Shown here: piece after piece, positions 1-64,000 of the stretch | Numbering within the stretch: position 1 is the first letter of the stretch | Layout of the letters: every line of letters starts with the position of its first letter | NCBI GenBank assembly: GCA_964547855.1 | Contig: CAZJPG010000006.1 | Location: 1,660-65,659, forward strand | Source of the DNA: an uncultured Gammaproteobacteria bacterium | GTDB lineage: Bacteria > Patescibacteriota > Patescibacteriia > Patescibacteriales > WJLG01 | DNA: 64,000 bases | Direction: 5' to 3' | Position numbers and translations under genes: made by a program | Notes under the pieces: generated by a model | Seen by the model: the letters and a program-made list of their open reading frames with translations, nothing else | What the model was told of the DNA's origin: nothing | Database searches by the model: none

Positions 1-44
1 TATTCGTCTAAAAGCCGCGGCTTAATTGTTATTTGAGCTGAAAT

Positions 45-80
45 AAAAAACCGACCAGGATTTTCCCGGTCGGTGTTTTT
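45..80. terminator. Bidirectional intrinsic terminator downstream of corA
   Basis: Hairpin ccgaccagg/cccggtcgg with an A-run on the 5' side and a T-run on the 3' side. It sits directly after the corA stop on the minus strand. Confidence 0.6.
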
Positions 81-1050
81 ATAGCCATTTTTTCATTTTG
101 AAGTAGATGATCATGACGACCGTTCCAATGCCCATTAAGGACAATATTATCCAGAAGCTATAGGGATTACTCAGGAAAGGCATGCCGCCCATGGTATTCA
201 TGCCAAATATGGCGGCTAAAAGAGTCAATGGAAAAACGATCACTGAGAAGACGGTCAAGGTTTTCATGACTTCATTCGTCTGATTGTCTAACAAGGACTC
301 ATTTGTTTCGTGCAAGGCTTCGGCTACTTCTTTTTGGCTTTCCGAGAATTCCCAGATGCGCTTCGTTTGTTCTATGAGATAGGCGTAGTAATCCGACATC
401 TTACTAGAAGATATGATCGAACTTTTCATTTCCATTATCTTCTTGAGGATGTTTTTGTGATTCAGCATTATACGGCGGACGGCGATGATGTTGCGTCGCA
501 TCTCTAATATCTCTGAAACTGATTTCTTTTGATGCCCAGAAAATATCAGTTTTTCCGTGTCGTTAAGTCTGGCATTCATCTGATCCATTATCTGATAGCA
601 GTGTTCGATCAATTTTTTTAATAGTTCGTAAAGCAGTATAGCGGAGGATGGTAGTTTATATGAAAGCAAAGAGTATTCGTCCTTTTTACAGATATTAAAG
701 AATTCGTTTATCGTTTTGATCTTATCGGTGTGCAATGTCACCAATAACCCATGACTGATAAAAAAGTTAACCTCGGCGGCTGCGACTTTTTTGCCTTCGA
801 AGATCGGGAAATGCAGTGTCAGAAAGAAATATTTATCCTGCTTTTCGACCGTTGGCCTTTCGGCCATTACCTTAGCGGAAGATGCGCGAAGTTCGCGAAA
901 GTCGAAGTTGTAACTTTTGAACTTCATTAAATACTCCAATTCTTCCTTGCTAGGATTGGCAATATTGATCCAATGTATCTTTGATCTGTTTTTAGGATTG
1001 GAGATCGTTATTTCTTGTATCTTTGTCGATACTTTTTCGTATTTGGCCAT
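79..1050 (-). CDS. corA: CorA-family magnesium/cobalt transporter
   Basis: 323 aa. GMN signature (FGMNTMGGMPF) between two C-terminal TM helices. SD aaggagg lies upstream of the ATG. Confidence 0.9.
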   Translation of the reverse strand: MAKYEKVSTKIQEITISNPKNRSKIHWINIANPSKEELEYLMKFKSYNFDFRELRASSAKVMAERPTVEKQDKYFFLTLHFPIFEGKKVAAAEVNFFISHGLLVTLHTDKIKTINEFFNICKKDEYSLLSYKLPSSAILLYELLKKLIEHCYQIMDQMNARLNDTEKLIFSGHQKKSVSEILEMRRNIIAVRRIMLNHKNILKKIMEMKSSIISSSKMSDYYAYLIEQTKRIWEFSESQKEVAEALHETNESLLDNQTNEVMKTLTVFSVIVFPLTLLAAIFGMNTMGGMPFLSNPYSFWIILSLMGIGTVVMIIYFKMKKWL

Positions 1051-1135
1051 GAGCCTCCTTGATAATAATTACTTTTTAAATTATAGCATGAACGCCATTC
1101 CATCGTAAACGTCTTTTATGCTATAATAGCGTCAT

Positions 1136-1609
1136 ATGGCTGGAGAATTGTCCGGATCCTCTTTCGAGGTCCCTAAAAAAATAGAAAATCAAGAAGGTTC
1201 ATCTTTAGAGAGGTTGGATTTGGGTTTGGAAAAAAGCGAACCGTCGGCAGAAAAACAGAATGAGGTTGTCACGGAACGTCCGGTGGTGAATATACCAACT
1301 CCGACCGTGCAGCCACCTGTCACGCCTTTGGAGAAAAGGAGAAAAGAAGTAGAGAGCCTTATGGCTAAGGGCTTGGACGAAATATATCTTTCCTTGCCGG
1401 TCGAAAAAAGACGCGAGTTCAAAGAGGCAGGTGAGGAGACCGCCATGAAGATCAATGATCTTTTAGAAAAGACGAAAGTCAATATCGGCAAGATAGTGAA
1501 TTTGATAAAAAAATGGCTTTCTTTGCTTCCCGGGGTCAATAAGATGTTCTTAGAGCAGGAGGCGAAGATCAGGACTGATGAGATAATGAAATTAAAGAAA
1601 AAAGACTGA
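1136..1609 (+). CDS. Hypothetical K/E-rich protein
   Basis: 157 aa ORF starting 8 nt after a TGcTATAAT -10 box (1119-1127). No recognisable family. Confidence 0.5.
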   Translation: MAGELSGSSFEVPKKIENQEGSSLERLDLGLEKSEPSAEKQNEVVTERPVVNIPTPTVQPPVTPLEKRRKEVESLMAKGLDEIYLSLPVEKRREFKEAGEETAMKINDLLEKTKVNIGKIVNLIKKWLSLLPGVNKMFLEQEAKIRTDEIMKLKKKD

Positions 1610-1770
1610 CTTTCTGTTTGTTTAGTGTTAAGCACAACATCATTGTCTCTTGCCTTTTGAAAGACGCTCGATTTTTTCCAGCGAAAAATCTCGCTCTGTT
1701 TTTCTCCAATTTTCCGCCAAGGGCGGACCGAGCAAAATTGTCGAAAAAAGCTTTCAAAAGGCAAGATACA

Positions 1771-4332
1771 ATGCTGTCAATCTCTTCTAAAATGGACGTT
1801 GGCATACAACAACAAGGCGTTAATCTTCCAAACTTGCCCGAAGTCGGAGTCGACTCGGGAAATTTTTCGTCGTTACTTGGGCCGTTATTTTTTTTGGTCG
1901 GAGCGGTTTTAGTGTTTTTGGTGGGCATTAGAGTGCTGCGTTATTTTTTGTCGCGTAATCGTTATTTTAGCCATACGGTCTTTATGGTTAGGCTGCCAAA
2001 GGAAAAGCCAGGAGAGGTGGGCAAAGAAAAGACCGTTCAACAGCTTCGTGAAGACATTTCTGTTGGCGAGGCTATTTTTGCCTCCGTTGGAGGACTTAAG
2101 GCTCAACGAGGCTTCGTCGCTTGGCTAACTGGCCGCGATGATCATTTTTCTTTTGAGATAGTTGGTAACGACAAAAAAATATTTTTTTATATCGTCGCCC
2201 CGACCAATTCCTCTCGTTATATAGAACAGCAAGTTCATGCCGTCTATCCTGATGCTTCGATCGAGGAGATGCAAGATTACAATATTTTCACTGAAGACTC
2301 CAAAGTTTTTGGTAGCGTCCTTAAAACTAAGAAGAGTTTTGTCTTTCCAATAAAGACTTATAATAAAATGGACGTCGATCCTTTGAATGCTGTGGTAAAT
2401 GTCATGAGCAAGATGGAAAAGGATGAAAGTTTGGCCGTCCAGATAGTCGTAAGGAGCGCCAAGGGGTCTTGGCATAAAAGAGTGTCTTCGGTGGCGCATG
2501 AGATAAATTCCGGTAAGACCGTCGGACAGGCCTTATCAGGCGCTCAATCATCGGTTTCTTCTAAAGCTATAGGTGTTGTTGGTGCTCTAGCTTCTGGATT
2601 GAAGTCTTCTCCTAAAGATAAGAACAAGGACTTGGAAAGACCAAAGACTTTGTCGGCCATGGAACAGCAGGTCGTAAAGGATATGGAAGATAAGAACGCT
2701 AAGGCTGGTTTGGATGTCAATATTCGTGTAGTTGCCAGTGTTAAGAATGAAGGCAGAGGGAGCGCTTACCTGGCCAATATCGCCAATGCTTTCGCTGAAT
2801 ACAATTATTATGAATATGGCAACATCTTTCGTTCTAAGACGATTAAAAATCCTAATGGATTGATTCAGGATTTTATTTACCGTCGTTTCAATGAAAAAGA
2901 TTCGTTTTTATTAAATACAGAAGAACTTACCAGTATTTTTCATTTGCCGCTACCAGGCACGGAAACTCCTAATATCGCTTGGTTGACCGCTCGTACTGCT
3001 TCCGCTCCGGCGAATCTACCAACAGAGGGAATAGTTTTGGGGTCCAATGTCTTCAGGGGTGTTTCCCGCGAGGTTCGAGCTTTGCGAGCCGATCGTCGTC
3101 GTCATTTTTATATCATTGGTAAGTCGGGCACTGGTAAGTCTAAATTCATTGCTGGGTTGGCGGCTCAAGACGTTTTGAATGGGGAGGGTGTTTGCGTTAT
3201 GGATCCGCATGGTGATTTGATCGAAGACGTCTTGTCATGTGTTCCGCCGGAGAGAGCGGAGGATGTCGTTCTATTTTCACCAGCAGACATCGGCAGACCA
3301 ATGGGGCTTAATTTGATCGAATTCGATGAACGCTATCCTGAACAAAAGACTTTTGTCATTAATGAGTTGATAAAGATATTCGATAAGTTATATGACCTTA
3401 AATCCACTGGCGGACCGATGTTCGAGCAGTATATGCGCAATGCTTTATTGCTTATCATGTCCCATCCGGAGTCTGGCTCGACGTTGATGGAAATACCCCG
3501 CGTGCTTTCTGATCCGGATTTCCGCAAATTGAAACTTTCTCATTGTTCGGATATAACTGTCGTTGATTTTTGGCGTAAGCAAGCAGAAAAGGCTGGTGGA
3601 GAAGCGGCCTTGGCTAATATCGTGCCTTACATCACTTCTAAATTGACGCAGTTCGTTTCTAACGACATTATGCGTCCGATAATCGGCCAACAGAAAAGCT
3701 CGTTCAATGTCCGTGACATAATGGATAAACAGAAGATATTGTTAGTGGATCTATCTAAGGGCAAAATAGGGGATATGAACGCTCATCTTTTGGGCTTGAT
3801 CATCGTCGGCAAGATATTGATGTCTGCCTTGTCTCGCGCCGATATGCCAGACAATCAACGCAAGGATTTTTATCTCTATATCGATGAGTTTCAGAACTTC
3901 ACCACCGATTCTATTAACACCATACTTTCCGAAGCTAGAAAATACGGACTTAATTTGGTCATTGCTCACCAATATCTTGGACAGCTTGGCAAGGAGGGCG
4001 ACAATATAAAATCAGCTGTGTTTGGTAACGTCGGTTCTTGGTTCACTTTTAAGATCGGTTCTGAAGACGCTGAAGTCTTGGAAAAGGAATTCTCCCCAGT
4101 CTTTAACCAATATGATCTTATTAATATCGAAAATAGGACTTGTTATACTAAGCTCTTGATCGATAATACCGCTAGTCGTCCATTCTCTATGCGGACACTA
4201 GAATGGCCACCGGCCGGAGCGGCTAATATTTCTGGATTACCGGAGAAAATTAAGACTCTTTCGCGTTTGAAATATGGCCAGGATCGTTCATTGATCGAAG
4301 CGGAATTAAACAAACGTCTGACGTTCTTCTAA
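1771..4332 (+). CDS. Membrane-anchored P-loop ATPase of the T4SS coupling-protein type (VirD4/TraD/TraG-like, DUF87-type)
   Basis: Walker A IIGKSGTGKS, Walker B LYIDEFQNF, N-terminal TM helix (LLGPLFFLVGAVLVFLVG). The ORF opens at 1618, but 1771 (MLSISSKM) or a nearby Met is the more plausible start. Terminator at 4354-4387. Confidence 0.75.
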   Translation: MLSISSKMDVGIQQQGVNLPNLPEVGVDSGNFSSLLGPLFFLVGAVLVFLVGIRVLRYFLSRNRYFSHTVFMVRLPKEKPGEVGKEKTVQQLREDISVGEAIFASVGGLKAQRGFVAWLTGRDDHFSFEIVGNDKKIFFYIVAPTNSSRYIEQQVHAVYPDASIEEMQDYNIFTEDSKVFGSVLKTKKSFVFPIKTYNKMDVDPLNAVVNVMSKMEKDESLAVQIVVRSAKGSWHKRVSSVAHEINSGKTVGQALSGAQSSVSSKAIGVVGALASGLKSSPKDKNKDLERPKTLSAMEQQVVKDMEDKNAKAGLDVNIRVVASVKNEGRGSAYLANIANAFAEYNYYEYGNIFRSKTIKNPNGLIQDFIYRRFNEKDSFLLNTEELTSIFHLPLPGTETPNIAWLTARTASAPANLPTEGIVLGSNVFRGVSREVRALRADRRRHFYIIGKSGTGKSKFIAGLAAQDVLNGEGVCVMDPHGDLIEDVLSCVPPERAEDVVLFSPADIGRPMGLNLIEFDERYPEQKTFVINELIKIFDKLYDLKSTGGPMFEQYMRNALLLIMSHPESGSTLMEIPRVLSDPDFRKLKLSHCSDITVVDFWRKQAEKAGGEAALANIVPYITSKLTQFVSNDIMRPIIGQQKSSFNVRDIMDKQKILLVDLSKGKIGDMNAHLLGLIIVGKILMSALSRADMPDNQRKDFYLYIDEFQNFTTDSINTILSEARKYGLNLVIAHQYLGQLGKEGDNIKSAVFGNVGSWFTFKIGSEDAEVLEKEFSPVFNQYDLINIENRTCYTKLLIDNTASRPFSMRTLEWPPAGAANISGLPEKIKTLSRLKYGQDRSLIEAELNKRLTFF

Positions 4333-4353
4333 AGTCGATATTGACATATAAAA

Positions 4354-4387
4354 AGCGACAGGATAAAATTTTCCTGTCGCTTTTTGT
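4354..4387 (+). terminator. Intrinsic terminator
   Basis: agcgacagg...cctgtcgct hairpin followed by tttttg. Confidence 0.7.
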
Positions 4388-4410
4388 TTAACTATAAACG
4401 GAGGTTTTTG

Positions 4411-4716
4411 ATGGAAGATTTGTTCGAGCTGAAAGAAGGTGCGGTCTTGACGGTTCCGCCAATGAGCGTCAAACAGGATAGCGTCAGTCGAAGAAGGCAT
4501 AATTGCCCTGGAACACCGAAGGTTTTACGCCTCGGAGTCGTAAAAAGGAATAAAGACAAGTTGTTCTTTATTAAAACGTTGGACGATGATACTCGCCGTG
4601 CCCCTGAGGATTTTGGCGGGAAAGTGCTGTTTTCTCCGGGCAACGTCAGTCCTGGCGACCAACTGCGAATAACGTGGGTCGATCCAAATTGCGCTTGTGC
4701 CCAATGGGCTAATTGA
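4411..4716 (+). CDS. Hypothetical small protein
   Basis: GGAGG SD lies 6 nt before the ATG at 4411 (MEDLFELKEG...). A hairpin terminator follows. No family recognised. Confidence 0.45.
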   Translation: MEDLFELKEGAVLTVPPMSVKQDSVSRRRHNCPGTPKVLRLGVVKRNKDKLFFIKTLDDDTRRAPEDFGGKVLFSPGNVSPGDQLRITWVDPNCACAQWAN

Positions 4717-4846
4717 TTCCGATTTTAATGACCTCTCTTTGGGCCTAGTCCTTAAAGGGAGGTTTTTTCTTGATAAAAAGTCTTTTTTCGTATATTATTT
4801 ATATACAAACAAAAAAGAATAAAAATAAATTGAATAAAATAAAAAT

Positions 4847-5644
4847 ATGGGTATTTTTAGACCACACAGACCATCTTCTCGTGATGGGGAGGATGAAAAT
4901 ATGGAAGAATTCGGTTTTCATGAGGAGACGGAATTAGAGGACACAATAGATAGTGAAGCGGGGGGTGAAACAGATGAAATATTCAATGAAGTCGACGTCG
5001 AACAGGAAGAGGGTGAAACCGGAGAAGAAGAGGAAGAAGGAATGGATTATGATGACGATGAAGAAGAGCCAGAATTGGTCGAGGAGGGCGAAGGGGATAC
5101 TTTGGTGGTCAGTAAAAGTAAGGTGGCGATGGCCAAGAAGCTTTTAGAGAATATTCGCGAGAATAATGAAAAATTAATAGCTTTATTCGGTGGTTTGATC
5201 GATCCTGAAGATGAAGCTAGAATAGGTATAGCCGAGAGTCTTGAAGGTATAGGAGCTCCCGGTAGCGAGCCAGCCAATGTCATTGAGGGTGTTTTTGATG
5301 GTCAAAATATGATCGGTCCAGATGGTAAGGAGTATAGCGTTCCAGCGAATTACGCGTCAAAATCGAAATTGGTCGAGGGTGATATGCTGAAATTGACCAT
5401 CACTGACCGAGGAGCTTTTGTCTATAAACAGACTAAACCAGTAGAAAGGCGTCGCGTCATTGGTCAATTAGAGAAGGATGAGGATGGTAATTATTTGGTC
5501 GTAGGCGATGATCGAAAGTGGCACGTCTTGACCGCCAGCATAACTTACTTTAAGGGTAATTCTGGTGATAAGGCCGTTATTTTGATTCCGGTGGCCGGGG
5601 ACAGCCAATGGGGTGCCGTCGAAAACGTCATTAGGAATAAGTGA
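4847..5644 (+). CDS. Hypothetical protein with a strongly acidic N-terminal half
   Basis: 265 aa. D/E-rich residues ~10-90 (EEEEGMDYDDDEEEPELVEEGE), then a globular C-terminal domain. A-rich SD-less leader. Confidence 0.6.
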   Translation: MGIFRPHRPSSRDGEDENMEEFGFHEETELEDTIDSEAGGETDEIFNEVDVEQEEGETGEEEEEGMDYDDDEEEPELVEEGEGDTLVVSKSKVAMAKKLLENIRENNEKLIALFGGLIDPEDEARIGIAESLEGIGAPGSEPANVIEGVFDGQNMIGPDGKEYSVPANYASKSKLVEGDMLKLTITDRGAFVYKQTKPVERRRVIGQLEKDEDGNYLVVGDDRKWHVLTASITYFKGNSGDKAVILIPVAGDSQWGAVENVIRNK

Positions 5645-5755
5645 ACTAGTTTGAGATAATAAATTGAACAAGGAGCTCTAAAAAAAGTGCGGATTATAAA
5701 ATTACCGATAAAATTATTCGTAATTTGTAATTCGTAATTTTAATTATTTACCAAG

Positions 5756-7453
5756 ATGGCCACACTTTATAGAAAATATCGTCCCCAGACATTTGCTGAA
5801 GCGGTGGGACAAAATCATATTAAGTTGACTCTGCAGAGCGAATTGTCCACTGGCAAAGTGGCTCATGCTTATTTGTTTTGTGGTCCTCGTGCCGTTGGTA
5901 AGACGACTTTCGCTCGTATTTTGGCCAAATCAGTCAATTGTTTGAATAGAAAAGATGGTGAGTTCGAGCCTTGCGATAAGTGCAGTTCCTGCCAAGAAAT
6001 AACAGCAGGAAGAGCTTTGGATATAATAGAGATCGATGCCGCTTCAAATACTGGCGTCGATAATGTTCGCGATAACGTCATTGCTTCTGCTCGCGTTTCT
6101 CCAAGTAAGTCTAAGTTTAAAGTCTTTATTATCGACGAGGTTCACATGCTTTCCATATCAGCTTTCAATGCTTTGCTTAAGGTTTTGGAAGAGCCACCGC
6201 AAAGGGTGATATTTGTGCTGTGCACCACTGAAACACATAAAGTCCCAGCGACCATAATTTCTCGTTGCGAGCGTTTTGATTTCCGCCGCATCGGGTTGTC
6301 CGATGCTGTTAAAAAACTTTCCCGCATAGTTAGTGAGGAAAAAATTAAGGTCGACAAGGAGATACTAGAATCGATAGCTCGCCAATCCGAGGGTCACATG
6401 CGAGATGCAGAGAGCATGCTTGGTCAATTAGTCGCCATTGGCGGACAAGAAATAACTAGGGAAGAGGCTGATTTGGTGATTCCTCGCTCGGCTATATCAG
6501 AGATCGTGAGATTATTGGAAAGTTTGGCCAAGAAGGATTCCTCTACTGCTATAGCCTTGGTCAACAAACTTTTGGACGATGGCGTCGATTTGGAAAAATT
6601 CGCGATGGATGCGATCGAGCTTTTGCGCAAGGTTCTGATCTATAAAATAAATCCAGCTCTTGGAGAGAAGTTGGGTTTGGATATTGGCGAGGCCTATGAA
6701 CTTAAGGTTAACGAGATCAAGAAGGAGTTGCCTGTCGAGAGAATAACTTCAATATTGGAAAGGATGATAAAGGCCAGAATTGAGATGAAGAATGCTTTCA
6801 TAACTCAATTGCCGTTAGAAATAGCTATTGCCGAGCTTTGTTTGGAAAATGCCCCGCAACGTCCATTTGCAACCCCTAGTATTGCTCCTAGAGTCACACC
6901 TCCGTCACCATCGTCTTTTACGCCGTCTACATTGCAAAGGCCGCCAGCGGCCAATATAGAGCCTCCGAAGTCTGAAGCGGCTACGCCAAGCCAACCTTCG
7001 GCCCCTGCTTCATTCGCTAATTCTTCGGTGAGCGCCAGTGATTTCTCTGGGCGCTGGAGTGAGTTTTTGGCCAAAATAAAAAAGAACAATCATTCACTTT
7101 CCTTTATATTAAAAACTTGTCAGCCAAGAGGAGTGGACGGAGCCAAAGTGTGCATGGCCTTTAAATATAAATTCCATCAGGATCGAGTCAATGAGGCCAA
7201 AATGAAAGAGGTGATTCAGAATACTTTACGAGAGGTTTATAACGCGGATTTGACCTTTGAGGCTATAATTGATGAGAATATGGAGATCGAGGGCGGAAAC
7301 GGCTCTTCTGCGGCGATGGCCGAGGTCAGTCCATCTTCGTCCGAGCAGGTCGATGCGCCTCCACCAGTTGAAGAAGCGGCCGCAGTCACGCCTCCTGCTA
7401 ATGATGTTATGAGTAATCTTTTGAAGACCTTCGGCGGTAAGGTTGTGGGATAG
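5756..7453 (+). CDS. dnaX: DNA polymerase III subunit gamma/tau
   Basis: MATLYRKYRPQTF..., Walker A GPRAVGKTT, Zn module CxxCxxC (CDKCSSCQE), DEVHML box, Pro/Ser-rich linker. Confidence 0.9.
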   Translation: MATLYRKYRPQTFAEAVGQNHIKLTLQSELSTGKVAHAYLFCGPRAVGKTTFARILAKSVNCLNRKDGEFEPCDKCSSCQEITAGRALDIIEIDAASNTGVDNVRDNVIASARVSPSKSKFKVFIIDEVHMLSISAFNALLKVLEEPPQRVIFVLCTTETHKVPATIISRCERFDFRRIGLSDAVKKLSRIVSEEKIKVDKEILESIARQSEGHMRDAESMLGQLVAIGGQEITREEADLVIPRSAISEIVRLLESLAKKDSSTAIALVNKLLDDGVDLEKFAMDAIELLRKVLIYKINPALGEKLGLDIGEAYELKVNEIKKELPVERITSILERMIKARIEMKNAFITQLPLEIAIAELCLENAPQRPFATPSIAPRVTPPSPSSFTPSTLQRPPAANIEPPKSEAATPSQPSAPASFANSSVSASDFSGRWSEFLAKIKKNNHSLSFILKTCQPRGVDGAKVCMAFKYKFHQDRVNEAKMKEVIQNTLREVYNADLTFEAIIDENMEIEGGNGSSAAMAEVSPSSSEQVDAPPPVEEAAAVTPPANDVMSNLLKTFGGKVVG

Positions 7454-7536
7454 GCTTGATTTTTTGTTTGTTTGACAAAACTATTCAAATAATCTATTAT
7501 TTTTTCAGCGCTAAAAGCGCGTTTTTGATTACGGAT

Positions 7537-7607
7537 TGGGAGATCGTCCAACGGTAGGACATCTGCCTCTGGAGCAGAGAATCATGGTTCGAATCCATGT
7601 CTCCCAG
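7537..7607 (+). tRNA. tRNA-Gln (anticodon CUG)
   Basis: Hand-folded cloverleaf. Acceptor tgggaga/tctccca with a U1:A72 pair and G73. D stem gtcc/ggac. Anticodon stem tctgc/gcaga with loop cuCUGga. T arm catgg-ttcgaat-ccatg. CCA is not encoded. Confidence 0.85.
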
Positions 7608-7660
7608 CATAAATAAAGCCACCAACATTCGTTGGTGGTTTTATTTAATATTTTGAGAAA
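7595..7660 (+). repeat. Direct repeat copy A: tRNA-Gln 3' end plus terminator hairpin
   Basis: ccatgtctcccagcataaataaagccaccaac...ttttatttaatatttt recurs 183 nt downstream. Confidence 0.85.
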
Positions 7661-7675
7661 GACATGGATTCGAAC
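7660..7675 (-). repeat. Inverted 16-nt copy of the tRNA-Gln T-arm/acceptor segment
   Basis: agacatggattcgaac is the exact reverse complement of gttcgaatccatgtct (7587-7602). Confidence 0.8.
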
Positions 7676-7777
7676 GAGGGGGTGAAGGGGGAGAAGCTCC
7701 CCCTTGTTTTGGGGGAGTATTGAGGGGTGGAAACCCCTCAAAGAGCGAGCTTGTGAGCGGGTTCGAATAGCGAAGCG

Positions 7778-7844
7778 CCATGTCTCCCAGCATAAATAAA
7801 GCCACCAACGAATGTTGGTAGTTTTATTTAATATTTTAAGAAAA
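7778..7844 (+). repeat. Direct repeat copy B: degenerate tRNA-Gln 3' end plus terminator hairpin
   Basis: Same ~60 nt as copy A. The hairpin loop is inverted (cgaatg vs cattcg). It is preceded by gggttcgaat with a 9-nt insertion, so no complete tRNA folds here. Confidence 0.8.
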
Positions 7845-7875
7845 GCCTTGACACGAACATTGACTTTGCGCAAGA

Positions 7876-7903
7876 TTGACAATGATATTTCATTTGATAA
7901 GAT
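7876..7903 (+). promoter_or_regulatory. Sigma70-type promoter for the downstream ncRNA
   Basis: TTGACA (7876-7881), 16-nt spacer, TAAGAT (7898-7903). Confidence 0.5.
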
Positions 7904-7909
7904 AAAGGA

Positions 7910-8228
7910 GTTCTTTGTTTAAAGTAATAATGCCATTGACCGGAAAGGCTGGAGGGCTGGTGGCCCTCATTAACAGGCGAGAGGGATAAACCCAGACCAG
8001 TAGCTAAGGTAGTATTGCATGTTGTTGTGATCTCGTAGCTTATAAAAAGATTTGGAAGGAGTATTTCCAACATCTTACCGAAGCTCTGGGTGTCGTTACG
8101 TATTATGGCTGCCGTTTTGTGTTGATTTATGACCAAAGCCATGATAGGCAGAACAGGCCAAGAATGACGCGGTACGGACAATGGTTCTCTTAGCAGTCTC
8201 CCTTTGATCACAGGGGAGACTTTTTATT
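7910..8228 (+). ncRNA. Unassigned structured RNA (~320 nt); an Alu-domain-bearing SRP RNA is one candidate
   Basis: No credible ORF on either strand. Bounded by its own promoter and a strong terminator (gtctccc...ggggagac+ttttt, 8195-8228). Long-range pairing ccattgaccg (7933-7942) with cggacaatgg (8175-8184). Hairpins at 7952-7968 (GAGGGC-UGGUG-GCCCUC), 8052-8070 and 8101-8146. Confidence 0.45.
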
Positions 8229-8315
8229 TGCCTTTTTTTGTTTATAGTGATAATTTATAACGTTAAATAAGGTTCTTTAAAATAGAAAATATCAGAATAG
8301 AAGGAGAATTTTAAC

Positions 8316-10505
8316 ATGAAGACTGAAAGAGATTTGGAAGATTTTTTTGCTTCTTGTGAAGAGAGCTCGCTGGTGTCTTTGGTTGAGATAGTGAAGGTGG
8401 CTAAAGGTCCTTTAGGCAAGCTATTTAAGTTTAATGGTATCGATTATGACGACTTGTTAAATCGTTTAATGATCAGGGTTGGTAACTTTTCCTATCAAGA
8501 CGATAATGGTGTATTTGCGGAAATAAAAAAGAGGGCGAAGTGCTGTGATCTTATATTTCCCAATAATGAAAAACATGTTTGTCTTTTAGGTAGCATACTC
8601 TCGATCTCTGAATCTGTGGCTTGTCGTGTGCTTGAGTCGATAAACGTGGATTGTCAAAAGCTGCTTAGTGATGTGGCTCGAGATTTCAATTTTGAAGTGG
8701 AGATCTTTACTTATCATAATCCTAAGGGGGATGAAATGAAGAAAGTGGTAGCGGTTGAAACAAAAAAAGTTGCCATTATCTCTGATTATGGAGTCGACTT
8801 GACTGAGAGGTATAAAAACGAAGAGCCAAAACCTTTTATCGGTAGAGAGAAACAGATCACTCGGCTGGCTAGAATGCTGGGGAGAATGAAAAAGAATAGT
8901 GTGCTTCTTCTTGGTGGTTCCGGTGTCGGTAAGACCGCACTAATAGAAGAGTTCGCTTATCGTATATCATCGGGGTCTGTGTCCGGGGCTTTATCCGGAA
9001 TGACCGTTTTTCTTTTGAAGCTCGATGGTGTGGGTGATCTGCCGAAAAGGTTTTCGGATATGTATGGTTTTTTGACCAGGATAATGGAGCTTTTCGATGA
9101 TCTTAATAAAGTCATTTTTGTCATGGACTGGGAGGAAATAACTTTGCCCGGGGCCAGCAGTGACCTCTTTACGACCTTTGACGTGGTCAATGTCTTGAGT
9201 CAGACATTTCGTGAATCGAAGGTTAGATTTATTTTGATCGGACATCCTGATTTTTATGAGGATTTTGTCGTAAGCTGTCCGCAAGTGACCGGCTTAATAG
9301 GAGTATTGAGATTGGAGGAGGCTACTGAGGCGGAGACCAAGCAAGTGTTGATGATCAAGAAACCATCCTACGAAAGTCATCATGGCATAAAGTTCACAAA
9401 CGAGGCCGTAGTGGCGATATTAAAGCATGTTATGAAAGGGGAATTCGAAGGAACTTGTCTCCCTGGTCGGGCGCTTGAGCTTTTGGATGATGTTGGTAGT
9501 GACTTTTCCGCTTCTAAAAGAAGAAAGATCGGCACGAAGGAGGTCGAGGCTTTTCTTAAAGATGACGATGCGGAACCGATCATTGCCGTCAGGGAACGGG
9601 GTTATGAGAAAAAGTTGCCTGAATTGGAGAAAAAGCTTAAGAGTCTGGTCATAGGACAGGACTATGCTTGTGAAGTGACAGCCGATGCGATCATGGCATT
9701 GAACGACCCGGAAAGACCGGTCGCATCTTTGTTCTTTACTGGTCCTTCTGGTGTTGGAAAGACGCTTTTAGCGCAAATTTTGGCTAAGACGCTTTTTGAT
9801 GATTTAGAGTGTTTTTTGCGCATCGATATGTCAGAATACTATGACAAGCACGAGGTCGCTCGCTTGATCGGTTCTCCTCCTGGGTATGTGGGTTATGGTG
9901 AAGATAGCAAAATGACCAAGCAAATGAAGAATAAGCCGAAATCGGTGATACTTCTCGATGAGATAGAGAAGGCTCATCATTCAATATATGATATTTTGCT
10001 TCAGATATTGGATTACGGCTATCTAACCAATGGAAAAGGCGAAAGATTGTCATTTCGCGAGGCTATTATAATTATGACCTCGAATATTGATCTACGAAAA
10101 AGCCGCCCAGTGGGATTTACGAAGGAGAATAATAGTGACGTTGGTCAAAGCGGTTTGGGCAAGGCCTTGCAAGATAATTCTTTTCGCAAGGAATTCATTG
10201 GTCGCATCGATCAGCTGGTTGAATTTTCGTCGTTATCCCATGATCACTTCTTAAAAATAATCGATTTAGAGATCGCCAAGATCTCTGAAACGGCAAAAAG
10301 AAGGGGATTGGCGAGTCTTACTTTTATGCCGGAGGCTAAGGAGTTTATCGTCGGTTGCAGTGATACCCGTGAATATGGAGCCAGAAACTTAAACCATGTA
10401 TTGCGCAGATTGGTTCGTGTGCCGTTGGGCAAAATGCTCGTTCACGGTGGACCGAAAGAGATGGTCACAGTTTCGGTCGATAATTCCGGTTTGGTATTCG
10501 TCTGA
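8316..10505 (+). CDS. ATP-dependent Clp protease ATP-binding subunit, ClpA/ClpC-like (two AAA+ modules)
   Basis: Clp_N-like repeats (ESVACRVLESINVDCQKL). D1 Walker A GGSGVGKTAL. D2 Walker A GPSGVGKTLLA and Walker B ILLDEIEKAH. VGF loop (RPVGFTKENNS) at the position of the ClpA IGL ClpP-docking loop. SD aaggag. Confidence 0.85.
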   Translation: MKTERDLEDFFASCEESSLVSLVEIVKVAKGPLGKLFKFNGIDYDDLLNRLMIRVGNFSYQDDNGVFAEIKKRAKCCDLIFPNNEKHVCLLGSILSISESVACRVLESINVDCQKLLSDVARDFNFEVEIFTYHNPKGDEMKKVVAVETKKVAIISDYGVDLTERYKNEEPKPFIGREKQITRLARMLGRMKKNSVLLLGGSGVGKTALIEEFAYRISSGSVSGALSGMTVFLLKLDGVGDLPKRFSDMYGFLTRIMELFDDLNKVIFVMDWEEITLPGASSDLFTTFDVVNVLSQTFRESKVRFILIGHPDFYEDFVVSCPQVTGLIGVLRLEEATEAETKQVLMIKKPSYESHHGIKFTNEAVVAILKHVMKGEFEGTCLPGRALELLDDVGSDFSASKRRKIGTKEVEAFLKDDDAEPIIAVRERGYEKKLPELEKKLKSLVIGQDYACEVTADAIMALNDPERPVASLFFTGPSGVGKTLLAQILAKTLFDDLECFLRIDMSEYYDKHEVARLIGSPPGYVGYGEDSKMTKQMKNKPKSVILLDEIEKAHHSIYDILLQILDYGYLTNGKGERLSFREAIIIMTSNIDLRKSRPVGFTKENNSDVGQSGLGKALQDNSFRKEFIGRIDQLVEFSSLSHDHFLKIIDLEIAKISETAKRRGLASLTFMPEAKEFIVGCSDTREYGARNLNHVLRRLVRVPLGKMLVHGGPKEMVTVSVDNSGLVFV

Positions 10506-10517
10506 TATTTTTCAAAG

Positions 10518-10553
10518 GGGCCCGATCCATTTTTGCGGATCAGGGCCTTTTTT
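10518..10553 (+). terminator. Intrinsic terminator
   Basis: ggcccgatcc...ggatcagggcc hairpin followed by tttttt. Confidence 0.7.
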
Positions 10554-10662
10554 AATATTTTAAAAGGTTATTTTAGTAAAAATATTAAGAAATTGTAATG
10601 ATTTAGGCGTTTTTACGTATATTTTAATATACGCTTGAGGTGGGGGCGTTTTTTATTTTATT

Positions 10663-12435
10663 ATGAAAAAAATGAAAGGAAGTTTTAAAAGAACCTTAAG
10701 GGTTTATTGGGACCAGATGAGCGGTTCGCGCTGGGTGTTTTTTGTTTTAGTCGCGATAATTATTTTTGGTACGGTTTGTAATGCGATCGTCCCTATTTAT
10801 TTGAAAAGGATCGTCGACGCTATATCTTTGACGCAGGACAAGGATATATCTTTTAAGTTGGCTCTATCTTCGTTGTTTATGGTCGGTGCTATAGAAATGG
10901 CACGAGTGATCTCTAATCGTGGCGCTGGTTTTTGGTATATAAGGTTTTTGTCGAAATTTATGGCCAAGGTGTCTAATTATAGTTTTCAATATCTTCATCG
11001 GCATTCTTTTTCCTTTTTCGCTAATAATTTTTCTGGAGCATTGGTAAAGAAGGTTAATTACTTAACGCGCGCCGCTGAAAATATTTTTGATAGTTTTGTC
11101 TGGGATTTTGTTCCCATGTTCACTAATTTATCTGTGATACTATCTGTTTTGTCTTTCCGAGATTGGCGTCTTGGCGCCGGGGTTTTTGTTTGGTTAGTCC
11201 TTTTCTTTACTGTTACTATTATTTTTTCAGGATGGAAATTCAAATATGATATTATTGCCAATGAAGCAGTCTCTAAGACCACTGGTTTTTTGGCTGACAC
11301 GATCACTAACTTCTCAAGTCTAAAATTGTTCAATGGCTATAATAGGGAGATCGGCGGATTCGCCGAATTGCAAGAGGATCTAAGGAGAAAGAATAATTTT
11401 GCTTGGAGCATGAATGAAGTTTTTAATGCTGTATCCGCTGTTTTTATGGTCGTCTTGGAAGTTGGCCTTCTTTGGATGTCTATAAAATTGTGGAAGAATG
11501 GGCTCTTTACGCCAGGTGATTTCGTCTTGATCCAGTCTTATGTGATAATAGTCGTTTGGCAATCCTGGCATTTCGGTCATTTATTGCGTAATTTTTATCG
11601 TTCCTTCTCTGATGCCGAAGAAATGGTCGACATCCTTAATACGACCCCTGATATTTTAGATATTCATAAAGCCAAAAAGTTAAAAGTAGATAAAGGTGAG
11701 ATCGAGTTTAGAAAAGTAGGTTTTTGTTATCATGAGACCCGCAAAGTGCTTAATGATTTTGATTTGACCATTAAGGCTGGTGAAAAGGTCGCTTTGATCG
11801 GCCCGTCTGGTGCCGGCAAGACTACTGTGGTTAAATTGCTTTTGCGCAATTTTGATTTGACGTCTGGACACATACTAATCGATGGTCAGGATATTGCTAG
11901 AGCGACCCAGGAAAGCCTTTGGTCTAACATCTCGTTAGTGCCTCAAGATCCTGTATTGTTTCATCGTACTTTGGCAGAAAACATTGCTTATGGTCGCCCA
12001 GAGGCAAGCAAAGAAGAGATAATCAAGGCATCGAAGCAAGCTCATTGTCATGAGTTTATTTCGAATTTACCAGAAGGCTACGACACTTACGTTGGTGAGC
12101 GAGGAATAAAATTGTCTGGCGGTGAGCGTCAGCGCGTGGCTATCGCTCGTGCCATTTTGCGTAATGCCCCTATATTAGTTTTGGATGAGGCTACCTCTAG
12201 CTTGGATAGTGAATCCGAGTCTTTGATTCAGGATGCCTTAGAAAAATTGATGAAAAATAAGACGGTCATCGTTATTGCTCACAGACTATCGACCATTAGA
12301 GAGATGGATCGTATAATATATATTGATGGCGGCAAGATCATGGAGGATGGGCGGCATGAGGATTTGGAGAAAAAAGAAAATGGACTTTATAAACATTTAT
12401 GGGAAATACAAGCCGGAGGATTCGTGAATGAATAA
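10663..12435 (+). CDS. ABC transporter, fused permease/ATP-binding protein (MsbA-like exporter type)
   Basis: 590 aa. Six-TM N-terminal half, Walker A GPSGAGKTT, signature LSGGERQRV, Walker B ILVLDEATS. Confidence 0.85.
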   Translation: MKKMKGSFKRTLRVYWDQMSGSRWVFFVLVAIIIFGTVCNAIVPIYLKRIVDAISLTQDKDISFKLALSSLFMVGAIEMARVISNRGAGFWYIRFLSKFMAKVSNYSFQYLHRHSFSFFANNFSGALVKKVNYLTRAAENIFDSFVWDFVPMFTNLSVILSVLSFRDWRLGAGVFVWLVLFFTVTIIFSGWKFKYDIIANEAVSKTTGFLADTITNFSSLKLFNGYNREIGGFAELQEDLRRKNNFAWSMNEVFNAVSAVFMVVLEVGLLWMSIKLWKNGLFTPGDFVLIQSYVIIVVWQSWHFGHLLRNFYRSFSDAEEMVDILNTTPDILDIHKAKKLKVDKGEIEFRKVGFCYHETRKVLNDFDLTIKAGEKVALIGPSGAGKTTVVKLLLRNFDLTSGHILIDGQDIARATQESLWSNISLVPQDPVLFHRTLAENIAYGRPEASKEEIIKASKQAHCHEFISNLPEGYDTYVGERGIKLSGGERQRVAIARAILRNAPILVLDEATSSLDSESESLIQDALEKLMKNKTVIVIAHRLSTIREMDRIIYIDGGKIMEDGRHEDLEKKENGLYKHLWEIQAGGFVNE

Positions 12436-12491
12436 GGCTTTTCGAAGAATGGTAGTCGGCGATGATTTAATGATTTATTTTTTATAGGTTT

Positions 12492-13721
12492 ATGAAATAC
12501 GATGTCATAGTGATCGGTGGTGGGCCAGCTGGAATGATGGCGGCCGGAAGAGCGGCGGAAAATGGAGCCAAAGTTTTGTTGTTGGAAAAGAAAAGATCTT
12601 TGGGTAATAAATTATTGATCACTGGCAATGGGCGTTGTAATATTACGAACGATATCAATGACCATCGTGTCTTTGCCGAGCGTTTAGGTTCTTCGGGTAA
12701 GTTTATGTTGTCGGCCTTGGCGCGTTTCGGTGTCTCTGAAACATTGGAATTTTTCCACTCTCATTCTGTTCCGACGGTCGTCGAAGAGTATGGTAAGATA
12801 TTCCCAGAAAGTTCTAGTGCTCGAGATGTGCTTGATGCTTTGTTATTGTATCTTGAGGATTTCAAGGTTGAGATCATAACTGATTCTGAGGTGATTTCTT
12901 TCGTTAAGGATGGAAGTCGCTTGGACAGAGTTGTTTTAAAAGATGGGCAGGAATTTGAGGCTGATAAATTCATTGTTGCTGCTGGAGGAAAGTCTTATCC
13001 TTTGACTGGATCGACGGGCGATGTTTATCGGCTTATTGGTTCTTTGGGGCATCATATCGTCGAACCAAGACCAGTCCTCTCTGGAATAATGGTCAATGAG
13101 CCCTTGGTTAAGAATATGGAGGGGGCATCTCTTGATGATGTGGAATTGTCCCTTTATATTGATGATAAGAAAGTTGGCAGTGAACGAGGTGAGGTGATTT
13201 TCACAGGGGTCGGAGTGTCTGGGCCGGCGGCGATAGATTTTAGCCGTTTAGTCGATGAATATTCTGATAGTAAGGCAAAGATAAATATCGATATGGTCCC
13301 GTCTATTGATTTTTCTAGTTTAGACGTCAAATTAGAGAAAGAATTGCAAGAAGAGCTTGGTCGCATGATCAAAAATTATTTAAGCGATTTGGTGCCACCA
13401 AAAGTAATTCCGACTATTCTTTCTTTGGCTAAAATAGAGGAGGAGAGGCGTTGCGGCGAAGTGACGCGCGACGAACGCAGGGTGATAATTCATGCCTTAA
13501 AAGAAGTGAAGCTAACCTTTAAATCTTTTGGTGGATTTGACCGGGCGATGGTCACTAGGGGTGGTATAGATTTGAAAGAAGTGGACTCAAAGACTATGAG
13601 ATCGAAGATTATAGATAATTTATATTTCGCTGGTGAGATATTGGACTTGGACGGACCCACCGGTGGTTTTAATCTGCAAATCGCTTGGTCGACCGGGTTT
13701 GCGGCCGGAGAACGGGTTTAA
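12492..13721 (+). CDS. NAD(P)/FAD-dependent oxidoreductase, HI0933/BaiN-like flavoprotein
   Basis: N-terminal dinucleotide fold YDVIVIGGGPAGMMAA, and a C-terminal FAGEILDLDGPTGGFNLQ motif typical of this family. Confidence 0.8.
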   Translation: MKYDVIVIGGGPAGMMAAGRAAENGAKVLLLEKKRSLGNKLLITGNGRCNITNDINDHRVFAERLGSSGKFMLSALARFGVSETLEFFHSHSVPTVVEEYGKIFPESSSARDVLDALLLYLEDFKVEIITDSEVISFVKDGSRLDRVVLKDGQEFEADKFIVAAGGKSYPLTGSTGDVYRLIGSLGHHIVEPRPVLSGIMVNEPLVKNMEGASLDDVELSLYIDDKKVGSERGEVIFTGVGVSGPAAIDFSRLVDEYSDSKAKINIDMVPSIDFSSLDVKLEKELQEELGRMIKNYLSDLVPPKVIPTILSLAKIEEERRCGEVTRDERRVIIHALKEVKLTFKSFGGFDRAMVTRGGIDLKEVDSKTMRSKIIDNLYFAGEILDLDGPTGGFNLQIAWSTGFAAGERV

Positions 13722-13767
13722 TCTTTACAAACCTTATTTTTCGTGTTATCTTGTTGATATAAAAATC

Positions 13768-13792
13768 AGCCGCTTAGTAGGCGGCTTTTATT
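13768..13792 (+). terminator. Intrinsic terminator
   Basis: agccgc-ttagtag-gcggct followed by a T-run. Confidence 0.65.
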
Positions 13793-13812
13793 CACCTAAA
13801 ATTTCGAAAAAC

Positions 13813-15264
13813 ATGGCCGAGCAAGTGATATTAAGCTTCGATGAAGTAACTTTTGAGTATAAGGAGAAAAAGCCTCTTTTGAAAGATGCTTCTTTTAGCG
13901 TACGTACAGGAGCAAAAATAACCTTAATGGGGCAAAATGGTGCTGGTAAAAGCACTTTATTCTCTCTGATAAGGGGGCAGCTCAAGCCAACAAAAGGACA
14001 GGTGAATATAACCAACGATGCTTCGATCGGCGCGGCCGAACAAACCATGGATCGAAAATATCTCGATCTTTCGGTTGAGGATTATTTTGCCGAGGCTTTC
14101 GAGATCGCACCCAAGAATCTTAAAAGTCAGATCGCCAAGGTCCTTGAGGCTGTTAATTTGAGCGTTCCGACGGATCGTAAAGTTGGCAATCTTTCCGGCG
14201 GACAGCAGGCCCGTTTGCTTTTGGCTTTTGCTTTGATCCAGAATCCTGATATCTTGCTTTTGGACGAGCCGACCAATAATTTGGATAGCGATGGCATTGA
14301 CCACTTGATTCAATTCCTTTTGATGTATGATAAGACAGTCTTAGTCATTTCGCATGATGCCGATTTCTTGAATCTTTTCACTGAAGGAGTTTTATATTTA
14401 GACGTATTTACTAAAAACATAGAATATTACGAGGGTAATTATTACGACGTCGTAGAACAGATCGAGCGCCGAATCGAAAGAGAGCAGATGAAGAACGCTC
14501 AACTTGAGAAGACTATTCGCGATCGCAAAGAGAAGGTTAACTTTTTTGCCAATAAAGGTGGTAAGATGCGTAAATTGGCTCAGAAGATGCGCGAAGAGAC
14601 CGAGGAGATGGAGGATCAAAAGGTCGATGTTAGGCGCGAAGATAGGACGATTAGACCATTTGATATACCAGTACAGGATATTTCTGGTGATATAGTGACC
14701 ATAGATTCGGTTAAGGTAATAAAAAATCATGAACCGATAGAGCGTAAGATCGGCAAGGTTTTGCATAAACGCACCCATCTTTTGATTAAGGGACCTAACG
14801 GCGTAGGTAAGTCTACTTTTTTGCGTTCTCTGGTCGGCAACGATCATCCAGGTGCTAGAATATTGAAAGACGTGATCGTTGGTTATTATAGTCAGGATTT
14901 TTCGAATCTAGATTTTGATCAGACTGTCTTTGAGTCTTTAAAGAGTGCCATGATATCAGAGGATGATGACCAGAAGATGCGTTCGACTGCGGCTGGATTT
15001 TTGATCACTGGCGACTTGATGGGCCATAAAGTCGGAGATTTATCAGAGGGGCAAAAAGGTCTTTTGTCGTTTGCTCGCCTGACTTTGATGAAGCCTGGCT
15101 TGTTGATCCTGGATGAGCCGACGAATCATATTAATTTTCGTCATATACCAGTCATCGCTGAAGCTATAAGTAATTACGAGGGGGCTATGATCATGGTCTC
15201 CCATATGGAAGATTTCGTTAAACAAGTGAGGATAGATGATTATCTAGATCTTGGTAAGGATTAA
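13813..15264 (+). CDS. ABC-F family ATPase (two ABC cassettes, no TM domain)
   Basis: Walker A GQNGAGKST and GPNGVGKST. Signatures LSGGQQARL and LSEGQKGLL. Charged interdomain linker. The start is placed at MAEQV, after the upstream terminator; the track ORF from 13633 overlaps the previous gene. Confidence 0.85.
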   Translation: MAEQVILSFDEVTFEYKEKKPLLKDASFSVRTGAKITLMGQNGAGKSTLFSLIRGQLKPTKGQVNITNDASIGAAEQTMDRKYLDLSVEDYFAEAFEIAPKNLKSQIAKVLEAVNLSVPTDRKVGNLSGGQQARLLLAFALIQNPDILLLDEPTNNLDSDGIDHLIQFLLMYDKTVLVISHDADFLNLFTEGVLYLDVFTKNIEYYEGNYYDVVEQIERRIEREQMKNAQLEKTIRDRKEKVNFFANKGGKMRKLAQKMREETEEMEDQKVDVRREDRTIRPFDIPVQDISGDIVTIDSVKVIKNHEPIERKIGKVLHKRTHLLIKGPNGVGKSTFLRSLVGNDHPGARILKDVIVGYYSQDFSNLDFDQTVFESLKSAMISEDDDQKMRSTAAGFLITGDLMGHKVGDLSEGQKGLLSFARLTLMKPGLLILDEPTNHINFRHIPVIAEAISNYEGAMIMVSHMEDFVKQVRIDDYLDLGKD

Positions 15265-15280
15265 TGACATAAAAAACTAA

Positions 15281-15310
15281 AACCGCCGGTCTCTATGGCG
15301 GTTTTTGTTT
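15281..15310 (+). terminator. Intrinsic terminator
   Basis: aaccgcc...ggcggtt hairpin followed by tttg ttt. Confidence 0.65.
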
Positions 15311-15495
15311 GTCTGAGGTGGAGGGTTTTGATTTGACTTATTTTAAATAAAAGGTTAATGTATTTTTTTAAGAATTAGCCAAAAAAGTTCATTCTTAAGG
15401 CTCTTTAAAATAATATAATCAATCATCAAACCTAAAGAAATGGGTTTTGATATGCTGGATGTCAAATGTGACACTTTTTTCTCTAAGATGGAACG

Positions 15496-16758
15496 GTGGT
15501 CAATCCTCGTACCCTGATTAATGAAATAAATCTTCTGGAGACGGCTGGCTTGAGCTATAACAATTTAATGTTGTCGCTTAATGCCAAGTTGATAATGCCG
15601 CAGCACGTGGTGCTTGATCGAGTGCGTGAGGCATCGTCCGGTAAAGGAAGAATCGGAACGACCGGTCGTGGTATTGGTCCTGCTTATGCAGATCATTATT
15701 CCCGCGTCGGTTTGGTCGTCAACGACCTTCTTAACAAAGACCTCTTGGTCGAAAAAATAACTCGCAATTTGCGAGAAAAGAATCTGATGTTGAAAAGTTT
15801 CGATCCGGATGTGATCAGGGGAGTTATGTTTCAAGATGATCTGGACAAAGGAGTTTTCTATACTCTTTCTTCGTCTGGTTTTTTCAATGTCGATGCCATA
15901 GTCGAGACTTATTATAAGTATGGGCAAAAGCTTTCCGGCATAATAAAAGAGACCGATCGGTATCTTAATGGTAAGGTGGAGGCAGGTTTCAATGTTTTGC
16001 TTGAAGGAGCACAAGGCCTATTTTTAAGTATTGACTATGGCTCATATCCTTATGTCACTTCCAGCGATTGTTCTGTTGCTGGGTTAGCTAAAGGTGTCGG
16101 CCTACAACCTTCGCAGGTCAACGTGTCGTTTGGTATAGTTAAGGGGTTTTATATGACCAGGGTGGGCGAGGGTCCGTTTCCGACGGAATTCGGAGGCGAG
16201 GCTTCAGCTCAGTGGTGTGCGACGAAAAAAAGATCTGACGAGGAAGGTGAATATCCTGATGCGTCGATCAACGATCCGGATGAATTTATTCAAGGCGTGG
16301 CTATGCGGCGCGAAGGCGATGAGTATGGCGCCACAACAGGGCGTCCGCGACGTACCGGGTGGCTCGACCTGCCTATGTTGCGTTACGCGGTCGGTATAAA
16401 TGGTCATGATATAATCATGACGAAACTTGATGTTTTAAGCGGGTGTAAGACGATAAAAGTGTGCACTTCTTATAAATATCAAGGCCCCGACTTCCACTAT
16501 GGAGATGCGACATTAAAAGCCAGAGATGTCATTTATGATGCGATTCCAATGTCCGAAGTTATGAAGCATTGTGTCCCGGAATATGTGGAATTTCCTGGCT
16601 GGGAAAGTGATCTGTCCGATGCTAAATGGATTAAAGATCTCCCGGAGCGCCTACGTGTCATCTTGAACTTCGTCCAAGAGAAGACCGGGGTAATAGTGAG
16701 GATGTTATCGGTCGGACCAGATCGCGAGCAGACCGTAGTGCGTCATTTCGATGATTGA
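15496..16758 (+). pseudogene. purA: Adenylosuccinate synthetase lacking about the first 85 residues, including the GDEGKGK P-loop; probably a 5'-truncated gene
   Basis: Conserved IGTTGRGIGPAY and GATTGRPRRTGWLD motifs are present. The ORF begins (GTG) at a position equivalent to ~residue 85 of E. coli PurA. Stops TGA (15469) and TAA (15484) lie just upstream in frame. No P-loop coding is seen in any frame of 15265-15495. Confidence 0.6.
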
Positions 16759-16908
16759 TTAGACCGTTGTCATAAAGGCCATCTTCATTATTTTTGAAGA
16801 CGGCCTTTTTTGTTTTTTTTGCCTTTTATCGTAACAGGGGATATAATTTAATTCAGCGGTTGTTTATTGATTTAATGTCCGCTTTTTTGTTTATTATAAG
16901 CTAATAAA

Positions 16909-18168
16909 ATGAGTAGAATAATAAAAATATTTTTAATTTTAGCCATATTTACATCTGGTGTAGTATTTTTTGTTTCACGACGAGACAAGTTTGATGAAAC
17001 GAAAAATGTTCAAGCTCAAGAGGCTGAAGAGCGACAAGAAGTTTTGGTCGTGCCAGATAAAAAAGTTTTAGTAGAGGTTAAAGATGGGGATACTTATGGT
17101 AAATTAATGGATAATGCTGGCGTTGGCGGCAAGACGGCCACTGCCATCTATGACGCTGCTAAAGACACATACGATTTGGCTAAGGTGCGCCTAGGTAGAT
17201 CATTGGAGCTTATTTACGATAAGGATACCGATGATTTTAAAGAGTTGGTTTATAAGATCGATTCAGAAGATGAGTTGTCGGTGAAAAATTTAGATTTTTA
17301 TTCGAAACCAGCATCTTCTTCTGCTTCATCGACTTTAGGATGGGCAGCAGAAATTAGGCCAATCGCCTATGAGGTTAGGGTCGTGGCTAGGGGTGGTGAT
17401 GTCGAGTCATCGATGTATCAAGCGGCCATCGACAATAATATCGACACCAGGGCAATAATAGAATTGGCCGACGCCTTTCAGTGGTCGATCGATTTTGCGA
17501 TGGATCCTCGAGTCGGAGATAAGTTTAAGTTTGTTTATGAAGAGCGATACCTTGACGGTGAATTGGCTTCGCCAGGCAAGGTCTTGGCCGGTTATTATAT
17601 AAACGATGGGACGAAATATGAAATTTATCATTTTCATGAAAACGATGAAAATGACGGATATTTCGATGGTGATGGAAATTCTGTTCAAAAAATGTTTCTC
17701 AAGGCTCCAGTCGCATTTAAGTATATTTCTTCTGGGTTCACTACTGGCTTGCGCTATGTCGAGGCTTTTAATGTCTCTACCGGCCACAGAGCTATTGATT
17801 ATGCCGCTCCATTAGGTACGCCGATTCGTGCTGTTGGTGATGGCACTGTTACTTATGCTGCCTGGAGTACGGCTGGATATGGCAATCTTGTAAAGATAAG
17901 GCATAACGGTACTTATTCCACTAACTATGGACATCTTTCTAAATTTGCCGTGAAAAGCGGCACCAAGGTCAAACAGGGGCAGGTAATAGGTTATGTTGGT
18001 TCGACTGGTTTTTCTACTGGTCCGCACTTGCATTATGAGATGGTTAAAAATGGAGTTAAGATAAATCCGCTTACAGAGGTTTTGCCTCCTGGACAGGCCA
18101 TTAAAGATGAGAACCGAGAACGTTTTAATAATGAATTGGCCAAGTGGAAAGAGATGTTAGGAGAGTAG
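16909..18168 (+). CDS. M23-family peptidoglycan metalloendopeptidase, membrane anchored
   Basis: N-terminal TM helix. HRAIDYAAPLGTPIRAVGDG and GSTGFSTGPHLHYE catalytic motifs. Confidence 0.85.
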   Translation: MSRIIKIFLILAIFTSGVVFFVSRRDKFDETKNVQAQEAEERQEVLVVPDKKVLVEVKDGDTYGKLMDNAGVGGKTATAIYDAAKDTYDLAKVRLGRSLELIYDKDTDDFKELVYKIDSEDELSVKNLDFYSKPASSSASSTLGWAAEIRPIAYEVRVVARGGDVESSMYQAAIDNNIDTRAIIELADAFQWSIDFAMDPRVGDKFKFVYEERYLDGELASPGKVLAGYYINDGTKYEIYHFHENDENDGYFDGDGNSVQKMFLKAPVAFKYISSGFTTGLRYVEAFNVSTGHRAIDYAAPLGTPIRAVGDGTVTYAAWSTAGYGNLVKIRHNGTYSTNYGHLSKFAVKSGTKVKQGQVIGYVGSTGFSTGPHLHYEMVKNGVKINPLTEVLPPGQAIKDENRERFNNELAKWKEMLGE

Positions 18169-18250
18169 TTCGGTTGACAAAAAATCAACTCATTAGTAAT
18201 GTTTTGTTGGTTCATTAAAATTTATCAAAAGAAGAAAGGGGAGTTTTTTC

Positions 18251-19042
18251 ATGAGTGGAGGAGTATTTCTTTTGAATCAAAAAAGTAGAAGAAGCTTAGA
18301 GGATTACCTTCGTCCCAGTAGGAAGATGTTATATTTGGGAGGTATTTTTTCGACCTTGACCCTAATTTTTTGGGTAGCCTGGTCCGCCTGCTTTGGCAAA
18401 GTGCCGATCATAACGAGCTTTCCTGATTTGCATGGAGGCCATTGGTATCTTCCATTTGATATATCAATGTGGTTGTCGATTCCTTATGTTGGTCTAATGG
18501 CTGCTTTTATAGCTTTCCTGTTCCACGAGGCGTGGTCGAATGTTGATTTGTCATCACTGGGGACATCCGTATTTTTAACACCATTCGCAGCTGGAGGCGC
18601 CGGTTTTTGCTTTAGCGTCGTGGCTGGGTGGTTCGATAAGATATTCATTGATGCGGATATTTTGCCTGGTGTCGATCTTGGTGGGGCGATAGCCTTAAGC
18701 TCTTTTACTGTTTTTGTGGTGTTGCTTTTATTTTTAAAGGTTTTTAAGATAATAGATTTTGAAGTTTGGCATATTCAAGATTGGGCACTAATGTCGTTAT
18801 ATGGTCTAGCTAGCGGTTTTGGTATTGTTTTTGGTCTCTCAATAATGGGAGTTATAAGTGATGGGATGGCCTCTACTGGACCATTGAGCATGATCATGAT
18901 GGGCGTGGCCTTTGCTTGCTTGACTCCATTCGCATTATTTCTAGTGTTATTGATAGCAGCATGCTTGATCGGTCCTTTCATCTCTATTGGTGTTCTTTTG
19001 TTAAAAGCTATAGTGTCAATATCGAATTCTGTAAGTGGTTGA
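18251..19042 (+). CDS. Hypothetical polytopic membrane protein
   Basis: 263 aa with multiple hydrophobic helices. SD gggga upstream, terminator downstream. Confidence 0.5.
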   Translation: MSGGVFLLNQKSRRSLEDYLRPSRKMLYLGGIFSTLTLIFWVAWSACFGKVPIITSFPDLHGGHWYLPFDISMWLSIPYVGLMAAFIAFLFHEAWSNVDLSSLGTSVFLTPFAAGGAGFCFSVVAGWFDKIFIDADILPGVDLGGAIALSSFTVFVVLLLFLKVFKIIDFEVWHIQDWALMSLYGLASGFGIVFGLSIMGVISDGMASTGPLSMIMMGVAFACLTPFALFLVLLIAACLIGPFISIGVLLLKAIVSISNSVSG

Positions 19043-19101
19043 TATTTTTGAGCATCAAGTTCCTTGAGTGGACTTGATGTTTTTTATTTTCCGCCATTAG
19101 G

Positions 19102-19110
19102 TGTTATAAT
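19102..19110 (+). promoter_or_regulatory. Extended -10 box (TGTTATAAT) with leaderless geometry
   Basis: The ATG of the 19119 gene starts 8 nt after the -10 hexamer. No SD is possible. Confidence 0.45.
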
Positions 19111-19118
19111 ACATACTT

Positions 19119-19814
19119 ATGTTGTTAGGTGGTAAAAAAATAATCATTTTTTCTGTAGCAGCTATAGGTTTTTTAGTTGCTGTTTATGGTTCTTATCTTT
19201 ATTTGCGCTCGACGGCACCACAAAGACAGAGACGTGCCGAGCTGGCCGCTGTCGAAGTGCGTGAATATCAAGGGCAGAATCTTTCTTCGGTCAATGATTT
19301 TCGTGAGAATTCCATAGCTGGTCCGCAACATGTCGATCGGGAAAATTATCGTTTGAAAATAAAGGGTTTACCATCAGGAGATAAAGAAATGACCTATCAA
19401 GAGGTCCTAAGCCTCCCGACTTATAAAAAAATCGTCACCCTAAATTGTGTAGAGGGGTGGAGTGCTAAAATACTTTGGGAGGGGGTGTTAATTAAAGATC
19501 TTTTTGGTAATGAGATCTTTCCTTCTGAAGATAAGGTGGTGATTTTTCGATCGGTCGACGGTTATTCGACGTCGCTACCCTTAGATTATGTTTTGAACAA
19601 CAATATAATAATGGCTTTTAAGATGAACGACATAGAGATCCCTCCAGAAAGAGGTTTTCCATTTCAGGTCGTAGCCGAGAGTAAATACGGATATAAGTGG
19701 GCTAAATGGATCAATGAGATCGAGCTATCTTCTGATGAGGGATTTAAAGGGTTCTGGGAGCAGAGAGGATTCTCTGATACGGCAGATATAAATGACAATT
19801 CTTTGGCTAAATAA
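19119..19814 (+). CDS. Molybdopterin-binding oxidoreductase domain protein (MsrP/YedY / sulfite-oxidase family-like)
   Basis: N-terminal TM helix. LNCVEGWSAKILWEGVLIKDL and GFPFQVVAESKYGYKWAKW match the oxidoreductase molybdopterin-binding fold. Confidence 0.6.
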   Translation: MLLGGKKIIIFSVAAIGFLVAVYGSYLYLRSTAPQRQRRAELAAVEVREYQGQNLSSVNDFRENSIAGPQHVDRENYRLKIKGLPSGDKEMTYQEVLSLPTYKKIVTLNCVEGWSAKILWEGVLIKDLFGNEIFPSEDKVVIFRSVDGYSTSLPLDYVLNNNIIMAFKMNDIEIPPERGFPFQVVAESKYGYKWAKWINEIELSSDEGFKGFWEQRGFSDTADINDNSLAK

Positions 19815-19820
19815 AAAATT

Positions 19821-20042
19821 ATGTGGAACAAAATAAGAAAGACGATCAATTGGCTTCTTCTTGCCGTTTCTGCTGGCTTATTGATAAGCGGCTATAGCAT
19901 GGTAAATTTTCGAATCATGAGTCCGATATTTGGAGGATTATTGGAAAAATCAGACCTTTTTAAAATACATACGAGCTTGGCAATATGCTTTATTTTTTTG
20001 ATCTTGTTGCATGTAATAAGAATGCGGCCAAAGAAACAATAA
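19821..20042 (+). CDS. Small two-TM membrane protein (possible MsrQ-like/DUF4405-like partner)
   Basis: 73 aa, starts 6 nt after the upstream gene. Two TM helices with His residues (KIHTSL, LLHV). Confidence 0.4.
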   Translation: MWNKIRKTINWLLLAVSAGLLISGYSMVNFRIMSPIFGGLLEKSDLFKIHTSLAICFIFLILLHVIRMRPKKQ

Positions 20043-20157
20043 TAAAGATTCCGGCAAAATAGCCGGATTTTTATATTTGACAATCAACTTTGCTTAATAT
20101 AAAATCAATTAGAATTGATCAAGATTTTGTTTTTTCAAATTCGAAAGGAGTTTGCTT

Positions 20158-20430
20158 ATGGTGGCAAGCAAAGAGATGTCGGAGAAGGAATGTCGCAACC
20201 CCGGATGCAGCGGAAAGGTGAGTACGCTTGACGATAATGCTATTCCTTTTTCCGGTTGCGCTTGTCTAACAGAGGTCTATCCGTGCAGTATTTGTGGTTT
20301 AGTCCACCATGAAGATGGTCGCTATATTCACGATCGCACAGACTTGTCTATCGGTCTTTTTTATCGAAGTGGGCGCTTTAACAAAAGGCCAATCAATAAA
20401 AAAGAGGGAAAAAATAAAAAGAAGGCATAA
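20158..20430 (+). CDS. Small Cys-rich (zinc-ribbon-like) protein with a basic tail
   Basis: SD aaaggag 7 nt before the ATG. CRNPGC...C.C...CSIC cysteine pairs. Terminator at ~20455-20492. Confidence 0.5.
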   Translation: MVASKEMSEKECRNPGCSGKVSTLDDNAIPFSGCACLTEVYPCSICGLVHHEDGRYIHDRTDLSIGLFYRSGRFNKRPINKKEGKNKKKA

Positions 20431-20519
20431 GCCAAAATGTTGGATTTTTTACGAAAAGACCGTCTCCTAAAAATGGAAGACGGTCATTTTTTATGATGAA
20501 TATATTTTTCAAAGAATGC

Positions 20520-21353
20520 TTACTGCTGATCCCTACCTTCTCTTATTTTTTGCGAGAAATTCAAGGATTCTCGAAACATGTCGGCTCGATCGTTTACTTT
20601 GTAATTTTTTCTAGTCTCACTGATCGGACCGTTTATGTTTAGAAGATCTAGCTCAAAAGCCAGTTCATCGGATTTACTTGGATATAAGACGCGCATGTCA
20701 AATCGAACTTTACCTGGCGTGACTTCGTTGATGCGATCAGCTAAGTTTGTGGAACATGAGTTAAAGAAGGTATTATAGAATTCCGGCTTATCGTATAGGT
20801 CGTTAGCCTTATTGAGCATGCCTATGAATAATTTTTGAGCATTCTCCTTTGATACCTTGGCAGGATAGACATAAACGTCGTCTAGGCGATAGTTGGCGCG
20901 AACTCCGATCACGTCGCGCTCGTCCGCTATGACATACATCAATTCGTATTTATTAAATAGGCCGTTAAGGGCGGTATATGACTGATCTTTTTCTCGGCGG
21001 GCCTCTGGTGAAATAGCGACGTATCGTCCATCAGAAAAACCGAAAGACAGAAATACATGGGCAGCCCCTGGCAACGAAGAGAAGGGGACCATTATAAAAT
21101 CAACTGTCTCTAACTTGCCCAGGTCGAAGGTCGCGTCATAATAATTGGGGTCGTATTCAGTGGCACTACGATAGAAAAAGTTTCGTATATCATGAATGGT
21201 TATGGAGTTGCCATTTATTTCGGCGTAAGGCATTACAGCTTGATCAATAGCCCAGTCTTTGTCGTTCGTTGGGTGCCCGCCCTTAACTATTAAAAACCAG
21301 TATGCGCTAGATAAAACTAGCAGCAATAAGAATAATTTAAAAAGTGTTTTCAT
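20520..21353 (-). CDS. DUF4105-domain protein (Lnb N-terminal-like), secreted or anchored
   Basis: Signal/TM N-terminus. DKDWAIDQAVMPYAEINGNSITIHDIRNF...AHVFLSFGF pattern typical of DUF4105. Confidence 0.65.
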   Translation of the reverse strand: MKTLFKLFLLLLVLSSAYWFLIVKGGHPTNDKDWAIDQAVMPYAEINGNSITIHDIRNFFYRSATEYDPNYYDATFDLGKLETVDFIMVPFSSLPGAAHVFLSFGFSDGRYVAISPEARREKDQSYTALNGLFNKYELMYVIADERDVIGVRANYRLDDVYVYPAKVSKENAQKLFIGMLNKANDLYDKPEFYNTFFNSCSTNLADRINEVTPGKVRFDMRVLYPSKSDELAFELDLLNINGPISETRKNYKVNDRADMFRESLNFSQKIREGRDQQ

Positions 21354-21473
21354 ATCTTTTTATTATAGCACATAAAATGGCGACCTAATCATTTGATTGA
21401 CGTTTTCATTATTACTTGTTAGTTTGTTATTTCGCACATTGACCTTAAAATAAATTTCGAAAAGGAGCTTAAA

Positions 21474-22523
21474 TTGGCACATGAATATTCTGAAAAAAAT
21501 TGTATGTCGATCCTGCCATGGGTCAATTTGACCTATGAATGTATTTTTTCTTGTCCCCACTGTTATTCATGCCCATCGAATGATCATTACTTCATGAGTG
21601 ATGAAGTATTCAGTGATATCATGAATCTGTTGTCTGATATGGCTGTGCGTCGAATGCTTTTTTCTGGTGGAGAGCCAACTCTTCATCCAAAATTCATTTC
21701 AATGCTGGCTCGCTGCAAATCAATGCATATAAAGTCCATGGTCAATAGTAATGGTCTTGCCTTCGCTGATCCGACTTTTACGGAAACGGCTATTGGTAAC
21801 GGTCTTTCGTTGGCTAATATATCCCTTAAAGCGGTTAATAGGAATGATTTCGTCTCTATTACTGGTTTTGATGGCTTTGAACTTCAGTGCAAAGCCATCC
21901 GTAATCTAATATCTTATCAGAAATTGTCGCTAATAGTCAGTCTGACCCTTAATCGCTATTTGATGGAAAATTTTCGTGAAGCGATAGATTTGATGCAGAG
22001 TCTGGGGGTTAAATCAACGGCTGTTAATGTGGCTAAGGCTATAGAGGGAAGCGATCATACTGGCGGCGGAACCATTGTTTCGGATAAGGAGGCGGTTGAA
22101 TTCATTATTGATAATTCAAACCTTCTTTCTGACAGTGGACTGGATTATACGTTGCGTTTGGACATGCCTCTTTGTCTGTTTAGAGGTAAGGGGATGAATA
22201 AGCGCCTATCCATGCTCAATGTGTTGACCAATTGCTTCTTTCGTAATAATAATTCGTTGATTTTTGATCCGCATGGCAATTTAATACCGTGCAATATCAT
22301 GACTTCCGAAATACTTGGCAAAATCGGTACGGATTTTTCTACCGCAGCTGAATACCGAGCCTTTTTGCACCGTCATGATATAAAGGAGCGACTAGACGGA
22401 TTAAAAGGTAGAGAACAAGAATGCGAATCGTGCGAGCTTAGTCATAAATGCTGCCGAGGTTGCTCTGCCATGAAGCGTAATACTGGGAATTATTTTGTGG
22501 AAACTGGTTTCTGCTATGGTTGA
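21474..22523 (+). CDS. Radical SAM enzyme with a complete SPASM domain (peptide/protein maturase type)
   Basis: CxxxCxxC (CIFSCPHC). C-terminal CX13GX4C (CFFRNNNSLIFDPHGNLIPC) and CX2CX5CX3C (CESCELSHKCCRGC). TTG start with an aggag SD. Confidence 0.8.
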   Translation: MAHEYSEKNCMSILPWVNLTYECIFSCPHCYSCPSNDHYFMSDEVFSDIMNLLSDMAVRRMLFSGGEPTLHPKFISMLARCKSMHIKSMVNSNGLAFADPTFTETAIGNGLSLANISLKAVNRNDFVSITGFDGFELQCKAIRNLISYQKLSLIVSLTLNRYLMENFREAIDLMQSLGVKSTAVNVAKAIEGSDHTGGGTIVSDKEAVEFIIDNSNLLSDSGLDYTLRLDMPLCLFRGKGMNKRLSMLNVLTNCFFRNNNSLIFDPHGNLIPCNIMTSEILGKIGTDFSTAAEYRAFLHRHDIKERLDGLKGREQECESCELSHKCCRGCSAMKRNTGNYFVETGFCYG

Positions 22524-22571
22524 TCTTTGAACGGCCGAATCGTTTTATACGATCGGCTGTTTTTTATTTTT

Positions 22572-23351
22572 TTATTGTTGGCCCATTTCTTCTTTTTTTT
22601 CTTTTATCGCTTCGGTCGCTTCCCTGACCTGTTTCTCCAGTTTTTTTATGTTAGCCTTATCTTCTTCTTTTTTTTCTTCTTTGGCGATTTTTTCCTCGGC
22701 TTTGATATTTTTTTCTACGGAATCCTTGACTTCAAAGAATTTCATCAATGAAAAGACAACCATTGAGGCAAAGACTATTCCTAACAAGTTGATGCCGAAC
22801 ATCTCTCCTGCATTAACGGCCAATTTCCAGTCGAGCATAGAGAGACCGATGCCAGCGGCGACCAATGGTGGCAATAGCGAGACCGAGATGGCTACACCTG
22901 GGACCACGTCAGATATATTGTCTTTGGTTATTACGTAGGCCACGGCTACGCCGGAAAATAGGGCCACAAGGAAGTATGCTAAGCTTGGGTAAGTGTGGGA
23001 TAGTAAACTTCCCAACATTTGTTTTTCTGGCATGAGGACCGCTACGGAAAAAGAAACTATTAGGGTTAAAATGATCGCGCGCAGTATGACCAAGGAAGAC
23101 CTTTCAATCAGTTTTAACTCTCCAACGACTAACCCCATCCCTAAACAAAGCATTGGAAATAACATAGGTGCCACCAACATGCCACCTATAACTATGGCAA
23201 CATTGTCGAGTGTTAGTCCTAGAGTAGTTATTAGTGTTGATATTATAAGCAAAAGAAAAAAATCAAAACTAGGAGCGCTTTGTTCGAATAATCTATCAAC
23301 TGTTATCCGTTTTTGTTTTTTAGTGGTTTTTTCTGGCTTAACAAAAAGCAT
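22572..23351 (-). CDS. DUF389-family membrane protein with a K/E-rich C-terminal tail
   Basis: Multi-TM core (LGLTLDNVAIVIGGMLVAPMLFPM). The lysine/glutamate tail explains the T-rich + strand at 22572-22700. Confidence 0.7.
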   Translation of the reverse strand: MLFVKPEKTTKKQKRITVDRLFEQSAPSFDFFLLLIISTLITTLGLTLDNVAIVIGGMLVAPMLFPMLCLGMGLVVGELKLIERSSLVILRAIILTLIVSFSVAVLMPEKQMLGSLLSHTYPSLAYFLVALFSGVAVAYVITKDNISDVVPGVAISVSLLPPLVAAGIGLSMLDWKLAVNAGEMFGINLLGIVFASMVVFSLMKFFEVKDSVEKNIKAEEKIAKEEKKEEDKANIKKLEKQVREATEAIKEKKEEMGQQ

Positions 23352-23463
23352 AGGCTTTAAGATGATATATTTTTATATATTAATTATAGCATAAATATGT
23401 GTTTTTGGAAATAAAAAATCGGAACCTTTTGGTTGTGGTTCCGATCGTAATCATCAAAATGAT

Positions 23464-23775
23464 TTACGGTTTTTTTGGGGTCGACCTATTGGAAAAATGT
23501 GAGGTCTCTTCTTCTGTCAAGAAATTATTGGGTGGCCCGGCATTATCGACTGATACGTACATGGTCCAAAAAAGCGAGACTGAAGCGATGAGGGCCGGAA
23601 TCCAGAGTGGTGGGGCCACTATTTCTTTTATTGGCAACGCGATCAGCGTGGCATATGTTCCAAGAATCAATAATGAAATGAGGTTTATGACCTTTTGATA
23701 GGTTTTAGCCTCTGTCATTGTGATTAGCGGTAGGAGTGAGGCTATCGCCAATAAGACAATTTTGACTATTTCCAT
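23464..23775 (-). CDS. Hypothetical small membrane protein
   Basis: Three hydrophobic helices from MEIVKIVLLAIASLL. Minus-strand terminator hairpin at ~23410-23450. Confidence 0.45.
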   Translation of the reverse strand: MEIVKIVLLAIASLLPLITMTEAKTYQKVINLISLLILGTYATLIALPIKEIVAPPLWIPALIASVSLFWTMYVSVDNAGPPNNFLTEEETSHFSNRSTPKKP

Positions 23776-23903
23776 TTTTACCCCTAACTTGTGAAAGGTG
23801 AAAAAGAGCTTTGATTGGTATATTACAGTAAGAGGTCTTTTTGTCAAATATAATGTTGTTTGATTGTCAAAATAAACTTTTTGTGTTATATTATACTTTC
23901 TTT

Positions 23904-25745
23904 ATGAATAAAAATATTAAAAATAATATAAAATTAGAGCTTTTATCGCCGGCCAAGGATTTAGAGTGTGGTAAGTTGGCCATCCTATCTGGGGCCGACG
24001 CTGTTTATATTGGTGGGCCGGATTTTTCTGCTCGGGCCGCTGCCAGTAATCACTGGGATGATATCCAAAAACTAGTTGAATTTGCGCACGGGTATTACGC
24101 TAGGGTGTATTTAGCTTTGAATACAATTCTTTTCGACAACGAACTCTCTGCTGCCAAAAAATCCATCGAAAAGGCCTATGAGATCGGGGTGGATGCTGTT
24201 ATTATTCAGGATTTGGGGATTTTAAAAATGGATTTGCCGCCGATACGTTTATTCGCCTCTACACAAACTAATAATTATGAGCTGAATAGGATCAAGTTTT
24301 TATCCGAGGCTGGTTTGGAGCGCATAATTTTGGCTAGGGAATTATCGTTAAAGGAAATATCCGATATCGGCAAGGAGCTGCCTCGTTCGGTGGAGCTAGA
24401 GTCTTTTGTTCATGGAGCTTTGTGCGTGTCTTTGTCTGGACAGTGTTATTTTTCGCAAGCCATCTCTGGGCGCAGCGCCAATCGAGGTCGTTGTCAGCAG
24501 ATTTGTCGTTTACCGTTCGATTTGATCGATGGCGATGGTAAGGTCTTGGTCAAGGATAAATATCTTTTATCACTTAAGGATTTGAATCTTTCTGAGCACT
24601 TAAAAGAGCTGACTGAAGCTGGTGTAACATCTTTTAAGATAGAAGGTCGACTAAAAGACGCTTCTTATGTTGGCAATGTCACTGCTTATTATCGACGCAA
24701 ACTTGATGAGCTAATAGATGGTAGCTGCGGAAAATACGATAGATCTTCTTCTGGCCGGATAGAATTGAATTATGAACCTGACTTAAATAAGACTTTTAAT
24801 CGCGGTTATACGGAATATTTTTTTAATGATCGGCAAGAACAAGTCATTTCGCCAAATAATCAAAAATCCCTTGGTGAGATGATCGGTGTCGTTGATAGTG
24901 TTGAGGGGTCTTATTTTACGATTGGCGATAAAAACGATTTGAAGAATGGAGATGGTATTTGTTGGCTCACTGCCCAGGGTGAGCTTATTGGTACGAATAT
25001 AAATACCGTTAAGGAGGGGAGGATATACCCCAATCATTCTACTCCTTTTAAGGGTGCTGAGATATATCGTAATCAAAATTCGACTTTCGAGAGAGCTGTT
25101 GTCTCTGGGGCGGATCGTCGAGTTGCCATAGATTGGGCTATCGGGGAAAGTGGCAGCGGTTTTAGAATAGGGGTTAAAGACGAGGATGGTAACTGCACAG
25201 CTATTGATTTTGAACATAAGAAGATACTAGCTGAAAAAGAAGATGTGGCGATCGATAATTGGCGCAAGCAGTTATCTAAAATAGGTGAGACGATATTTTA
25301 TGTTCGCAATGTTGATTTTAAATGGCATAAACCATTTTTCGTTCCACTTTCGATGTTGAATCAATGGCGCCGGAGAGCAGTGGATGAGCTTTTGTCGGTT
25401 CGTGCTAAGAATTATCCTTTTAAAAGAAGAGCGGCTACTGAAAAAGATAAAAAAATTATAGATAATGAAATTATAGATAGTTCATATAATGTCTCTAATA
25501 GGTTGGCTGAGGATTTTTATAAAGAATCTGGGGCAAAATCGATCGAACCAGCTTTTGAAAAAAGAGGAGATGTTCCAAATGGGTATTTAATGACGACCAA
25601 GCATTGTTTAAAGCATTGGCTTGGAGCCTGCTCAAAGGGTGGTAATGAGTTAAAACTCAAGGAGCCATTATATCTTGTTCGTGATGGTAAAAAATATGAA
25701 CTATCTTTCGATTGTCGCGATTGTAAAATGAAGATAAAGAAATAG
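23904..25745 (+). CDS. Peptidase U32 family protein (YhbU/YegQ-like)
   Basis: LELLSPAKDLECGKLAILSGADAVYIGG and ESFVHGALCVSLSGQCYFS motifs. The start is placed at MNKNIKNN. Confidence 0.85.
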   Translation: MNKNIKNNIKLELLSPAKDLECGKLAILSGADAVYIGGPDFSARAAASNHWDDIQKLVEFAHGYYARVYLALNTILFDNELSAAKKSIEKAYEIGVDAVIIQDLGILKMDLPPIRLFASTQTNNYELNRIKFLSEAGLERIILARELSLKEISDIGKELPRSVELESFVHGALCVSLSGQCYFSQAISGRSANRGRCQQICRLPFDLIDGDGKVLVKDKYLLSLKDLNLSEHLKELTEAGVTSFKIEGRLKDASYVGNVTAYYRRKLDELIDGSCGKYDRSSSGRIELNYEPDLNKTFNRGYTEYFFNDRQEQVISPNNQKSLGEMIGVVDSVEGSYFTIGDKNDLKNGDGICWLTAQGELIGTNINTVKEGRIYPNHSTPFKGAEIYRNQNSTFERAVVSGADRRVAIDWAIGESGSGFRIGVKDEDGNCTAIDFEHKKILAEKEDVAIDNWRKQLSKIGETIFYVRNVDFKWHKPFFVPLSMLNQWRRRAVDELLSVRAKNYPFKRRAATEKDKKIIDNEIIDSSYNVSNRLAEDFYKESGAKSIEPAFEKRGDVPNGYLMTTKHCLKHWLGACSKGGNELKLKEPLYLVRDGKKYELSFDCRDCKMKIKK

Positions 25746-25787
25746 GATATTTTTTTATTTTGTTAGGAATGGTGTTATAATATGGAG

Positions 25788-26141
25788 ATGAAAAAGAACA
25801 AAGAAGATTCATATCTTAGTATAGAAATGGCTTTGGCCACTTCTTGGCGTCGCTCTGGGGTGAAGAGTAAGCGCGCCCTGCTGGATGCGTTCGAAAAAAG
25901 AATATCTTTTCTGCAACATGAGAGGATGATACATCTTTTTGTCACTCTTTTTTTTGGCGGTGTTTCGTTGTTCTCTGGCTGGGTCGTCTTAATAAGTGTA
26001 AGTTTGTATTTCCCGATTATTTTCTTGATTTTGCTCATCACCACTGTTTTTTATGTGGTGCATTATTACCGACTAGAGAATACTTGCCAGAGATGGCAGG
26101 GCTTGGCGATGAAATTAGAAGAGGAACTAATTAAGAAGTGA
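25788..26141 (+). CDS. Hypothetical two-TM membrane protein
   Basis: The ATG is 6 nt after the TGTTATAAT box at 25773-25781 (leaderless geometry). Two TM helices. Confidence 0.5.
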   Translation: MKKNKEDSYLSIEMALATSWRRSGVKSKRALLDAFEKRISFLQHERMIHLFVTLFFGGVSLFSGWVVLISVSLYFPIIFLILLITTVFYVVHYYRLENTCQRWQGLAMKLEEELIKK

Positions 26142-26209
26142 ACAAAATGCCCTTTGAAGTGGTGGGCATTTTTTGTTTAGGTTTAAACAAAAAACAATAA
26201 AATAAAAAT

Positions 26210-28519
26210 ATGGAAGGAATAAAGGAAAAATTAAAAGGTTTGTCTCCTGCTGAGGCGGCTAGGCGTTTAAAGTCGTACGGGCCAAATGTCATTGAAGAGA
26301 AAAAAGTTAGTCTTATCGCTAAGATGATAAAAGAAATAACATCACCCATCTCTCTGATGTTTATTTTAGCGGCAGGATTGTCTTATTTAGACCATAAAAT
26401 ATTTGATTTTTATTTTATCTTATTGCTTTGGTTGATAAATTTTTCCGTCAGTTTTTGGCAAGAACGCAAGGCTGATAATGCCATCAAGCAGCTCAATAAA
26501 TATCTTAAGATCGATGTTCGCGTGTTGCGCGGCGGAAAATGGAATAGCGTTGATTCGTCTTTGCTCGTTCCTGGTGACATTATCGAGGTTTTTGTCGGAG
26601 ATGTTATTCCGGCCGATCTCAAGGTTGTCGATGAGAGTAATTTTTCCGTCAATGAGGCCGCTTTAACTGGAGAATCTTTGCCGGTCGAAAAACTTTCTGG
26701 GGCGACTGTTTATTCCGGTGCTTTCGTGGTTACCGGTCAGTCCGTGGCTGAAGTGACTGCGACCGGAAAAGGTACATATTTCGGCAAGGTCATTATGTCT
26801 ATTGAGAATGGAGCTAAGCGTAGCTTGTTGGAGAGGGATATTATAACCATTTCGAAATTCTTATCAGTGCTTTCTTTTATAGCTGTGGTCGTGCTTTCTA
26901 CGGTGTTTTTTGTTAAGAATTTTCCGTTGCTGGAAATATTGACGCTTGATTTGAGTTTGGTTATTGCAGGAATACCGATAGCTTTGCCGACGATAATGAC
27001 GCTTATAATTTCTTTGGGTGTACAAAAGCTTTCGCGCGAAAATGTGGTCGTTAGGCGCCTCTCTTCTTTAGAGAATTTGGCCAACGTCAATTTGCTTTTC
27101 ACCGACAAGACCGGCACATTGACTAAAAATAAAATTGTTGTCAGTCAGATATTGCCTTATGAGGGTGATGAGGGGCATGTTTTGCGCTATGCCCGCATGC
27201 CGGCTTGTGAAAATTGCCAAGGAGTCATAGATCAAGCGATAGTCAGTGAATTCGAAAAGAGAAAGGTGGACGAAGACGGCTTGAAGGGTCTCGATTTCAT
27301 TCCGGCTGATTCCAGCCGCAAGAGAAGCTCTGCTTTAATAGAGAAGGATGGTAAGGAGATGTACGTTTCTGTTGGGGCGCCACAAGTGATCGCCGGGCTT
27401 TGTTTGATGGATGAGTCTTTTTCGGAAAGATTTCAAAACGATGTTTATAAGGCGGCCGAGCATGGATTTCGCACTTTGGCCGTGGCTGTTAATTTTGAAA
27501 AAGGAGAGGAGGGCGGCATGCGCTTAATAGGTCTGATAATGCTTTCTGATGAGTTAAGGGATGACGCTAAGACTACCATAGAATTTTTGCGTAGCCGTGG
27601 TGTACGAGTCAAAATGTTGACCGGAGATCATCATGCCATTGGCATGCGTGTCGGCGAATCACTTGGCATATCCAAAAAAGATATTTATTGCGAGGTTTTA
27701 CCTGCTGATAAGTATAATCTTGTCGCCAAAGCCAAGGCTAAAAACGTAGTGGCTGTAACCGGTGATGGTGTTAACGACCTTCCGGCTCTAAAGGCTGCAG
27801 ATGTCGGCTTCGCTGTTAGTAATGCTGTCCCAGCTTTGAAGGGTGCGGCTGATATGGTGTTGTTGTCTTCCGGTATTTCTGTGATCACTACGGCTATAAT
27901 CGAGGCGCGTCGTATATTCGCCCGCATTTATAGCTATTCGGTTTATCGCATCTCTGAAAGTTTTCGCGTGATAATAACTATTCTTGTTTTAGGACTTATA
28001 TTGCGTGAGTATCCATTAACACCAATATAACTTATCCTTTTGGCTATACTAAATGACATTCCGATGGTTTCCTTGGCCTTTAACCGCGTTAACATAGCCA
28101 AGAGACCGTCGACCATAGACGTTAAGGGGCGCTTTATTTTAAGCACTCTTTTTGGCTTGGTGGGCATAGTCAATAGCTTACTATTTCTTGTTATAGCGAT
28201 TAACTATTTTCATTACGGTTGGAGTATTATATCCACTGCCTTTTTCCTTAAGCTGACCGTTTCTGGACACATGCTGTTATTCGTAGCTCATACCGATAAG
28301 CCATGGTATAAATTTTTACCCAGCAAAGAAGTCGTTATCGCCGTCTTAGCTACTCAAGCCTTGGGCACTTTCTTGGCCGCTTTCGGTGCCTTAATGCACC
28401 CAATCCCTTGGTCTTTAGTGGCCTTTGTTTGGGTTTGGTCGTTTATTTGGATGCAAGTTTCTGATGTACTAAAGCTTTTCAAGCATTATTTAGCTAATAA
28501 AAAGAAAAAGTCTAAATAG
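26210..28519 (+). pseudogene. P-type cation-transporting ATPase (type III, H+/Mg-like) interrupted by a single in-frame TAA at 28028-28030
   Basis: DKTGTLTKNK phosphorylation motif and TGDGVNDLPALKAADVGFAV hinge. Reading continues in the same frame after the stop (...EYPLTPI*LILLAILNDIPMVSLAFNRV...) through the last TM helices. Confidence 0.75.
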
Positions 28520-28653
28520 AATTCACGTTGACGATAATGTTTATTTGGAAAAGAAGGTAGTTTGTCTGGGTGTTTTTAAAAATAATTCAGGTCAATAAGT
28601 TATAGGATACCCCCCTAGATCAGCAAAGGCTGGCTAGGGGGTCTTTTATTTTA

Positions 28654-28659
28654 TATAAT
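28654..28659 (+). promoter_or_regulatory. -10 box TATAAT with leaderless geometry
   Basis: The ATG of the 28666 gene begins 6 nt after the hexamer. Confidence 0.4.
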
Positions 28660-28665
28660 ATTGTA

Positions 28666-29193
28666 ATGGAATTCGAATATACAATAAAAGAATCAGCGAG
28701 AGCTAAAAACATAAGATTAACTGTTTCTCGTGACGGCAAGGTTGTGGCGACCAAGCCCAGAAGGATCTCGTCTAAACTTGTCGAAGCCTTCGTTAAAAGC
28801 AAGAAAGACTGGGTAGAGGAATGCCTTAGACGTATAGCCGTTAAAAAAGATTTGGGTCTTATAATGCCTACTAGGGAGGATTTTTTGGCCAACCGTTATA
28901 AATTTCAACGTCTCATCAGGGAAAAATTAGAAAAATTCAATTCTTATTACGGATTTATTTATAAGGTCGTTTCGATAAAAAATACAAAGACCAGACTTGG
29001 GAGCTGTTCTCGTCGTGGCAACCTTAATTTTAGCTATCAATTGACCGCTTATTCTGATAAAGTCATTAACTATGTGGTAGTTCACGAACTTTGTCATCTT
29101 AAAGAATTCAATCATTCTAAAAGATTTTGGGATTTAGTCGAAAAGACGATTCCTGATTATCGACAAATAAGAAAAACTATTAACATTATCTAA
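28666..29193 (+). CDS. YgjP-like (DUF45/M48-type) zinc metallohydrolase
   Basis: HELCHLKEFNHSKRFW (HExxH...H) near the C-terminus. The size is typical of the family. Confidence 0.7.
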   Translation: MEFEYTIKESARAKNIRLTVSRDGKVVATKPRRISSKLVEAFVKSKKDWVEECLRRIAVKKDLGLIMPTREDFLANRYKFQRLIREKLEKFNSYYGFIYKVVSIKNTKTRLGSCSRRGNLNFSYQLTAYSDKVINYVVVHELCHLKEFNHSKRFWDLVEKTIPDYRQIRKTINII

Positions 29194-29271
29194 CTTTTGG
29201 GTATGATAATAGACTTGCCGAAGGGCTATAAAAAAGGTAAAATTGTATAACTTAACAATTAAAATAAAACT

Positions 29272-29829
29272 ATGGAGACAAAACCAAATCTTTTAAAGGC
29301 CATAGCAGGAGAGTCGATGGCTAGAAATAAATACACTTTTTTTGCCAAGATAGCTGCCAAAGAAGGTCTTATTTGGATATCAAAGATCTTTGAGGAGACA
29401 GCTGACAATGAGCGTGCTCATGCTGAGGAAGAGCTTGAACAGATCGACAAGGTCACAGAAATGACCAATACTTATGACATTCATCCTCTTGCCGCGACGC
29501 TGGAGAATTTACGTAATGCCGCCGCTGGCGAGAAGTATGAATTTGAGGTCATGTACCCAACTTTTGAAGCCAAAGCCAAAGAAGAAGGTGATGAGGCTGC
29601 TGCAACATTGTTTCACGAGATAGCCGAAGTTGAGGAGAAGCATTATGAGCGTTACACAAAGATAGCCGACCGTTTGGAGCAGGGCAATTTGCTTTCTGGA
29701 CAAGGCGAGGGAACAGAGTGGAAATGCCTTAATTGCGGTTATATTCATAAAGGCTCCGAAGCCCCTCATGTCTGCCCAGTTTGCAAGAAACCACAGGGCT
29801 GGTATATGCAAATCGGCTTCGTTCAGTAG
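29272..29829 (+). CDS. rbr: Rubrerythrin
   Basis: Di-iron ExxH motifs (NERAHAEEE, EEKHYERY) plus a C-terminal rubredoxin CxxC...CxxC (CLNCG...CPVCKKP). Confidence 0.9.
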   Translation: METKPNLLKAIAGESMARNKYTFFAKIAAKEGLIWISKIFEETADNERAHAEEELEQIDKVTEMTNTYDIHPLAATLENLRNAAAGEKYEFEVMYPTFEAKAKEEGDEAAATLFHEIAEVEEKHYERYTKIADRLEQGNLLSGQGEGTEWKCLNCGYIHKGSEAPHVCPVCKKPQGWYMQIGFVQ

Positions 29830-29921
29830 GCCTCTTTACAATTTTTTATTGGGTGATAAAATATCGATATATTTTTAAAGGGGCTGTTTGGCCCTTATAA
29901 AAGATAATAAAAAAAACGAAT

Positions 29922-30080
29922 ATGTTTTTCGATCCAAACGACGATTTCCAGGATGATGACCTAAACGAAGACGGTCTCGGAGATGACCTCTCTGTTGACG
30001 AAGACGACGAATCAGAGGACGACCTGGAATCACTCGATGAAGAGTATAACGACTCTGACGAGGAAGAAGAGGAGTTCTAA
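29922..30080 (+). CDS. 52-aa extremely acidic peptide
   Basis: MFFDPNDDFQDDDLNEDGLGDDLSVDEDDESEDDLESLDEEYNDSDEEEEEF. Followed by a GC-rich hairpin terminator at ~30090-30135. Below the ORF-track cutoff. Confidence 0.4.
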   Translation: MFFDPNDDFQDDDLNEDGLGDDLSVDEDDESEDDLESLDEEYNDSDEEEEEF

Positions 30081-30234
30081 ATCCACTATCAATCGACCGC
30101 TCCGCCTGTATTATCAGGGCGGGGCGGTTTTTATTTGGCGCGGCATGATGTATGATGGCAAATTAGGTATTTTATGTTGTGTGCAAAAACCAAATTTAGT
30201 ATAATATAAATATAAATATAATTAAAAATTAAGC

Positions 30235-31686
30235 ATGAAAAACAAAGCTATTTTAATTGCGGTCTTCATTCTTTTTTTTCTAGCTATTGGTGGTGTGGTA
30301 TTTTGGTATCTTGCTTACCATGGCTCTAAAGATGTAGTTAAGATAAAAAGAGTGGACGTTAATAAAGATACAGGAGAAGAGAAGACGATAAACATGCAAG
30401 GACATTGGAAGGGCGAGGATCTTAGGGAGAATTTCGTAATGGAAACGATCAAAGAATTCGAGACTAGGAATCCTGATACAAAAGTTAACATTAAGTGGAA
30501 TTTAGATTTTCCAGATGGGCGCGAAGGAGCTTTGCGATCAACGATCAATCAATTCAAGACTGGAAAGATAGACTGGGATATTATCTGGTTAGAGCCTTTC
30601 TACTATCAAGAAATAGCCGAAGGATTGAATGATCAGGACTGGGCTAACAAATATTTAGTTGATTTTGAAAAAGTGCCAGGTTTTAGTGAGACACAAAAAA
30701 CATTCATATTGTCAGACCCTCAGTATCGCAATCATATGAATGGGGTAATAACTGGTCCTTATATAGAGGGCTTCTACCAACCTTTTTTCTATAACAAGGA
30801 TTTGGCCGATAAAATAGGCCTGAACATTAAGGATAATGGAATGACCTTTGACGACCTTAAGGGTTATTTTAAGCAAATAGCCGATTATAATGAGGCCAAC
30901 GATACCAACATCCCAATACTTTACGATAGTGGCGACTATAAAGGCGGTATCGGGTATGCTCCTAGCACTTGGAATATTTTCCAGAGTCTTTTTAGGTCGG
31001 AGTTCTCTGACTTATCAAAAATAGAGAGCGTCGAACATTCAGAAGAGAAGATGAGCGCTGTAAAAAAGGCCTTGGGGTCATTAGAGGAATTGAGTGCATA
31101 TAAACCACTGATTCAAGATTGGGAAAATTTAAATTGGTTCGATACTCGTTACTATGTTTTAGAAGATAAGGCAGTCTTCACTGTTTGTGGAGCAAGTTGG
31201 ATGTATAGTCATTGGCATGGCATAGACGCCAAGAAGACCATGAAGATGGTCCCAGTAGAGATGCCGATGTATCAGCCAGTTGGCCATTATATGGGCGGCT
31301 ACAATCCAATGTTCGCCGTAGCCAAAGATTCTCCGGTCCGTGACGAGGCGGTTGAATTATTAATGTCTTTCAGCACTCCTAATACGGCCGAGAAATGGAT
31401 TAGATATGCTAAGGCGCCGTCCGGAATTAAGGGCAATATAAGTTCTGCTGGAGATGTCTCTCAAAAGACCGATCAGTTCGATAGATTTATAACATATATC
31501 TCTAATAAATACGGTGGAAATGTGTTCGACTCAAAGACGGTTGATTATATTCTCGGAGATAAATATAAAGATCTAACATTATCTTTCACTATGCACCTGG
31601 GCGCTGTTATGGATGGAAAAATGACAGCCGACGAGGCGTATGATGCCATCCTTTCGGACATGAAGGCGGTGGATAGCAAAAAATAA
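30235..31686 (+). CDS. Extracellular solute-binding protein-like (family 1 SBP), membrane anchored
   Basis: N-terminal TM helix and a ~450 aa periplasmic-binding-protein-like body. The stop abuts the kinase start, and no ABC permease is nearby. Confidence 0.55.
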   Translation: MKNKAILIAVFILFFLAIGGVVFWYLAYHGSKDVVKIKRVDVNKDTGEEKTINMQGHWKGEDLRENFVMETIKEFETRNPDTKVNIKWNLDFPDGREGALRSTINQFKTGKIDWDIIWLEPFYYQEIAEGLNDQDWANKYLVDFEKVPGFSETQKTFILSDPQYRNHMNGVITGPYIEGFYQPFFYNKDLADKIGLNIKDNGMTFDDLKGYFKQIADYNEANDTNIPILYDSGDYKGGIGYAPSTWNIFQSLFRSEFSDLSKIESVEHSEEKMSAVKKALGSLEELSAYKPLIQDWENLNWFDTRYYVLEDKAVFTVCGASWMYSHWHGIDAKKTMKMVPVEMPMYQPVGHYMGGYNPMFAVAKDSPVRDEAVELLMSFSTPNTAEKWIRYAKAPSGIKGNISSAGDVSQKTDQFDRFITYISNKYGGNVFDSKTVDYILGDKYKDLTLSFTMHLGAVMDGKMTADEAYDAILSDMKAVDSKK

Positions 31687-31687
31687 G

Positions 31688-33496
31688 ATGATAAGTATAA
31701 GGAGAAAAATGCTGGTGTTGATTTTGACGCCAATAGGAATCATATTGACGCTTATTGGCGGATTGACCGTAAACAACGAGAAAAATGCAGAAAATCAACT
31801 ACTCTTAGATCGCTTTAATTCTTTTCGCGTTCTTTTAGAAAGCGGGGATTTAAGTTTCGACACAACGCAAGACAAGGCTAAATTAGAGAATTTGCTAAGC
31901 GAAAAGGTCGTTTTGTCCGAGATATTGCGAAATGACTATTCCGTAGTCTATTCATCGGAAAATTCAGCTTTGCCACTAATAAGTGAAAGTGAAAAGAATG
32001 ACGTTGATAATGCCTTTGCTGGTTTTGAGACAATAAAGAATGAAGTTGGTGATAATGGAGAGCCGGTATTGTCCGTTGTGACGCCGCTAGTGGTCAATAA
32101 TAAGGTCGTGGCCGTCCTGCATCAAGTATTGTCCAGGGAGGAGTATTTTTCTCGTGTAAGACAATATTCGATCTTTATAATATCGATATCCCTGGTTGGC
32201 ATAATCGTTTCTTATCTTTCAATACATATTTTGCTGTATAGATTGGTGTTGAGAAATATTTTCAAATTAAAGCGATATGCGGACGAAATAAAAAAGGGTA
32301 AACTCGATACAAAAATAGACATTAAGACAGAAGATGAAATAGGCGAGCTAGCGGCAAGTTTCAACCAGATGGTCAAAAAATTATTGGAATCGCGTCGTCA
32401 CATAGAAAAGAACATGGAAGATCTGTCTCGCGAGCATAGCAAACTGTCATCACTGGTCGAGGGTGTTAGACTTGGTGTTGTTATGGTCGATTTGAATTTA
32501 AATGTTATTTTGGCTAACTCGGCCGCGAAAAGCGTTGTGTCTGGGTCTCCAGATAAGGATTTCTCTTTTAAGGAGCTGTCAAAGAAAATAAAGGGGAAAA
32601 TGGATGTCTCTCAGGCCTTGAGTTACTATGTAAAATCGGGAAAATTCTTAAATATTCAAGAGGCCATGATCAATGATAGATATTTTCGCTTTTTCATGTC
32701 CCCAGTTCGTGATATAGCGGAAAAAGTATTCATTGGAGCCGTTATGGTCATGGAGGATATAACCGAAGAGAAGGAATTAGACAAGATGAGGACTGAGATA
32801 ATATCGATCACTTCTCATCAACTAAGGACGCCTTCGACGATAGTAAAAGGTAATTTAGAGATGATCCTTGGCGGCGACCTAGGAAAGGTTAATAAGAAGC
32901 AAAAAGAGTTGCTGGACGATACTTATCTTGGTAACCAGCGAATGATAAGACTTATAAATGACTTGATGGATGTCGCCAAAATAGACGAAGGTAAATTTGT
33001 TTTGAACACGGAGTCTGTGCATTTAGAAGATCTGGTCGATAATGTCGTAAACGCACTCAAACCGTTCGCAAAAGAAAAAAAGGTGTCTTTGAGCTATGAC
33101 CGCCCCAAAGACTCTCTTGCACCAGTAAAAATAAATAGCCAAAGAGTTGGACAGGTTCTGCAAAATCTTATCGATAACGCCATTAAATACAGTAGTGGAC
33201 AGAAGAAAGGCGAGGTCAATATCCAATTAAGAGAAGGAGTGAAGTTTATAGAATTTTTAGTTGCGGATAATGGCATAGGCATCCCAGAAAAAGAGCAAGG
33301 AAAGATGTTCGAGAGGTTTTCAAGAGGTTCAAATTCCACAAAGCTTGACCCAGGTGGTGGAAGCGGCCTTGGTTTATACATAGCCAAAGCTATCGTGGAG
33401 AGCGGAGGGGGAAAGTTGTGGTTCGAATCTAAGGAAAATGCAGGAACGACATTCCACGCCACCTTCCCTTACGATTACGAAGAAAAGAAGGCCTAA
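31688..33496 (+). CDS. Sensor histidine kinase (TM-sensor-TM, HAMP, PAS, HisKA, HATPase_c)
   Basis: H-box ITSHQLRTP, N-box QNLIDNAIKYS, G-boxes DNGIGIP and GGSGLGLYIAKAIVE. Confidence 0.85.
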   Translation: MISIRRKMLVLILTPIGIILTLIGGLTVNNEKNAENQLLLDRFNSFRVLLESGDLSFDTTQDKAKLENLLSEKVVLSEILRNDYSVVYSSENSALPLISESEKNDVDNAFAGFETIKNEVGDNGEPVLSVVTPLVVNNKVVAVLHQVLSREEYFSRVRQYSIFIISISLVGIIVSYLSIHILLYRLVLRNIFKLKRYADEIKKGKLDTKIDIKTEDEIGELAASFNQMVKKLLESRRHIEKNMEDLSREHSKLSSLVEGVRLGVVMVDLNLNVILANSAAKSVVSGSPDKDFSFKELSKKIKGKMDVSQALSYYVKSGKFLNIQEAMINDRYFRFFMSPVRDIAEKVFIGAVMVMEDITEEKELDKMRTEIISITSHQLRTPSTIVKGNLEMILGGDLGKVNKKQKELLDDTYLGNQRMIRLINDLMDVAKIDEGKFVLNTESVHLEDLVDNVVNALKPFAKEKKVSLSYDRPKDSLAPVKINSQRVGQVLQNLIDNAIKYSSGQKKGEVNIQLREGVKFIEFLVADNGIGIPEKEQGKMFERFSRGSNSTKLDPGGGSGLGLYIAKAIVESGGGKLWFESKENAGTTFHATFPYDYEEKKA

Positions 33497-33572
33497 TGAC
33501 CAATTTTAGTGGCTGAACGACTAATTGAGTATAGTTAATTTTTATTATTTGCGGCCAAGATGCCGAGTTAAT

Positions 33573-33965
33573 ATGAAAAAAAAGATAAAAGTATTTTTAG
33601 TGGAGGACGATCCAATGATCATAAGGATGTACGAGCGCAAATTAAATATAGAAGGATTTGATTTGACGTTGGCATTCAATGGCATCGAGGCAATGAAGGC
33701 ATTAAAGAAAAAAAAGCCGGACATAATCCTTTTGGATGTGATGATGCCGAAGATGAATGGCTTCGAAACCCTAAAAGCTATAAAAGACGATCCAAAATTT
33801 AAGGATATTCCGGTAGTTATATTGACCAATCTTGGAGACAAAGAAGATGACGTTAAAAAAATGAAGGAATTCGGAGCGGAGGATTATTGGGTAAAAGCCA
33901 ATGTCACGTTAGGTGAAATAATCGAAGGAATTAAAAAAATAATAGAAAAAAGATCGGCGAAATAA
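33573..33965 (+). CDS. Single-domain response regulator (CheY-like receiver only)
   Basis: VEDDP, phospho-acceptor ILLDVMMPKMNG, and LTNLGDK...K motifs. No output domain. Confidence 0.85.
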   Translation: MKKKIKVFLVEDDPMIIRMYERKLNIEGFDLTLAFNGIEAMKALKKKKPDIILLDVMMPKMNGFETLKAIKDDPKFKDIPVVILTNLGDKEDDVKKMKEFGAEDYWVKANVTLGEIIEGIKKIIEKRSAK

Positions 33966-34080
33966 GGATCCTCTCTCAAATATATTCTTGTGCCGTAATT
34001 ATGTAATTAATTACGTAATTTTAAAATGTAAAAAAAACCGCCCCCATCACTTTGTAGTGGATGAAGGGCGGTGGTTGGAT

Positions 34081-35085
34081 TTAGACGCGCATAGCGTCTT
34101 TTTGATATTGTTTGAGCGTTAAGCCGGTTAAGCGCAAAACTATTTCATTATAACGTCTTCCGGCTTCATCGATGACGTCCTGAGGAACCTTGAGCGAGTG
34201 AACGAAAGCGACATGCTCATCGTTCTCCGGGTCAAGGTTGTTGATCCCAACGACATTGAAAGGCGTCTCAACTCCTTTGCCCCATTGTCTTACGACTTCT
34301 TTGTCGTAAAAAGTAGGTTCTTTACCGTTGGCAAGGGCTTTTTCCCAATCCTTTTTATCGGCAAAGCGAGAAGAGTCTGGCGTCAATATTTCATCAACTA
34401 CGCAACTATCCGAAGACTCGAATTTTGTGTCGAGTATCAAAATGCCGCGTTTTTCTGCGTATTCGTAGGCATCTGCATACATGTCGGAAAGCATGTGCAC
34501 CATGTCTGACCCGGTATTGCCGGTTGCCTCGAAAAATTTTGACGGTTCGACCGGTAAATCATGTCCATTATCAGCTTTGGTGGTTGGTGTAAAGATCGGT
34601 TCTTCGAGCTTGCTCCATTTCGGCAGATTCGGCGGTAAATATTTTTCTGCCACGTAGCCATCATTCTCGATATACTTTTTGTACACCGAACCACCGATGT
34701 GGTGTCGATATATAAGCTCGAATGGCAGAAGTTTGCCTGAGAGATCTCTGACAAGCAAAGATCTTTCCAGTTGAAGTTCTGGGTACCATTTTTTGTACGT
34801 ATGCAACGCCTTTGCCATATCCATTGATAGGTGGTTGGGGTAGTCGCTGAGAATCGTGGTTAACCAGAAATGAGTCAAGGCGGTCAAGCATTCTCCTTTA
34901 AAGGGGATGATCGCAGAGAGGACAAAATCAAAGATACTTAGGCGGTCAGTGGCCACGACCAGCAACTCCCTTTCGTTTATTTTGTAAGTATCACGAACTT
35001 TGCCCTGGTGTATCCGATCAAGACTGTACGATGACAGATGATAGCTGTGCGGGCTTTCCGCCACGCAAGACGGTATTTTAGGCAT
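34081..35085 (-). CDS. purC: Phosphoribosylaminoimidazole-succinocarboxamide (SAICAR) synthase
   Basis: GKVRDTYKINERELLVVATDRLSIFD and ILDTKFE motifs. Long-form (334 aa) PurC. Confidence 0.85.
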   Translation of the reverse strand: MPKIPSCVAESPHSYHLSSYSLDRIHQGKVRDTYKINERELLVVATDRLSIFDFVLSAIIPFKGECLTALTHFWLTTILSDYPNHLSMDMAKALHTYKKWYPELQLERSLLVRDLSGKLLPFELIYRHHIGGSVYKKYIENDGYVAEKYLPPNLPKWSKLEEPIFTPTTKADNGHDLPVEPSKFFEATGNTGSDMVHMLSDMYADAYEYAEKRGILILDTKFESSDSCVVDEILTPDSSRFADKKDWEKALANGKEPTFYDKEVVRQWGKGVETPFNVVGINNLDPENDEHVAFVHSLKVPQDVIDEAGRRYNEIVLRLTGLTLKQYQKDAMRV

Positions 35086-35099
35086 GAAGCCTCCTTCTT

Positions 35100-35663
35100 T
35101 TATTGTGGTTGTGATTTTAATTTTGCTAACTCTATCGCCTCTGACAGCGTCATATTGAGCTGTGGCGGTATTTTTTTCAGTTCGATTTTGGGTAATTCTC
35201 CGGTCGCGGCATAGACACAGGCACGATAGAAGCCTTGCTCGCCAAAAAAGATGCCTTCTTCATCTCTGTAGATGACCTGTGTTCCGGGGACGCAGCTAAT
35301 GCTTAGTATTGCGGCGGTGTTGTGATCGTTGTCGGCGCTTGCACTGGTTTGCTTTTTGTCTTCTAGTGGCACACCAATGACGACAAGTTTGTCGTTGATC
35401 ATGGTATAACGCAAGAAAGCATCGGAGCATCCCGGCAAATGCGCGGCCGATCCAGCGGCGGTTATAATGATGACATCCTGATTTGTTGGGTCGCAGGCCA
35501 GGTCCTCAAGTATTTCCTCTACACGTCTGGTGTGACGGTGCTGACTGGCGACATGGACCTGTAGAACAGAAACGAGATCAGTGTTCGAGGCGAAATATTC
35601 AAACCCCTTTAAACACTGTGGCAGGTCATTCTCTGACCCGATCAGAAAAATCACTTTTCTCAT
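35100..35663 (-). CDS. purE: PurE-family (N5-)carboxyaminoimidazole ribonucleotide mutase
   Basis: MRKVIFLIGSENDLP...VASQHRHTRRV...IIITAAGSAAHLPG. GGAGG SD before the ATG at 35663. Confidence 0.8.
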   Translation of the reverse strand: MRKVIFLIGSENDLPQCLKGFEYFASNTDLVSVLQVHVASQHRHTRRVEEILEDLACDPTNQDVIIITAAGSAAHLPGCSDAFLRYTMINDKLVVIGVPLEDKKQTSASADNDHNTAAILSISCVPGTQVIYRDEEGIFFGEQGFYRACVYAATGELPKIELKKIPPQLNMTLSEAIELAKLKSQPQ

Positions 35664-35718
35664 ACGAAAACCTCCTTTTGGTTGTTTTAAAAATGCGTTG
35701 TCAAGGATTGAAGTGGTT

Positions 35719-35747
35719 ATATTAACCCAGTTGGACAAAAAAGTCAA
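35719..35747 (-). promoter_or_regulatory. Sigma70-type promoter of purE-purC
   Basis: Minus-strand TTGACT, 17 nt spacer, TAATAT. Confidence 0.5.
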
Positions 35748-35940
35748 AGCAAGGTCTTTACATATTTTTAAATATGCTTTATTATATTTTTCATAAGATT
35801 TTAATCATTTTTTCATGAGAGCGTTTCGCTGACAACAGCAAAAACAATCTACTTAACTAGGAGATGAAAAGCATCGTCGTTCGCGCCATTTTGGGTGGAC
35901 ACACCTCTTACAAGTTAGTGGGATGAAGAGCTTTACGGCT

Positions 35941-35972
35941 CGCCGAATAACATTCGGGCGGGTTTTTTATTT
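35941..35972 (+). terminator. Intrinsic terminator after an orphan 20-codon ORF/sRNA
   Basis: cgccgaat-aaca-ttcgggcg followed by ggtttttt atttt. Confidence 0.6.
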
Positions 35973-36120
35973 TGGCAAAAATTATTGGAGCATAAGTAAT
36001 AAGTTTGCAGACTTGGGTCGGTAGAATGCCAATCCAAGCCTGACAAGTTATTACATCGATCGATAATGAAAGATCAGGAAAATAGTTCTTTTTAACAATA
36101 AACAATTAAGGGGGTCGAAA

Positions 36121-36630
36121 ATGACCAACACTTTTATCAAGGGGGACTTCCCATCGCTTGTAATGGTGGCTACCTATCGAGTGCATCACGAAAAACTCAC
36201 TCGTAGCGGGCTAGCCACTTTGACCGACAAAGTTCGCGAAGCCATTGGTATGAAAGCTTTGAGTCCAATGATCATCGACTCTCTGAGTGTGCCAGATTTT
36301 GGTACTGATGCTTTGTCTGTGAATCAGCCGCTCATGACCTCGATAATGAGTCTTGATAGCTGGCCAGAAATTAAGGTTTCTGGGGTCACTGGAGGGTTTG
36401 TGATACTGATTCATTCTTGCAAACGTTTTCATTGGCGAGATGTGCATCAGGCGATCAAAGCCCATTTTCCAGAGGCAGAACTATTGCGTAAAGACTTTCG
36501 CGATAACACTTGTCGTGGGTTATCTTATGCGGTGGTTCGATTGAAACTTTGGTTCATTGATCGATTTCGGAGGTCTCTTCGCAATTGTGAAGATGTCAAA
36601 GAGGCTAAAGCAACGATCGAGGTGGCCTGA
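36121..36630 (+). CDS. Hypothetical protein (weak S-adenosylmethionine-decarboxylase-like pattern)
   Basis: 169 aa with an aaggggg SD. SIMSLDSWPE...FVILIHSC loosely resembles the SHLTIHTWPE...IDLFTC core of small AdoMetDC proteins. The Glu-Ser processing site is not conserved. Confidence 0.45.
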   Translation: MTNTFIKGDFPSLVMVATYRVHHEKLTRSGLATLTDKVREAIGMKALSPMIIDSLSVPDFGTDALSVNQPLMTSIMSLDSWPEIKVSGVTGGFVILIHSCKRFHWRDVHQAIKAHFPEAELLRKDFRDNTCRGLSYAVVRLKLWFIDRFRRSLRNCEDVKEAKATIEVA

Positions 36631-36723
36631 AACTGTTTCGCTCTTTCCGTGAAACCCATTTTTCTTTTTTAAGAATAAATGGGTTTTTTATTTTTAAAAT
36701 ATTTTGATGTCGATATGTTTTAA

Positions 36724-36732
36724 TGTTATAAT
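36724..36732 (+). promoter_or_regulatory. Extended -10 box (TGTTATAAT) with leaderless geometry
   Basis: ATG at 36739, 6 nt after the hexamer. Confidence 0.45.
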
Positions 36733-36738
36733 AAAATT

Positions 36739-37386
36739 ATGTTTGAGCATTTTTTTGCTGGGGAGTTAGTTTTCCTTATTTTGGGTAAATGGCTTGGTTT
36801 TACTATAACGCCAACATTTTTAATGTTTGGCGCTTTTTGCGGTTTTTTCCCTGATTTGTTGAGTTATTTCTTGAATAAACGGGTGCGATATGACAAGTGG
36901 TATCATTCGCATCGTGATAATTTCTCGCACTCTGTCTTTTTGCCTATCTTAGTTTTCTTCGCCACAGCCTTTTGGCTTGGTTGGAAAATGTCTCTTTTGA
37001 TATCCTTGGCAATGATGACGCATCCATTGCTAGACCTTTACGGGATTGGCTGGGGTGTTAAGTTGTTTTTACCTCTTTCTGATAAGATATATAAAGCTTT
37101 TTATCATAAAAAAGTGGTTTATGTCTTTGCCGACGACGAAGTACGCAACAAAAGAATTAAAAAACATCAGACCGATGATTGGTTTAAAAAAATATATCTG
37201 CAACCCTGGAAAGTTTTGTCTTTTCCTAAAAAACTTACTCGCATGGAAATGATCAAGGGTGCGCTAAGCACTGACAATGGCCGCAAAGACTTTTTTAAAC
37301 CATGGATTGTTTGGTCTGTTCCGCGTTGGTGGGGGATAATGGAATGGCTTTGTCTAGTGGCGGCAATTTGGCTTATTATTGAATAA
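36739..37386 (+). CDS. Membrane-bound metal-dependent hydrolase-like protein (DUF457/YdjM-like)
   Basis: TM-rich with His clusters (YHSHRDNFSHSVF, MMTHPLLD). Confidence 0.5.
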   Translation: MFEHFFAGELVFLILGKWLGFTITPTFLMFGAFCGFFPDLLSYFLNKRVRYDKWYHSHRDNFSHSVFLPILVFFATAFWLGWKMSLLISLAMMTHPLLDLYGIGWGVKLFLPLSDKIYKAFYHKKVVYVFADDEVRNKRIKKHQTDDWFKKIYLQPWKVLSFPKKLTRMEMIKGALSTDNGRKDFFKPWIVWSVPRWWGIMEWLCLVAAIWLIIE

Positions 37387-37411
37387 AGATGTCTTTAAAA
37401 AAGGAGGGATA

Positions 37412-37531
37412 ATGACTAATGCTCTTTGGGTGTGGGAATTATCTAGTCTTTTAGCTTGTTTGGCTATTGGCTATATGTTTATTCGCATATTTATTTGCAC
37501 TAAAAGGAATAAACGAGATAAAAATAGTTGA
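37412..37531 (+). CDS. 39-aa single-TM peptide with a basic tail
   Basis: SD aaggaggg 5 nt upstream. MTNALWVWELSSLLACLAIGYMFIRIFICTKRNKRDKNS. Terminator aaccctc...gagggttttt immediately downstream. Confidence 0.4.
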   Translation: MTNALWVWELSSLLACLAIGYMFIRIFICTKRNKRDKNS

Positions 37532-37671
37532 AATTAACCCTCTTTTTTGAGGGTTTTTAAATTACTTGAATGAATCCTTAGCCCACTCGACCGCGGAATG
37601 GCCGCAGGTTGACACTTTTATTTTTTTGTGTTAAAGATATAGCAAGCGTTTAACCTAATAAGGAGGGAGCT

Positions 37672-37878
37672 ATGAACGCAACAGCAAACTTACTAAGCCG
37701 ATATGAACAGGCTTATAATAACAATTACGTCGATATCGACGAAGAGGGTGGAGTGATAGTAGCCACTGAGGCTAATGACCCGACTCTTGCCGATGACCTT
37801 GTCGCTTCTCTTCCAGCCATTGTTTTGGCGGCCGGTCACGGTGTCATTCTTGGCGCTTTAGGGAAATTAGCTTACTAA
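37672..37878 (+). CDS. 68-aa peptide with an acidic N-terminal half and a Gly/Ala-rich hydrophobic C-terminus
   Basis: SD aaggaggg, own TTGACA promoter element (37609-37614), and terminator aaccgctc...gagcggtttttt (37905-37932). Confidence 0.5.
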   Translation: MNATANLLSRYEQAYNNNYVDIDEEGGVIVATEANDPTLADDLVASLPAIVLAAGHGVILGALGKLAY

Positions 37879-37981
37879 CATCCCAAAAAGCTCCAAAGTT
37901 CTTTTAACCGCTCTTTTTGAGCGGTTTTTTAATTCTCCAGTTAAATAGTGTAAACAAAAAATATATGCTAATCTTTAATAT

Positions 37982-38443
37982 ATGCTCGATATAACGATAG
38001 TGGCCGTGGACAAGGTTCGCAATAACGACCTGACCGGGGCGATAACCGAATATTTAATACGCCTAAAGCCTTACGCCTCTGTCAAAATAGAGGAGGTTAG
38101 ACCCGAGTCTTTTGGTGTTGGAACAAAGGAAAAAGCTAAAAAAGTTGAAGGGGAGAGGCTTTTAAAAATTTTGGATAAATATCGCTCGGAATCGATTTGG
38201 CTTTTGCATGAAAAAGGTCAGGAGTTCACTTCAGAGGATTTTGCTAGAAAGATAGAGAATGGCAATGGTCGAGCCGTGTTCGTCATCGGCGGTGCGCTTG
38301 GGTTCTCTGAGGCCATTCTTGATAAATATCGCCAAGTATCACTTTCTCGCATGACGATGCCTCATGAATTAGCGCGTTTAGTGCTTATTGAGCAGATATA
38401 TCGAGCTGCGACGATAATGCGTGGCAAAGAATATCATTATTGA
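37982..38443 (+). CDS. rlmH: 23S rRNA (pseudouridine1915-N3)-methyltransferase
   Basis: SPOUT-family size and motifs (FVIGGALGFS, LSLSRMTMPHELARLVLIEQIYRA). Confidence 0.85.
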   Translation: MLDITIVAVDKVRNNDLTGAITEYLIRLKPYASVKIEEVRPESFGVGTKEKAKKVEGERLLKILDKYRSESIWLLHEKGQEFTSEDFARKIENGNGRAVFVIGGALGFSEAILDKYRQVSLSRMTMPHELARLVLIEQIYRAATIMRGKEYHY

Positions 38444-38502
38444 ATCAACTCAAATAAAAAAAACGATCCCACCGATTCATTGTCGGTGGGATTTTTGATC
38501 GC

Positions 38503-39036
38503 TTAAGCGGCGACCATTGTTGCGGGTTTTACGAATTTTTTATAAAACCGGTTTTTATTTGCTATTTTGTTGGCTTCGTGTTCTCTGATCCAGCCGAGTC
38601 TGATAGCCAATATCAGTGAAAAGGCCTCATCTTCAAGCTCTGACATGCCAGAACAAGAGACTATGAAATTTTTGGCCCTGATGGCGCCACCATAAAGTTG
38701 TTTTGCCGTGTTACGGCTCTGGTGGCTAGAGTCGTGTTCAGGGTTTTTAAAAAGGCGCAGGGCCTTTTCCTGGGAGAATTTTTCGAATAAAGGGCGATTT
38801 TTTTTGGGTTCATCAAATATCCCAAAAGGCTCGGAAAACACTTCGTTTCTCCATTTACTATCTTCACCGATCAGATATAGACGGATAAATCCGCCTTTAT
38901 TACCGAATGTTTCGGCTAGCTCTTCGAGTATGGAGCGAATTTCCGTTACCGGATATTCTCCGACTCGCGGAATATCTCTTTTGACGATCGGTCTTTCTAG
39001 GTCTGCGACATCGATTTCGAAATCTCTTGGCAACAT
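38503..39036 (-). CDS. Hypothetical protein
   Basis: 177 aa with a GAGGAGG SD before the ATG at 39036. Shares a bidirectional terminator at 38457-38497 with rlmH. No confident family. Confidence 0.5.
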   Translation of the reverse strand: MLPRDFEIDVADLERPIVKRDIPRVGEYPVTEIRSILEELAETFGNKGGFIRLYLIGEDSKWRNEVFSEPFGIFDEPKKNRPLFEKFSQEKALRLFKNPEHDSSHQSRNTAKQLYGGAIRAKNFIVSCSGMSELEDEAFSLILAIRLGWIREHEANKIANKNRFYKKFVKPATMVAA

Positions 39037-39157
39037 CAAGCCTCCTCATGTTTTTTTAGGGTTGGTTTTGAAATAACAAGATAGATTATTGCAATTTATA
39101 CCAATATTGTCAACATTCATCGTTTTATTTATACACATTGAAAGCCAGCTAATAAGC

Positions 39158-39165
39158 TGTATAAT
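39158..39165 (+). promoter_or_regulatory. Extended -10 box (TGTATAAT) with leaderless geometry at the head of the envelope operon
   Basis: ATG at 39173, 7 nt after the hexamer. Confidence 0.45.
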
Positions 39166-39172
39166 ATTGAAT

Positions 39173-40393
39173 ATGAGGATATTAAATAAAAAAGGTGTTC
39201 ACCGCATCGGTATTGATGCTCGTTTCTATGGTCCGTTAGGAAAAGGACTGGGGAGATATGTCCAGGAAATAGTGGATAACGTCATAAAAATAGATCAGGA
39301 GAATGAATATGTGATCTTTTTGTCACGCGAGAATTTCGATGAATTCATCGCCGATGGCAAGAGAGTAAAGAAAGTCCTGGCTCCAGTGCGTTGGTATACC
39401 TTGGCCGAACAATTTGTCATTCCATTCCTTGTAGCAGGACAAGGCATTGATTTGATGCATTTCCCTCATTTTAACGTGCCGATATTTTGCCCAACCAAAT
39501 TCGTTGTGACTGTTCACGATCTAATATTGACGAAATTTCCCACTATCCGTGCCACAACTCTTTCGCCTTTAATATATAAAATCAAGAATTTGGCATACAA
39601 GGCAGTCATATCATTGGCCGTCAAACGAGCAAAAAAAGTCATCGCCGTTTCCGAGTTTACAAAAAAGGATGTTTCTGAAAAGTTTAATGTGCCGCTTAAT
39701 AAAATCGACGTTACACTTGAAGGAGTGGCAAATCTTTCCAAGGGGCGCGATTCTTTATTTGTTCAAAAACTTGATGACAAGAAGACTCTTTTAAGTTATA
39801 ATATAATATCTAAAGACGAAGCTAAAAATAGCCTTGCCGATGATTTCATTTTATATGTCGGCAATGCTTATCCGCATAAAAATCTCGAAGTTCTGCTTTC
39901 AGTATTTTCAGGCTTGCGACAAGATCATCCTAGCTTGCGCTTGGTGCTTGTTGGGCGAGAGGATTATTTTTACAAAAGACTTAAAGAAGTAGCTGAAAAA
40001 TTATCACTTTGGCACGAGAACGTACTAGAGAGTCCAGTTGTTTTTCCTGGTTATGTGCCAGATGCGGAATTAGAGGTTCTTTACCGCCAAGCTAGATTGT
40101 ATGTTTTTCCTTCTTTGTACGAGGGCTTTGGTCTTCCTGCGCTAGAAGCTATGGCTAAAGGGTGCCCAGTGGCCAGTTCTAATAGATCTTCGTTGCCAGA
40201 AATACTTGGTGACGCCGCTGTATATTTTGATCCAGAGGATAAATCAGATGTTGCCGCTAAAATAGAGACAATGCTCAGTGACGCTCGATTGAGAGAAGTC
40301 TTGATAAAAAAAGGATATCAGCAAGTTAAAAGATATAATTGGTGGGAATGCGCGCGAAAAACATTGGATATCTATAAAAGCGTTTTAAAATAA
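39173..40393 (+). CDS. Glycosyltransferase family 4 (GT-B, RfaB-like)
   Basis: C-terminal EGFGLPALEAMAKGCPV motif. The start is placed at MRILNKKGVHRIG. Confidence 0.85.
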   Translation: MRILNKKGVHRIGIDARFYGPLGKGLGRYVQEIVDNVIKIDQENEYVIFLSRENFDEFIADGKRVKKVLAPVRWYTLAEQFVIPFLVAGQGIDLMHFPHFNVPIFCPTKFVVTVHDLILTKFPTIRATTLSPLIYKIKNLAYKAVISLAVKRAKKVIAVSEFTKKDVSEKFNVPLNKIDVTLEGVANLSKGRDSLFVQKLDDKKTLLSYNIISKDEAKNSLADDFILYVGNAYPHKNLEVLLSVFSGLRQDHPSLRLVLVGREDYFYKRLKEVAEKLSLWHENVLESPVVFPGYVPDAELEVLYRQARLYVFPSLYEGFGLPALEAMAKGCPVASSNRSSLPEILGDAAVYFDPEDKSDVAAKIETMLSDARLREVLIKKGYQQVKRYNWWECARKTLDIYKSVLK

Positions 40394-40402
40394 TAACAGT
40401 AA

Positions 40403-43054
40403 ATGCTTGAAGAGAGAGATGATTCGGAACAAAAAATTCCTCAGCCTACTATGGGTAGGGTCATTGACTTGAGGAAAGCCGCATCAGAATGTGAAAAAAA
40501 TAAAGACGCTAATAGTCTTATTTCCGGAAAAAGGAAACTAAGGCTGTTTTGGCTTAAAAAGAAAGATACTCCTAATTTTTTAAAACCATACTTAACGAAA
40601 GAAAAAGAGCAGGAATTCATAGAGCAGGAAATGATGCGCGACTACCTGGAAGAGATAGAGGAGGAGAAAAAGAAAGATTCGTTGTCGTCTTTTTTTAAAT
40701 TCGTCTCCGGAATAGCAAAAGCCCCTCAAATGCCGCTTTTTATTCTTGGGTTGTTGTGGAGGATTTTCTCCGTATTCAATCATGACAAGCCTAAAAAAGG
40801 CGATCCAGACAGGCTCGTACTAACGATTAAGCCAATTAAGGAAGGACCATCCAAAAGTTCTGCAATTTTAGATTTGCTAGCTTTTTTATTTTCTTGGCCA
40901 AAATTAATAATAAGATTCATCTCTGGCAGGACGACAGAGGATTATCTTTATCAAAGAGTTTTACTCGATGAAATGGCCAAGAAAAGAATTAGCCCTTTTA
41001 GGCGTCTTTTGCCGTTCATGGTTATAATCTTGGTGGTTATGCTGCCGATCAAAGCCATGAGCTACTATAGAATAGTCGATTTTAATGATTTAAAAGGTAG
41101 GGTATTGGGCGCTTCAGAAAGTGCTGTCGGCGACATAGGTTCAGCTGCTAACATGGCATCATCCCTTGATTTTTATGGGGCGGCCCAGCAGCTGTCTTCG
41201 GCTAAAAACGGGTTTACGCAAGCTAAATCTGAATTGGAAAAAGTCAATTCTTTGCTATTGGAAATAGGCAAGCTAGCACCAAATAAGAAGATCCGTCTAG
41301 CTTCATATGGTAAGGATTTTTTGTCGGCTGGCGAAACAGCTTCATCTTTGGGGCAAAATATGTTTTTAGCGGCCGGAGCTTTCTCTTCTGGGAGCGGCAA
41401 GGACTTACCAGCAATGATCGATGAGTTTTTAGTTTATGAAAAGGCCGCAATTTCCGATGCCGTCGATTTATCCGACATAATGAAAAAAATAGATCCAGCT
41501 GTTTTGCCAGACGATCGCCAGGGTCAATTCAATGAACTTAAAACTAGCGTAGACGACCTTGTAGTAATGCTATCAAGCGCCTCTGATATAATGGAAAAGG
41601 CTAAAATATTCATTGGATCAAAAGAAGACAAGCGTTATCTTTTGGTCTTTGAAAATAATAGCGAAATAAGGGCGTCCGGTGGTTTTGTCGGCAGCTTTGC
41701 CTTGGTAGACATCTCTAGGGGCAAGATAAAGAATATCGAGGTTCCTGGTGGTGGCAGTTATGACACAGAAGGAGGATTGACCGAGTTCGTAACCGCCCCA
41801 GAACCACTTTGGCTCGTTAACCCTCTTTGGCATTTCTGGGACGCTAATTGGTGGCCAGACTGGAAGAAAAGCGCCGAGAAGCTCGAGTGGTTCTATGGAA
41901 AAAGCGGTGGGCCTAGCGTTGATGGCGTAATAGCCTTCACTCCAAGCATGCTTGAAAAAATTCTTGAGGTAATTGGTCCTATCGATATGACTGAAAAATA
42001 TGGAATGGTTATCGATTCCGATAATCTTTGGATCAATTTGCGCGATGTGATAGAGAAAGAAAAAGAAGATGAAATTTCCCAGGACATGTCCGGAAAAGAA
42101 CCGAAAAAGATCATTGGCGATCTTTTATCGAAAATAGCCGAAGAGATGCCAAGGCGTATAAACAAAGACAATTTACCAGATCTCATATCTTCAATAAACG
42201 ACAGCTTGAACGATAAGCAGATGCTTTTCTATTTTAACGATAAGTCATTGCAAGATGAGGCGGAAAAAAGAAATTGGGCCGGTAGGATCAAAGACACTTC
42301 AAAGGACTATCTGTTCGTCGTTAACACTAATATTGCTGGAGGTAAAAGCGATGGCAAGATGAAGGAAGAGATAACGCACAAAGCAGAAGTATCGGACGAT
42401 GGCTCTGTTATAGACACCGTAACTATTAAAAAAACGCACACAGGCGTTGATGGTGAGCCGTATTTTGGCGTTAGAAACGTTAATTGGCTAAGAGTCTATG
42501 TGCCAATGGGAAGCAAGTTGCTCGAAGCCGATGGTTTCAGGGGGCCTGATCCGATATATTTCGACTATCCAGATAATGACTGGAAACAGGACATTGACGT
42601 GGCTTCGGAAGAAGGTAGCAACGCAACCATCGACACCAAGAACATGAACACTAAGATATACCAAGAATCTGGCAAAACGGTTTTTGCTAACTGGGTGATG
42701 GTCGACCCAGGCAAAGAAGTGACTATAACTTTGAAATATAAACTGCCTTTCAAGCTAGAAAAGAGAACGCTTGGTCCAGAAGCTAAAAATTCCATAGATA
42801 GATTTTTTGAAAGATTCACTAAGATGAAGAAAAAGGATCTTTATGTTTATTCGTTGCTTGTTCAAAAACAGCCTGGAATGAGATTTTCTTCAGTGTCGTC
42901 GTCGCTAAAAACTTCAGATCTGTTCAATGTCGTTTGGAGGTATCCAGCTGAAATATCAGATACTAATCCAGAATTATCAACTGATCTTGATAGTGATAAA
43001 TATTGGGCAGTCTTATTAGAGAAGGCTAATCCTTTAAACGATCAAAATCAATAG
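40403..43054 (+). CDS. DUF4012-domain membrane protein
   Basis: 883 aa with N-terminal TM segments. NNSEIRASGGFVGSFALVDISRGKI...VPGGGSYD core typical of DUF4012. Confidence 0.75.
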   Translation: MLEERDDSEQKIPQPTMGRVIDLRKAASECEKNKDANSLISGKRKLRLFWLKKKDTPNFLKPYLTKEKEQEFIEQEMMRDYLEEIEEEKKKDSLSSFFKFVSGIAKAPQMPLFILGLLWRIFSVFNHDKPKKGDPDRLVLTIKPIKEGPSKSSAILDLLAFLFSWPKLIIRFISGRTTEDYLYQRVLLDEMAKKRISPFRRLLPFMVIILVVMLPIKAMSYYRIVDFNDLKGRVLGASESAVGDIGSAANMASSLDFYGAAQQLSSAKNGFTQAKSELEKVNSLLLEIGKLAPNKKIRLASYGKDFLSAGETASSLGQNMFLAAGAFSSGSGKDLPAMIDEFLVYEKAAISDAVDLSDIMKKIDPAVLPDDRQGQFNELKTSVDDLVVMLSSASDIMEKAKIFIGSKEDKRYLLVFENNSEIRASGGFVGSFALVDISRGKIKNIEVPGGGSYDTEGGLTEFVTAPEPLWLVNPLWHFWDANWWPDWKKSAEKLEWFYGKSGGPSVDGVIAFTPSMLEKILEVIGPIDMTEKYGMVIDSDNLWINLRDVIEKEKEDEISQDMSGKEPKKIIGDLLSKIAEEMPRRINKDNLPDLISSINDSLNDKQMLFYFNDKSLQDEAEKRNWAGRIKDTSKDYLFVVNTNIAGGKSDGKMKEEITHKAEVSDDGSVIDTVTIKKTHTGVDGEPYFGVRNVNWLRVYVPMGSKLLEADGFRGPDPIYFDYPDNDWKQDIDVASEEGSNATIDTKNMNTKIYQESGKTVFANWVMVDPGKEVTITLKYKLPFKLEKRTLGPEAKNSIDRFFERFTKMKKKDLYVYSLLVQKQPGMRFSSVSSSLKTSDLFNVVWRYPAEISDTNPELSTDLDSDKYWAVLLEKANPLNDQNQ

Positions 43055-43058
43055 ACCT

Positions 43059-45041
43059 ATGCCAAATAAAGTCAAAGTCGAATTCAACGACAAAGAAAGG
43101 GAGGTGCTTTCCAAAAAACTTTCAGAAAGGCGCGATCGTTTGCGCCATGAAATGGAAGACAGGCGCGAAGCCGAAATAGAAAAAAGCCTTTCTGAAATAT
43201 ATCGCGATGACGATGGGAAAAAGATAGACGTCAATCGCATGAAGATAAAAAGGCGCCAAGGCTTTCTTTTCTGGTTCTTCAACGCTTTGGTCATTGGCTT
43301 GATAGCAGTGGTTGTCAGTATCGGCATCTATTATTATTTTGTTTATGGCAACGAAGCTGATTCATCGTCTTTAAAATTAGAGATAGAGTGCCCATCTTCA
43401 GTGGCGGCAGGGGAAGAGTTTACTTATAAAATAAAATACAATAATCCTGAATATGTCGCTTTGAAAAATGTTTCTTTGTCCCTGACGAATTCTGATAATT
43501 TTATAGTCGTAGATACTGAACCGAAAATAATAGGCGAGGCTAAGACTTGGGATCTAGGGCGTATAGATGCCAGAAGCAGCGGAGAAGTAACGGTTAAGGG
43601 TAAAATAATCGATAAAGCTAAGGCGTCATCGGTCATGTTGGCAGAAATGACCTATATGCCTGAAAATTTCTCCAGCGAGTTCAAGAAAGAGACATCAGCC
43701 ACTACACTAGTTCGCGATGTCGGTTTTGATGTTAGTGCTGATTATTCCAATACTGCTTTGGTCAATCAACAGGGCGAGATAAAGTTGAATTTTAAACCAC
43801 TCGATGGTAACAACTTCCAAGAGTTTATTATTGCCATTGAGAAAAGCGATAATATCGATATCAAGAATACCATAGTTAGCGGTCGCAGGCCGAATGAAAA
43901 AATTCCGACTGGCTCATTTAAGGTAGATAATATAAAAGACGTTAATAATTCCTGGCTCGCCTCAGGACTTAATAATAACGAAAGTTTTGAAATAATTTAT
44001 AAAACAAAAGAAAAGGTCAATGACAAAGAGAATATAAAAGTCTATCTTAAACAGGATATTGGCGGTAAGAAATATATCTTTTGGGAGAAGGATATTTCTT
44101 TGGATGTCATGAATAGCGACCTTAATTTGAATTTGATAATGAATGGTTCGCAGTCTAATAAACCGGTTAATTTTGGCGATACTCTTAATTACTCGATAGC
44201 TTATTCTAACAAAGGCGAAACTGCCATGAAGGACGTGGTGATCATGGCTGTTTTGGATAGTGATTTTGTCGATTGGGCGTCACTTAAAGATAAAAATAAT
44301 GGTTCAGAAAAAGGGAATACGATAGTTTGGACGAAAAACGAAATACCAGCATTAGAGGAGGTGGGGGTCGATAAGGGTGGATCAATAGACTTCTCTGTTA
44401 ATGTTTTACCATTTTCCGAGAATGATCTTTCTAAAGATTTTCAAATAAAGGCCTTTGCTCAATACAATATAGGATCATTAGCCGGAGAGGGTGGGTCTTC
44501 AACTGTGCCAGCTGAAGATCAAGATAGCCGCAGTAATACTATAATTAGCCTTATTAATAGCGATATGAGTTTCCGTGAGGAGTTGAGATACTTTGATGAG
44601 AATAACCTTCCAGTTGGCAATGGTCCTTTGCCACCAAAGGTCGGCGAAACTACAAGTTTCAAGGCTTATTGGAATATTGGAAATAATTTGCACGACCTGA
44701 ATGAGTTGAGCGTCGAAACTACGTTGCCAGAAGGCGTAGAATGGGACGATCATAATCGCACTTCTGTTGGTACTATTACTTATGATGAGGCACAGAGAAA
44801 GGTTGTCTGGCAAATCGGGAGATTGCCAATAACTGTTTTTAGAGCAGACGCTGAATTTAATGTCTCCTTTACACCTAAAGAGGACGATCGCAATCGAATA
44901 GTTGTTCTACTACCTGGAGCTGATGTTAAGGCGGTCGATTCTAAAACAGGATCGTCCATTGAAAAGAATGGACAACCTAAAACAACAAAACTAGACGATG
45001 ATGAGATAGCTAATATGTCATCGGATGGCAGAATAAGATAA
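43059..45041 (+). CDS. Membrane-anchored protein with DUF11-type (conserved repeat) beta-sandwich domains
   Basis: TM anchor after a charged N-terminus. Repeated 'xFTYKIKYNNPxxxALKNV' and 'LNYSIAYSNKGETAMKDVVIMAVLD' DUF11-like signatures. Confidence 0.6.
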   Translation: MPNKVKVEFNDKEREVLSKKLSERRDRLRHEMEDRREAEIEKSLSEIYRDDDGKKIDVNRMKIKRRQGFLFWFFNALVIGLIAVVVSIGIYYYFVYGNEADSSSLKLEIECPSSVAAGEEFTYKIKYNNPEYVALKNVSLSLTNSDNFIVVDTEPKIIGEAKTWDLGRIDARSSGEVTVKGKIIDKAKASSVMLAEMTYMPENFSSEFKKETSATTLVRDVGFDVSADYSNTALVNQQGEIKLNFKPLDGNNFQEFIIAIEKSDNIDIKNTIVSGRRPNEKIPTGSFKVDNIKDVNNSWLASGLNNNESFEIIYKTKEKVNDKENIKVYLKQDIGGKKYIFWEKDISLDVMNSDLNLNLIMNGSQSNKPVNFGDTLNYSIAYSNKGETAMKDVVIMAVLDSDFVDWASLKDKNNGSEKGNTIVWTKNEIPALEEVGVDKGGSIDFSVNVLPFSENDLSKDFQIKAFAQYNIGSLAGEGGSSTVPAEDQDSRSNTIISLINSDMSFREELRYFDENNLPVGNGPLPPKVGETTSFKAYWNIGNNLHDLNELSVETTLPEGVEWDDHNRTSVGTITYDEAQRKVVWQIGRLPITVFRADAEFNVSFTPKEDDRNRIVVLLPGADVKAVDSKTGSSIEKNGQPKTTKLDDDEIANMSSDGRIR

Positions 45042-45063
45042 GATCTATAATAAACACCAATAT

Positions 45064-48000
45064 ATGACAAGGGGGAGTGAAAAAGTAACGCGAAAGGTTT
45101 TTGCTTTATTGTTCCTGTCTTTTGTTTTTCTTTTCTTGCCGTGTTTGTTTTCCGTTCACACGGCCTTTTCTCAAACCGGCGACGCCATCGCCGTCCGCGT
45201 TCTGCCTAATCCGGAGCACTATTCTCCGATGACTTGGTACCAGAAGCAAGGATTCAAAGGTAGTCCAATACCGATAAAGGTAGATGGCTACGAGGCCGTC
45301 CGTGACGGCCGCACCGTCTACGTCAATGTGGCCAATGTTGCCGGCAGCGATCTCTACACGAACATCTATTTGATCTCATATAATCAGGACGCTACTCCTG
45401 AGACTTTGTCTATATTCGATAATATATTGTCCAAATGGCGTTTTAACAGCAATTTGACCACTCCAGGAAAATGTTCCGACGAGGTTAACGGTACGGCTAG
45501 TGATGCCAAGACCTGTCTTGCCGATTCAGATTGTCCAAGCGGATTATTCTGCGACAGCGAGAAGGCCAGATTGGTACGCGATATCAAGCGTTTAGGCGAC
45601 GTCGTCGATCTTCGCGAAAAAGTGGAGGAGTATGCCAAGAAATATGGTAAATACCCGGTTTTGTCAGCTGGTACATATCTTCCTGGTATAACTGTCTCGA
45701 CTTGGCCATCATGGAACACTGAATTGGCCAATGCCCTAGGAACGCAACCTCCGATCGATCCGGTCAACAAACTCGGCAAGTGCGATTCTAGTTATGATCC
45801 GACTACTTGCTGGAACGATCAAGCCAAGAGTTTTGCCGACTCCGACCCAATAGACCCGTCGATCAACCTGCCGGCATCCAGCAGTGCTTTCATATATCAA
45901 GTACTCGACAATGGCGAGAGCTACAATGCTTGCGCCTATATGGAGTCAGGACTATTGGTTGATGGCTCTCTTGGAGCCTGTCGCGGCAGCTACAATGCCA
46001 ATCAGCCTCCGACCGTGGATTGCGGCAGTTTGATGGCCATCGTCGGTCAGCCGTTCGAGGGATATATTACTGCTCATGACGTCGATGACGCCAATGTCAC
46101 TCTCGTGGTCATGTCATACCCGACTTCATTCTCGATCGAATCGGCTGGAAGCAATGCGTCCAAACATATCTATTCTTCATCCGTTTCTGCTCCTGGAACA
46201 TATACATTCTCTGGTTATGCCATCGACGAACATAGCAATTATGGATTCTTCAATTGTTCGGTCAATGCCCAGGACGAGGCTTTCATTACCTACCCAGTGG
46301 CTAATCAGCGCGTATTGGTCGGCAAGCCGATCAACTTTTCCGTCTATGTGAACCATTCTGAGGATGATTACAGTGGATTGTCATATAATTTTTCCGAGGA
46401 CCTTAGTCGTCGTTCTATATCCTGCAACAGTGGTACTCCGATCAGACTAAGCGATGGTCGCTACAAGTGCGACATATCTTTCACTTTAACCTCGCCTTCG
46501 ACCCTTGGCTTCACGGTCAATGCCACGAATGGCTCTGGTGATACTTCCACCTCGCAGCATTTCACCGTCGAGGCCTACAACAACCCGCCAGTGATGAACG
46601 CTCTCAAGTGCGACAATCTGGTTCGCGTCAGCCGCTACCCCAGTGGCGGGGCTCCTGGGCATTACGACTATTCCTGCAAACTGTCAGCCGTCGATCCGGA
46701 CGGACATCGCATATCCTCATTCCATGTTGATCCGACGCCTCCCGGCATGACCGTCTATCTCAACCCCGACGGAACCGGTTCATTGGCCGGCTTCCCTAGC
46801 ACTATCTCGACCGCCGGCAATTACAAGATATCGATATCGGCCACCGACGAATTCGGTGCTACCGGCGACTCTGTCACCCTACCGCTCAAAATCGCCGATT
46901 TTTGCGGCGACGAGCAGAAACAGACCCCTAATATGGAAGGCAAGGGAGGGCCGCGCGACGATGGTTTCGAGGACTGCGACGACCACAACGGCACGCCTTG
47001 GCCATATCAATCCAACATCTCTTGGCAATATGGCTGCAACTCTTCGACCTGCACCTCGCTCCATGACGGTTGGTGCGGAGACGAGGTGGCGCAGGACGGC
47101 TTGTCGTCATTGCTAGGAGTAGAGGAGTCAGAGATTGTCGATGGAACGAACAGAATCTACACTCACTACCCAGCTAATTACGGAGAGCAGTGCGATGATG
47201 GCAACAATATCAATGGCGATGGTTGCAACACTTATGTCTCGGGAGTAGCTTCTTGTAAATGGCAGTGCGGAGATGGCACGACGAATGATGGCTTGCATAC
47301 TTATTTTCCTGAAGGCTTTGAAAACATCGATTTACCCCTTTGGGGCAGAAAAACCTATTACCACTCAGTAGACACTTCCAATAATTCGGTCGGCCAAGTG
47401 GAAGAGTGTGATGATGGCAATACGATCGATGGTGATGGTTGTAATACGTTTTCGGCCAATTGTCGTTTTGTCTGTGGTGATGGTCGCTTGAATACCGACA
47501 AAGACGAACAATGCGAAGTCGTACGTAGAGATGCCAATACCGCCGAAGAATTGGATGGCAGGACATGTAAAAATTTTTACGGACCAATTTCCGGAAGGGC
47601 TTGGGAAGGCGGAAGCTTGCATTGCACAGCTTCAAGTTGTAGATATGACACCGGTCATTGTGTTTATTACGACGATGTTAGTGGGCATGTCGGGCAAGCC
47701 TTGAATGGATCGCCAGCTAGGAATGTTTTAGTATCTATCACTTATGACGGCGTAACGTACTCCGCTCAATCGGACGCTAACGGATATTTTACTATTAAAA
47801 ATGTCCCACATCGCGCACCAACTACTCACACAATAGTAACTTCCGGCGGCGATTGTTCTTATGCGGACAGATCGAAAAGTGGCACCACTAATTGTTTAGG
47901 TACAAGTGAAACAAGGGTCATGAACGGTCCGATCACTTATAATCCTTCTGGTGGTCCTAATATTGAGCTTTATGTGTTTCCAAGCGATTGGTCTGGGCAA

Positions 48001-49182
48001 TATGCCTTTGTTTTGAGTTGGAACGGACCAAAAGACCTTGATGCTCACTTAAAATATGGCTCCAATCACGTTTATTACCAAGCCAGAACAGCGCCGGGTG
48101 CATCCTTGGACTGGGATGACCTAACCACTAATGGACACGAAGTTATTTCACTCTCTAGTTGGGAAGTCGGTCAAGATTATTATTTGTATGTCCATAATTA
48201 CGGACATGAGTTTAGTGGCGGAGGTGCATTCAATAACCAAGTCAATGTTAAATATTTCAATCGAACCGGCAGTGGGACGTATTTAATAGGACAGAGTAAT
48301 TATGGTTGCTCTAATACCTCGCAGAATTATTGGGAAACTTTAGCTTTTACTGGTATGGCTGGGACCATACAACCGATCACACAGATAGGTTCTTGTGGAG
48401 ACGGTACTACGGTCACCATTACTGGAACGGTGATAAATGCTCTAACTGGAGATGTTATTTCTGGAGCAAAGGCATCACTCGAATACACTAATAAGGAGGG
48501 TAAGAATTACGAGGCTTTTTCCGATGCAAATGGTGTTTTCACGATCGCTAATATTCCGAACCGTGATTTAATAGGTGTGACGAAAAAAATGGTTGTATCG
48601 GCAACTGGCTTTAGGGATACTTCCGAGGACTTAAGTCTGTCTGTCTCAGGACCAAACAAGGAATATTATTTATTCCCCAGTGGCTGGAATGGACAATTCG
48701 CCATTGTTTTAAATTGGAACACACCACCTCTAGACCTTGATGCGCATCTTAAATTCAGCACCTGCGACATTAGTTATAGCAATAAGGGGGTGATGTGCTC
48801 TGGTCTAATGCTTGACCGAGATGACCAAAACTCAACTTCACAAACGCCACCTGACAACAATCTAAACAAGGGGCAAGAGACTATAAGTATGTACACTACT
48901 TATGTCGCTCCTGGTGGTGAAGCTCTGAATTTATACAATTACTACGTCTATAATTATAGTGGTGGAACCTTTCCAAATACAGCTACTGTCAGGCTATTCT
49001 ACCTGAATAATCTTGGTAAGGCTGAATTGCTTAGAGAGTGTAAGGCTTCTAATCATGCGGAAAGATACTGGAGTGTCTTTAAATTCTATGCCTCATTCGG
49101 TGAACCAAGTAATAGTTTTTATAACTTAACCGGACGAAATAGTATTATTTGTCAGGATGTTTATAGCTCGACCGTTCCTTGA
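45064..49182 (+). CDS. Giant secreted surface protein, paralog 1: shared N-terminal module, Ig/cadherin-like repeats, Cys-rich DDGN-GDGCN repeats, and two CarboxypepD_reg-like + DLDAHL modules
   Basis: 1372 aa with a signal/TM N-terminus. Repeats EQCDDGNNINGDGCN and EECDDGNTIDGDGCN (Myxococcus Cys-rich repeat type). Duplicated SDANG(Y/V)FTI(K/A)N(V/I)P and W(N)x(P)xDLDAHLK(Y/F) blocks. Confidence 0.8.
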   Translation: MTRGSEKVTRKVFALLFLSFVFLFLPCLFSVHTAFSQTGDAIAVRVLPNPEHYSPMTWYQKQGFKGSPIPIKVDGYEAVRDGRTVYVNVANVAGSDLYTNIYLISYNQDATPETLSIFDNILSKWRFNSNLTTPGKCSDEVNGTASDAKTCLADSDCPSGLFCDSEKARLVRDIKRLGDVVDLREKVEEYAKKYGKYPVLSAGTYLPGITVSTWPSWNTELANALGTQPPIDPVNKLGKCDSSYDPTTCWNDQAKSFADSDPIDPSINLPASSSAFIYQVLDNGESYNACAYMESGLLVDGSLGACRGSYNANQPPTVDCGSLMAIVGQPFEGYITAHDVDDANVTLVVMSYPTSFSIESAGSNASKHIYSSSVSAPGTYTFSGYAIDEHSNYGFFNCSVNAQDEAFITYPVANQRVLVGKPINFSVYVNHSEDDYSGLSYNFSEDLSRRSISCNSGTPIRLSDGRYKCDISFTLTSPSTLGFTVNATNGSGDTSTSQHFTVEAYNNPPVMNALKCDNLVRVSRYPSGGAPGHYDYSCKLSAVDPDGHRISSFHVDPTPPGMTVYLNPDGTGSLAGFPSTISTAGNYKISISATDEFGATGDSVTLPLKIADFCGDEQKQTPNMEGKGGPRDDGFEDCDDHNGTPWPYQSNISWQYGCNSSTCTSLHDGWCGDEVAQDGLSSLLGVEESEIVDGTNRIYTHYPANYGEQCDDGNNINGDGCNTYVSGVASCKWQCGDGTTNDGLHTYFPEGFENIDLPLWGRKTYYHSVDTSNNSVGQVEECDDGNTIDGDGCNTFSANCRFVCGDGRLNTDKDEQCEVVRRDANTAEELDGRTCKNFYGPISGRAWEGGSLHCTASSCRYDTGHCVYYDDVSGHVGQALNGSPARNVLVSITYDGVTYSAQSDANGYFTIKNVPHRAPTTHTIVTSGGDCSYADRSKSGTTNCLGTSETRVMNGPITYNPSGGPNIELYVFPSDWSGQYAFVLSWNGPKDLDAHLKYGSNHVYYQARTAPGASLDWDDLTTNGHEVISLSSWEVGQDYYLYVHNYGHEFSGGGAFNNQVNVKYFNRTGSGTYLIGQSNYGCSNTSQNYWETLAFTGMAGTIQPITQIGSCGDGTTVTITGTVINALTGDVISGAKASLEYTNKEGKNYEAFSDANGVFTIANIPNRDLIGVTKKMVVSATGFRDTSEDLSLSVSGPNKEYYLFPSGWNGQFAIVLNWNTPPLDLDAHLKFSTCDISYSNKGVMCSGLMLDRDDQNSTSQTPPDNNLNKGQETISMYTTYVAPGGEALNLYNYYVYNYSGGTFPNTATVRLFYLNNLGKAELLRECKASNHAERYWSVFKFYASFGEPSNSFYNLTGRNSIICQDVYSSTVP
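45170..47094 (+). repeat. Paralogous 1.9 kb block, copy 1
   Basis: Collinear with 49925-51849 at a constant +4755 offset. 45170-46445 shows no differences that I can find. Confidence 0.85.
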
Positions 49183-49203
49183 TTTATTTAAAACAATAAA
49201 AAT

Positions 49204-49746
49204 ATGGAAAATCAATACAATCTTCCAGAAAAAACAACACCTAAACAGAGCTTATTTATTTGGGTTTCAGCCGTTGTTGTATTACTTGTCGTTGTTTTTT
49301 TCATAGCTCTTAGCATTGGCTTGAAGTTAGGAGCTTCAAAAAATCAAAAAGAGGCTGGTAATCAGCCAGCAAACAAAAATGGGGTGGATCAAGCGATCGA
49401 AAACGTTGTTATCCCTGGTAACAACAATGGCGATAGCAATGCTATGGGCCATGATGCCTCCGGAAACGAATCTGAAGCTACGTTAGACGAAAGAAAAAGT
49501 TTGGGCGTTTTAGATTTTCAAAAAATAAAAGTCATACGACGCAATGATCAGGGAAAGATTTTATCATATACCATAGAACTTGATTCAAAAGATTCTGATA
49601 ACGACGGCATACCAGACGAAAAAGAACTTGAATATGGTACAGACCCAAATAAAGTCGATACAGACGGCGATGGGATCTCGGATTATCAAGAGTTGACCAT
49701 GAAAACTGATCCAAAAGTTAAAAACGACTTCGAAATAAAAAAATAA
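49204..49746 (+). CDS. Small membrane-anchored protein with thrombospondin type-3-like Ca-binding repeats
   Basis: TM helix, then DSDNDGIPDEKELEYGTDPNKVDTDGDGISDYQE (DxDxDG repeats). Confidence 0.6.
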   Translation: MENQYNLPEKTTPKQSLFIWVSAVVVLLVVVFFIALSIGLKLGASKNQKEAGNQPANKNGVDQAIENVVIPGNNNGDSNAMGHDASGNESEATLDERKSLGVLDFQKIKVIRRNDQGKILSYTIELDSKDSDNDGIPDEKELEYGTDPNKVDTDGDGISDYQELTMKTDPKVKNDFEIKK

Positions 49747-49827
49747 TTTTTCGATTCGACGTTTTTTGTGTTATAATATGAGTTGCGAACGATAGATACG
49801 AATTTTTGCTTTTAACAAAAATAAAAT

Positions 49828-52800
49828 ATGAATAAGGGTTCTCGATTTCTGCTAAGAATATCCCTCGTCTTTTTGATCGTTGGGATGTTTGTGTTTTTTG
49901 GAAACACCCCTTGGCAAGCTCAAGCTCAAACCGGCGACGCCATCGCCGTCCGCGTTCTGCCTAATCCGGAGCACTATTCTCCGATGACTTGGTACCAGAA
50001 GCAAGGATTCAAAGGTAGTCCAATACCGATAAAGGTAGATGGCTACGAGGCCGTCCGTGACGGCCGCACCGTCTACGTCAATGTGGCCAATGTTGCCGGC
50101 AGCGATCTCTACACGAACATCTATTTGATCTCATATAATCAGGACGCTACTCCTGAGACTTTGTCTATATTCGATAATATATTGTCCAAATGGCGTTTTA
50201 ACAGCAATTTGACCACTCCAGGAAAATGTTCCGACGAGGTTAACGGTACGGCTAGTGATGCCAAGACCTGTCTTGCCGATTCAGATTGTCCAAGCGGATT
50301 ATTCTGCGACAGCGAGAAGGCCAGATTGGTACGCGATATCAAGCGTTTAGGCGACGTCGTCGATCTTCGCGAAAAAGTGGAGGAGTATGCCAAGAAATAT
50401 GGTAAATACCCGGTTTTGTCAGCTGGTACATATCTTCCTGGTATAACTGTCTCGACTTGGCCATCATGGAACACTGAATTGGCCAATGCCCTAGGAACGC
50501 AACCTCCGATCGATCCGGTCAACAAACTCGGCAAGTGCGATTCTAGTTATGATCCGACTACTTGCTGGAACGATCAAGCCAAGAGTTTTGCCGACTCCGA
50601 CCCAATAGACCCGTCGATCAACCTGCCGGCATCCAGCAGTGCTTTCATATATCAAGTACTCGACAATGGCGAGAGCTACAATGCTTGCGCCTATATGGAG
50701 TCAGGACTATTGGTTGATGGCTCTCTTGGAGCCTGTCGCGGCAGCTACAATGCCAATCAGCCTCCGACCGTGGATTGCGGCAGTTTGATGGCCATCGTCG
50801 GTCAGCCGTTCGAGGGATATATTACTGCTCATGACGTCGATGACGCCAATGTCACTCTCGTGGTCATGTCATACCCGACTTCATTCTCGATCGAATCGGC
50901 TGGAAGCAATGCGTCCAAACATATCTATTCTTCATCCGTTTCTGCTCCTGGAACATATACATTCTCTGGTTATGCCATCGACGAACATAGCAATTATGGA
51001 TTCTTCAATTGTTCGGTCAATGCCCAGGACGAGGCTTTCATTACCTACCCAGTGGCTAATCAGCGCGTATTGGTCGGCAAGCCGATCAACTTTTCCGTCT
51101 ATGTGAACCATTCTGAGGATGATTACAGTGGATTGTCATATAATTTTTCCGAGGACCTTAGTCGTCGTTCTATATCCTGCAACAGTGGTACTCCGATCAG
51201 GCTGAGCGATGGTCGCTACAAGTGCGACATATCCTTCACTTTAACTTCGCCTTCGACCCTTGGCTTCACGGTCAATGCCACGAATAGCTCTGGTGATACT
51301 TCCACCTCGCAGCATTTCACCGTCGAGGCCTACAACAATCCGCCGGTCATGAATACGCTCAAATGCGACAACGTGGTACGTGTCAGTCGCTATCCTAGCG
51401 GCGGCGCCCCTGGTCACTATGACTATACTTGCAAACTATCGGCCGTCGATCCTGATGGGCATCGAATATCTTCATACCACGTCGATCCAGTTCCTCCTGG
51501 CATGACGGTCTATACCAATCCTGACGGGACTGGGTCTTTGGCTGGTTTCCCCAGTACTATCTCTACCGTCGGAAGCTACAAAATATCCATAGCGGCCACC
51601 GACGAATTTGGTGCTACCGGCAACTCTGTCACCCTACCGCTCAAGATCGCTGATTTTTGTGGCGATGAACAAAAACAGACCCCTAATATGGAAGGCAAGG
51701 GAGGGCCGCGCGACGATGGCTTTGAGGATTGCGACGACCACAACGGCACGCCTTGGCCTTATCAATCCAACATATCTTGGCAGTATGGCTGCAACTCTTC
51801 GACCTGCACCTCGCTTCATGATGGTTGGTGCGGAGATGAAGTGGCGCAAACTAAATATGGAGAGCAATGTGATGACGGAAACGACACTCCTGGAGATGGT
51901 TGTAATACATTTAAAAATGGAGCTCCAGTTTGTCAATGGGAATGTGGCGACAATACTGTGACGCCAAGCTATCGTCGTCACGACGGCGCTTCAGAGTATG
52001 ATGTTACCGAACAATGTGATTTTGGTGCTAATCCTGATGGAACAAATAAAAACACAAATTGCTGCTCCGATTGTCATTGGACCACTGGTCCAACTAGATG
52101 GGTGGACGTACCTAATAGCTCTTCTTTGTCTAATGGTGGAACCATGACAGTAAATATACCTTCTTGCCGCGGTGTCGTTGGAGGAGTCTTTGACGCGACC
52201 CCTAGACCCTATGGTTCAGCTCTTGATCCTCAGGCTGGAACAGCTATTGTTTTTATTACGGATATTTCCGGTAGCATGTTCGATACTACTTATGAATCAG
52301 CTAAACAAACAATGCTTTCGAGCGTAAATAAATTTTACAACGAAGCTAACTCTAAAAATGTAAACATTCACATAGGAACTATAACCACTTACTTAAATAA
52401 AGTCGACAAGATAGTTCCTTTAGGTAATTTGCTCGATAAATACGGAGGAGACGCGCAAAAAGTTAGCTTAGACAATAGCATCAATACTTATGCCACGATG
52501 GGGGATAGCCCGAATTTTGCCGCTTCCTATAATCAAGCAGCTAACATGCTTAACAGTTATTCTTTTGCTGCCCCAGATGAAAAATATATAATAATATTGA
52601 CTGACGGTTATCCAACTGGCGGAGGTGCGGAGTCAACAGCTGCTAAGAATGCTGGAATAAAGATCTATAACATAGCTTTCTCTAATTGGGTCGATACCTG
52701 GGCTACGAATGGTGGCGGTTGTTCTTGCAGCTATGGAGTTTGTTATGTTTGTAGAAATTTAAGGTCTATGTGCGATAATTCCAGCGACAATGGAAATACC

Positions 52801-53130
52801 TCTGTTTGCTACACTGACGCCTACACTCGCCGCAAAATGTCAGCTTCAACTGACCCTAGCGTTGTTCTTAACGAGCTAAATGTCATATATGATAGCATTA
52901 TTCAACAAATTTTAAGTCGTGTCCCAACGAATATAAAATACACTGTTAACGGTGTCACACAAAATCTAACCACTTACACCAATATTCCTTTTACACCACC
53001 GAACAATTGCGATATATCAGGACAAACTCCTTGTAATCCGTCTTATTTCAATTTAAGCACTTCTTTCACAGGCACGGGCGAAGTGGAATTTAATAACTTC
53101 AAATTAAACATAATCCCACTTTGCGAATAG
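49828..53130 (+). CDS. Giant secreted surface protein, paralog 2: shared N-terminal module, one Cys-rich repeat, and a vWA domain
   Basis: 1100 aa. Identical or near-identical to paralog 1 through ...HDGWCGDEVAQ. Then EQCDDGNDTPGDGCN, and a vWA-like AIVFITDISGSM...IIILTDGYPTGG (52240-52700). Confidence 0.8.
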   Translation: MNKGSRFLLRISLVFLIVGMFVFFGNTPWQAQAQTGDAIAVRVLPNPEHYSPMTWYQKQGFKGSPIPIKVDGYEAVRDGRTVYVNVANVAGSDLYTNIYLISYNQDATPETLSIFDNILSKWRFNSNLTTPGKCSDEVNGTASDAKTCLADSDCPSGLFCDSEKARLVRDIKRLGDVVDLREKVEEYAKKYGKYPVLSAGTYLPGITVSTWPSWNTELANALGTQPPIDPVNKLGKCDSSYDPTTCWNDQAKSFADSDPIDPSINLPASSSAFIYQVLDNGESYNACAYMESGLLVDGSLGACRGSYNANQPPTVDCGSLMAIVGQPFEGYITAHDVDDANVTLVVMSYPTSFSIESAGSNASKHIYSSSVSAPGTYTFSGYAIDEHSNYGFFNCSVNAQDEAFITYPVANQRVLVGKPINFSVYVNHSEDDYSGLSYNFSEDLSRRSISCNSGTPIRLSDGRYKCDISFTLTSPSTLGFTVNATNSSGDTSTSQHFTVEAYNNPPVMNTLKCDNVVRVSRYPSGGAPGHYDYTCKLSAVDPDGHRISSYHVDPVPPGMTVYTNPDGTGSLAGFPSTISTVGSYKISIAATDEFGATGNSVTLPLKIADFCGDEQKQTPNMEGKGGPRDDGFEDCDDHNGTPWPYQSNISWQYGCNSSTCTSLHDGWCGDEVAQTKYGEQCDDGNDTPGDGCNTFKNGAPVCQWECGDNTVTPSYRRHDGASEYDVTEQCDFGANPDGTNKNTNCCSDCHWTTGPTRWVDVPNSSSLSNGGTMTVNIPSCRGVVGGVFDATPRPYGSALDPQAGTAIVFITDISGSMFDTTYESAKQTMLSSVNKFYNEANSKNVNIHIGTITTYLNKVDKIVPLGNLLDKYGGDAQKVSLDNSINTYATMGDSPNFAASYNQAANMLNSYSFAAPDEKYIIILTDGYPTGGGAESTAAKNAGIKIYNIAFSNWVDTWATNGGGCSCSYGVCYVCRNLRSMCDNSSDNGNTSVCYTDAYTRRKMSASTDPSVVLNELNVIYDSIIQQILSRVPTNIKYTVNGVTQNLTTYTNIPFTPPNNCDISGQTPCNPSYFNLSTSFTGTGEVEFNNFKLNIIPLCE
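49925..51849 (+). repeat. Paralogous 1.9 kb block, copy 2
   Basis: See copy 1. The identical shadow ORFs 50139-50534 and 50831-51106 mirror 45384-45779 and 46076-46351. Confidence 0.85.
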
Positions 53131-53150
53131 TGGATTAGTGGCCAAAAGAT

Positions 53151-53801
53151 ATGCAGGACAAGAAAATTTATTTAATACTTTTCCCCTCGATCTTGGTATT
53201 TCTTGCCATAATAGGTTTTTTGATCTTTTCAGGAGTAATGAAACCTAAGATTATTGAAAGCACCCAACCACCAGAAACAAAAACTGCCGAGAAAAAGATC
53301 ATCGAGGAACCGACATCGACTAAGCCGACATCACCTTCTGCTGGTGGTAGCGTAGTCAAGACAGCGATCGATTTGAAAAATTCATCAAAATGTCTTGAGC
53401 TGGGAAATGAACGACTTATTGCTGCTTGCGTGACTTCTATGGCACAAAATCTTAATGATACTTCTTTTTGTTCTGACATAAAAAACCAACTGGAAATGGT
53501 TAAGTGTGTCGATACCGTTTCTTTTGACAGGGCTGTTAAGGATGGTGAGGCTAGTAAATGTTCCAGCATCAAGGACGACGAACTTTCAGGGGCGTGCGTC
53601 AAGAATGTTATAAACGCGAACGGATTATCAGACTATAATTGCCAAAACCTACCAGAAAGAGAAAAGGCTTTTTGTTCTGAATATGTTTCATACCTTAATG
53701 ACGCCAAAATAGCTAAAAATGCCACAAAAGAAGAGGATTGTAACTTAATCAAAGGTGAGGTCGCTAAAACATATTGTCTTGACAAAGTTTTTGTAAAATG
53801 A
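53151..53801 (+). CDS. Small membrane-anchored protein with repeated Cys-pair motifs
   Basis: TM helix, a Pro/Thr linker, then about five repeats of Cxx(I/L)x7-10C(V/L) (SKCLELGNERLIAACV, SFCSDIKNQLEMVKCV, SKCSSIKDDELSGACV...). Confidence 0.55.
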   Translation: MQDKKIYLILFPSILVFLAIIGFLIFSGVMKPKIIESTQPPETKTAEKKIIEEPTSTKPTSPSAGGSVVKTAIDLKNSSKCLELGNERLIAACVTSMAQNLNDTSFCSDIKNQLEMVKCVDTVSFDRAVKDGEASKCSSIKDDELSGACVKNVINANGLSDYNCQNLPEREKAFCSEYVSYLNDAKIAKNATKEEDCNLIKGEVAKTYCLDKVFVK

Positions 53802-53865
53802 TTTATTGCTAATATTGAATCAAAAGCCGGTGACTAAAAATCGCCGGCTATTTTAAACTAAAATT

Positions 53866-54939
53866 ATGAATAAAAATATAAAGACAAATCACGGAGAGCT
53901 GTCGATTCCGTTTTTTATGCCAGACGCAACTCGCGCCTTAGTTAAATTCTTGTCAGTAGACGAGGTATCTTCTTCTGGAATAGGCGCCCTGGTGGTAAAT
54001 ACACTTCATTTATATCTTGAGCCGGGCATGAAAATAATAAAAAAGGCTGGCGGAGTTCATAGATTCATGGACTGGAATGGTCCGCTTTTATCAGATTCTG
54101 GCGGGTACCAGGTCTTTTCTTTGATACACAAGAATCCAAAGATGGGCAAGATAGACGATAAGGGGGCGACTTTTAAATCGCCATCAGACGGATCACTGCA
54201 TTCTTTGACTCCAGAAAAATCCATCCAAATACAATTCGATCTTGGTGTCGATATGATGGTTTGTCTTGATGATTGTCCGCCAAATGAATTCTCGCGCGAA
54301 CAGATAGAGAAGGCGATAGACAGAACCGTAAAATGGGCTGGGCGCTGTAAGAAAGAATATGAAAAACAAATAAAGAAGCGGGGAATAAAGAAAGGTTCGC
54401 GTCCTTTATTATTTGCGGTCGTTCAAGGTGGTCAATATCCAGACTTAAGAGAGGAGTGTGCTAAAAAATTAGTTAAAATAGGCTTCGATGGTTATGGGTT
54501 TGGCGGTCGCCATTTTGATAAGGATGGAAAATTCTTAGAAGAGGCTCTTAAGGCGGTTCTGAGACCGTTACCGAAAAATTCACTAAAATTCGCACTTGGC
54601 ATAGGTTCCCCGGAAGACATAGTGCGTTGCCGCAAGATTGGCTGGGAGATGTTCGATTGTGTTATGCCGACACGCGAAGGTCGGCATGGAAAACTTTTTT
54701 TCCGAACAAAGGGGAAAAAGGTCGGCCAAAAAGATTTTTACCATACAGTGAATATTGGAAATAGTCGTTTTGCCACTGACTTCTCGCCAATAAATGCAAA
54801 GAGCAAGATCAAGCTTCTGCGCAAACACACCCTAGCCTACTTGCATCATCTTTTTAAGATAAACGACCCTCTTGGGTCTCGCCTGGCTAGCCTGAATAAT
54901 CTAGAATTTTATTCTGAATTAATGAAAAGCCTGAAATAA
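53866..54939 (+). CDS. tgt: tRNA-guanine transglycosylase family protein (divergent; zinc site absent)
   Basis: LLSDSGGYQVFSL and EMFDCVMPTREGRHG catalytic motifs are conserved. The GGLAVGE pocket is replaced by GGRHFDKDG. The CxCxxC...H zinc ligands read S, I, L and N. Confidence 0.8.
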   Translation: MNKNIKTNHGELSIPFFMPDATRALVKFLSVDEVSSSGIGALVVNTLHLYLEPGMKIIKKAGGVHRFMDWNGPLLSDSGGYQVFSLIHKNPKMGKIDDKGATFKSPSDGSLHSLTPEKSIQIQFDLGVDMMVCLDDCPPNEFSREQIEKAIDRTVKWAGRCKKEYEKQIKKRGIKKGSRPLLFAVVQGGQYPDLREECAKKLVKIGFDGYGFGGRHFDKDGKFLEEALKAVLRPLPKNSLKFALGIGSPEDIVRCRKIGWEMFDCVMPTREGRHGKLFFRTKGKKVGQKDFYHTVNIGNSRFATDFSPINAKSKIKLLRKHTLAYLHHLFKINDPLGSRLASLNNLEFYSELMKSLK

Positions 54940-54947
54940 AAGAAAAA

Positions 54948-54985
54948 ACGACCACACCGATTATGGTTTGGTCGTTTTGTTTTTC
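54948..54985. terminator. Bidirectional terminator between tgt and the 55002-55163 sORF
   Basis: acgacca...tggtcgt hairpin flanked by an A-run and a T-run. Confidence 0.6.
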
Positions 54986-55001
54986 GTGAATGAACGGGGG
55001 G

Positions 55002-55163
55002 TTATTTTTTCCTACCGCATGGCAAGAAGATGGAGTTGCCTATGTGATAGGCTTCGTTTTTGCCACAAAAGCAACAAGCGGCTGGATAATAAGGGCAATT
55101 TTGTGATTTTTCGACTTCATCAAAGAAGTCGACAGCTATTGTTTTGACGGTGGCTTTTGCCAT
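55002..55163 (-). CDS. 53-aa Cys-rich small protein
   Basis: SD gaggag 6 nt upstream. MAKATVKTIAVDFFDEVEKSQNCPYYPAACCFCGKNEAYHIGNSIFLPCGRKK. Below the ORF-track cutoff. Confidence 0.4.
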   Translation of the reverse strand: MAKATVKTIAVDFFDEVEKSQNCPYYPAACCFCGKNEAYHIGNSIFLPCGRKK

Positions 55164-55243
55164 GAGTCTCCTCTCAAAGTTGTTTAAAATGTTCGGTAAT
55201 TATTATAATATAGCATAATTTTAGCCAAATGTCAACACTTTCG

Positions 55244-55272
55244 TTGACTTTTAGCCTTTTGCGTGCTATATT
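55244..55272 (+). promoter_or_regulatory. Sigma70-type promoter of the RNase P RNA gene
   Basis: TTGACT, 17 nt spacer, TGcTATATT. Confidence 0.5.
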
Positions 55273-55297
55273 AGCCATATATAAATAAGTCCTTTAA

Positions 55298-55738
55298 ATC
55301 CCAGCAATTCCAGGGTGAACGAGCGACCGCTCGGCGTTTTTGCGTTGAGAGGAAAGTCCGGACTTTGAATATTTGGCCTTCTTGAGGCTGAATATGAAAG
55401 CGGCGGTGGATAACGCCCACGAGGAGAGATCCTACGGAAAGTGCCACAGAGACTATACTAACCTTTTGCCTAAAGGCAAGAGGTGAAAGGTGAAAAGAGA
55501 ATGGGTGTGAATATTGGCTTTTAGGATATCCTAGTCAGTCTTCGCTACCAATCTCGCCCCCGAGCGATCGGGGTGCCGTGGTAAACCCCGCCTAAAGCAA
55601 GGGCAAACTTGGGCCTTAAAAACCCAAAGGAACGTAGCCCGCTCGAGCCGACCGGTAACGATCGGCCAAGATAAATGGTCGCTCCCTTTACGAAGGGACA
55701 GAATCCGGCTTATAGCTCACCCTGGGATTATTGGGATT
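55298..55738 (+). ncRNA. rnpB: RNase P RNA (bacterial, type A-like)
   Basis: Universal GAGGAAAGTCCGG (CR-I), GGAAAGTGCCACAGA, and ACAGAATCCGGCTTA (CR-V). Terminal P1 pairing ccagggtga (55310) with tcaccctgg (55725). The exact ends are uncertain by about 15 nt. Confidence 0.9.
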
Positions 55739-55787
55739 TAAAATCGTGGCGCATGCGTCGCGCATAACACGCATTATTTGTTTTATT

Positions 55788-57203
55788 ATGAAACGTTCTG
55801 AGCTTTTCTTTTCGTTTCTCTTGGTTCCGCTTGACTACGCGATGATAGTCTTGGCTGGAATAGCTGCTTATCATTTGCGTTTTTCCGGACTCTTAAAAGG
55901 CTTGAGGCCGGTGGTCTTCGAGTTGCCATTCGATTCCTACATCAAGGCTCTATTGCCGCTTGGTGCGCTTTGGTTAATAGTTTTCTCCTTGACTGGCCTC
56001 TATAATATTCGCAGTGCTCGTAAGTTGTTCAGAGAACTTTATCGCGTTGTCCTGGCCTGCTCTACGGGCTTCATGTTGGTCGTTATTTTGATATTTATTC
56101 GTCGAGAACTCTTTGATTCTCGTTTTATAATCTTAGCCGGCTGGTTTTTAGCTATAATTTTTGTAAGTTTTGGCCGTTCTTTGATCAGATTGTCCCAAAG
56201 GATGCTTTACAATGCCAATATTGGCACCAAAGAAATAATCTTAGTAGGAGCCGGTAAGACTGCCGATTCTCTTGTTAGCTATTTCTCCAAGAACAAAGGG
56301 CTTGGATATAAGATAGTCAAACGTGTCCATGATTTCGAATTAGAGACCTCGCAAGAGCTGGCGGATCTTATAAATTCCAAAGAGGTGGATGAGATATTAC
56401 AAGCCGACCCTAATCTGACCAAGGCCGAAGTTATAAGACTATATGATTTTGCCGACGAGAATCACCTGACCTTTAAATACGTCGCTGACATATTGGATAC
56501 CAAGGTTTTGAAAACCGAATTCTCGGAATTAGCCGGAATCCCGATAATGGAGGTAAAAAGGACGACCTTGGATGGCTGGGGGCGTATAGCTAAGCGAATA
56601 TTCGATATAGCGATCTCGCTTTTGCTTATAGTCATCTTACTGCCACTAATCGTTTTAGTGGCCATTGTCATAAAATTGGAATCGCACGGACCGATATTCT
56701 TCTCGCGTCGCGATGACGATTCTCCGTTATATCGCGTTGGGCAAGGAGGCAAACTCTTTCGCTACTTCAAATTCCGTTCTATGAGAGACAAAAGCGATAG
56801 CATGCGCTATAACGAACTGGCTAGTAACAATTTGCGAAAGGACGGCCCATTAGTGAAGATAAAGGACGATCCTCGCGTTACGAAATTCGGAAGATTCTTG
56901 CGAAGATTCTCGATCGACGAATTGCCGGAATTTTTCCTTGTCCTCAAAGGCGACATGTCCTTAGTCGGTCCGCGTCCGCATTTACCAGAGGAAGTCGCTA
57001 AATATGAGCGACACCACAGAAAAGTTTTGACCATAAAACCTGGAATAACCGGCATGGCCCAAATATCCGGTCGAAGCGATTTGACCTTCGAAGAGGAAGT
57101 GAAATTAGACACTTACTACATAGAGAATTGGTCTATTATAATGGACTTAACCATATTATTAAGGACGCCGTTGGCCGTTTTAAGAAGACGAGCCGCTGAA
57201 TAA
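55788..57203 (+). CDS. Polyprenyl-phosphate glycosyl-1-phosphate transferase (WbaP/EpsB-type bacterial sugar transferase)
   Basis: N-terminal TM bundle. C-terminal KRIFDIAISLLL...KFRSM...KDDPRVTKFGRFLRRFSIDELPEF...GDMSLVGPRP. Confidence 0.85.
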   Translation: MKRSELFFSFLLVPLDYAMIVLAGIAAYHLRFSGLLKGLRPVVFELPFDSYIKALLPLGALWLIVFSLTGLYNIRSARKLFRELYRVVLACSTGFMLVVILIFIRRELFDSRFIILAGWFLAIIFVSFGRSLIRLSQRMLYNANIGTKEIILVGAGKTADSLVSYFSKNKGLGYKIVKRVHDFELETSQELADLINSKEVDEILQADPNLTKAEVIRLYDFADENHLTFKYVADILDTKVLKTEFSELAGIPIMEVKRTTLDGWGRIAKRIFDIAISLLLIVILLPLIVLVAIVIKLESHGPIFFSRRDDDSPLYRVGQGGKLFRYFKFRSMRDKSDSMRYNELASNNLRKDGPLVKIKDDPRVTKFGRFLRRFSIDELPEFFLVLKGDMSLVGPRPHLPEEVAKYERHHRKVLTIKPGITGMAQISGRSDLTFEEEVKLDTYYIENWSIIMDLTILLRTPLAVLRRRAAE

Positions 57204-57207
57204 AAAA

Positions 57208-58347
57208 ATGAAAGTAGCACTCATACATGACCATTTGGCACAGGACGGTGGAGCTGAAAAAGTCCTCAAGGTCTTTGCCGAAATGTTCCCCGAAGCGCCT
57301 ATATTCACACTACTTTGCGAACAAGGCAATGTCGATAAATACTACAAGGACCGCAGAATAGACACTTCTATAATCCAGAGGCTTCCTGGAGGCGTTAAAC
57401 ACTATCAGTGGTATATGCCTTTTATGCCTATGGCCGTCGAATTCTTCGATTTATCGGCCTACGATTTAGTGTTGTCGGACTCAAGCTCGTTCGCCAAAGG
57501 AGTTATCACTAAGCCGGAAACTCTGCACATCGATTATTGCCATACCCCGACAAGATATGCCTGGAGTGACACGCATCAATATATAAACGAGCTTAAATAC
57601 AACAAATTCTTTAAAAAGATAATTTCCTTGGCCTTGAACTATATAAGAATCTGGGACCGCCAAGCCGCCGATCGCGTCGATCTTTTCATCGCTAACTCAA
57701 AGACCGTTCAAAAACGCATCGAAAAATATTACAGAAGAGATTCCAGTCTAATATATCCGCCAGTGGATACTGAAAAATATTCATTGTCACAGAGCCTTAT
57801 CGATGAAGCTTTGAAAAAAGAGGAATATTTTCTCATTGGATGTCGTTTAGCTCCTTATAAACGCGTAGACATCGTCATAAAGGCCTTCAAGGAGATGCCT
57901 GATAAAAAATTAAAAATCTTCGGAGACGGCGTCGACATGAAACGTTTAATGTCTTTAGCCGAAGGGGCGACTAATATAGAATTCTTAGGGAGAGTAGAGG
58001 ATGATATTTTGGCTAAATTGTACCGTAACGCTAAGGCCTTCATCCATCCTCAAGAGGAAGATTTTGGCATTTCTCCGGTCGAAGCGATGGCCTGCGGCTG
58101 TCCTGTCATAGCCTATCGTAAGGGCGGAGCCACAGAGACAGTCGTCGAAGGTGTGACCGGAATGTTCTTCGAGGAACAAAAAAAGGAGGCTATTATAACG
58201 GCTGTTAAAGATTTTCGCGGCCAAGACCTTAAAGAAAGCGATATACGAGCCCAAGCCGAAAAATTCAGTACCATCGAATTCAAAAAGAGGATAAAAGAAT
58301 TCGTAGATACGGAATACGAAAAATTCAAATCAAATAACAAAAAATAA
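57208..58347 (+). CDS. Glycosyltransferase family 4
   Basis: GT-B fold with the [19 protein letters not shown] motif. Confidence 0.85.
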   Translation: MKVALIHDHLAQDGGAEKVLKVFAEMFPEAPIFTLLCEQGNVDKYYKDRRIDTSIIQRLPGGVKHYQWYMPFMPMAVEFFDLSAYDLVLSDSSSFAKGVITKPETLHIDYCHTPTRYAWSDTHQYINELKYNKFFKKIISLALNYIRIWDRQAADRVDLFIANSKTVQKRIEKYYRRDSSLIYPPVDTEKYSLSQSLIDEALKKEEYFLIGCRLAPYKRVDIVIKAFKEMPDKKLKIFGDGVDMKRLMSLAEGATNIEFLGRVEDDILAKLYRNAKAFIHPQEEDFGISPVEAMACGCPVIAYRKGGATETVVEGVTGMFFEEQKKEAIITAVKDFRGQDLKESDIRAQAEKFSTIEFKKRIKEFVDTEYEKFKSNNKK

Positions 58348-58369
58348 AATTCCTTAGTGGGAATTCGTT

Positions 58370-59533
58370 ATGCGAATAGGGGTTGATATAAGAACTTTAA
58401 TGGATAAACAATATTCGGGCGTGTCTTGGTACACGTTCGATTTGTTAATGGAAATATTGAGACAAGACAAGGCTAATGAATACATTCTATATTACAATTC
58501 CGGGCATGATATCTCCGACCGCATGCCGAAATTCGAACAGAGCAATGTCAAAACCATCAACACTAGTTATCCTAACAAATTCTTTAACTACATACTGCAA
58601 AAAATATTCAATTGGCCGAAGCTTGATGGTGTAGTAGGTGAAGTTGACGTATTTTGGCAACCGCACATAAATTTTTCGTCTTTTTCTAATAAAACAAAGG
58701 TTATTTTAACTGTACACGATCTATCGTTTTTAATTTTCCCGGAATTTTTCTCTTGGCGCAAAAGCATTTGGCATTCTTTTATGGGTCTAAAAAAACTTAT
58801 AAACAGAGCCGATAAGATCGTGGCCATCTCGGAAAGCACTAAAATGGACCTTGTTAATTTTTTTCCATCCAGCAAAGACAAAATAGTCATCGTGTACTCT
58901 GGTTCTGGAAATGAATTTCGCCCTATATCGTCCGACGATGCAAAACTAAAGCAAGTCAAGGATAAATATGGCCTTGGTGAAAAGTTCATACTGAGCATAG
59001 GTACTACCGAGCCGCGCAAGAATATAGCCGGCTTAATAAGGGCGTTCGATCAAGCCGAACTGGAAGGATGGCAACTTGTCTTAGTGGGGGCTGACGGATG
59101 GAAAAATAAAGAATTACGCAAAAAACTCGAAGAACGAAAAAAGGATAATATAAAATGTCTGGGGTACATAGACAAAGAAGACAGACCTTATCTTTATAAT
59201 TTGGCCAGTGCATTCTCTTACGTTTCGTTTTATGAGGGTTTTGGACTTCCTGTATTAGAGGCGATGGCTTGCGGCTGTCCGGTAATAACTAGTAATGTAT
59301 CGTCGATGCCGGAGATAGCTGGCGATGCGGCTGTGCTCGTTAACCCTAGTAATGACAATGACCTAGCGATCACCATCAAATCATTATCGTCTAGCGAAGA
59401 ATTGCGTCGGACTTATTCGGAAAAAGGTCTTTTGCGGGCTAAAAATTTTAGTTGGCAAAGAACAGCAGAGGAATATCTTTCAATATTAAGATCGATAAAC
59501 CAAGAAAAAAGTAATTATGCTAAAAAGCGTTAA
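58370..59533 (+). CDS. Glycosyltransferase family 4
   Basis: [21 protein letters not shown] motif. Confidence 0.85.
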
Positions 59534-60575
59534 AAAAAATACAACTCAACGTCGAGTCGCAATAGCCATGTCCGGAGGCGTTGACTCATCGACTGTCGCC
59601 AGAATGTTGCGCGATAAAGGTTATGATTGCGTTGGGGTTTTCATGCGCCTTGGGATAGAACGTGGTTGTTGTGATGAGGCTGCGGCCAGAAGAGTTTGCA
59701 CAAAACTAGGAATAAAATTTTACCCCGTAGACGTGCGAGTTAAATTTAGAAAAGAAGTTAAAGATTATTTCTTGAAAGCTTACGAAAAAGGTATCACACC
59801 CAACCCTTGCGTGGCTTGTAATAAATTCATAAAGTTCGGAGAGTTGCTTAAAAAAGCAGGGGATTTAGGCTGTGATTACCTGGCCACAGGTCATTATATA
59901 AAGATAAAAAAGATCGGTAGCACATATAAACTTTACAAGGCTAAAGATTCGTCCAAGGACCAATCTTACTTTCTCTACAACCTTACTCAAAATGATCTGT
60001 CAAAAATACTTTTTCCATTAGGTGATTCTTTAAAGGAGAAACTTAAAAACAAAGCGACAAAAGACGATTTGCCATTTTTAAAGAAAGAGTCACAGGACAT
60101 CTGCTTCTTGGCCGGTGACCATAATGAATTTTTAAAGAACAACCTTAAATTAAAAAAGGGGGTAATAAAAACTCTGGACGGCGAGGTCGTTGGCGAACAT
60201 CAAGGTCTGCCACTATATACCATAGGGCAGAGGAAGGGGGTCGAGATCGGTGGCAAGGGGCCATATTACGTGGTCAAAGGAGACACAAAGACAAATACTT
60301 TATACGTGACTAATAAGCCAGACGAAGAATCTCTTTATGGCAAGTCCGTCGAAGCTGAAAACATTAACTGGATATCTGGAAAAACGCCAAAATCACCATT
60401 TAAATGCTCGACTGTCATACGTTATCGACACAAGCCCGTGCCTTGTACTGTCTATAGCAAAGAAAATGGTGAAATAACAGTGAAATTTTTGAACGCACAA
60501 AGAGCGATAACCCCAGGACAAAGCATAGTTTTCTATAAAAACGACGAGCTCTTAGGAGGGGCTATAATAAAATGA
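59517..60575 (+). CDS. mnmA: tRNA 2-thiouridine(34) synthase
   Basis: PP-loop AMSGGVDSS, catalytic NPCVACNKFIKF, DQSYFL. Overlaps the upstream gene by 17 nt. Confidence 0.9.
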   Translation: MLKSVKKNTTQRRVAIAMSGGVDSSTVARMLRDKGYDCVGVFMRLGIERGCCDEAAARRVCTKLGIKFYPVDVRVKFRKEVKDYFLKAYEKGITPNPCVACNKFIKFGELLKKAGDLGCDYLATGHYIKIKKIGSTYKLYKAKDSSKDQSYFLYNLTQNDLSKILFPLGDSLKEKLKNKATKDDLPFLKKESQDICFLAGDHNEFLKNNLKLKKGVIKTLDGEVVGEHQGLPLYTIGQRKGVEIGGKGPYYVVKGDTKTNTLYVTNKPDEESLYGKSVEAENINWISGKTPKSPFKCSTVIRYRHKPVPCTVYSKENGEITVKFLNAQRAITPGQSIVFYKNDELLGGAIIK

Positions 60576-60655
60576 TATTGACAAAAAGTCAAAAAAGGAC
60601 TTTAATTTAACCATTGTTAGAAGTACCTTCAAATCCACCCTGAAAGGGAGGAGAA

Positions 60656-61369
60656 ATGAAAAAAATCATCTACCTGACGATAATACTATCGTCTTTGACC
60701 GGCCTGTCTTTATCTGAAGACAGAGTTTATGTCACTTGCCACGACAAACCTTTTATGAGCTGCGAAGAGGCTGAAATGATAGCCATTAAAGCCGACGTAG
60801 CGATAATCGACGTGGAGAATTCTGTCAACAATCCGGAGATCATCAGATTGATCAAGATCATCAAGCCAAAAATGAAGATCATAGCTCGTATCAATCTGAC
60901 TGGAACTAAATTTCCGATCGGAGCATTTCGTCCAATACAAGGAGAATTGCTTCGCCGCGCGCAACAACTGGGCGAATCTATTTGGCTTAAAGATTCGGCC
61001 GGCAGGCCGGTGGTCGACCCCCGAGAGGGGGGTGCGTATGTTTTTAATGTTAGCGCGGATGATTCTCTCCGCCAAAACAAAGAATACATAGCACTAGCCG
61101 CCGAAATTTACTCCTCTCAAGTCTCATCTACCCCAATTTGGGATGGCTTTTGCGTCGAATCCGATTGGAATATGATTCCAAGAAAAGTCGGAGAGAGTTA
61201 TTACATGGAAAAAGTTCGCAAAGGCTCTGGATCTTTCTTCGTCGATGCCGATCAAAACGGTGTCAACGACACTCCTTTACAATTCCTAAAGGGGTGGAAA
61301 AATGGGATAGACCAATTCATATCCCTAATGAAAGAAAGAGAGGCGACGTATTTTGTTCTTGTCTATTAA
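60656..61369 (+). CDS. Hypothetical secreted protein
   Basis: Signal peptide MKKIIYLTIILSSLTGLSLS and a gggaggag SD. No confident family. Confidence 0.5.
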   Translation: MKKIIYLTIILSSLTGLSLSEDRVYVTCHDKPFMSCEEAEMIAIKADVAIIDVENSVNNPEIIRLIKIIKPKMKIIARINLTGTKFPIGAFRPIQGELLRRAQQLGESIWLKDSAGRPVVDPREGGAYVFNVSADDSLRQNKEYIALAAEIYSSQVSSTPIWDGFCVESDWNMIPRKVGESYYMEKVRKGSGSFFVDADQNGVNDTPLQFLKGWKNGIDQFISLMKEREATYFVLVY

Positions 61370-61652
61370 GTAGCGTCAAAGGAACGACCATTCGCGGTTG
61401 CTCCTTTTTTATTTAAAATAAGCTATTTTATACCTAACCACTAAATATCCGCCGATATTTGACTTTTTCTATAACTTATACTAAAATTAAACAAAGAAAG
61501 CCTATTTTAAATAGGACTTTCTATTTTATTTATTTTAATAAAACCCACGCCCTGAACGCTTTAAGGGAAACCTTGTTCCTTGGATATAACGCCAAGGGAT
61601 CCAATTGTCAGGACGGAGGAACCGAATCATTTCGGTAAAAAGGAAAAACACT

Positions 61653-62351
61653 ATGGCTAAAACGCCTAAAATCGAGCAGATGCTGGAGGCTGGTATGCAC
61701 TTCGGCCACAGCACCCAAAGATGGCACCCAAAGATGAAGCCTTACATCTTCGGAGCCAAGAAAGGTATCTATATCATTGACCTTTCTAAAACTTCTAAGG
61801 CTTTTGATAGCGCCCTCTCCTTTATGGAGAACTTGGTCCGTGAGAGCAAGACAATTCTTTTTGTCGGCACTAAGAACCAGGTAAAGGCTAAAATGAAAGA
61901 AGCAGCATCGGCCATGGAGATGCCATACATCTCCGAGAAATGGCTTTGCGGTTTGTTAACGAATTTCACCGTCTTCAAGAAGATGATCAAGAAGTACAGA
62001 GACCTCACTGAAGAGAAAAAACTCGGTAAACTCGATCGCTACACCAAGAAAGAACGTTTGGATTTCGACAGAGAGATCGAACGTCTTGAGAAGAAGGTTG
62101 GAGGATTGGTTAATCTTAATAAGCTTCCAGATGCCTTGTTCATCTGGGATGTCAAAAAAGAAGCTACCGCCATCGCCGAAGCTAAACAGAAGAATATCCC
62201 TATCATCGCTGTCTGCGACACCAATGTCAATCCGACATTGGTCAACTACCCAATACCTTCAAATGACGATGCCACTAAGGCCGTCAATCTCATACTAGAC
62301 TGCGTCAAGGACAATGTCCTGGAGGCCAAAAAGAATCCGGCTAAGCAGTAA
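61653..62351 (+). CDS. rpsB: 30S ribosomal protein S2
   Basis: MLEAGMHFGHSTQRWHPKM... The start is placed at MAKTPKIEQ. Confidence 0.95.
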   Translation: MAKTPKIEQMLEAGMHFGHSTQRWHPKMKPYIFGAKKGIYIIDLSKTSKAFDSALSFMENLVRESKTILFVGTKNQVKAKMKEAASAMEMPYISEKWLCGLLTNFTVFKKMIKKYRDLTEEKKLGKLDRYTKKERLDFDREIERLEKKVGGLVNLNKLPDALFIWDVKKEATAIAEAKQKNIPIIAVCDTNVNPTLVNYPIPSNDDATKAVNLILDCVKDNVLEAKKNPAKQ

Positions 62352-62414
62352 AAACAAAATAAAAAATGGACTTCCTCTCGGGCCCATGGCGCGAAGAGGA
62401 GGACCGATAAACCT

Positions 62415-63209
62415 ATGGAACTCATCAAAGAATTGCGTGAAAGAAGCGGCGCTGGAATGATGGACTGCAAAAAAGCGCTAGAAGAGTCCAATAACGACAT
62501 CGAAGCCGCCTTGGAATTGCTTCGTAAGAAAGGTATCGCTAAGGCCGCCAAAAGAGGCGACCGCGATGCCAACGAAGGCGTTATCGAATTGTCGGTCAAT
62601 GAAGCTGGCAACGAAGGCTACATGATCGAGCTTAATTCCGAGACCGACTTCGTAGCTCGTAACGATAAATTCCGTGAGTTAGCTCAGAGTGTCTTGGAGG
62701 CCGTCAAAGCTGGAAAACCAGCCGACATGGACGCTCTACTGGCCCTGCCTTTAGGAGGGACTACTGTCAAAGAGGCTATCGACGAGCTATCCGGAACTAT
62801 CGGTGAGAAACTCAGCTTAAAACAGTTCACCGTTTTATCGGCTCCTACTGTTGGTGCTTATTCTCACATGGGCGGAAAGATCGGAGTCTTACTTGCTTTG
62901 GACGTCGCTGGCAAAAATGAACTCGCTACTGACATAGCTATGCAAGTGGCTGCCTCAAACCCTTCTTATATCAGCCCAGAACAAGTTCCAGCCGAGAACA
63001 TAGAGAAAGAGAAGGAGATCGAACGCGAGATACTTACCAAGGAAGGCAAGCCTGCCAACGTCATCGAAAAGATACTTGAAGGTAAGATCAACAAATATTT
63101 CGAGAATAACTGCCTTGTTAAGCAGGAATTCATTAAGGATGACGACAAAAAAGTCGAACAGGTCCTTGATGGAGCCAAGATCGTCGATTTCAAGAGATTT
63201 GGCATGTAA
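62415..63209 (+). CDS. tsf: Translation elongation factor Ts
   Basis: UBA-like N-terminus ELRERSGAGMMDCKKALEE. Conserved rpsB-tsf synteny. Confidence 0.9.
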   Translation: MELIKELRERSGAGMMDCKKALEESNNDIEAALELLRKKGIAKAAKRGDRDANEGVIELSVNEAGNEGYMIELNSETDFVARNDKFRELAQSVLEAVKAGKPADMDALLALPLGGTTVKEAIDELSGTIGEKLSLKQFTVLSAPTVGAYSHMGGKIGVLLALDVAGKNELATDIAMQVAASNPSYISPEQVPAENIEKEKEIEREILTKEGKPANVIEKILEGKINKYFENNCLVKQEFIKDDDKKVEQVLDGAKIVDFKRFGM

Positions 63210-63330
63210 TTATAGATTTTGCGAATATCTGGCAAAGGGGTTGTCGTTAGCATTTGAACAAGCGGCGGCGACCCCTTTGTCTTTATTAGAAGATTTTACT
63301 TTTTAAAGCGTTAAGGGTAAACTATTTGCT

Positions 63331-64000
63331 ATGAACATAGCTAAGATACAATTCTCCAAATGGGATAAAGTATACGACTTCCTTTCCGGGGCGCTCAACC
63401 TGTCTAAGGGCGATTTAGTCGTAGTAGAAACAGAGCTCGGACAAGAAATAGGCGAGGTAGTCGGTCTTTCCGATCAACCAAGTAAGGAAGGCGCCTCCAG
63501 CGAAGGGATGAAGACCGTAGTCAGAATAGCTACTGCCGAAGACTTGGGAAAATTACCAACAGGCAAAGAAAAGAAAGAGGCCTTATCTGTTTGTCGACAA
63601 TTAATAGAAAAACGAGAACTTCCAATGAAGCTTGTCGACGTCCATTTTTCTTTTGTCGGCAATCGCGTCAATTTTGCTTTTATCGCTGACGGAAGAGTGG
63701 ATTTTCGCGACCTAGTCAAAGACTTAACATCACATTTCAACAAACTCATACGTCTAACCCAGATCGGCATTCGCGATGAAGCTCGTTTCTCTGGTGACTG
63801 CGGCCATTGCGGTCGCCAGCTATGCTGCCGTGGATTTTTAAGGGATTTTTCCTCGATCGGATCAGACATGGCCGAAGCCCAACAAGTCATACACCGCGGC
63901 AGTGAACGCATCTCTGGCTGTTGTGGTCGTTTAATGTGCTGCTTAGCCTATGAATATGAAGGATATAAAGAAATGGCCGCTAAGCTGCCACCTATCGGGG
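63331..64000 (+). CDS. PSP1-domain protein (YaaT/RicT-like), 3'-partial at the window edge
   Basis: Open frame from ATG 63331 to the end of the window. VDVHFSFVGNRVNFAFIADGRVDFRDLVKDL and the Cys cluster CGHCGRQLCC...CCGRLMCCL. Confidence 0.75.
   Translation, partial: MNIAKIQFSKWDKVYDFLSGALNLSKGDLVVVETELGQEIGEVVGLSDQPSKEGASSEGMKTVVRIATAEDLGKLPTGKEKKEALSVCRQLIEKRELPMKLVDVHFSFVGNRVNFAFIADGRVDFRDLVKDLTSHFNKLIRLTQIGIRDEARFSGDCGHCGRQLCCRGFLRDFSSIGSDMAEAQQVIHRGSERISGCCGRLMCCLAYEYEGYKEMAAKLPPIG

Follow-up and report, generated by a model that had tools for sequence, protein, structure and literature searches.

A candidate lineage-specific small RNA gene on a putative tRNA-Gln-linked insertion in a patescibacterial genome

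We suggest that the gap between a tRNA-Gln gene and a Clp-like ATPase gene in this patescibacterial genome may hold an independently transcribed, lineage-specific small RNA borne on a small tRNA-linked insertion, a reading to which we assign about an even chance. We posit that a strong extended -10 promoter (7876-7903; positions are those of the window, the whole 64,000-nt stretch of DNA that was analysed) would start an RNA of ~320 nt near 7910, that this RNA would end at an intrinsic terminator (8195-8231), and that a separate promoter of its own would then serve the Clp-like gene. In the predicted fold, a closing helix surrounds a pair of 5' hairpins, a middle domain and a 3' domain, giving a closed structure with four branches; the RNA would be carried on a module of ~385 nt that has a copy of the tRNA-Gln 3' end on either side, in a flank with recurrent insertions and duplications. 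The unit has its own transcription signals, lacks an ORF, is an orphan, is flanked by tRNA-end copies and lies in a genome from which SRP is absent. A preliminary description had proposed an independent structured RNA gene here, tentatively an SRP RNA; the independent, ORF-less unit is sustained in silico, and the SRP assignment is not.

Results

The following features are recognised or predicted in and around the unit:

7778-7858, forward strand: left boundary, a second copy of the tRNA-Gln 3' end (7778-7795) with trailer and terminator hairpin, a direct repeat of 7595-7675 (repeat search)
7828-8211, reverse strand: 127-aa ORF, judged spurious (codon score, Pfam and homologue searches)
7876-7903, forward strand: sigma-70-type promoter, TTGACA and TG-n-TAAGAT, the hexamers 16 nt apart
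7910-8228, forward strand: predicted primary transcript, ~319 nt, from 6-8 nt past the -10 element to the T tail of the terminator
7932-7942, forward strand: predicted closing helix, 5' strand, pairing with 8175-8185 (minimum-energy fold, pair probability 0.99)
7949-7976, forward strand: predicted 5' hairpin including GAGGGC-UGGUG-GCCCUC at 7952-7968 (pair probability 0.93-0.97)
7983-7993, forward strand: predicted small hairpin GGG-AUAAA-CCC (pair probability 0.91)
7997-8089, forward strand: predicted middle domain, stem 7997-8010 / 8077-8089 with hairpins 8014-8031 and 8047-8076 (ensemble fold)
8090-8170, forward strand: predicted 3' domain, stem 8090-8097 / 8163-8170 with long hairpin 8101-8146 and hairpin 8147-8159 (pair probability 0.92-0.97)
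8175-8185, forward strand: predicted closing helix, 3' strand (minimum-energy fold, pair probabilities)
8181-8202, forward strand: right boundary, a degenerate copy of the T-arm and 3' acceptor part of tRNA-Gln, ATGGTTC-N8-GTCTCCC, in register with 7584-7605
8195-8231, forward strand: intrinsic terminator, 10-bp stem, 7-nt loop and T-rich tail (terminator scan; pair probability 0.91)

The promoter and the terminator, both noticed earlier, are present as described. The promoter consists of TTGACA (7876-7881), a 16-nt spacer and TAAGAT (7898-7903), matching the consensus at 10 of 12 positions, and a TG at 7895-7896 makes it an extended -10 promoter. Sites of the form TTGACA-N16-18-TAnnnT number 135 in the genome, and 111 of them fall outside ORFs of at least 150 aa, that is, in 16.7% of the genome (such long ORFs cover 83%); an ORF or tRNA follows within 250 nt on the same strand at 94 of these 111. 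The TG-extended members of the class, 7876-7903 included, number 50, with 42 outside long ORFs. The class is commoner outside ORFs than by chance and is a genuine promoter signal in this genome, and the promoter of the unit belongs to it, as would be wanted of a stand-alone small RNA gene. At the other end, a stem-loop at 8195-8221 with 10 pairs (5 G-C) is followed by TTTTTATTT and, as a strong intrinsic terminator, closes the ORF-less unit; terminator-like sites are abundant in this neighbourhood (10 in 7400-8500, against 0.8 expected). Between promoter and stem-loop lie ~290 ORF-less bases whose GC content is that of coding DNA (0.43-0.45 for the unit, against 0.29-0.33 in the nearby spacers 8200-8399 and 10500-10699). 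We infer the transcription of 7910-8228 and both ends of the RNA from these signals. The sequence occurs in DNA runs from communities of the wastewater or bioreactor type, and none of the listed public runs that contain 7450-8450 is recorded as RNA.

The helices proposed in the preliminary description are recovered by folding. The closing helix, drawn there as 7933-7942 / 8175-8184, is predicted as 7932-7942 / 8175-8185; this helix and the hairpins 7952-7968, 8052-8070 and 8101-8146, together with that at 7983-7993, all belong to the minimum-energy fold, at pair probabilities no lower than 0.9. Folding energy gives z = -2.17 against shuffles and is equalled or bettered by 45 of 429 native windows of matching GC from this genome; the ensemble diversity is 28.9, compared with 65.6 +/- 19.6 in GC-matched native windows, a value as low being reached by 9 of 300 (the lowest 3%). 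The predicted fold is hence well defined, but only weakly beyond chance, with an energy that is unexceptional for the genome.

No relative of the unit was recovered in any collection searched. BLAST against 41 genomes (the query genome and 40 relatives) found it in the query genome only, as did a single-sequence covariance model of 7997-8170 run at E up to 1 on 101 genomes (the query genome and 100 relatives). BLAST against 401 genomes of the class, 400 of them besides the query genome, gave only matches of 39 and 23 nt, with per-genome E values of 3e-4 and 8e-4 that, over 400 genomes, amount to chance level. Neither blastn nor tblastx found anything in the loci compared, or a paralogue of 7900-8230 within the genome itself. 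Phage records held no match; plasmid records gave only 38 nt of a Clostridium plasmid (E = 0.03, chance level), and a 27-mer of the unit retrieved nothing from metagenome contigs. The unit is missing at the syntenic site in five genomes (G003, G002, G006, G010 and G005); in the congener G003, the closest informative one, the Clp-like gene stands directly behind tRNA-Gln and a terminator, and the RNA body is missing. The spacers 3' of dnaX and tRNA-Gln at no fewer than 20 loci of Patescibacteria are unrelated to the unit and to one another, and the only Rfam family in them is tRNA. To judge from these comparisons, the unit is an orphan specific to a species or strain cluster, and not a housekeeping RNA.

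Both ends of the unit carry traces of the neighbouring tRNA. The left-hand direct repeat (7778-7858 against 7595-7675; repeat family D1) extends over 81 nt at 85% identity and includes terminator-like hairpins at 7802-7821 on both strands, and the right-hand tRNA-Gln-end copy (8181-8202) shares bases with the closing helix and with the terminator's 5' arm. The pattern ATGGTTC-N8-GTCTCCC, picked post hoc, is found in the window at 7584-7605 and 8181-8202 alone, against an expectation of 0.00. A fuller tRNA-Gln pseudogene in the 3' part was considered and rejected, gapped local alignments to either tRNA-Gln being no better than those of shuffled sequences (107/500 and 302/500 reach the score); the ungapped match of two heptamers to the tRNA 3' end is the sole likeness to tRNA-Gln that stands there. 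In G003, a partial copy of the tRNA 3' end (AATCCATGCTT) lies between the tRNA and its terminator, and the terminator tail and Clp-like promoter of our genome are homologous to the terminator region of that congener's tRNA-Gln(TTG), the homology starting at 8214. The best reading of this arrangement is that the unit forms a ~385-nt module between two tRNA-Gln 3'-end copies, in what looks like a hot spot for insertion and duplication.

Other repeats occur in the vicinity. One, a neighbouring element of 120 nt in tRNA flanks, is conserved throughout the family, is present in multiple copies and follows eight different tRNA genes; its left arm is always reverse-complementary to the T-loop and T-stem of the preceding tRNA. 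We considered the unit as a diverged copy of this element and rejected the idea: 7790-8320 contains no match, at E up to 10 and with all filters off, to a profile HMM built from 10 copies, so that the resemblance between hairpin 7952-7968 and the GAGGGG-TGGAAA-CCCCTC hairpin of the element is unsupported. A 15-nt direct repeat (8044-8058 / 8326-8340) and an 18-nt inverted repeat (7835-7852 / 9543-9560) are, by our estimate, at or near chance level.

The alternative that survives best, which we consider somewhat unlikely, draws on the same flank, seen as repeatedly rearranged by insertions, duplications and exchange between two tRNA-Gln loci. The unit would then be a functionless relic, all that decay has left of an integrated element or of a former transcription unit for tRNA-Gln; its promoter and terminator would have survived, and its RNA, if made, would be idle. 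The bounding tRNA-end copies, the homology to a G003 region from which the RNA body is missing, the partial tRNA copy in that congener, the want of a homologue in the related genomes searched and the unexceptional folding energy are all consistent with a relic. A relic would nevertheless not be expected to have a near-consensus promoter, an intact terminator, coding-like rather than spacer-like GC and an unusually well-defined fold, and searches with the unit turned up no remaining likeness to any protein or DNA sequence.

A relic would also be expected to drift, and strain variation bears on this, within the limits of unphased metagenome unitigs of low depth (3-6). In run X3 the sole contig spanning 7724-8338 departs from the window at a single base, 8305, and all 353 bases of the unit are identical, whereas 508 nt in the contigs of the flanking dnaX and Clp-like genes hold 14 differences, all but one at third codon positions (13/169); the contrast between unit and flanks is significant by Fisher's test (p = 6e-4 for all coding sites, 3e-7 for third positions). 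In run X8 the unit carries 5 substitutions over 248 nt, where dnaX has 7 in 51 third positions (p = 0.001). The X8 changes listed (n=4) fit the predicted fold, two turning pairs into G-U and two falling in loops: the variant 7968 C>T keeps its pair in the 5' hairpin as G-U, as does 8048 A>G in the middle domain, where 8021 G>T falls within a loop. The non-coding stretch 7454-7739 is, however, also wholly invariant in X8, so that the unit is not alone in its low diversity. Run X10 leaves 7911-8380 uncovered. Run X1 gave one joint, from 7610 to 8462, with only 28 letters on one side and at a low-likeness setting, which we take to come from a repeat or another organism.

It is also conceivable, although quite improbable, that the unit serves the Clp-like ATPase gene as a long 5' leader, with transcription of that gene driven from the 7876 promoter and the 8195 terminator acting as a regulated attenuator. 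Riboswitches and T-boxes have just this layout of promoter, structured region and terminator, and the unit lies directly upstream of the Clp-like gene on the same strand. Against this, 7900-8230 matches none of the cis-regulatory families of Rfam, even at E up to 10; no alternative anti-terminator pairing was seen, and the terminator keeps its high pair probability in the full-length ensemble. The Clp-like gene has an extended -10 element of its own, TGnTAATTT at 8248-8256, 3' of the terminator. Its only orthologue found, in G003 (58-62% identity), lacks the leader, yet keeps a 100-nt region past the terminator that includes this element; no further orthologue turned up in the species-representative genomes (protein query; two-sequence alignment). 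PADLOC matches of the Clp-like protein (PDC-M37B, DolB) span only its AAA_2 domain and are uninformative on the RNA.

Less probable still is that the unit encodes one or more very small proteins. Several small plus-strand frames are present (19/24 aa at 7915/7930-7989, 26 aa at 8052 and 24 aa at 8119), and none exceeds 26 aa. The Shine-Dalgarno-like AAAGGAG at 7906-7912 stands 2 nt from a TTG and 17 nt from an ATG, neither a usable spacing. A sister promoter elsewhere in the genome (G000:C4:59332), which has its -35 context and first transcribed bases in common with the unit, speaks for a protein insofar as it precedes a 38-aa basic ORF instead of an RNA-like region. Reality of the 127-aa minus-strand ORF would be another form of the same explanation. 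That ORF starts within the terminator hairpin and has a codon-usage score of -0.008, of the spurious type (spurious nested ORFs, n=291, -0.025 +/- 0.079; long ORFs, +0.196); it matches no Pfam family, and no homologue was scored in a search of 5.8 billion protein clusters or found in 40 relatives. It behaves, as judged from these scores, like a chance ORF, in agreement with the earlier remark that the gap contains no plausible ORF. The in silico evidence thus supports the view that the unit is neither a leader nor a protein gene.

The tentative identification as SRP RNA does not survive. SRP RNA genes stand next to dnaX in several bacteria (Bacillus-type genomes), and the size of the unit is near that of large SRP RNAs. 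The bacterial and large SRP RNA models (RF00169, RF01854) have no match at gathering score in the window, none in the whole genome and none in any of 41 genomes (the query genome and 40 relatives; 0/41 each), in searches that were positive in 12 of 14 control genomes; Rfam offers nothing credible in 7900-8230 even at E up to 10. Domain IV of SRP RNA (helix 8) has a GNAR tetraloop, a short closing stem and flanking conserved AGG / AGCA loop residues. Regular-expression scans of both strands of the genome at three relaxations gave 14, 234 and 7 matches, and none of the matches listed lies in the region of interest (C6:9535-9890). The likenesses drawn there to the loop-loop hairpins of the SRP Alu domain and to the 3' strand of 4.5S RNA found support from no tool.

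The protein partners are missing as well. In this genome, 96% complete, there are no matches to the Ffh M domain (PF02978) or to ffh (TIGR00959); for the SRP54-type GTPase (PF00448) the best is a 16.9-bit P-loop match, and for ftsY (TIGR00064) there are only 16.4 bits. A tblastn search with an FtsY-type fragment returned ABC ATPases only, and SecY, the positive control, was found at E = 9e-103. An SRP54-type GTPase was detected in none of the 41 genomes of the order and in 2 of 201 of a phylum sample. Two reports on Parcubacteria describe ffh and ffs as undetected (PMC4508563; PMC8080830), and the first of these had already published SRP loss in that group. The unit is not an SRP RNA, we argue, because the organism lacks the SRP proteins, and a clean SRP RNA is found nowhere in the genome because the whole pathway is absent; to the extent that sequence data can decide, SRP identity is refuted.

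Nor does another housekeeping RNA fit. The 6S RNA model (RF00013) matches neither the genome nor the locus, and the predicted folds are multi-branched where 6S RNA is a rod with a large central bubble; tmRNA and RNase P RNA lie elsewhere, at G000:C7:30401-30798 and at window positions 55311-55728, respectively. That the unit is a highly diverged SRP or 6S RNA, an idea favoured by its size, by the dnaX neighbourhood and by the lack of a match to any of the three models in the genome, is the least credible explanation of all, given the missing partners and motif, the multi-branch fold and the absence of the conservation in congeners that such an RNA should show.

Discussion

A predicted RNA that is specific to this species or strain cluster, on a module bounded by tRNA ends, is what leads us to read this unit as an island-type, lineage-specific small RNA. 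As to function and target, we infer that it would most likely be a regulatory RNA, either acting in trans or derived from an element. Ranking 951 start regions by duplex energy was uninformative as to targets: the Clp-like gene came at rank 553, and the duplexes were implausibly long.

We would also raise a bolder proposal, which we think improbable: the RNA may be the functional cargo, for example a guide or regulator, of a miniature module that inserts at tRNA-Gln 3' ends. It would share its biology with the 120-nt element, the two belonging to an undescribed non-autonomous tRNA-end-copying system in Patescibacteria, and it would constitute a new RNA class under purifying selection. The conserved 120-nt element, which mirrors the 3' end of each tRNA, is probably the better lead for a new family of RNAs or mobile elements.

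For annotation, the locus should not carry an SRP RNA label; the organism is among the bacteria living without Ffh, FtsY and 4.5S RNA, as reported before for Parcubacteria. Patescibacteria have genomes of ~1 Mb in which hardly any RNA regulation has been described, and our literature searches, aimed at SRP, found no work on their sRNAs. If transcribed and functional, the unit would join a very short list of candidate regulatory RNAs in the group, and it would indicate that even such genomes gain lineage-specific RNA genes at tRNA-linked hot spots.

Among known systems, bacterial SRP RNA resembles the unit in being non-coding, in having its own promoter and terminator, in length (for the large SRP RNAs), in the helix closing its 5' and 3' ends and, in Bacillus-type genomes, in the dnaX neighbourhood; the unit differs in having no model match, no GNAR-tetraloop/symmetric-loop motif, no Ffh or FtsY to bind and no conservation within the genus. 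6S RNA is likewise a stand-alone structured RNA with paired ends, and its model is undetected in the genome, but the unit does not match that model, is predicted to form a four-way junction rather than a rod with a central bubble, and is not conserved in relatives. Riboswitch and T-box attenuators share the order of promoter, structured RNA, intrinsic terminator and gene on one strand; the unit, in contrast, belongs to no Rfam family, the gene downstream of it has its own conserved promoter, and the orthologue of that gene has no leader. Island-encoded sRNAs occur in Salmonella, and it is to such orphan sRNAs of islands and prophages that we would compare the unit. At ~320 nt it is longer than typical base-pairing sRNAs and has a more elaborate predicted fold, its host is a member of the Patescibacteria, and it is known from sequence alone, outside any chaperone context. 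Like them, it is nonetheless short and ORF-less, runs from a strong sigma-70-type promoter to an intrinsic terminator, is specific to strain or species, lies in accessory DNA at a tRNA gene with partial copies of the tRNA 3' end, and adjoins an accessory gene, here the Clp-like ATPase.

A candidate RNA gene behind tRNA-Gln

The unit considered here is a stretch running from promoter to terminator (7876-8228), which the preliminary description had read as an independent gene for a structured RNA of ~320 nt and, tentatively, as the SRP RNA. The window (contig C6, 1660-65659) belongs to a genome of 1.24 Mb in 30 contigs (G000, estimated completeness 96%), placed in the Patescibacteria (CPR) by the DnaX encoded upstream, whose closest matches, at no more than 50% identity, carry the record titles Falkowbacteria, Magasanikbacteria and Patescibacteria group.

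Features of the locus (window positions)
5756-7453, plus strand: dnaX (Pfam DNA_pol3_delta2 and related families)
7472-7500, plus strand: promoter TTGACA-17-TATTAT, between dnaX and tRNA-Gln(CUG)
7537-7608, plus strand: tRNA-Gln(CUG)
8316-10505, plus strand: Clp-like gene, encoding a 729-aa ClpA/B/C-type ATPase (Pfam AAA_2, ClpB_D2-small, AAA_lid_9)
After the Clp-like gene, plus strand: ABC exporter, then HI0933-like flavoprotein (Pfam)
55311-55728: RNase P RNA (Rfam)

Both transcription signals are present as first described. The promoter consists of TTGACA (7876-7881), a 16-nt spacer and TAAGAT (7898-7903), with TG preceding the -10 element at 7895-7896; the intrinsic terminator (8195-8221) has a 10-bp stem with 5 G-C pairs, followed by TTTTTATTT, in a region that holds 10 terminator-like hairpins against 0.8 expected. 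Counted genome-wide, the pattern TTGACA-N16-18-TAnnnT, with at least 4/6 matches in the -10 element, occurs at 135 sites, 111 of them in the 16.7% of the genome free of ORFs of at least 150 aa, and 94 of these 111 stand no more than 250 nt upstream of a same-strand ORF of at least 60 aa or a tRNA. The TG extension is found at 50 sites, the unit promoter among them. TTGACA-N16-18-(TGn)TAnnnT is the organism's genuine promoter signature, the unit promoter clearly exceeds chance, and the signature can serve as a promoter model for this Patescibacteria genome. A sister promoter (G000:C4:59283-59625) has the -35 context ATTGACAATGA in common with the promoter at 7876, as well as the same first transcribed bases, TTTAAAGTAATAA, and is followed ~150 nt further by a 38-aa ORF rich in lysine and arginine; the start-site-proximal word common to both may be a regulatory site. 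Another promoter of the class (55207-55235, minus strand) adjoins the RNase P RNA gene and is directed away from it, with the next ORF of at least 60 aa at 379 nt, and marks a candidate for a further small RNA or small ORF.

The proposal of an independent RNA gene is supported in silico as regards its own promoter, its terminator and the lack of an ORF, but not as regards the SRP identity. We suggest, as the best-supported reading and with about even confidence, that the unit is transcribed on its own into a lineage-specific RNA of ~320 nt (~7910-8228): the promoter at 7876-7903 would start it, separately from Clp-like transcription, and a small insertion linked to tRNA-Gln would carry it. We infer transcription, RNA ends, fold and any function from the sequence.

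Probable constraint on the unit

The main rival is that the unit is a relic, its signals surviving without function, which we regard as possible but doubtful. On the searches made, the unit is an orphan. BLAST gave no match in 40 relatives, four congeners included (DnaX 64-78% identical to that of G000), and across 400 genomes of the class nothing more than two short chance-level matches; phage records held no match, plasmid records a single 38-nt chance match, and a 27-mer of the unit was matched by none of the metagenome contigs. Searched at E up to 1 in G000 and 100 relatives, a covariance model with 57 pairs, built on 7997-8170, returned G000 only among the 101; in other Patescibacteria the spacers after dnaX and tRNA-Gln show no relation to the unit.

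The closing helix and hairpins of the preliminary description all recur in the minimum-energy structure, with pair probabilities of at least 0.9. Folding energy has a z of -2.17 relative to dinucleotide shuffles, and 45/429 GC-matched native windows of the genome are at least as stable; mean base-pair distance of the ensemble is 28.9 vs 65.6 +/- 19.6, with 9/300 native windows equally low. GC content is 0.43-0.45, as in the surrounding coding DNA, and 0.29-0.33 in the spacers 8200-8399 and 10500-10699. In this modelling the ensemble is unusually well defined, and support for structure beyond chance is weaker than for the promoter, and mixed.

Parts of 7450-8450 occur in 20 public DNA runs, none of them recorded as RNA, which come from eight studies of wastewater, bioreactor and digester communities; contigs of four runs, unphased unitigs at a depth of 3-6, were compared with the window. 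In metagenome run X3 a single contig spans 7724-8338 with its sole difference at 8305, so that the unit has 0/353, vs 6 differences where X3 contigs cover dnaX (7300-7422) and 8 where they cover the Clp-like gene (8316-8700), 13/14 of them at third codon positions; on these unphased unitigs, Fisher's test of unit vs coding gives p = 6e-4 for all coding sites and 3e-7 for third positions. In run X8, which covers 248 bases of the unit, these show 5 substitutions and one gap, and 7/51 third positions differ in its dnaX (unit vs these p = 0.001, vs all coding sites p = 0.23); the rest of the non-coding stretch (7454-7739) is invariant in X8, so that low diversity is not peculiar to the unit. Among the listed X8 changes, 7968 C>T and 8048 A>G convert pairs to G-U, while 8021 and 8209 lie in loops; all four would be neutral to the predicted structure, and on a rough estimate chance alone would give four fold-compatible changes about once in seven. 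These comparisons suggest that the ~320-nt RNA is probably under some constraint, though a recent sweep would give the same low-variation picture.

Probable separation from the downstream Clp-like gene

The Clp-like gene begins directly downstream, and the unit might be its leader, a reading we consider unlikely. An orthologue is found in only one of 10 family members, the congener G003 (58-62% identity), where it is broken by a TGA and a TAA, and no further one among species-representative genomes; two ordinary Clp ATPases (~900 aa) occur in all genomes compared, and the 729-aa gene, whose protein has no Pfam match in its first ~170 residues, is accessory. It stands just behind tRNA-Gln in both genomes, with different anticodons, the order in G003 being tRNA-Gln(UUG), a short spacer, a terminator and then directly the Clp-like gene. 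G003 resembles the window at 75% over 116 nt, from 8214 (the T tail of the terminator) through the Clp-like start, a stretch that includes an extended -10 element, TG-n-TAATTT (8248-8256). The Clp-like gene would therefore have its own promoter, and since the similarity begins only at 8214, the RNA body lies outside its conserved upstream region; both points argue against a leader. An 18-nt inverted repeat, 94% complementary, has one arm just upstream of the unit promoter (7835-7852) and the other inside the Clp-like gene (9543-9560), a match near chance level, if somewhat rarer by our own estimate.

Less likely still is a micro-protein encoded by the unit. As had been noted, there is no plausible ORF (plus-strand maximum 26 aa), and we judge the 127-aa minus-strand ORF spurious: its codon-usage log-odds, -0.008, are mid-range for 291 spurious nested ORFs of comparable size (-0.025 +/- 0.079) and well away from those of long real ORFs (+0.196). 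It belongs to no Pfam family, and no relative scored in a 5.8-billion-cluster protein search or in 40 related genomes.

Housekeeping RNAs and the SRP pathway

A diverged housekeeping RNA is the least likely reading, since an SRP RNA would have no Ffh to bind in G000 and is not expected there, and the unit is predicted to fold into a four-way junction, not a 6S-type rod. Rfam finds only RNase P RNA and tRNA in the window, leaving the unit unmatched, with no credible match for 7900-8230 at E up to 10. Neither SRP RNA model matches anywhere in the genome (0/41 each over G000 and 40 relatives of the same order), and pattern scans for the domain-IV motif gave none in the unit region among the matches listed. 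Proteins provide the decisive evidence: the Ffh M domain (PF02978) has 0 candidates in G000, ffh (TIGR00959) is absent, as is ftsY (TIGR00064, best 16.4 bits), and the SRP54-type GTPase (PF00448) yields a single 16.9-bit P-loop match; each search was positive in 14/14 control genomes. PF00448 is found in 0/41 genomes of the order and 2/201 of the phylum sample, and tblastn of G000 with an FtsY-type fragment from another genome of the phylum recovered ABC ATPases only. On these searches the SRP pathway (Ffh, FtsY, SRP RNA) is missing in G000, with SecY present (E = 9e-103). This is not new, agreeing with Nelson and Stegen (2015, PMC4508563), who state that ffh and ffs went undetected in all Parcubacteria genomes, and with Moreira et al. 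(2021, PMC8080830), according to whom many CPR bacteria lack two SRP subunits.

The tmRNA lies away from the unit (C7:30401-30798), and 6S RNA (RF00013) is undetected in G000. ARAGORN reports a tRNA-Ile with anticodon UAU (C8:15225-15298) and lists no tRNA among the 30 contigs for Asp, Asn, His or Tyr, absences that may be due only to assembly gaps.

Copies of tRNA ends around the unit

A neighbouring element of ~120 nt (7655-7777) lies between tRNA-Gln(CUG) and a duplicated tRNA end. By BLAST it occurs in 6/10 other family genomes and in 0/50 genomes outside the family but within the order.

Copies of the ~120-nt element
G000:C1:3192-3311: 89% identity, behind tRNA-Gln(UUG)
G000:C2:83929-84039: 70% identity, behind tRNA-Lys
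Loci L145-L155: further copies

Eight of the 13 copies stand directly behind a co-oriented tRNA gene, and the eight genes concerned represent six amino acids (Gln-CUG, Gln-UUG, Lys, Ser, Ala, Leu, Arg). In 8/8 the left arm is the reverse complement of the T-loop and T-stem 3' strand belonging to the very tRNA that it follows, a match that extends to the TTCGATT variants seen in Leu and Arg tRNAs (compensatory columns 39/162). At the right end the T-loop recurs, along with the acceptor 3' strand and trailer of the tRNA, most copies having a GCGAAGC-type mini-hairpin between the T-loop and acceptor-strand repeats. Conservation includes two core hairpins, in which one change is compensatory, and two loci carry tandem units. 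The element fits no Rfam family (best Clostridiales-2, 19.3 bits vs a 58.6-bit cut-off), and its profile does not match the 320-nt unit. It is conserved, not junk, and could represent a new element, mobile or structured, that copies tRNA ends.

The 3' end of tRNA-Gln, with trailer and terminator, is duplicated ahead of the unit (7595-7675 vs 7778-7858, 85% over 81 nt), and 8181-8202 (ATGGTTC-N8-GTCTCCC), at the unit's far end, matches in register the T-arm/acceptor 3' part of the tRNA (7584-7605); this pattern, picked post hoc, occurs at two places only in the 64 kb, with 0.00 expected, and gapped alignment to the whole tRNA-Gln is not significant. With tRNA-Gln 3'-end copies on both sides, the unit would therefore sit inside a bracketed module of ~385 nt. 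G003 has a partial copy of its own tRNA 3' end (AATCCATGCTT) between tRNA and terminator. A tandem duplication at G000:C1:3400-3600 takes in the 5' part of tRNA-Gln(UUG) with ~80 nt upstream, further evidence that the tRNA-Gln loci of G000 are rearrangement hot spots. Insertions at tRNA genes leave partial tRNA-end copies (tRNA-linked integration), and we suggest that the ~385-nt module would match this pattern.
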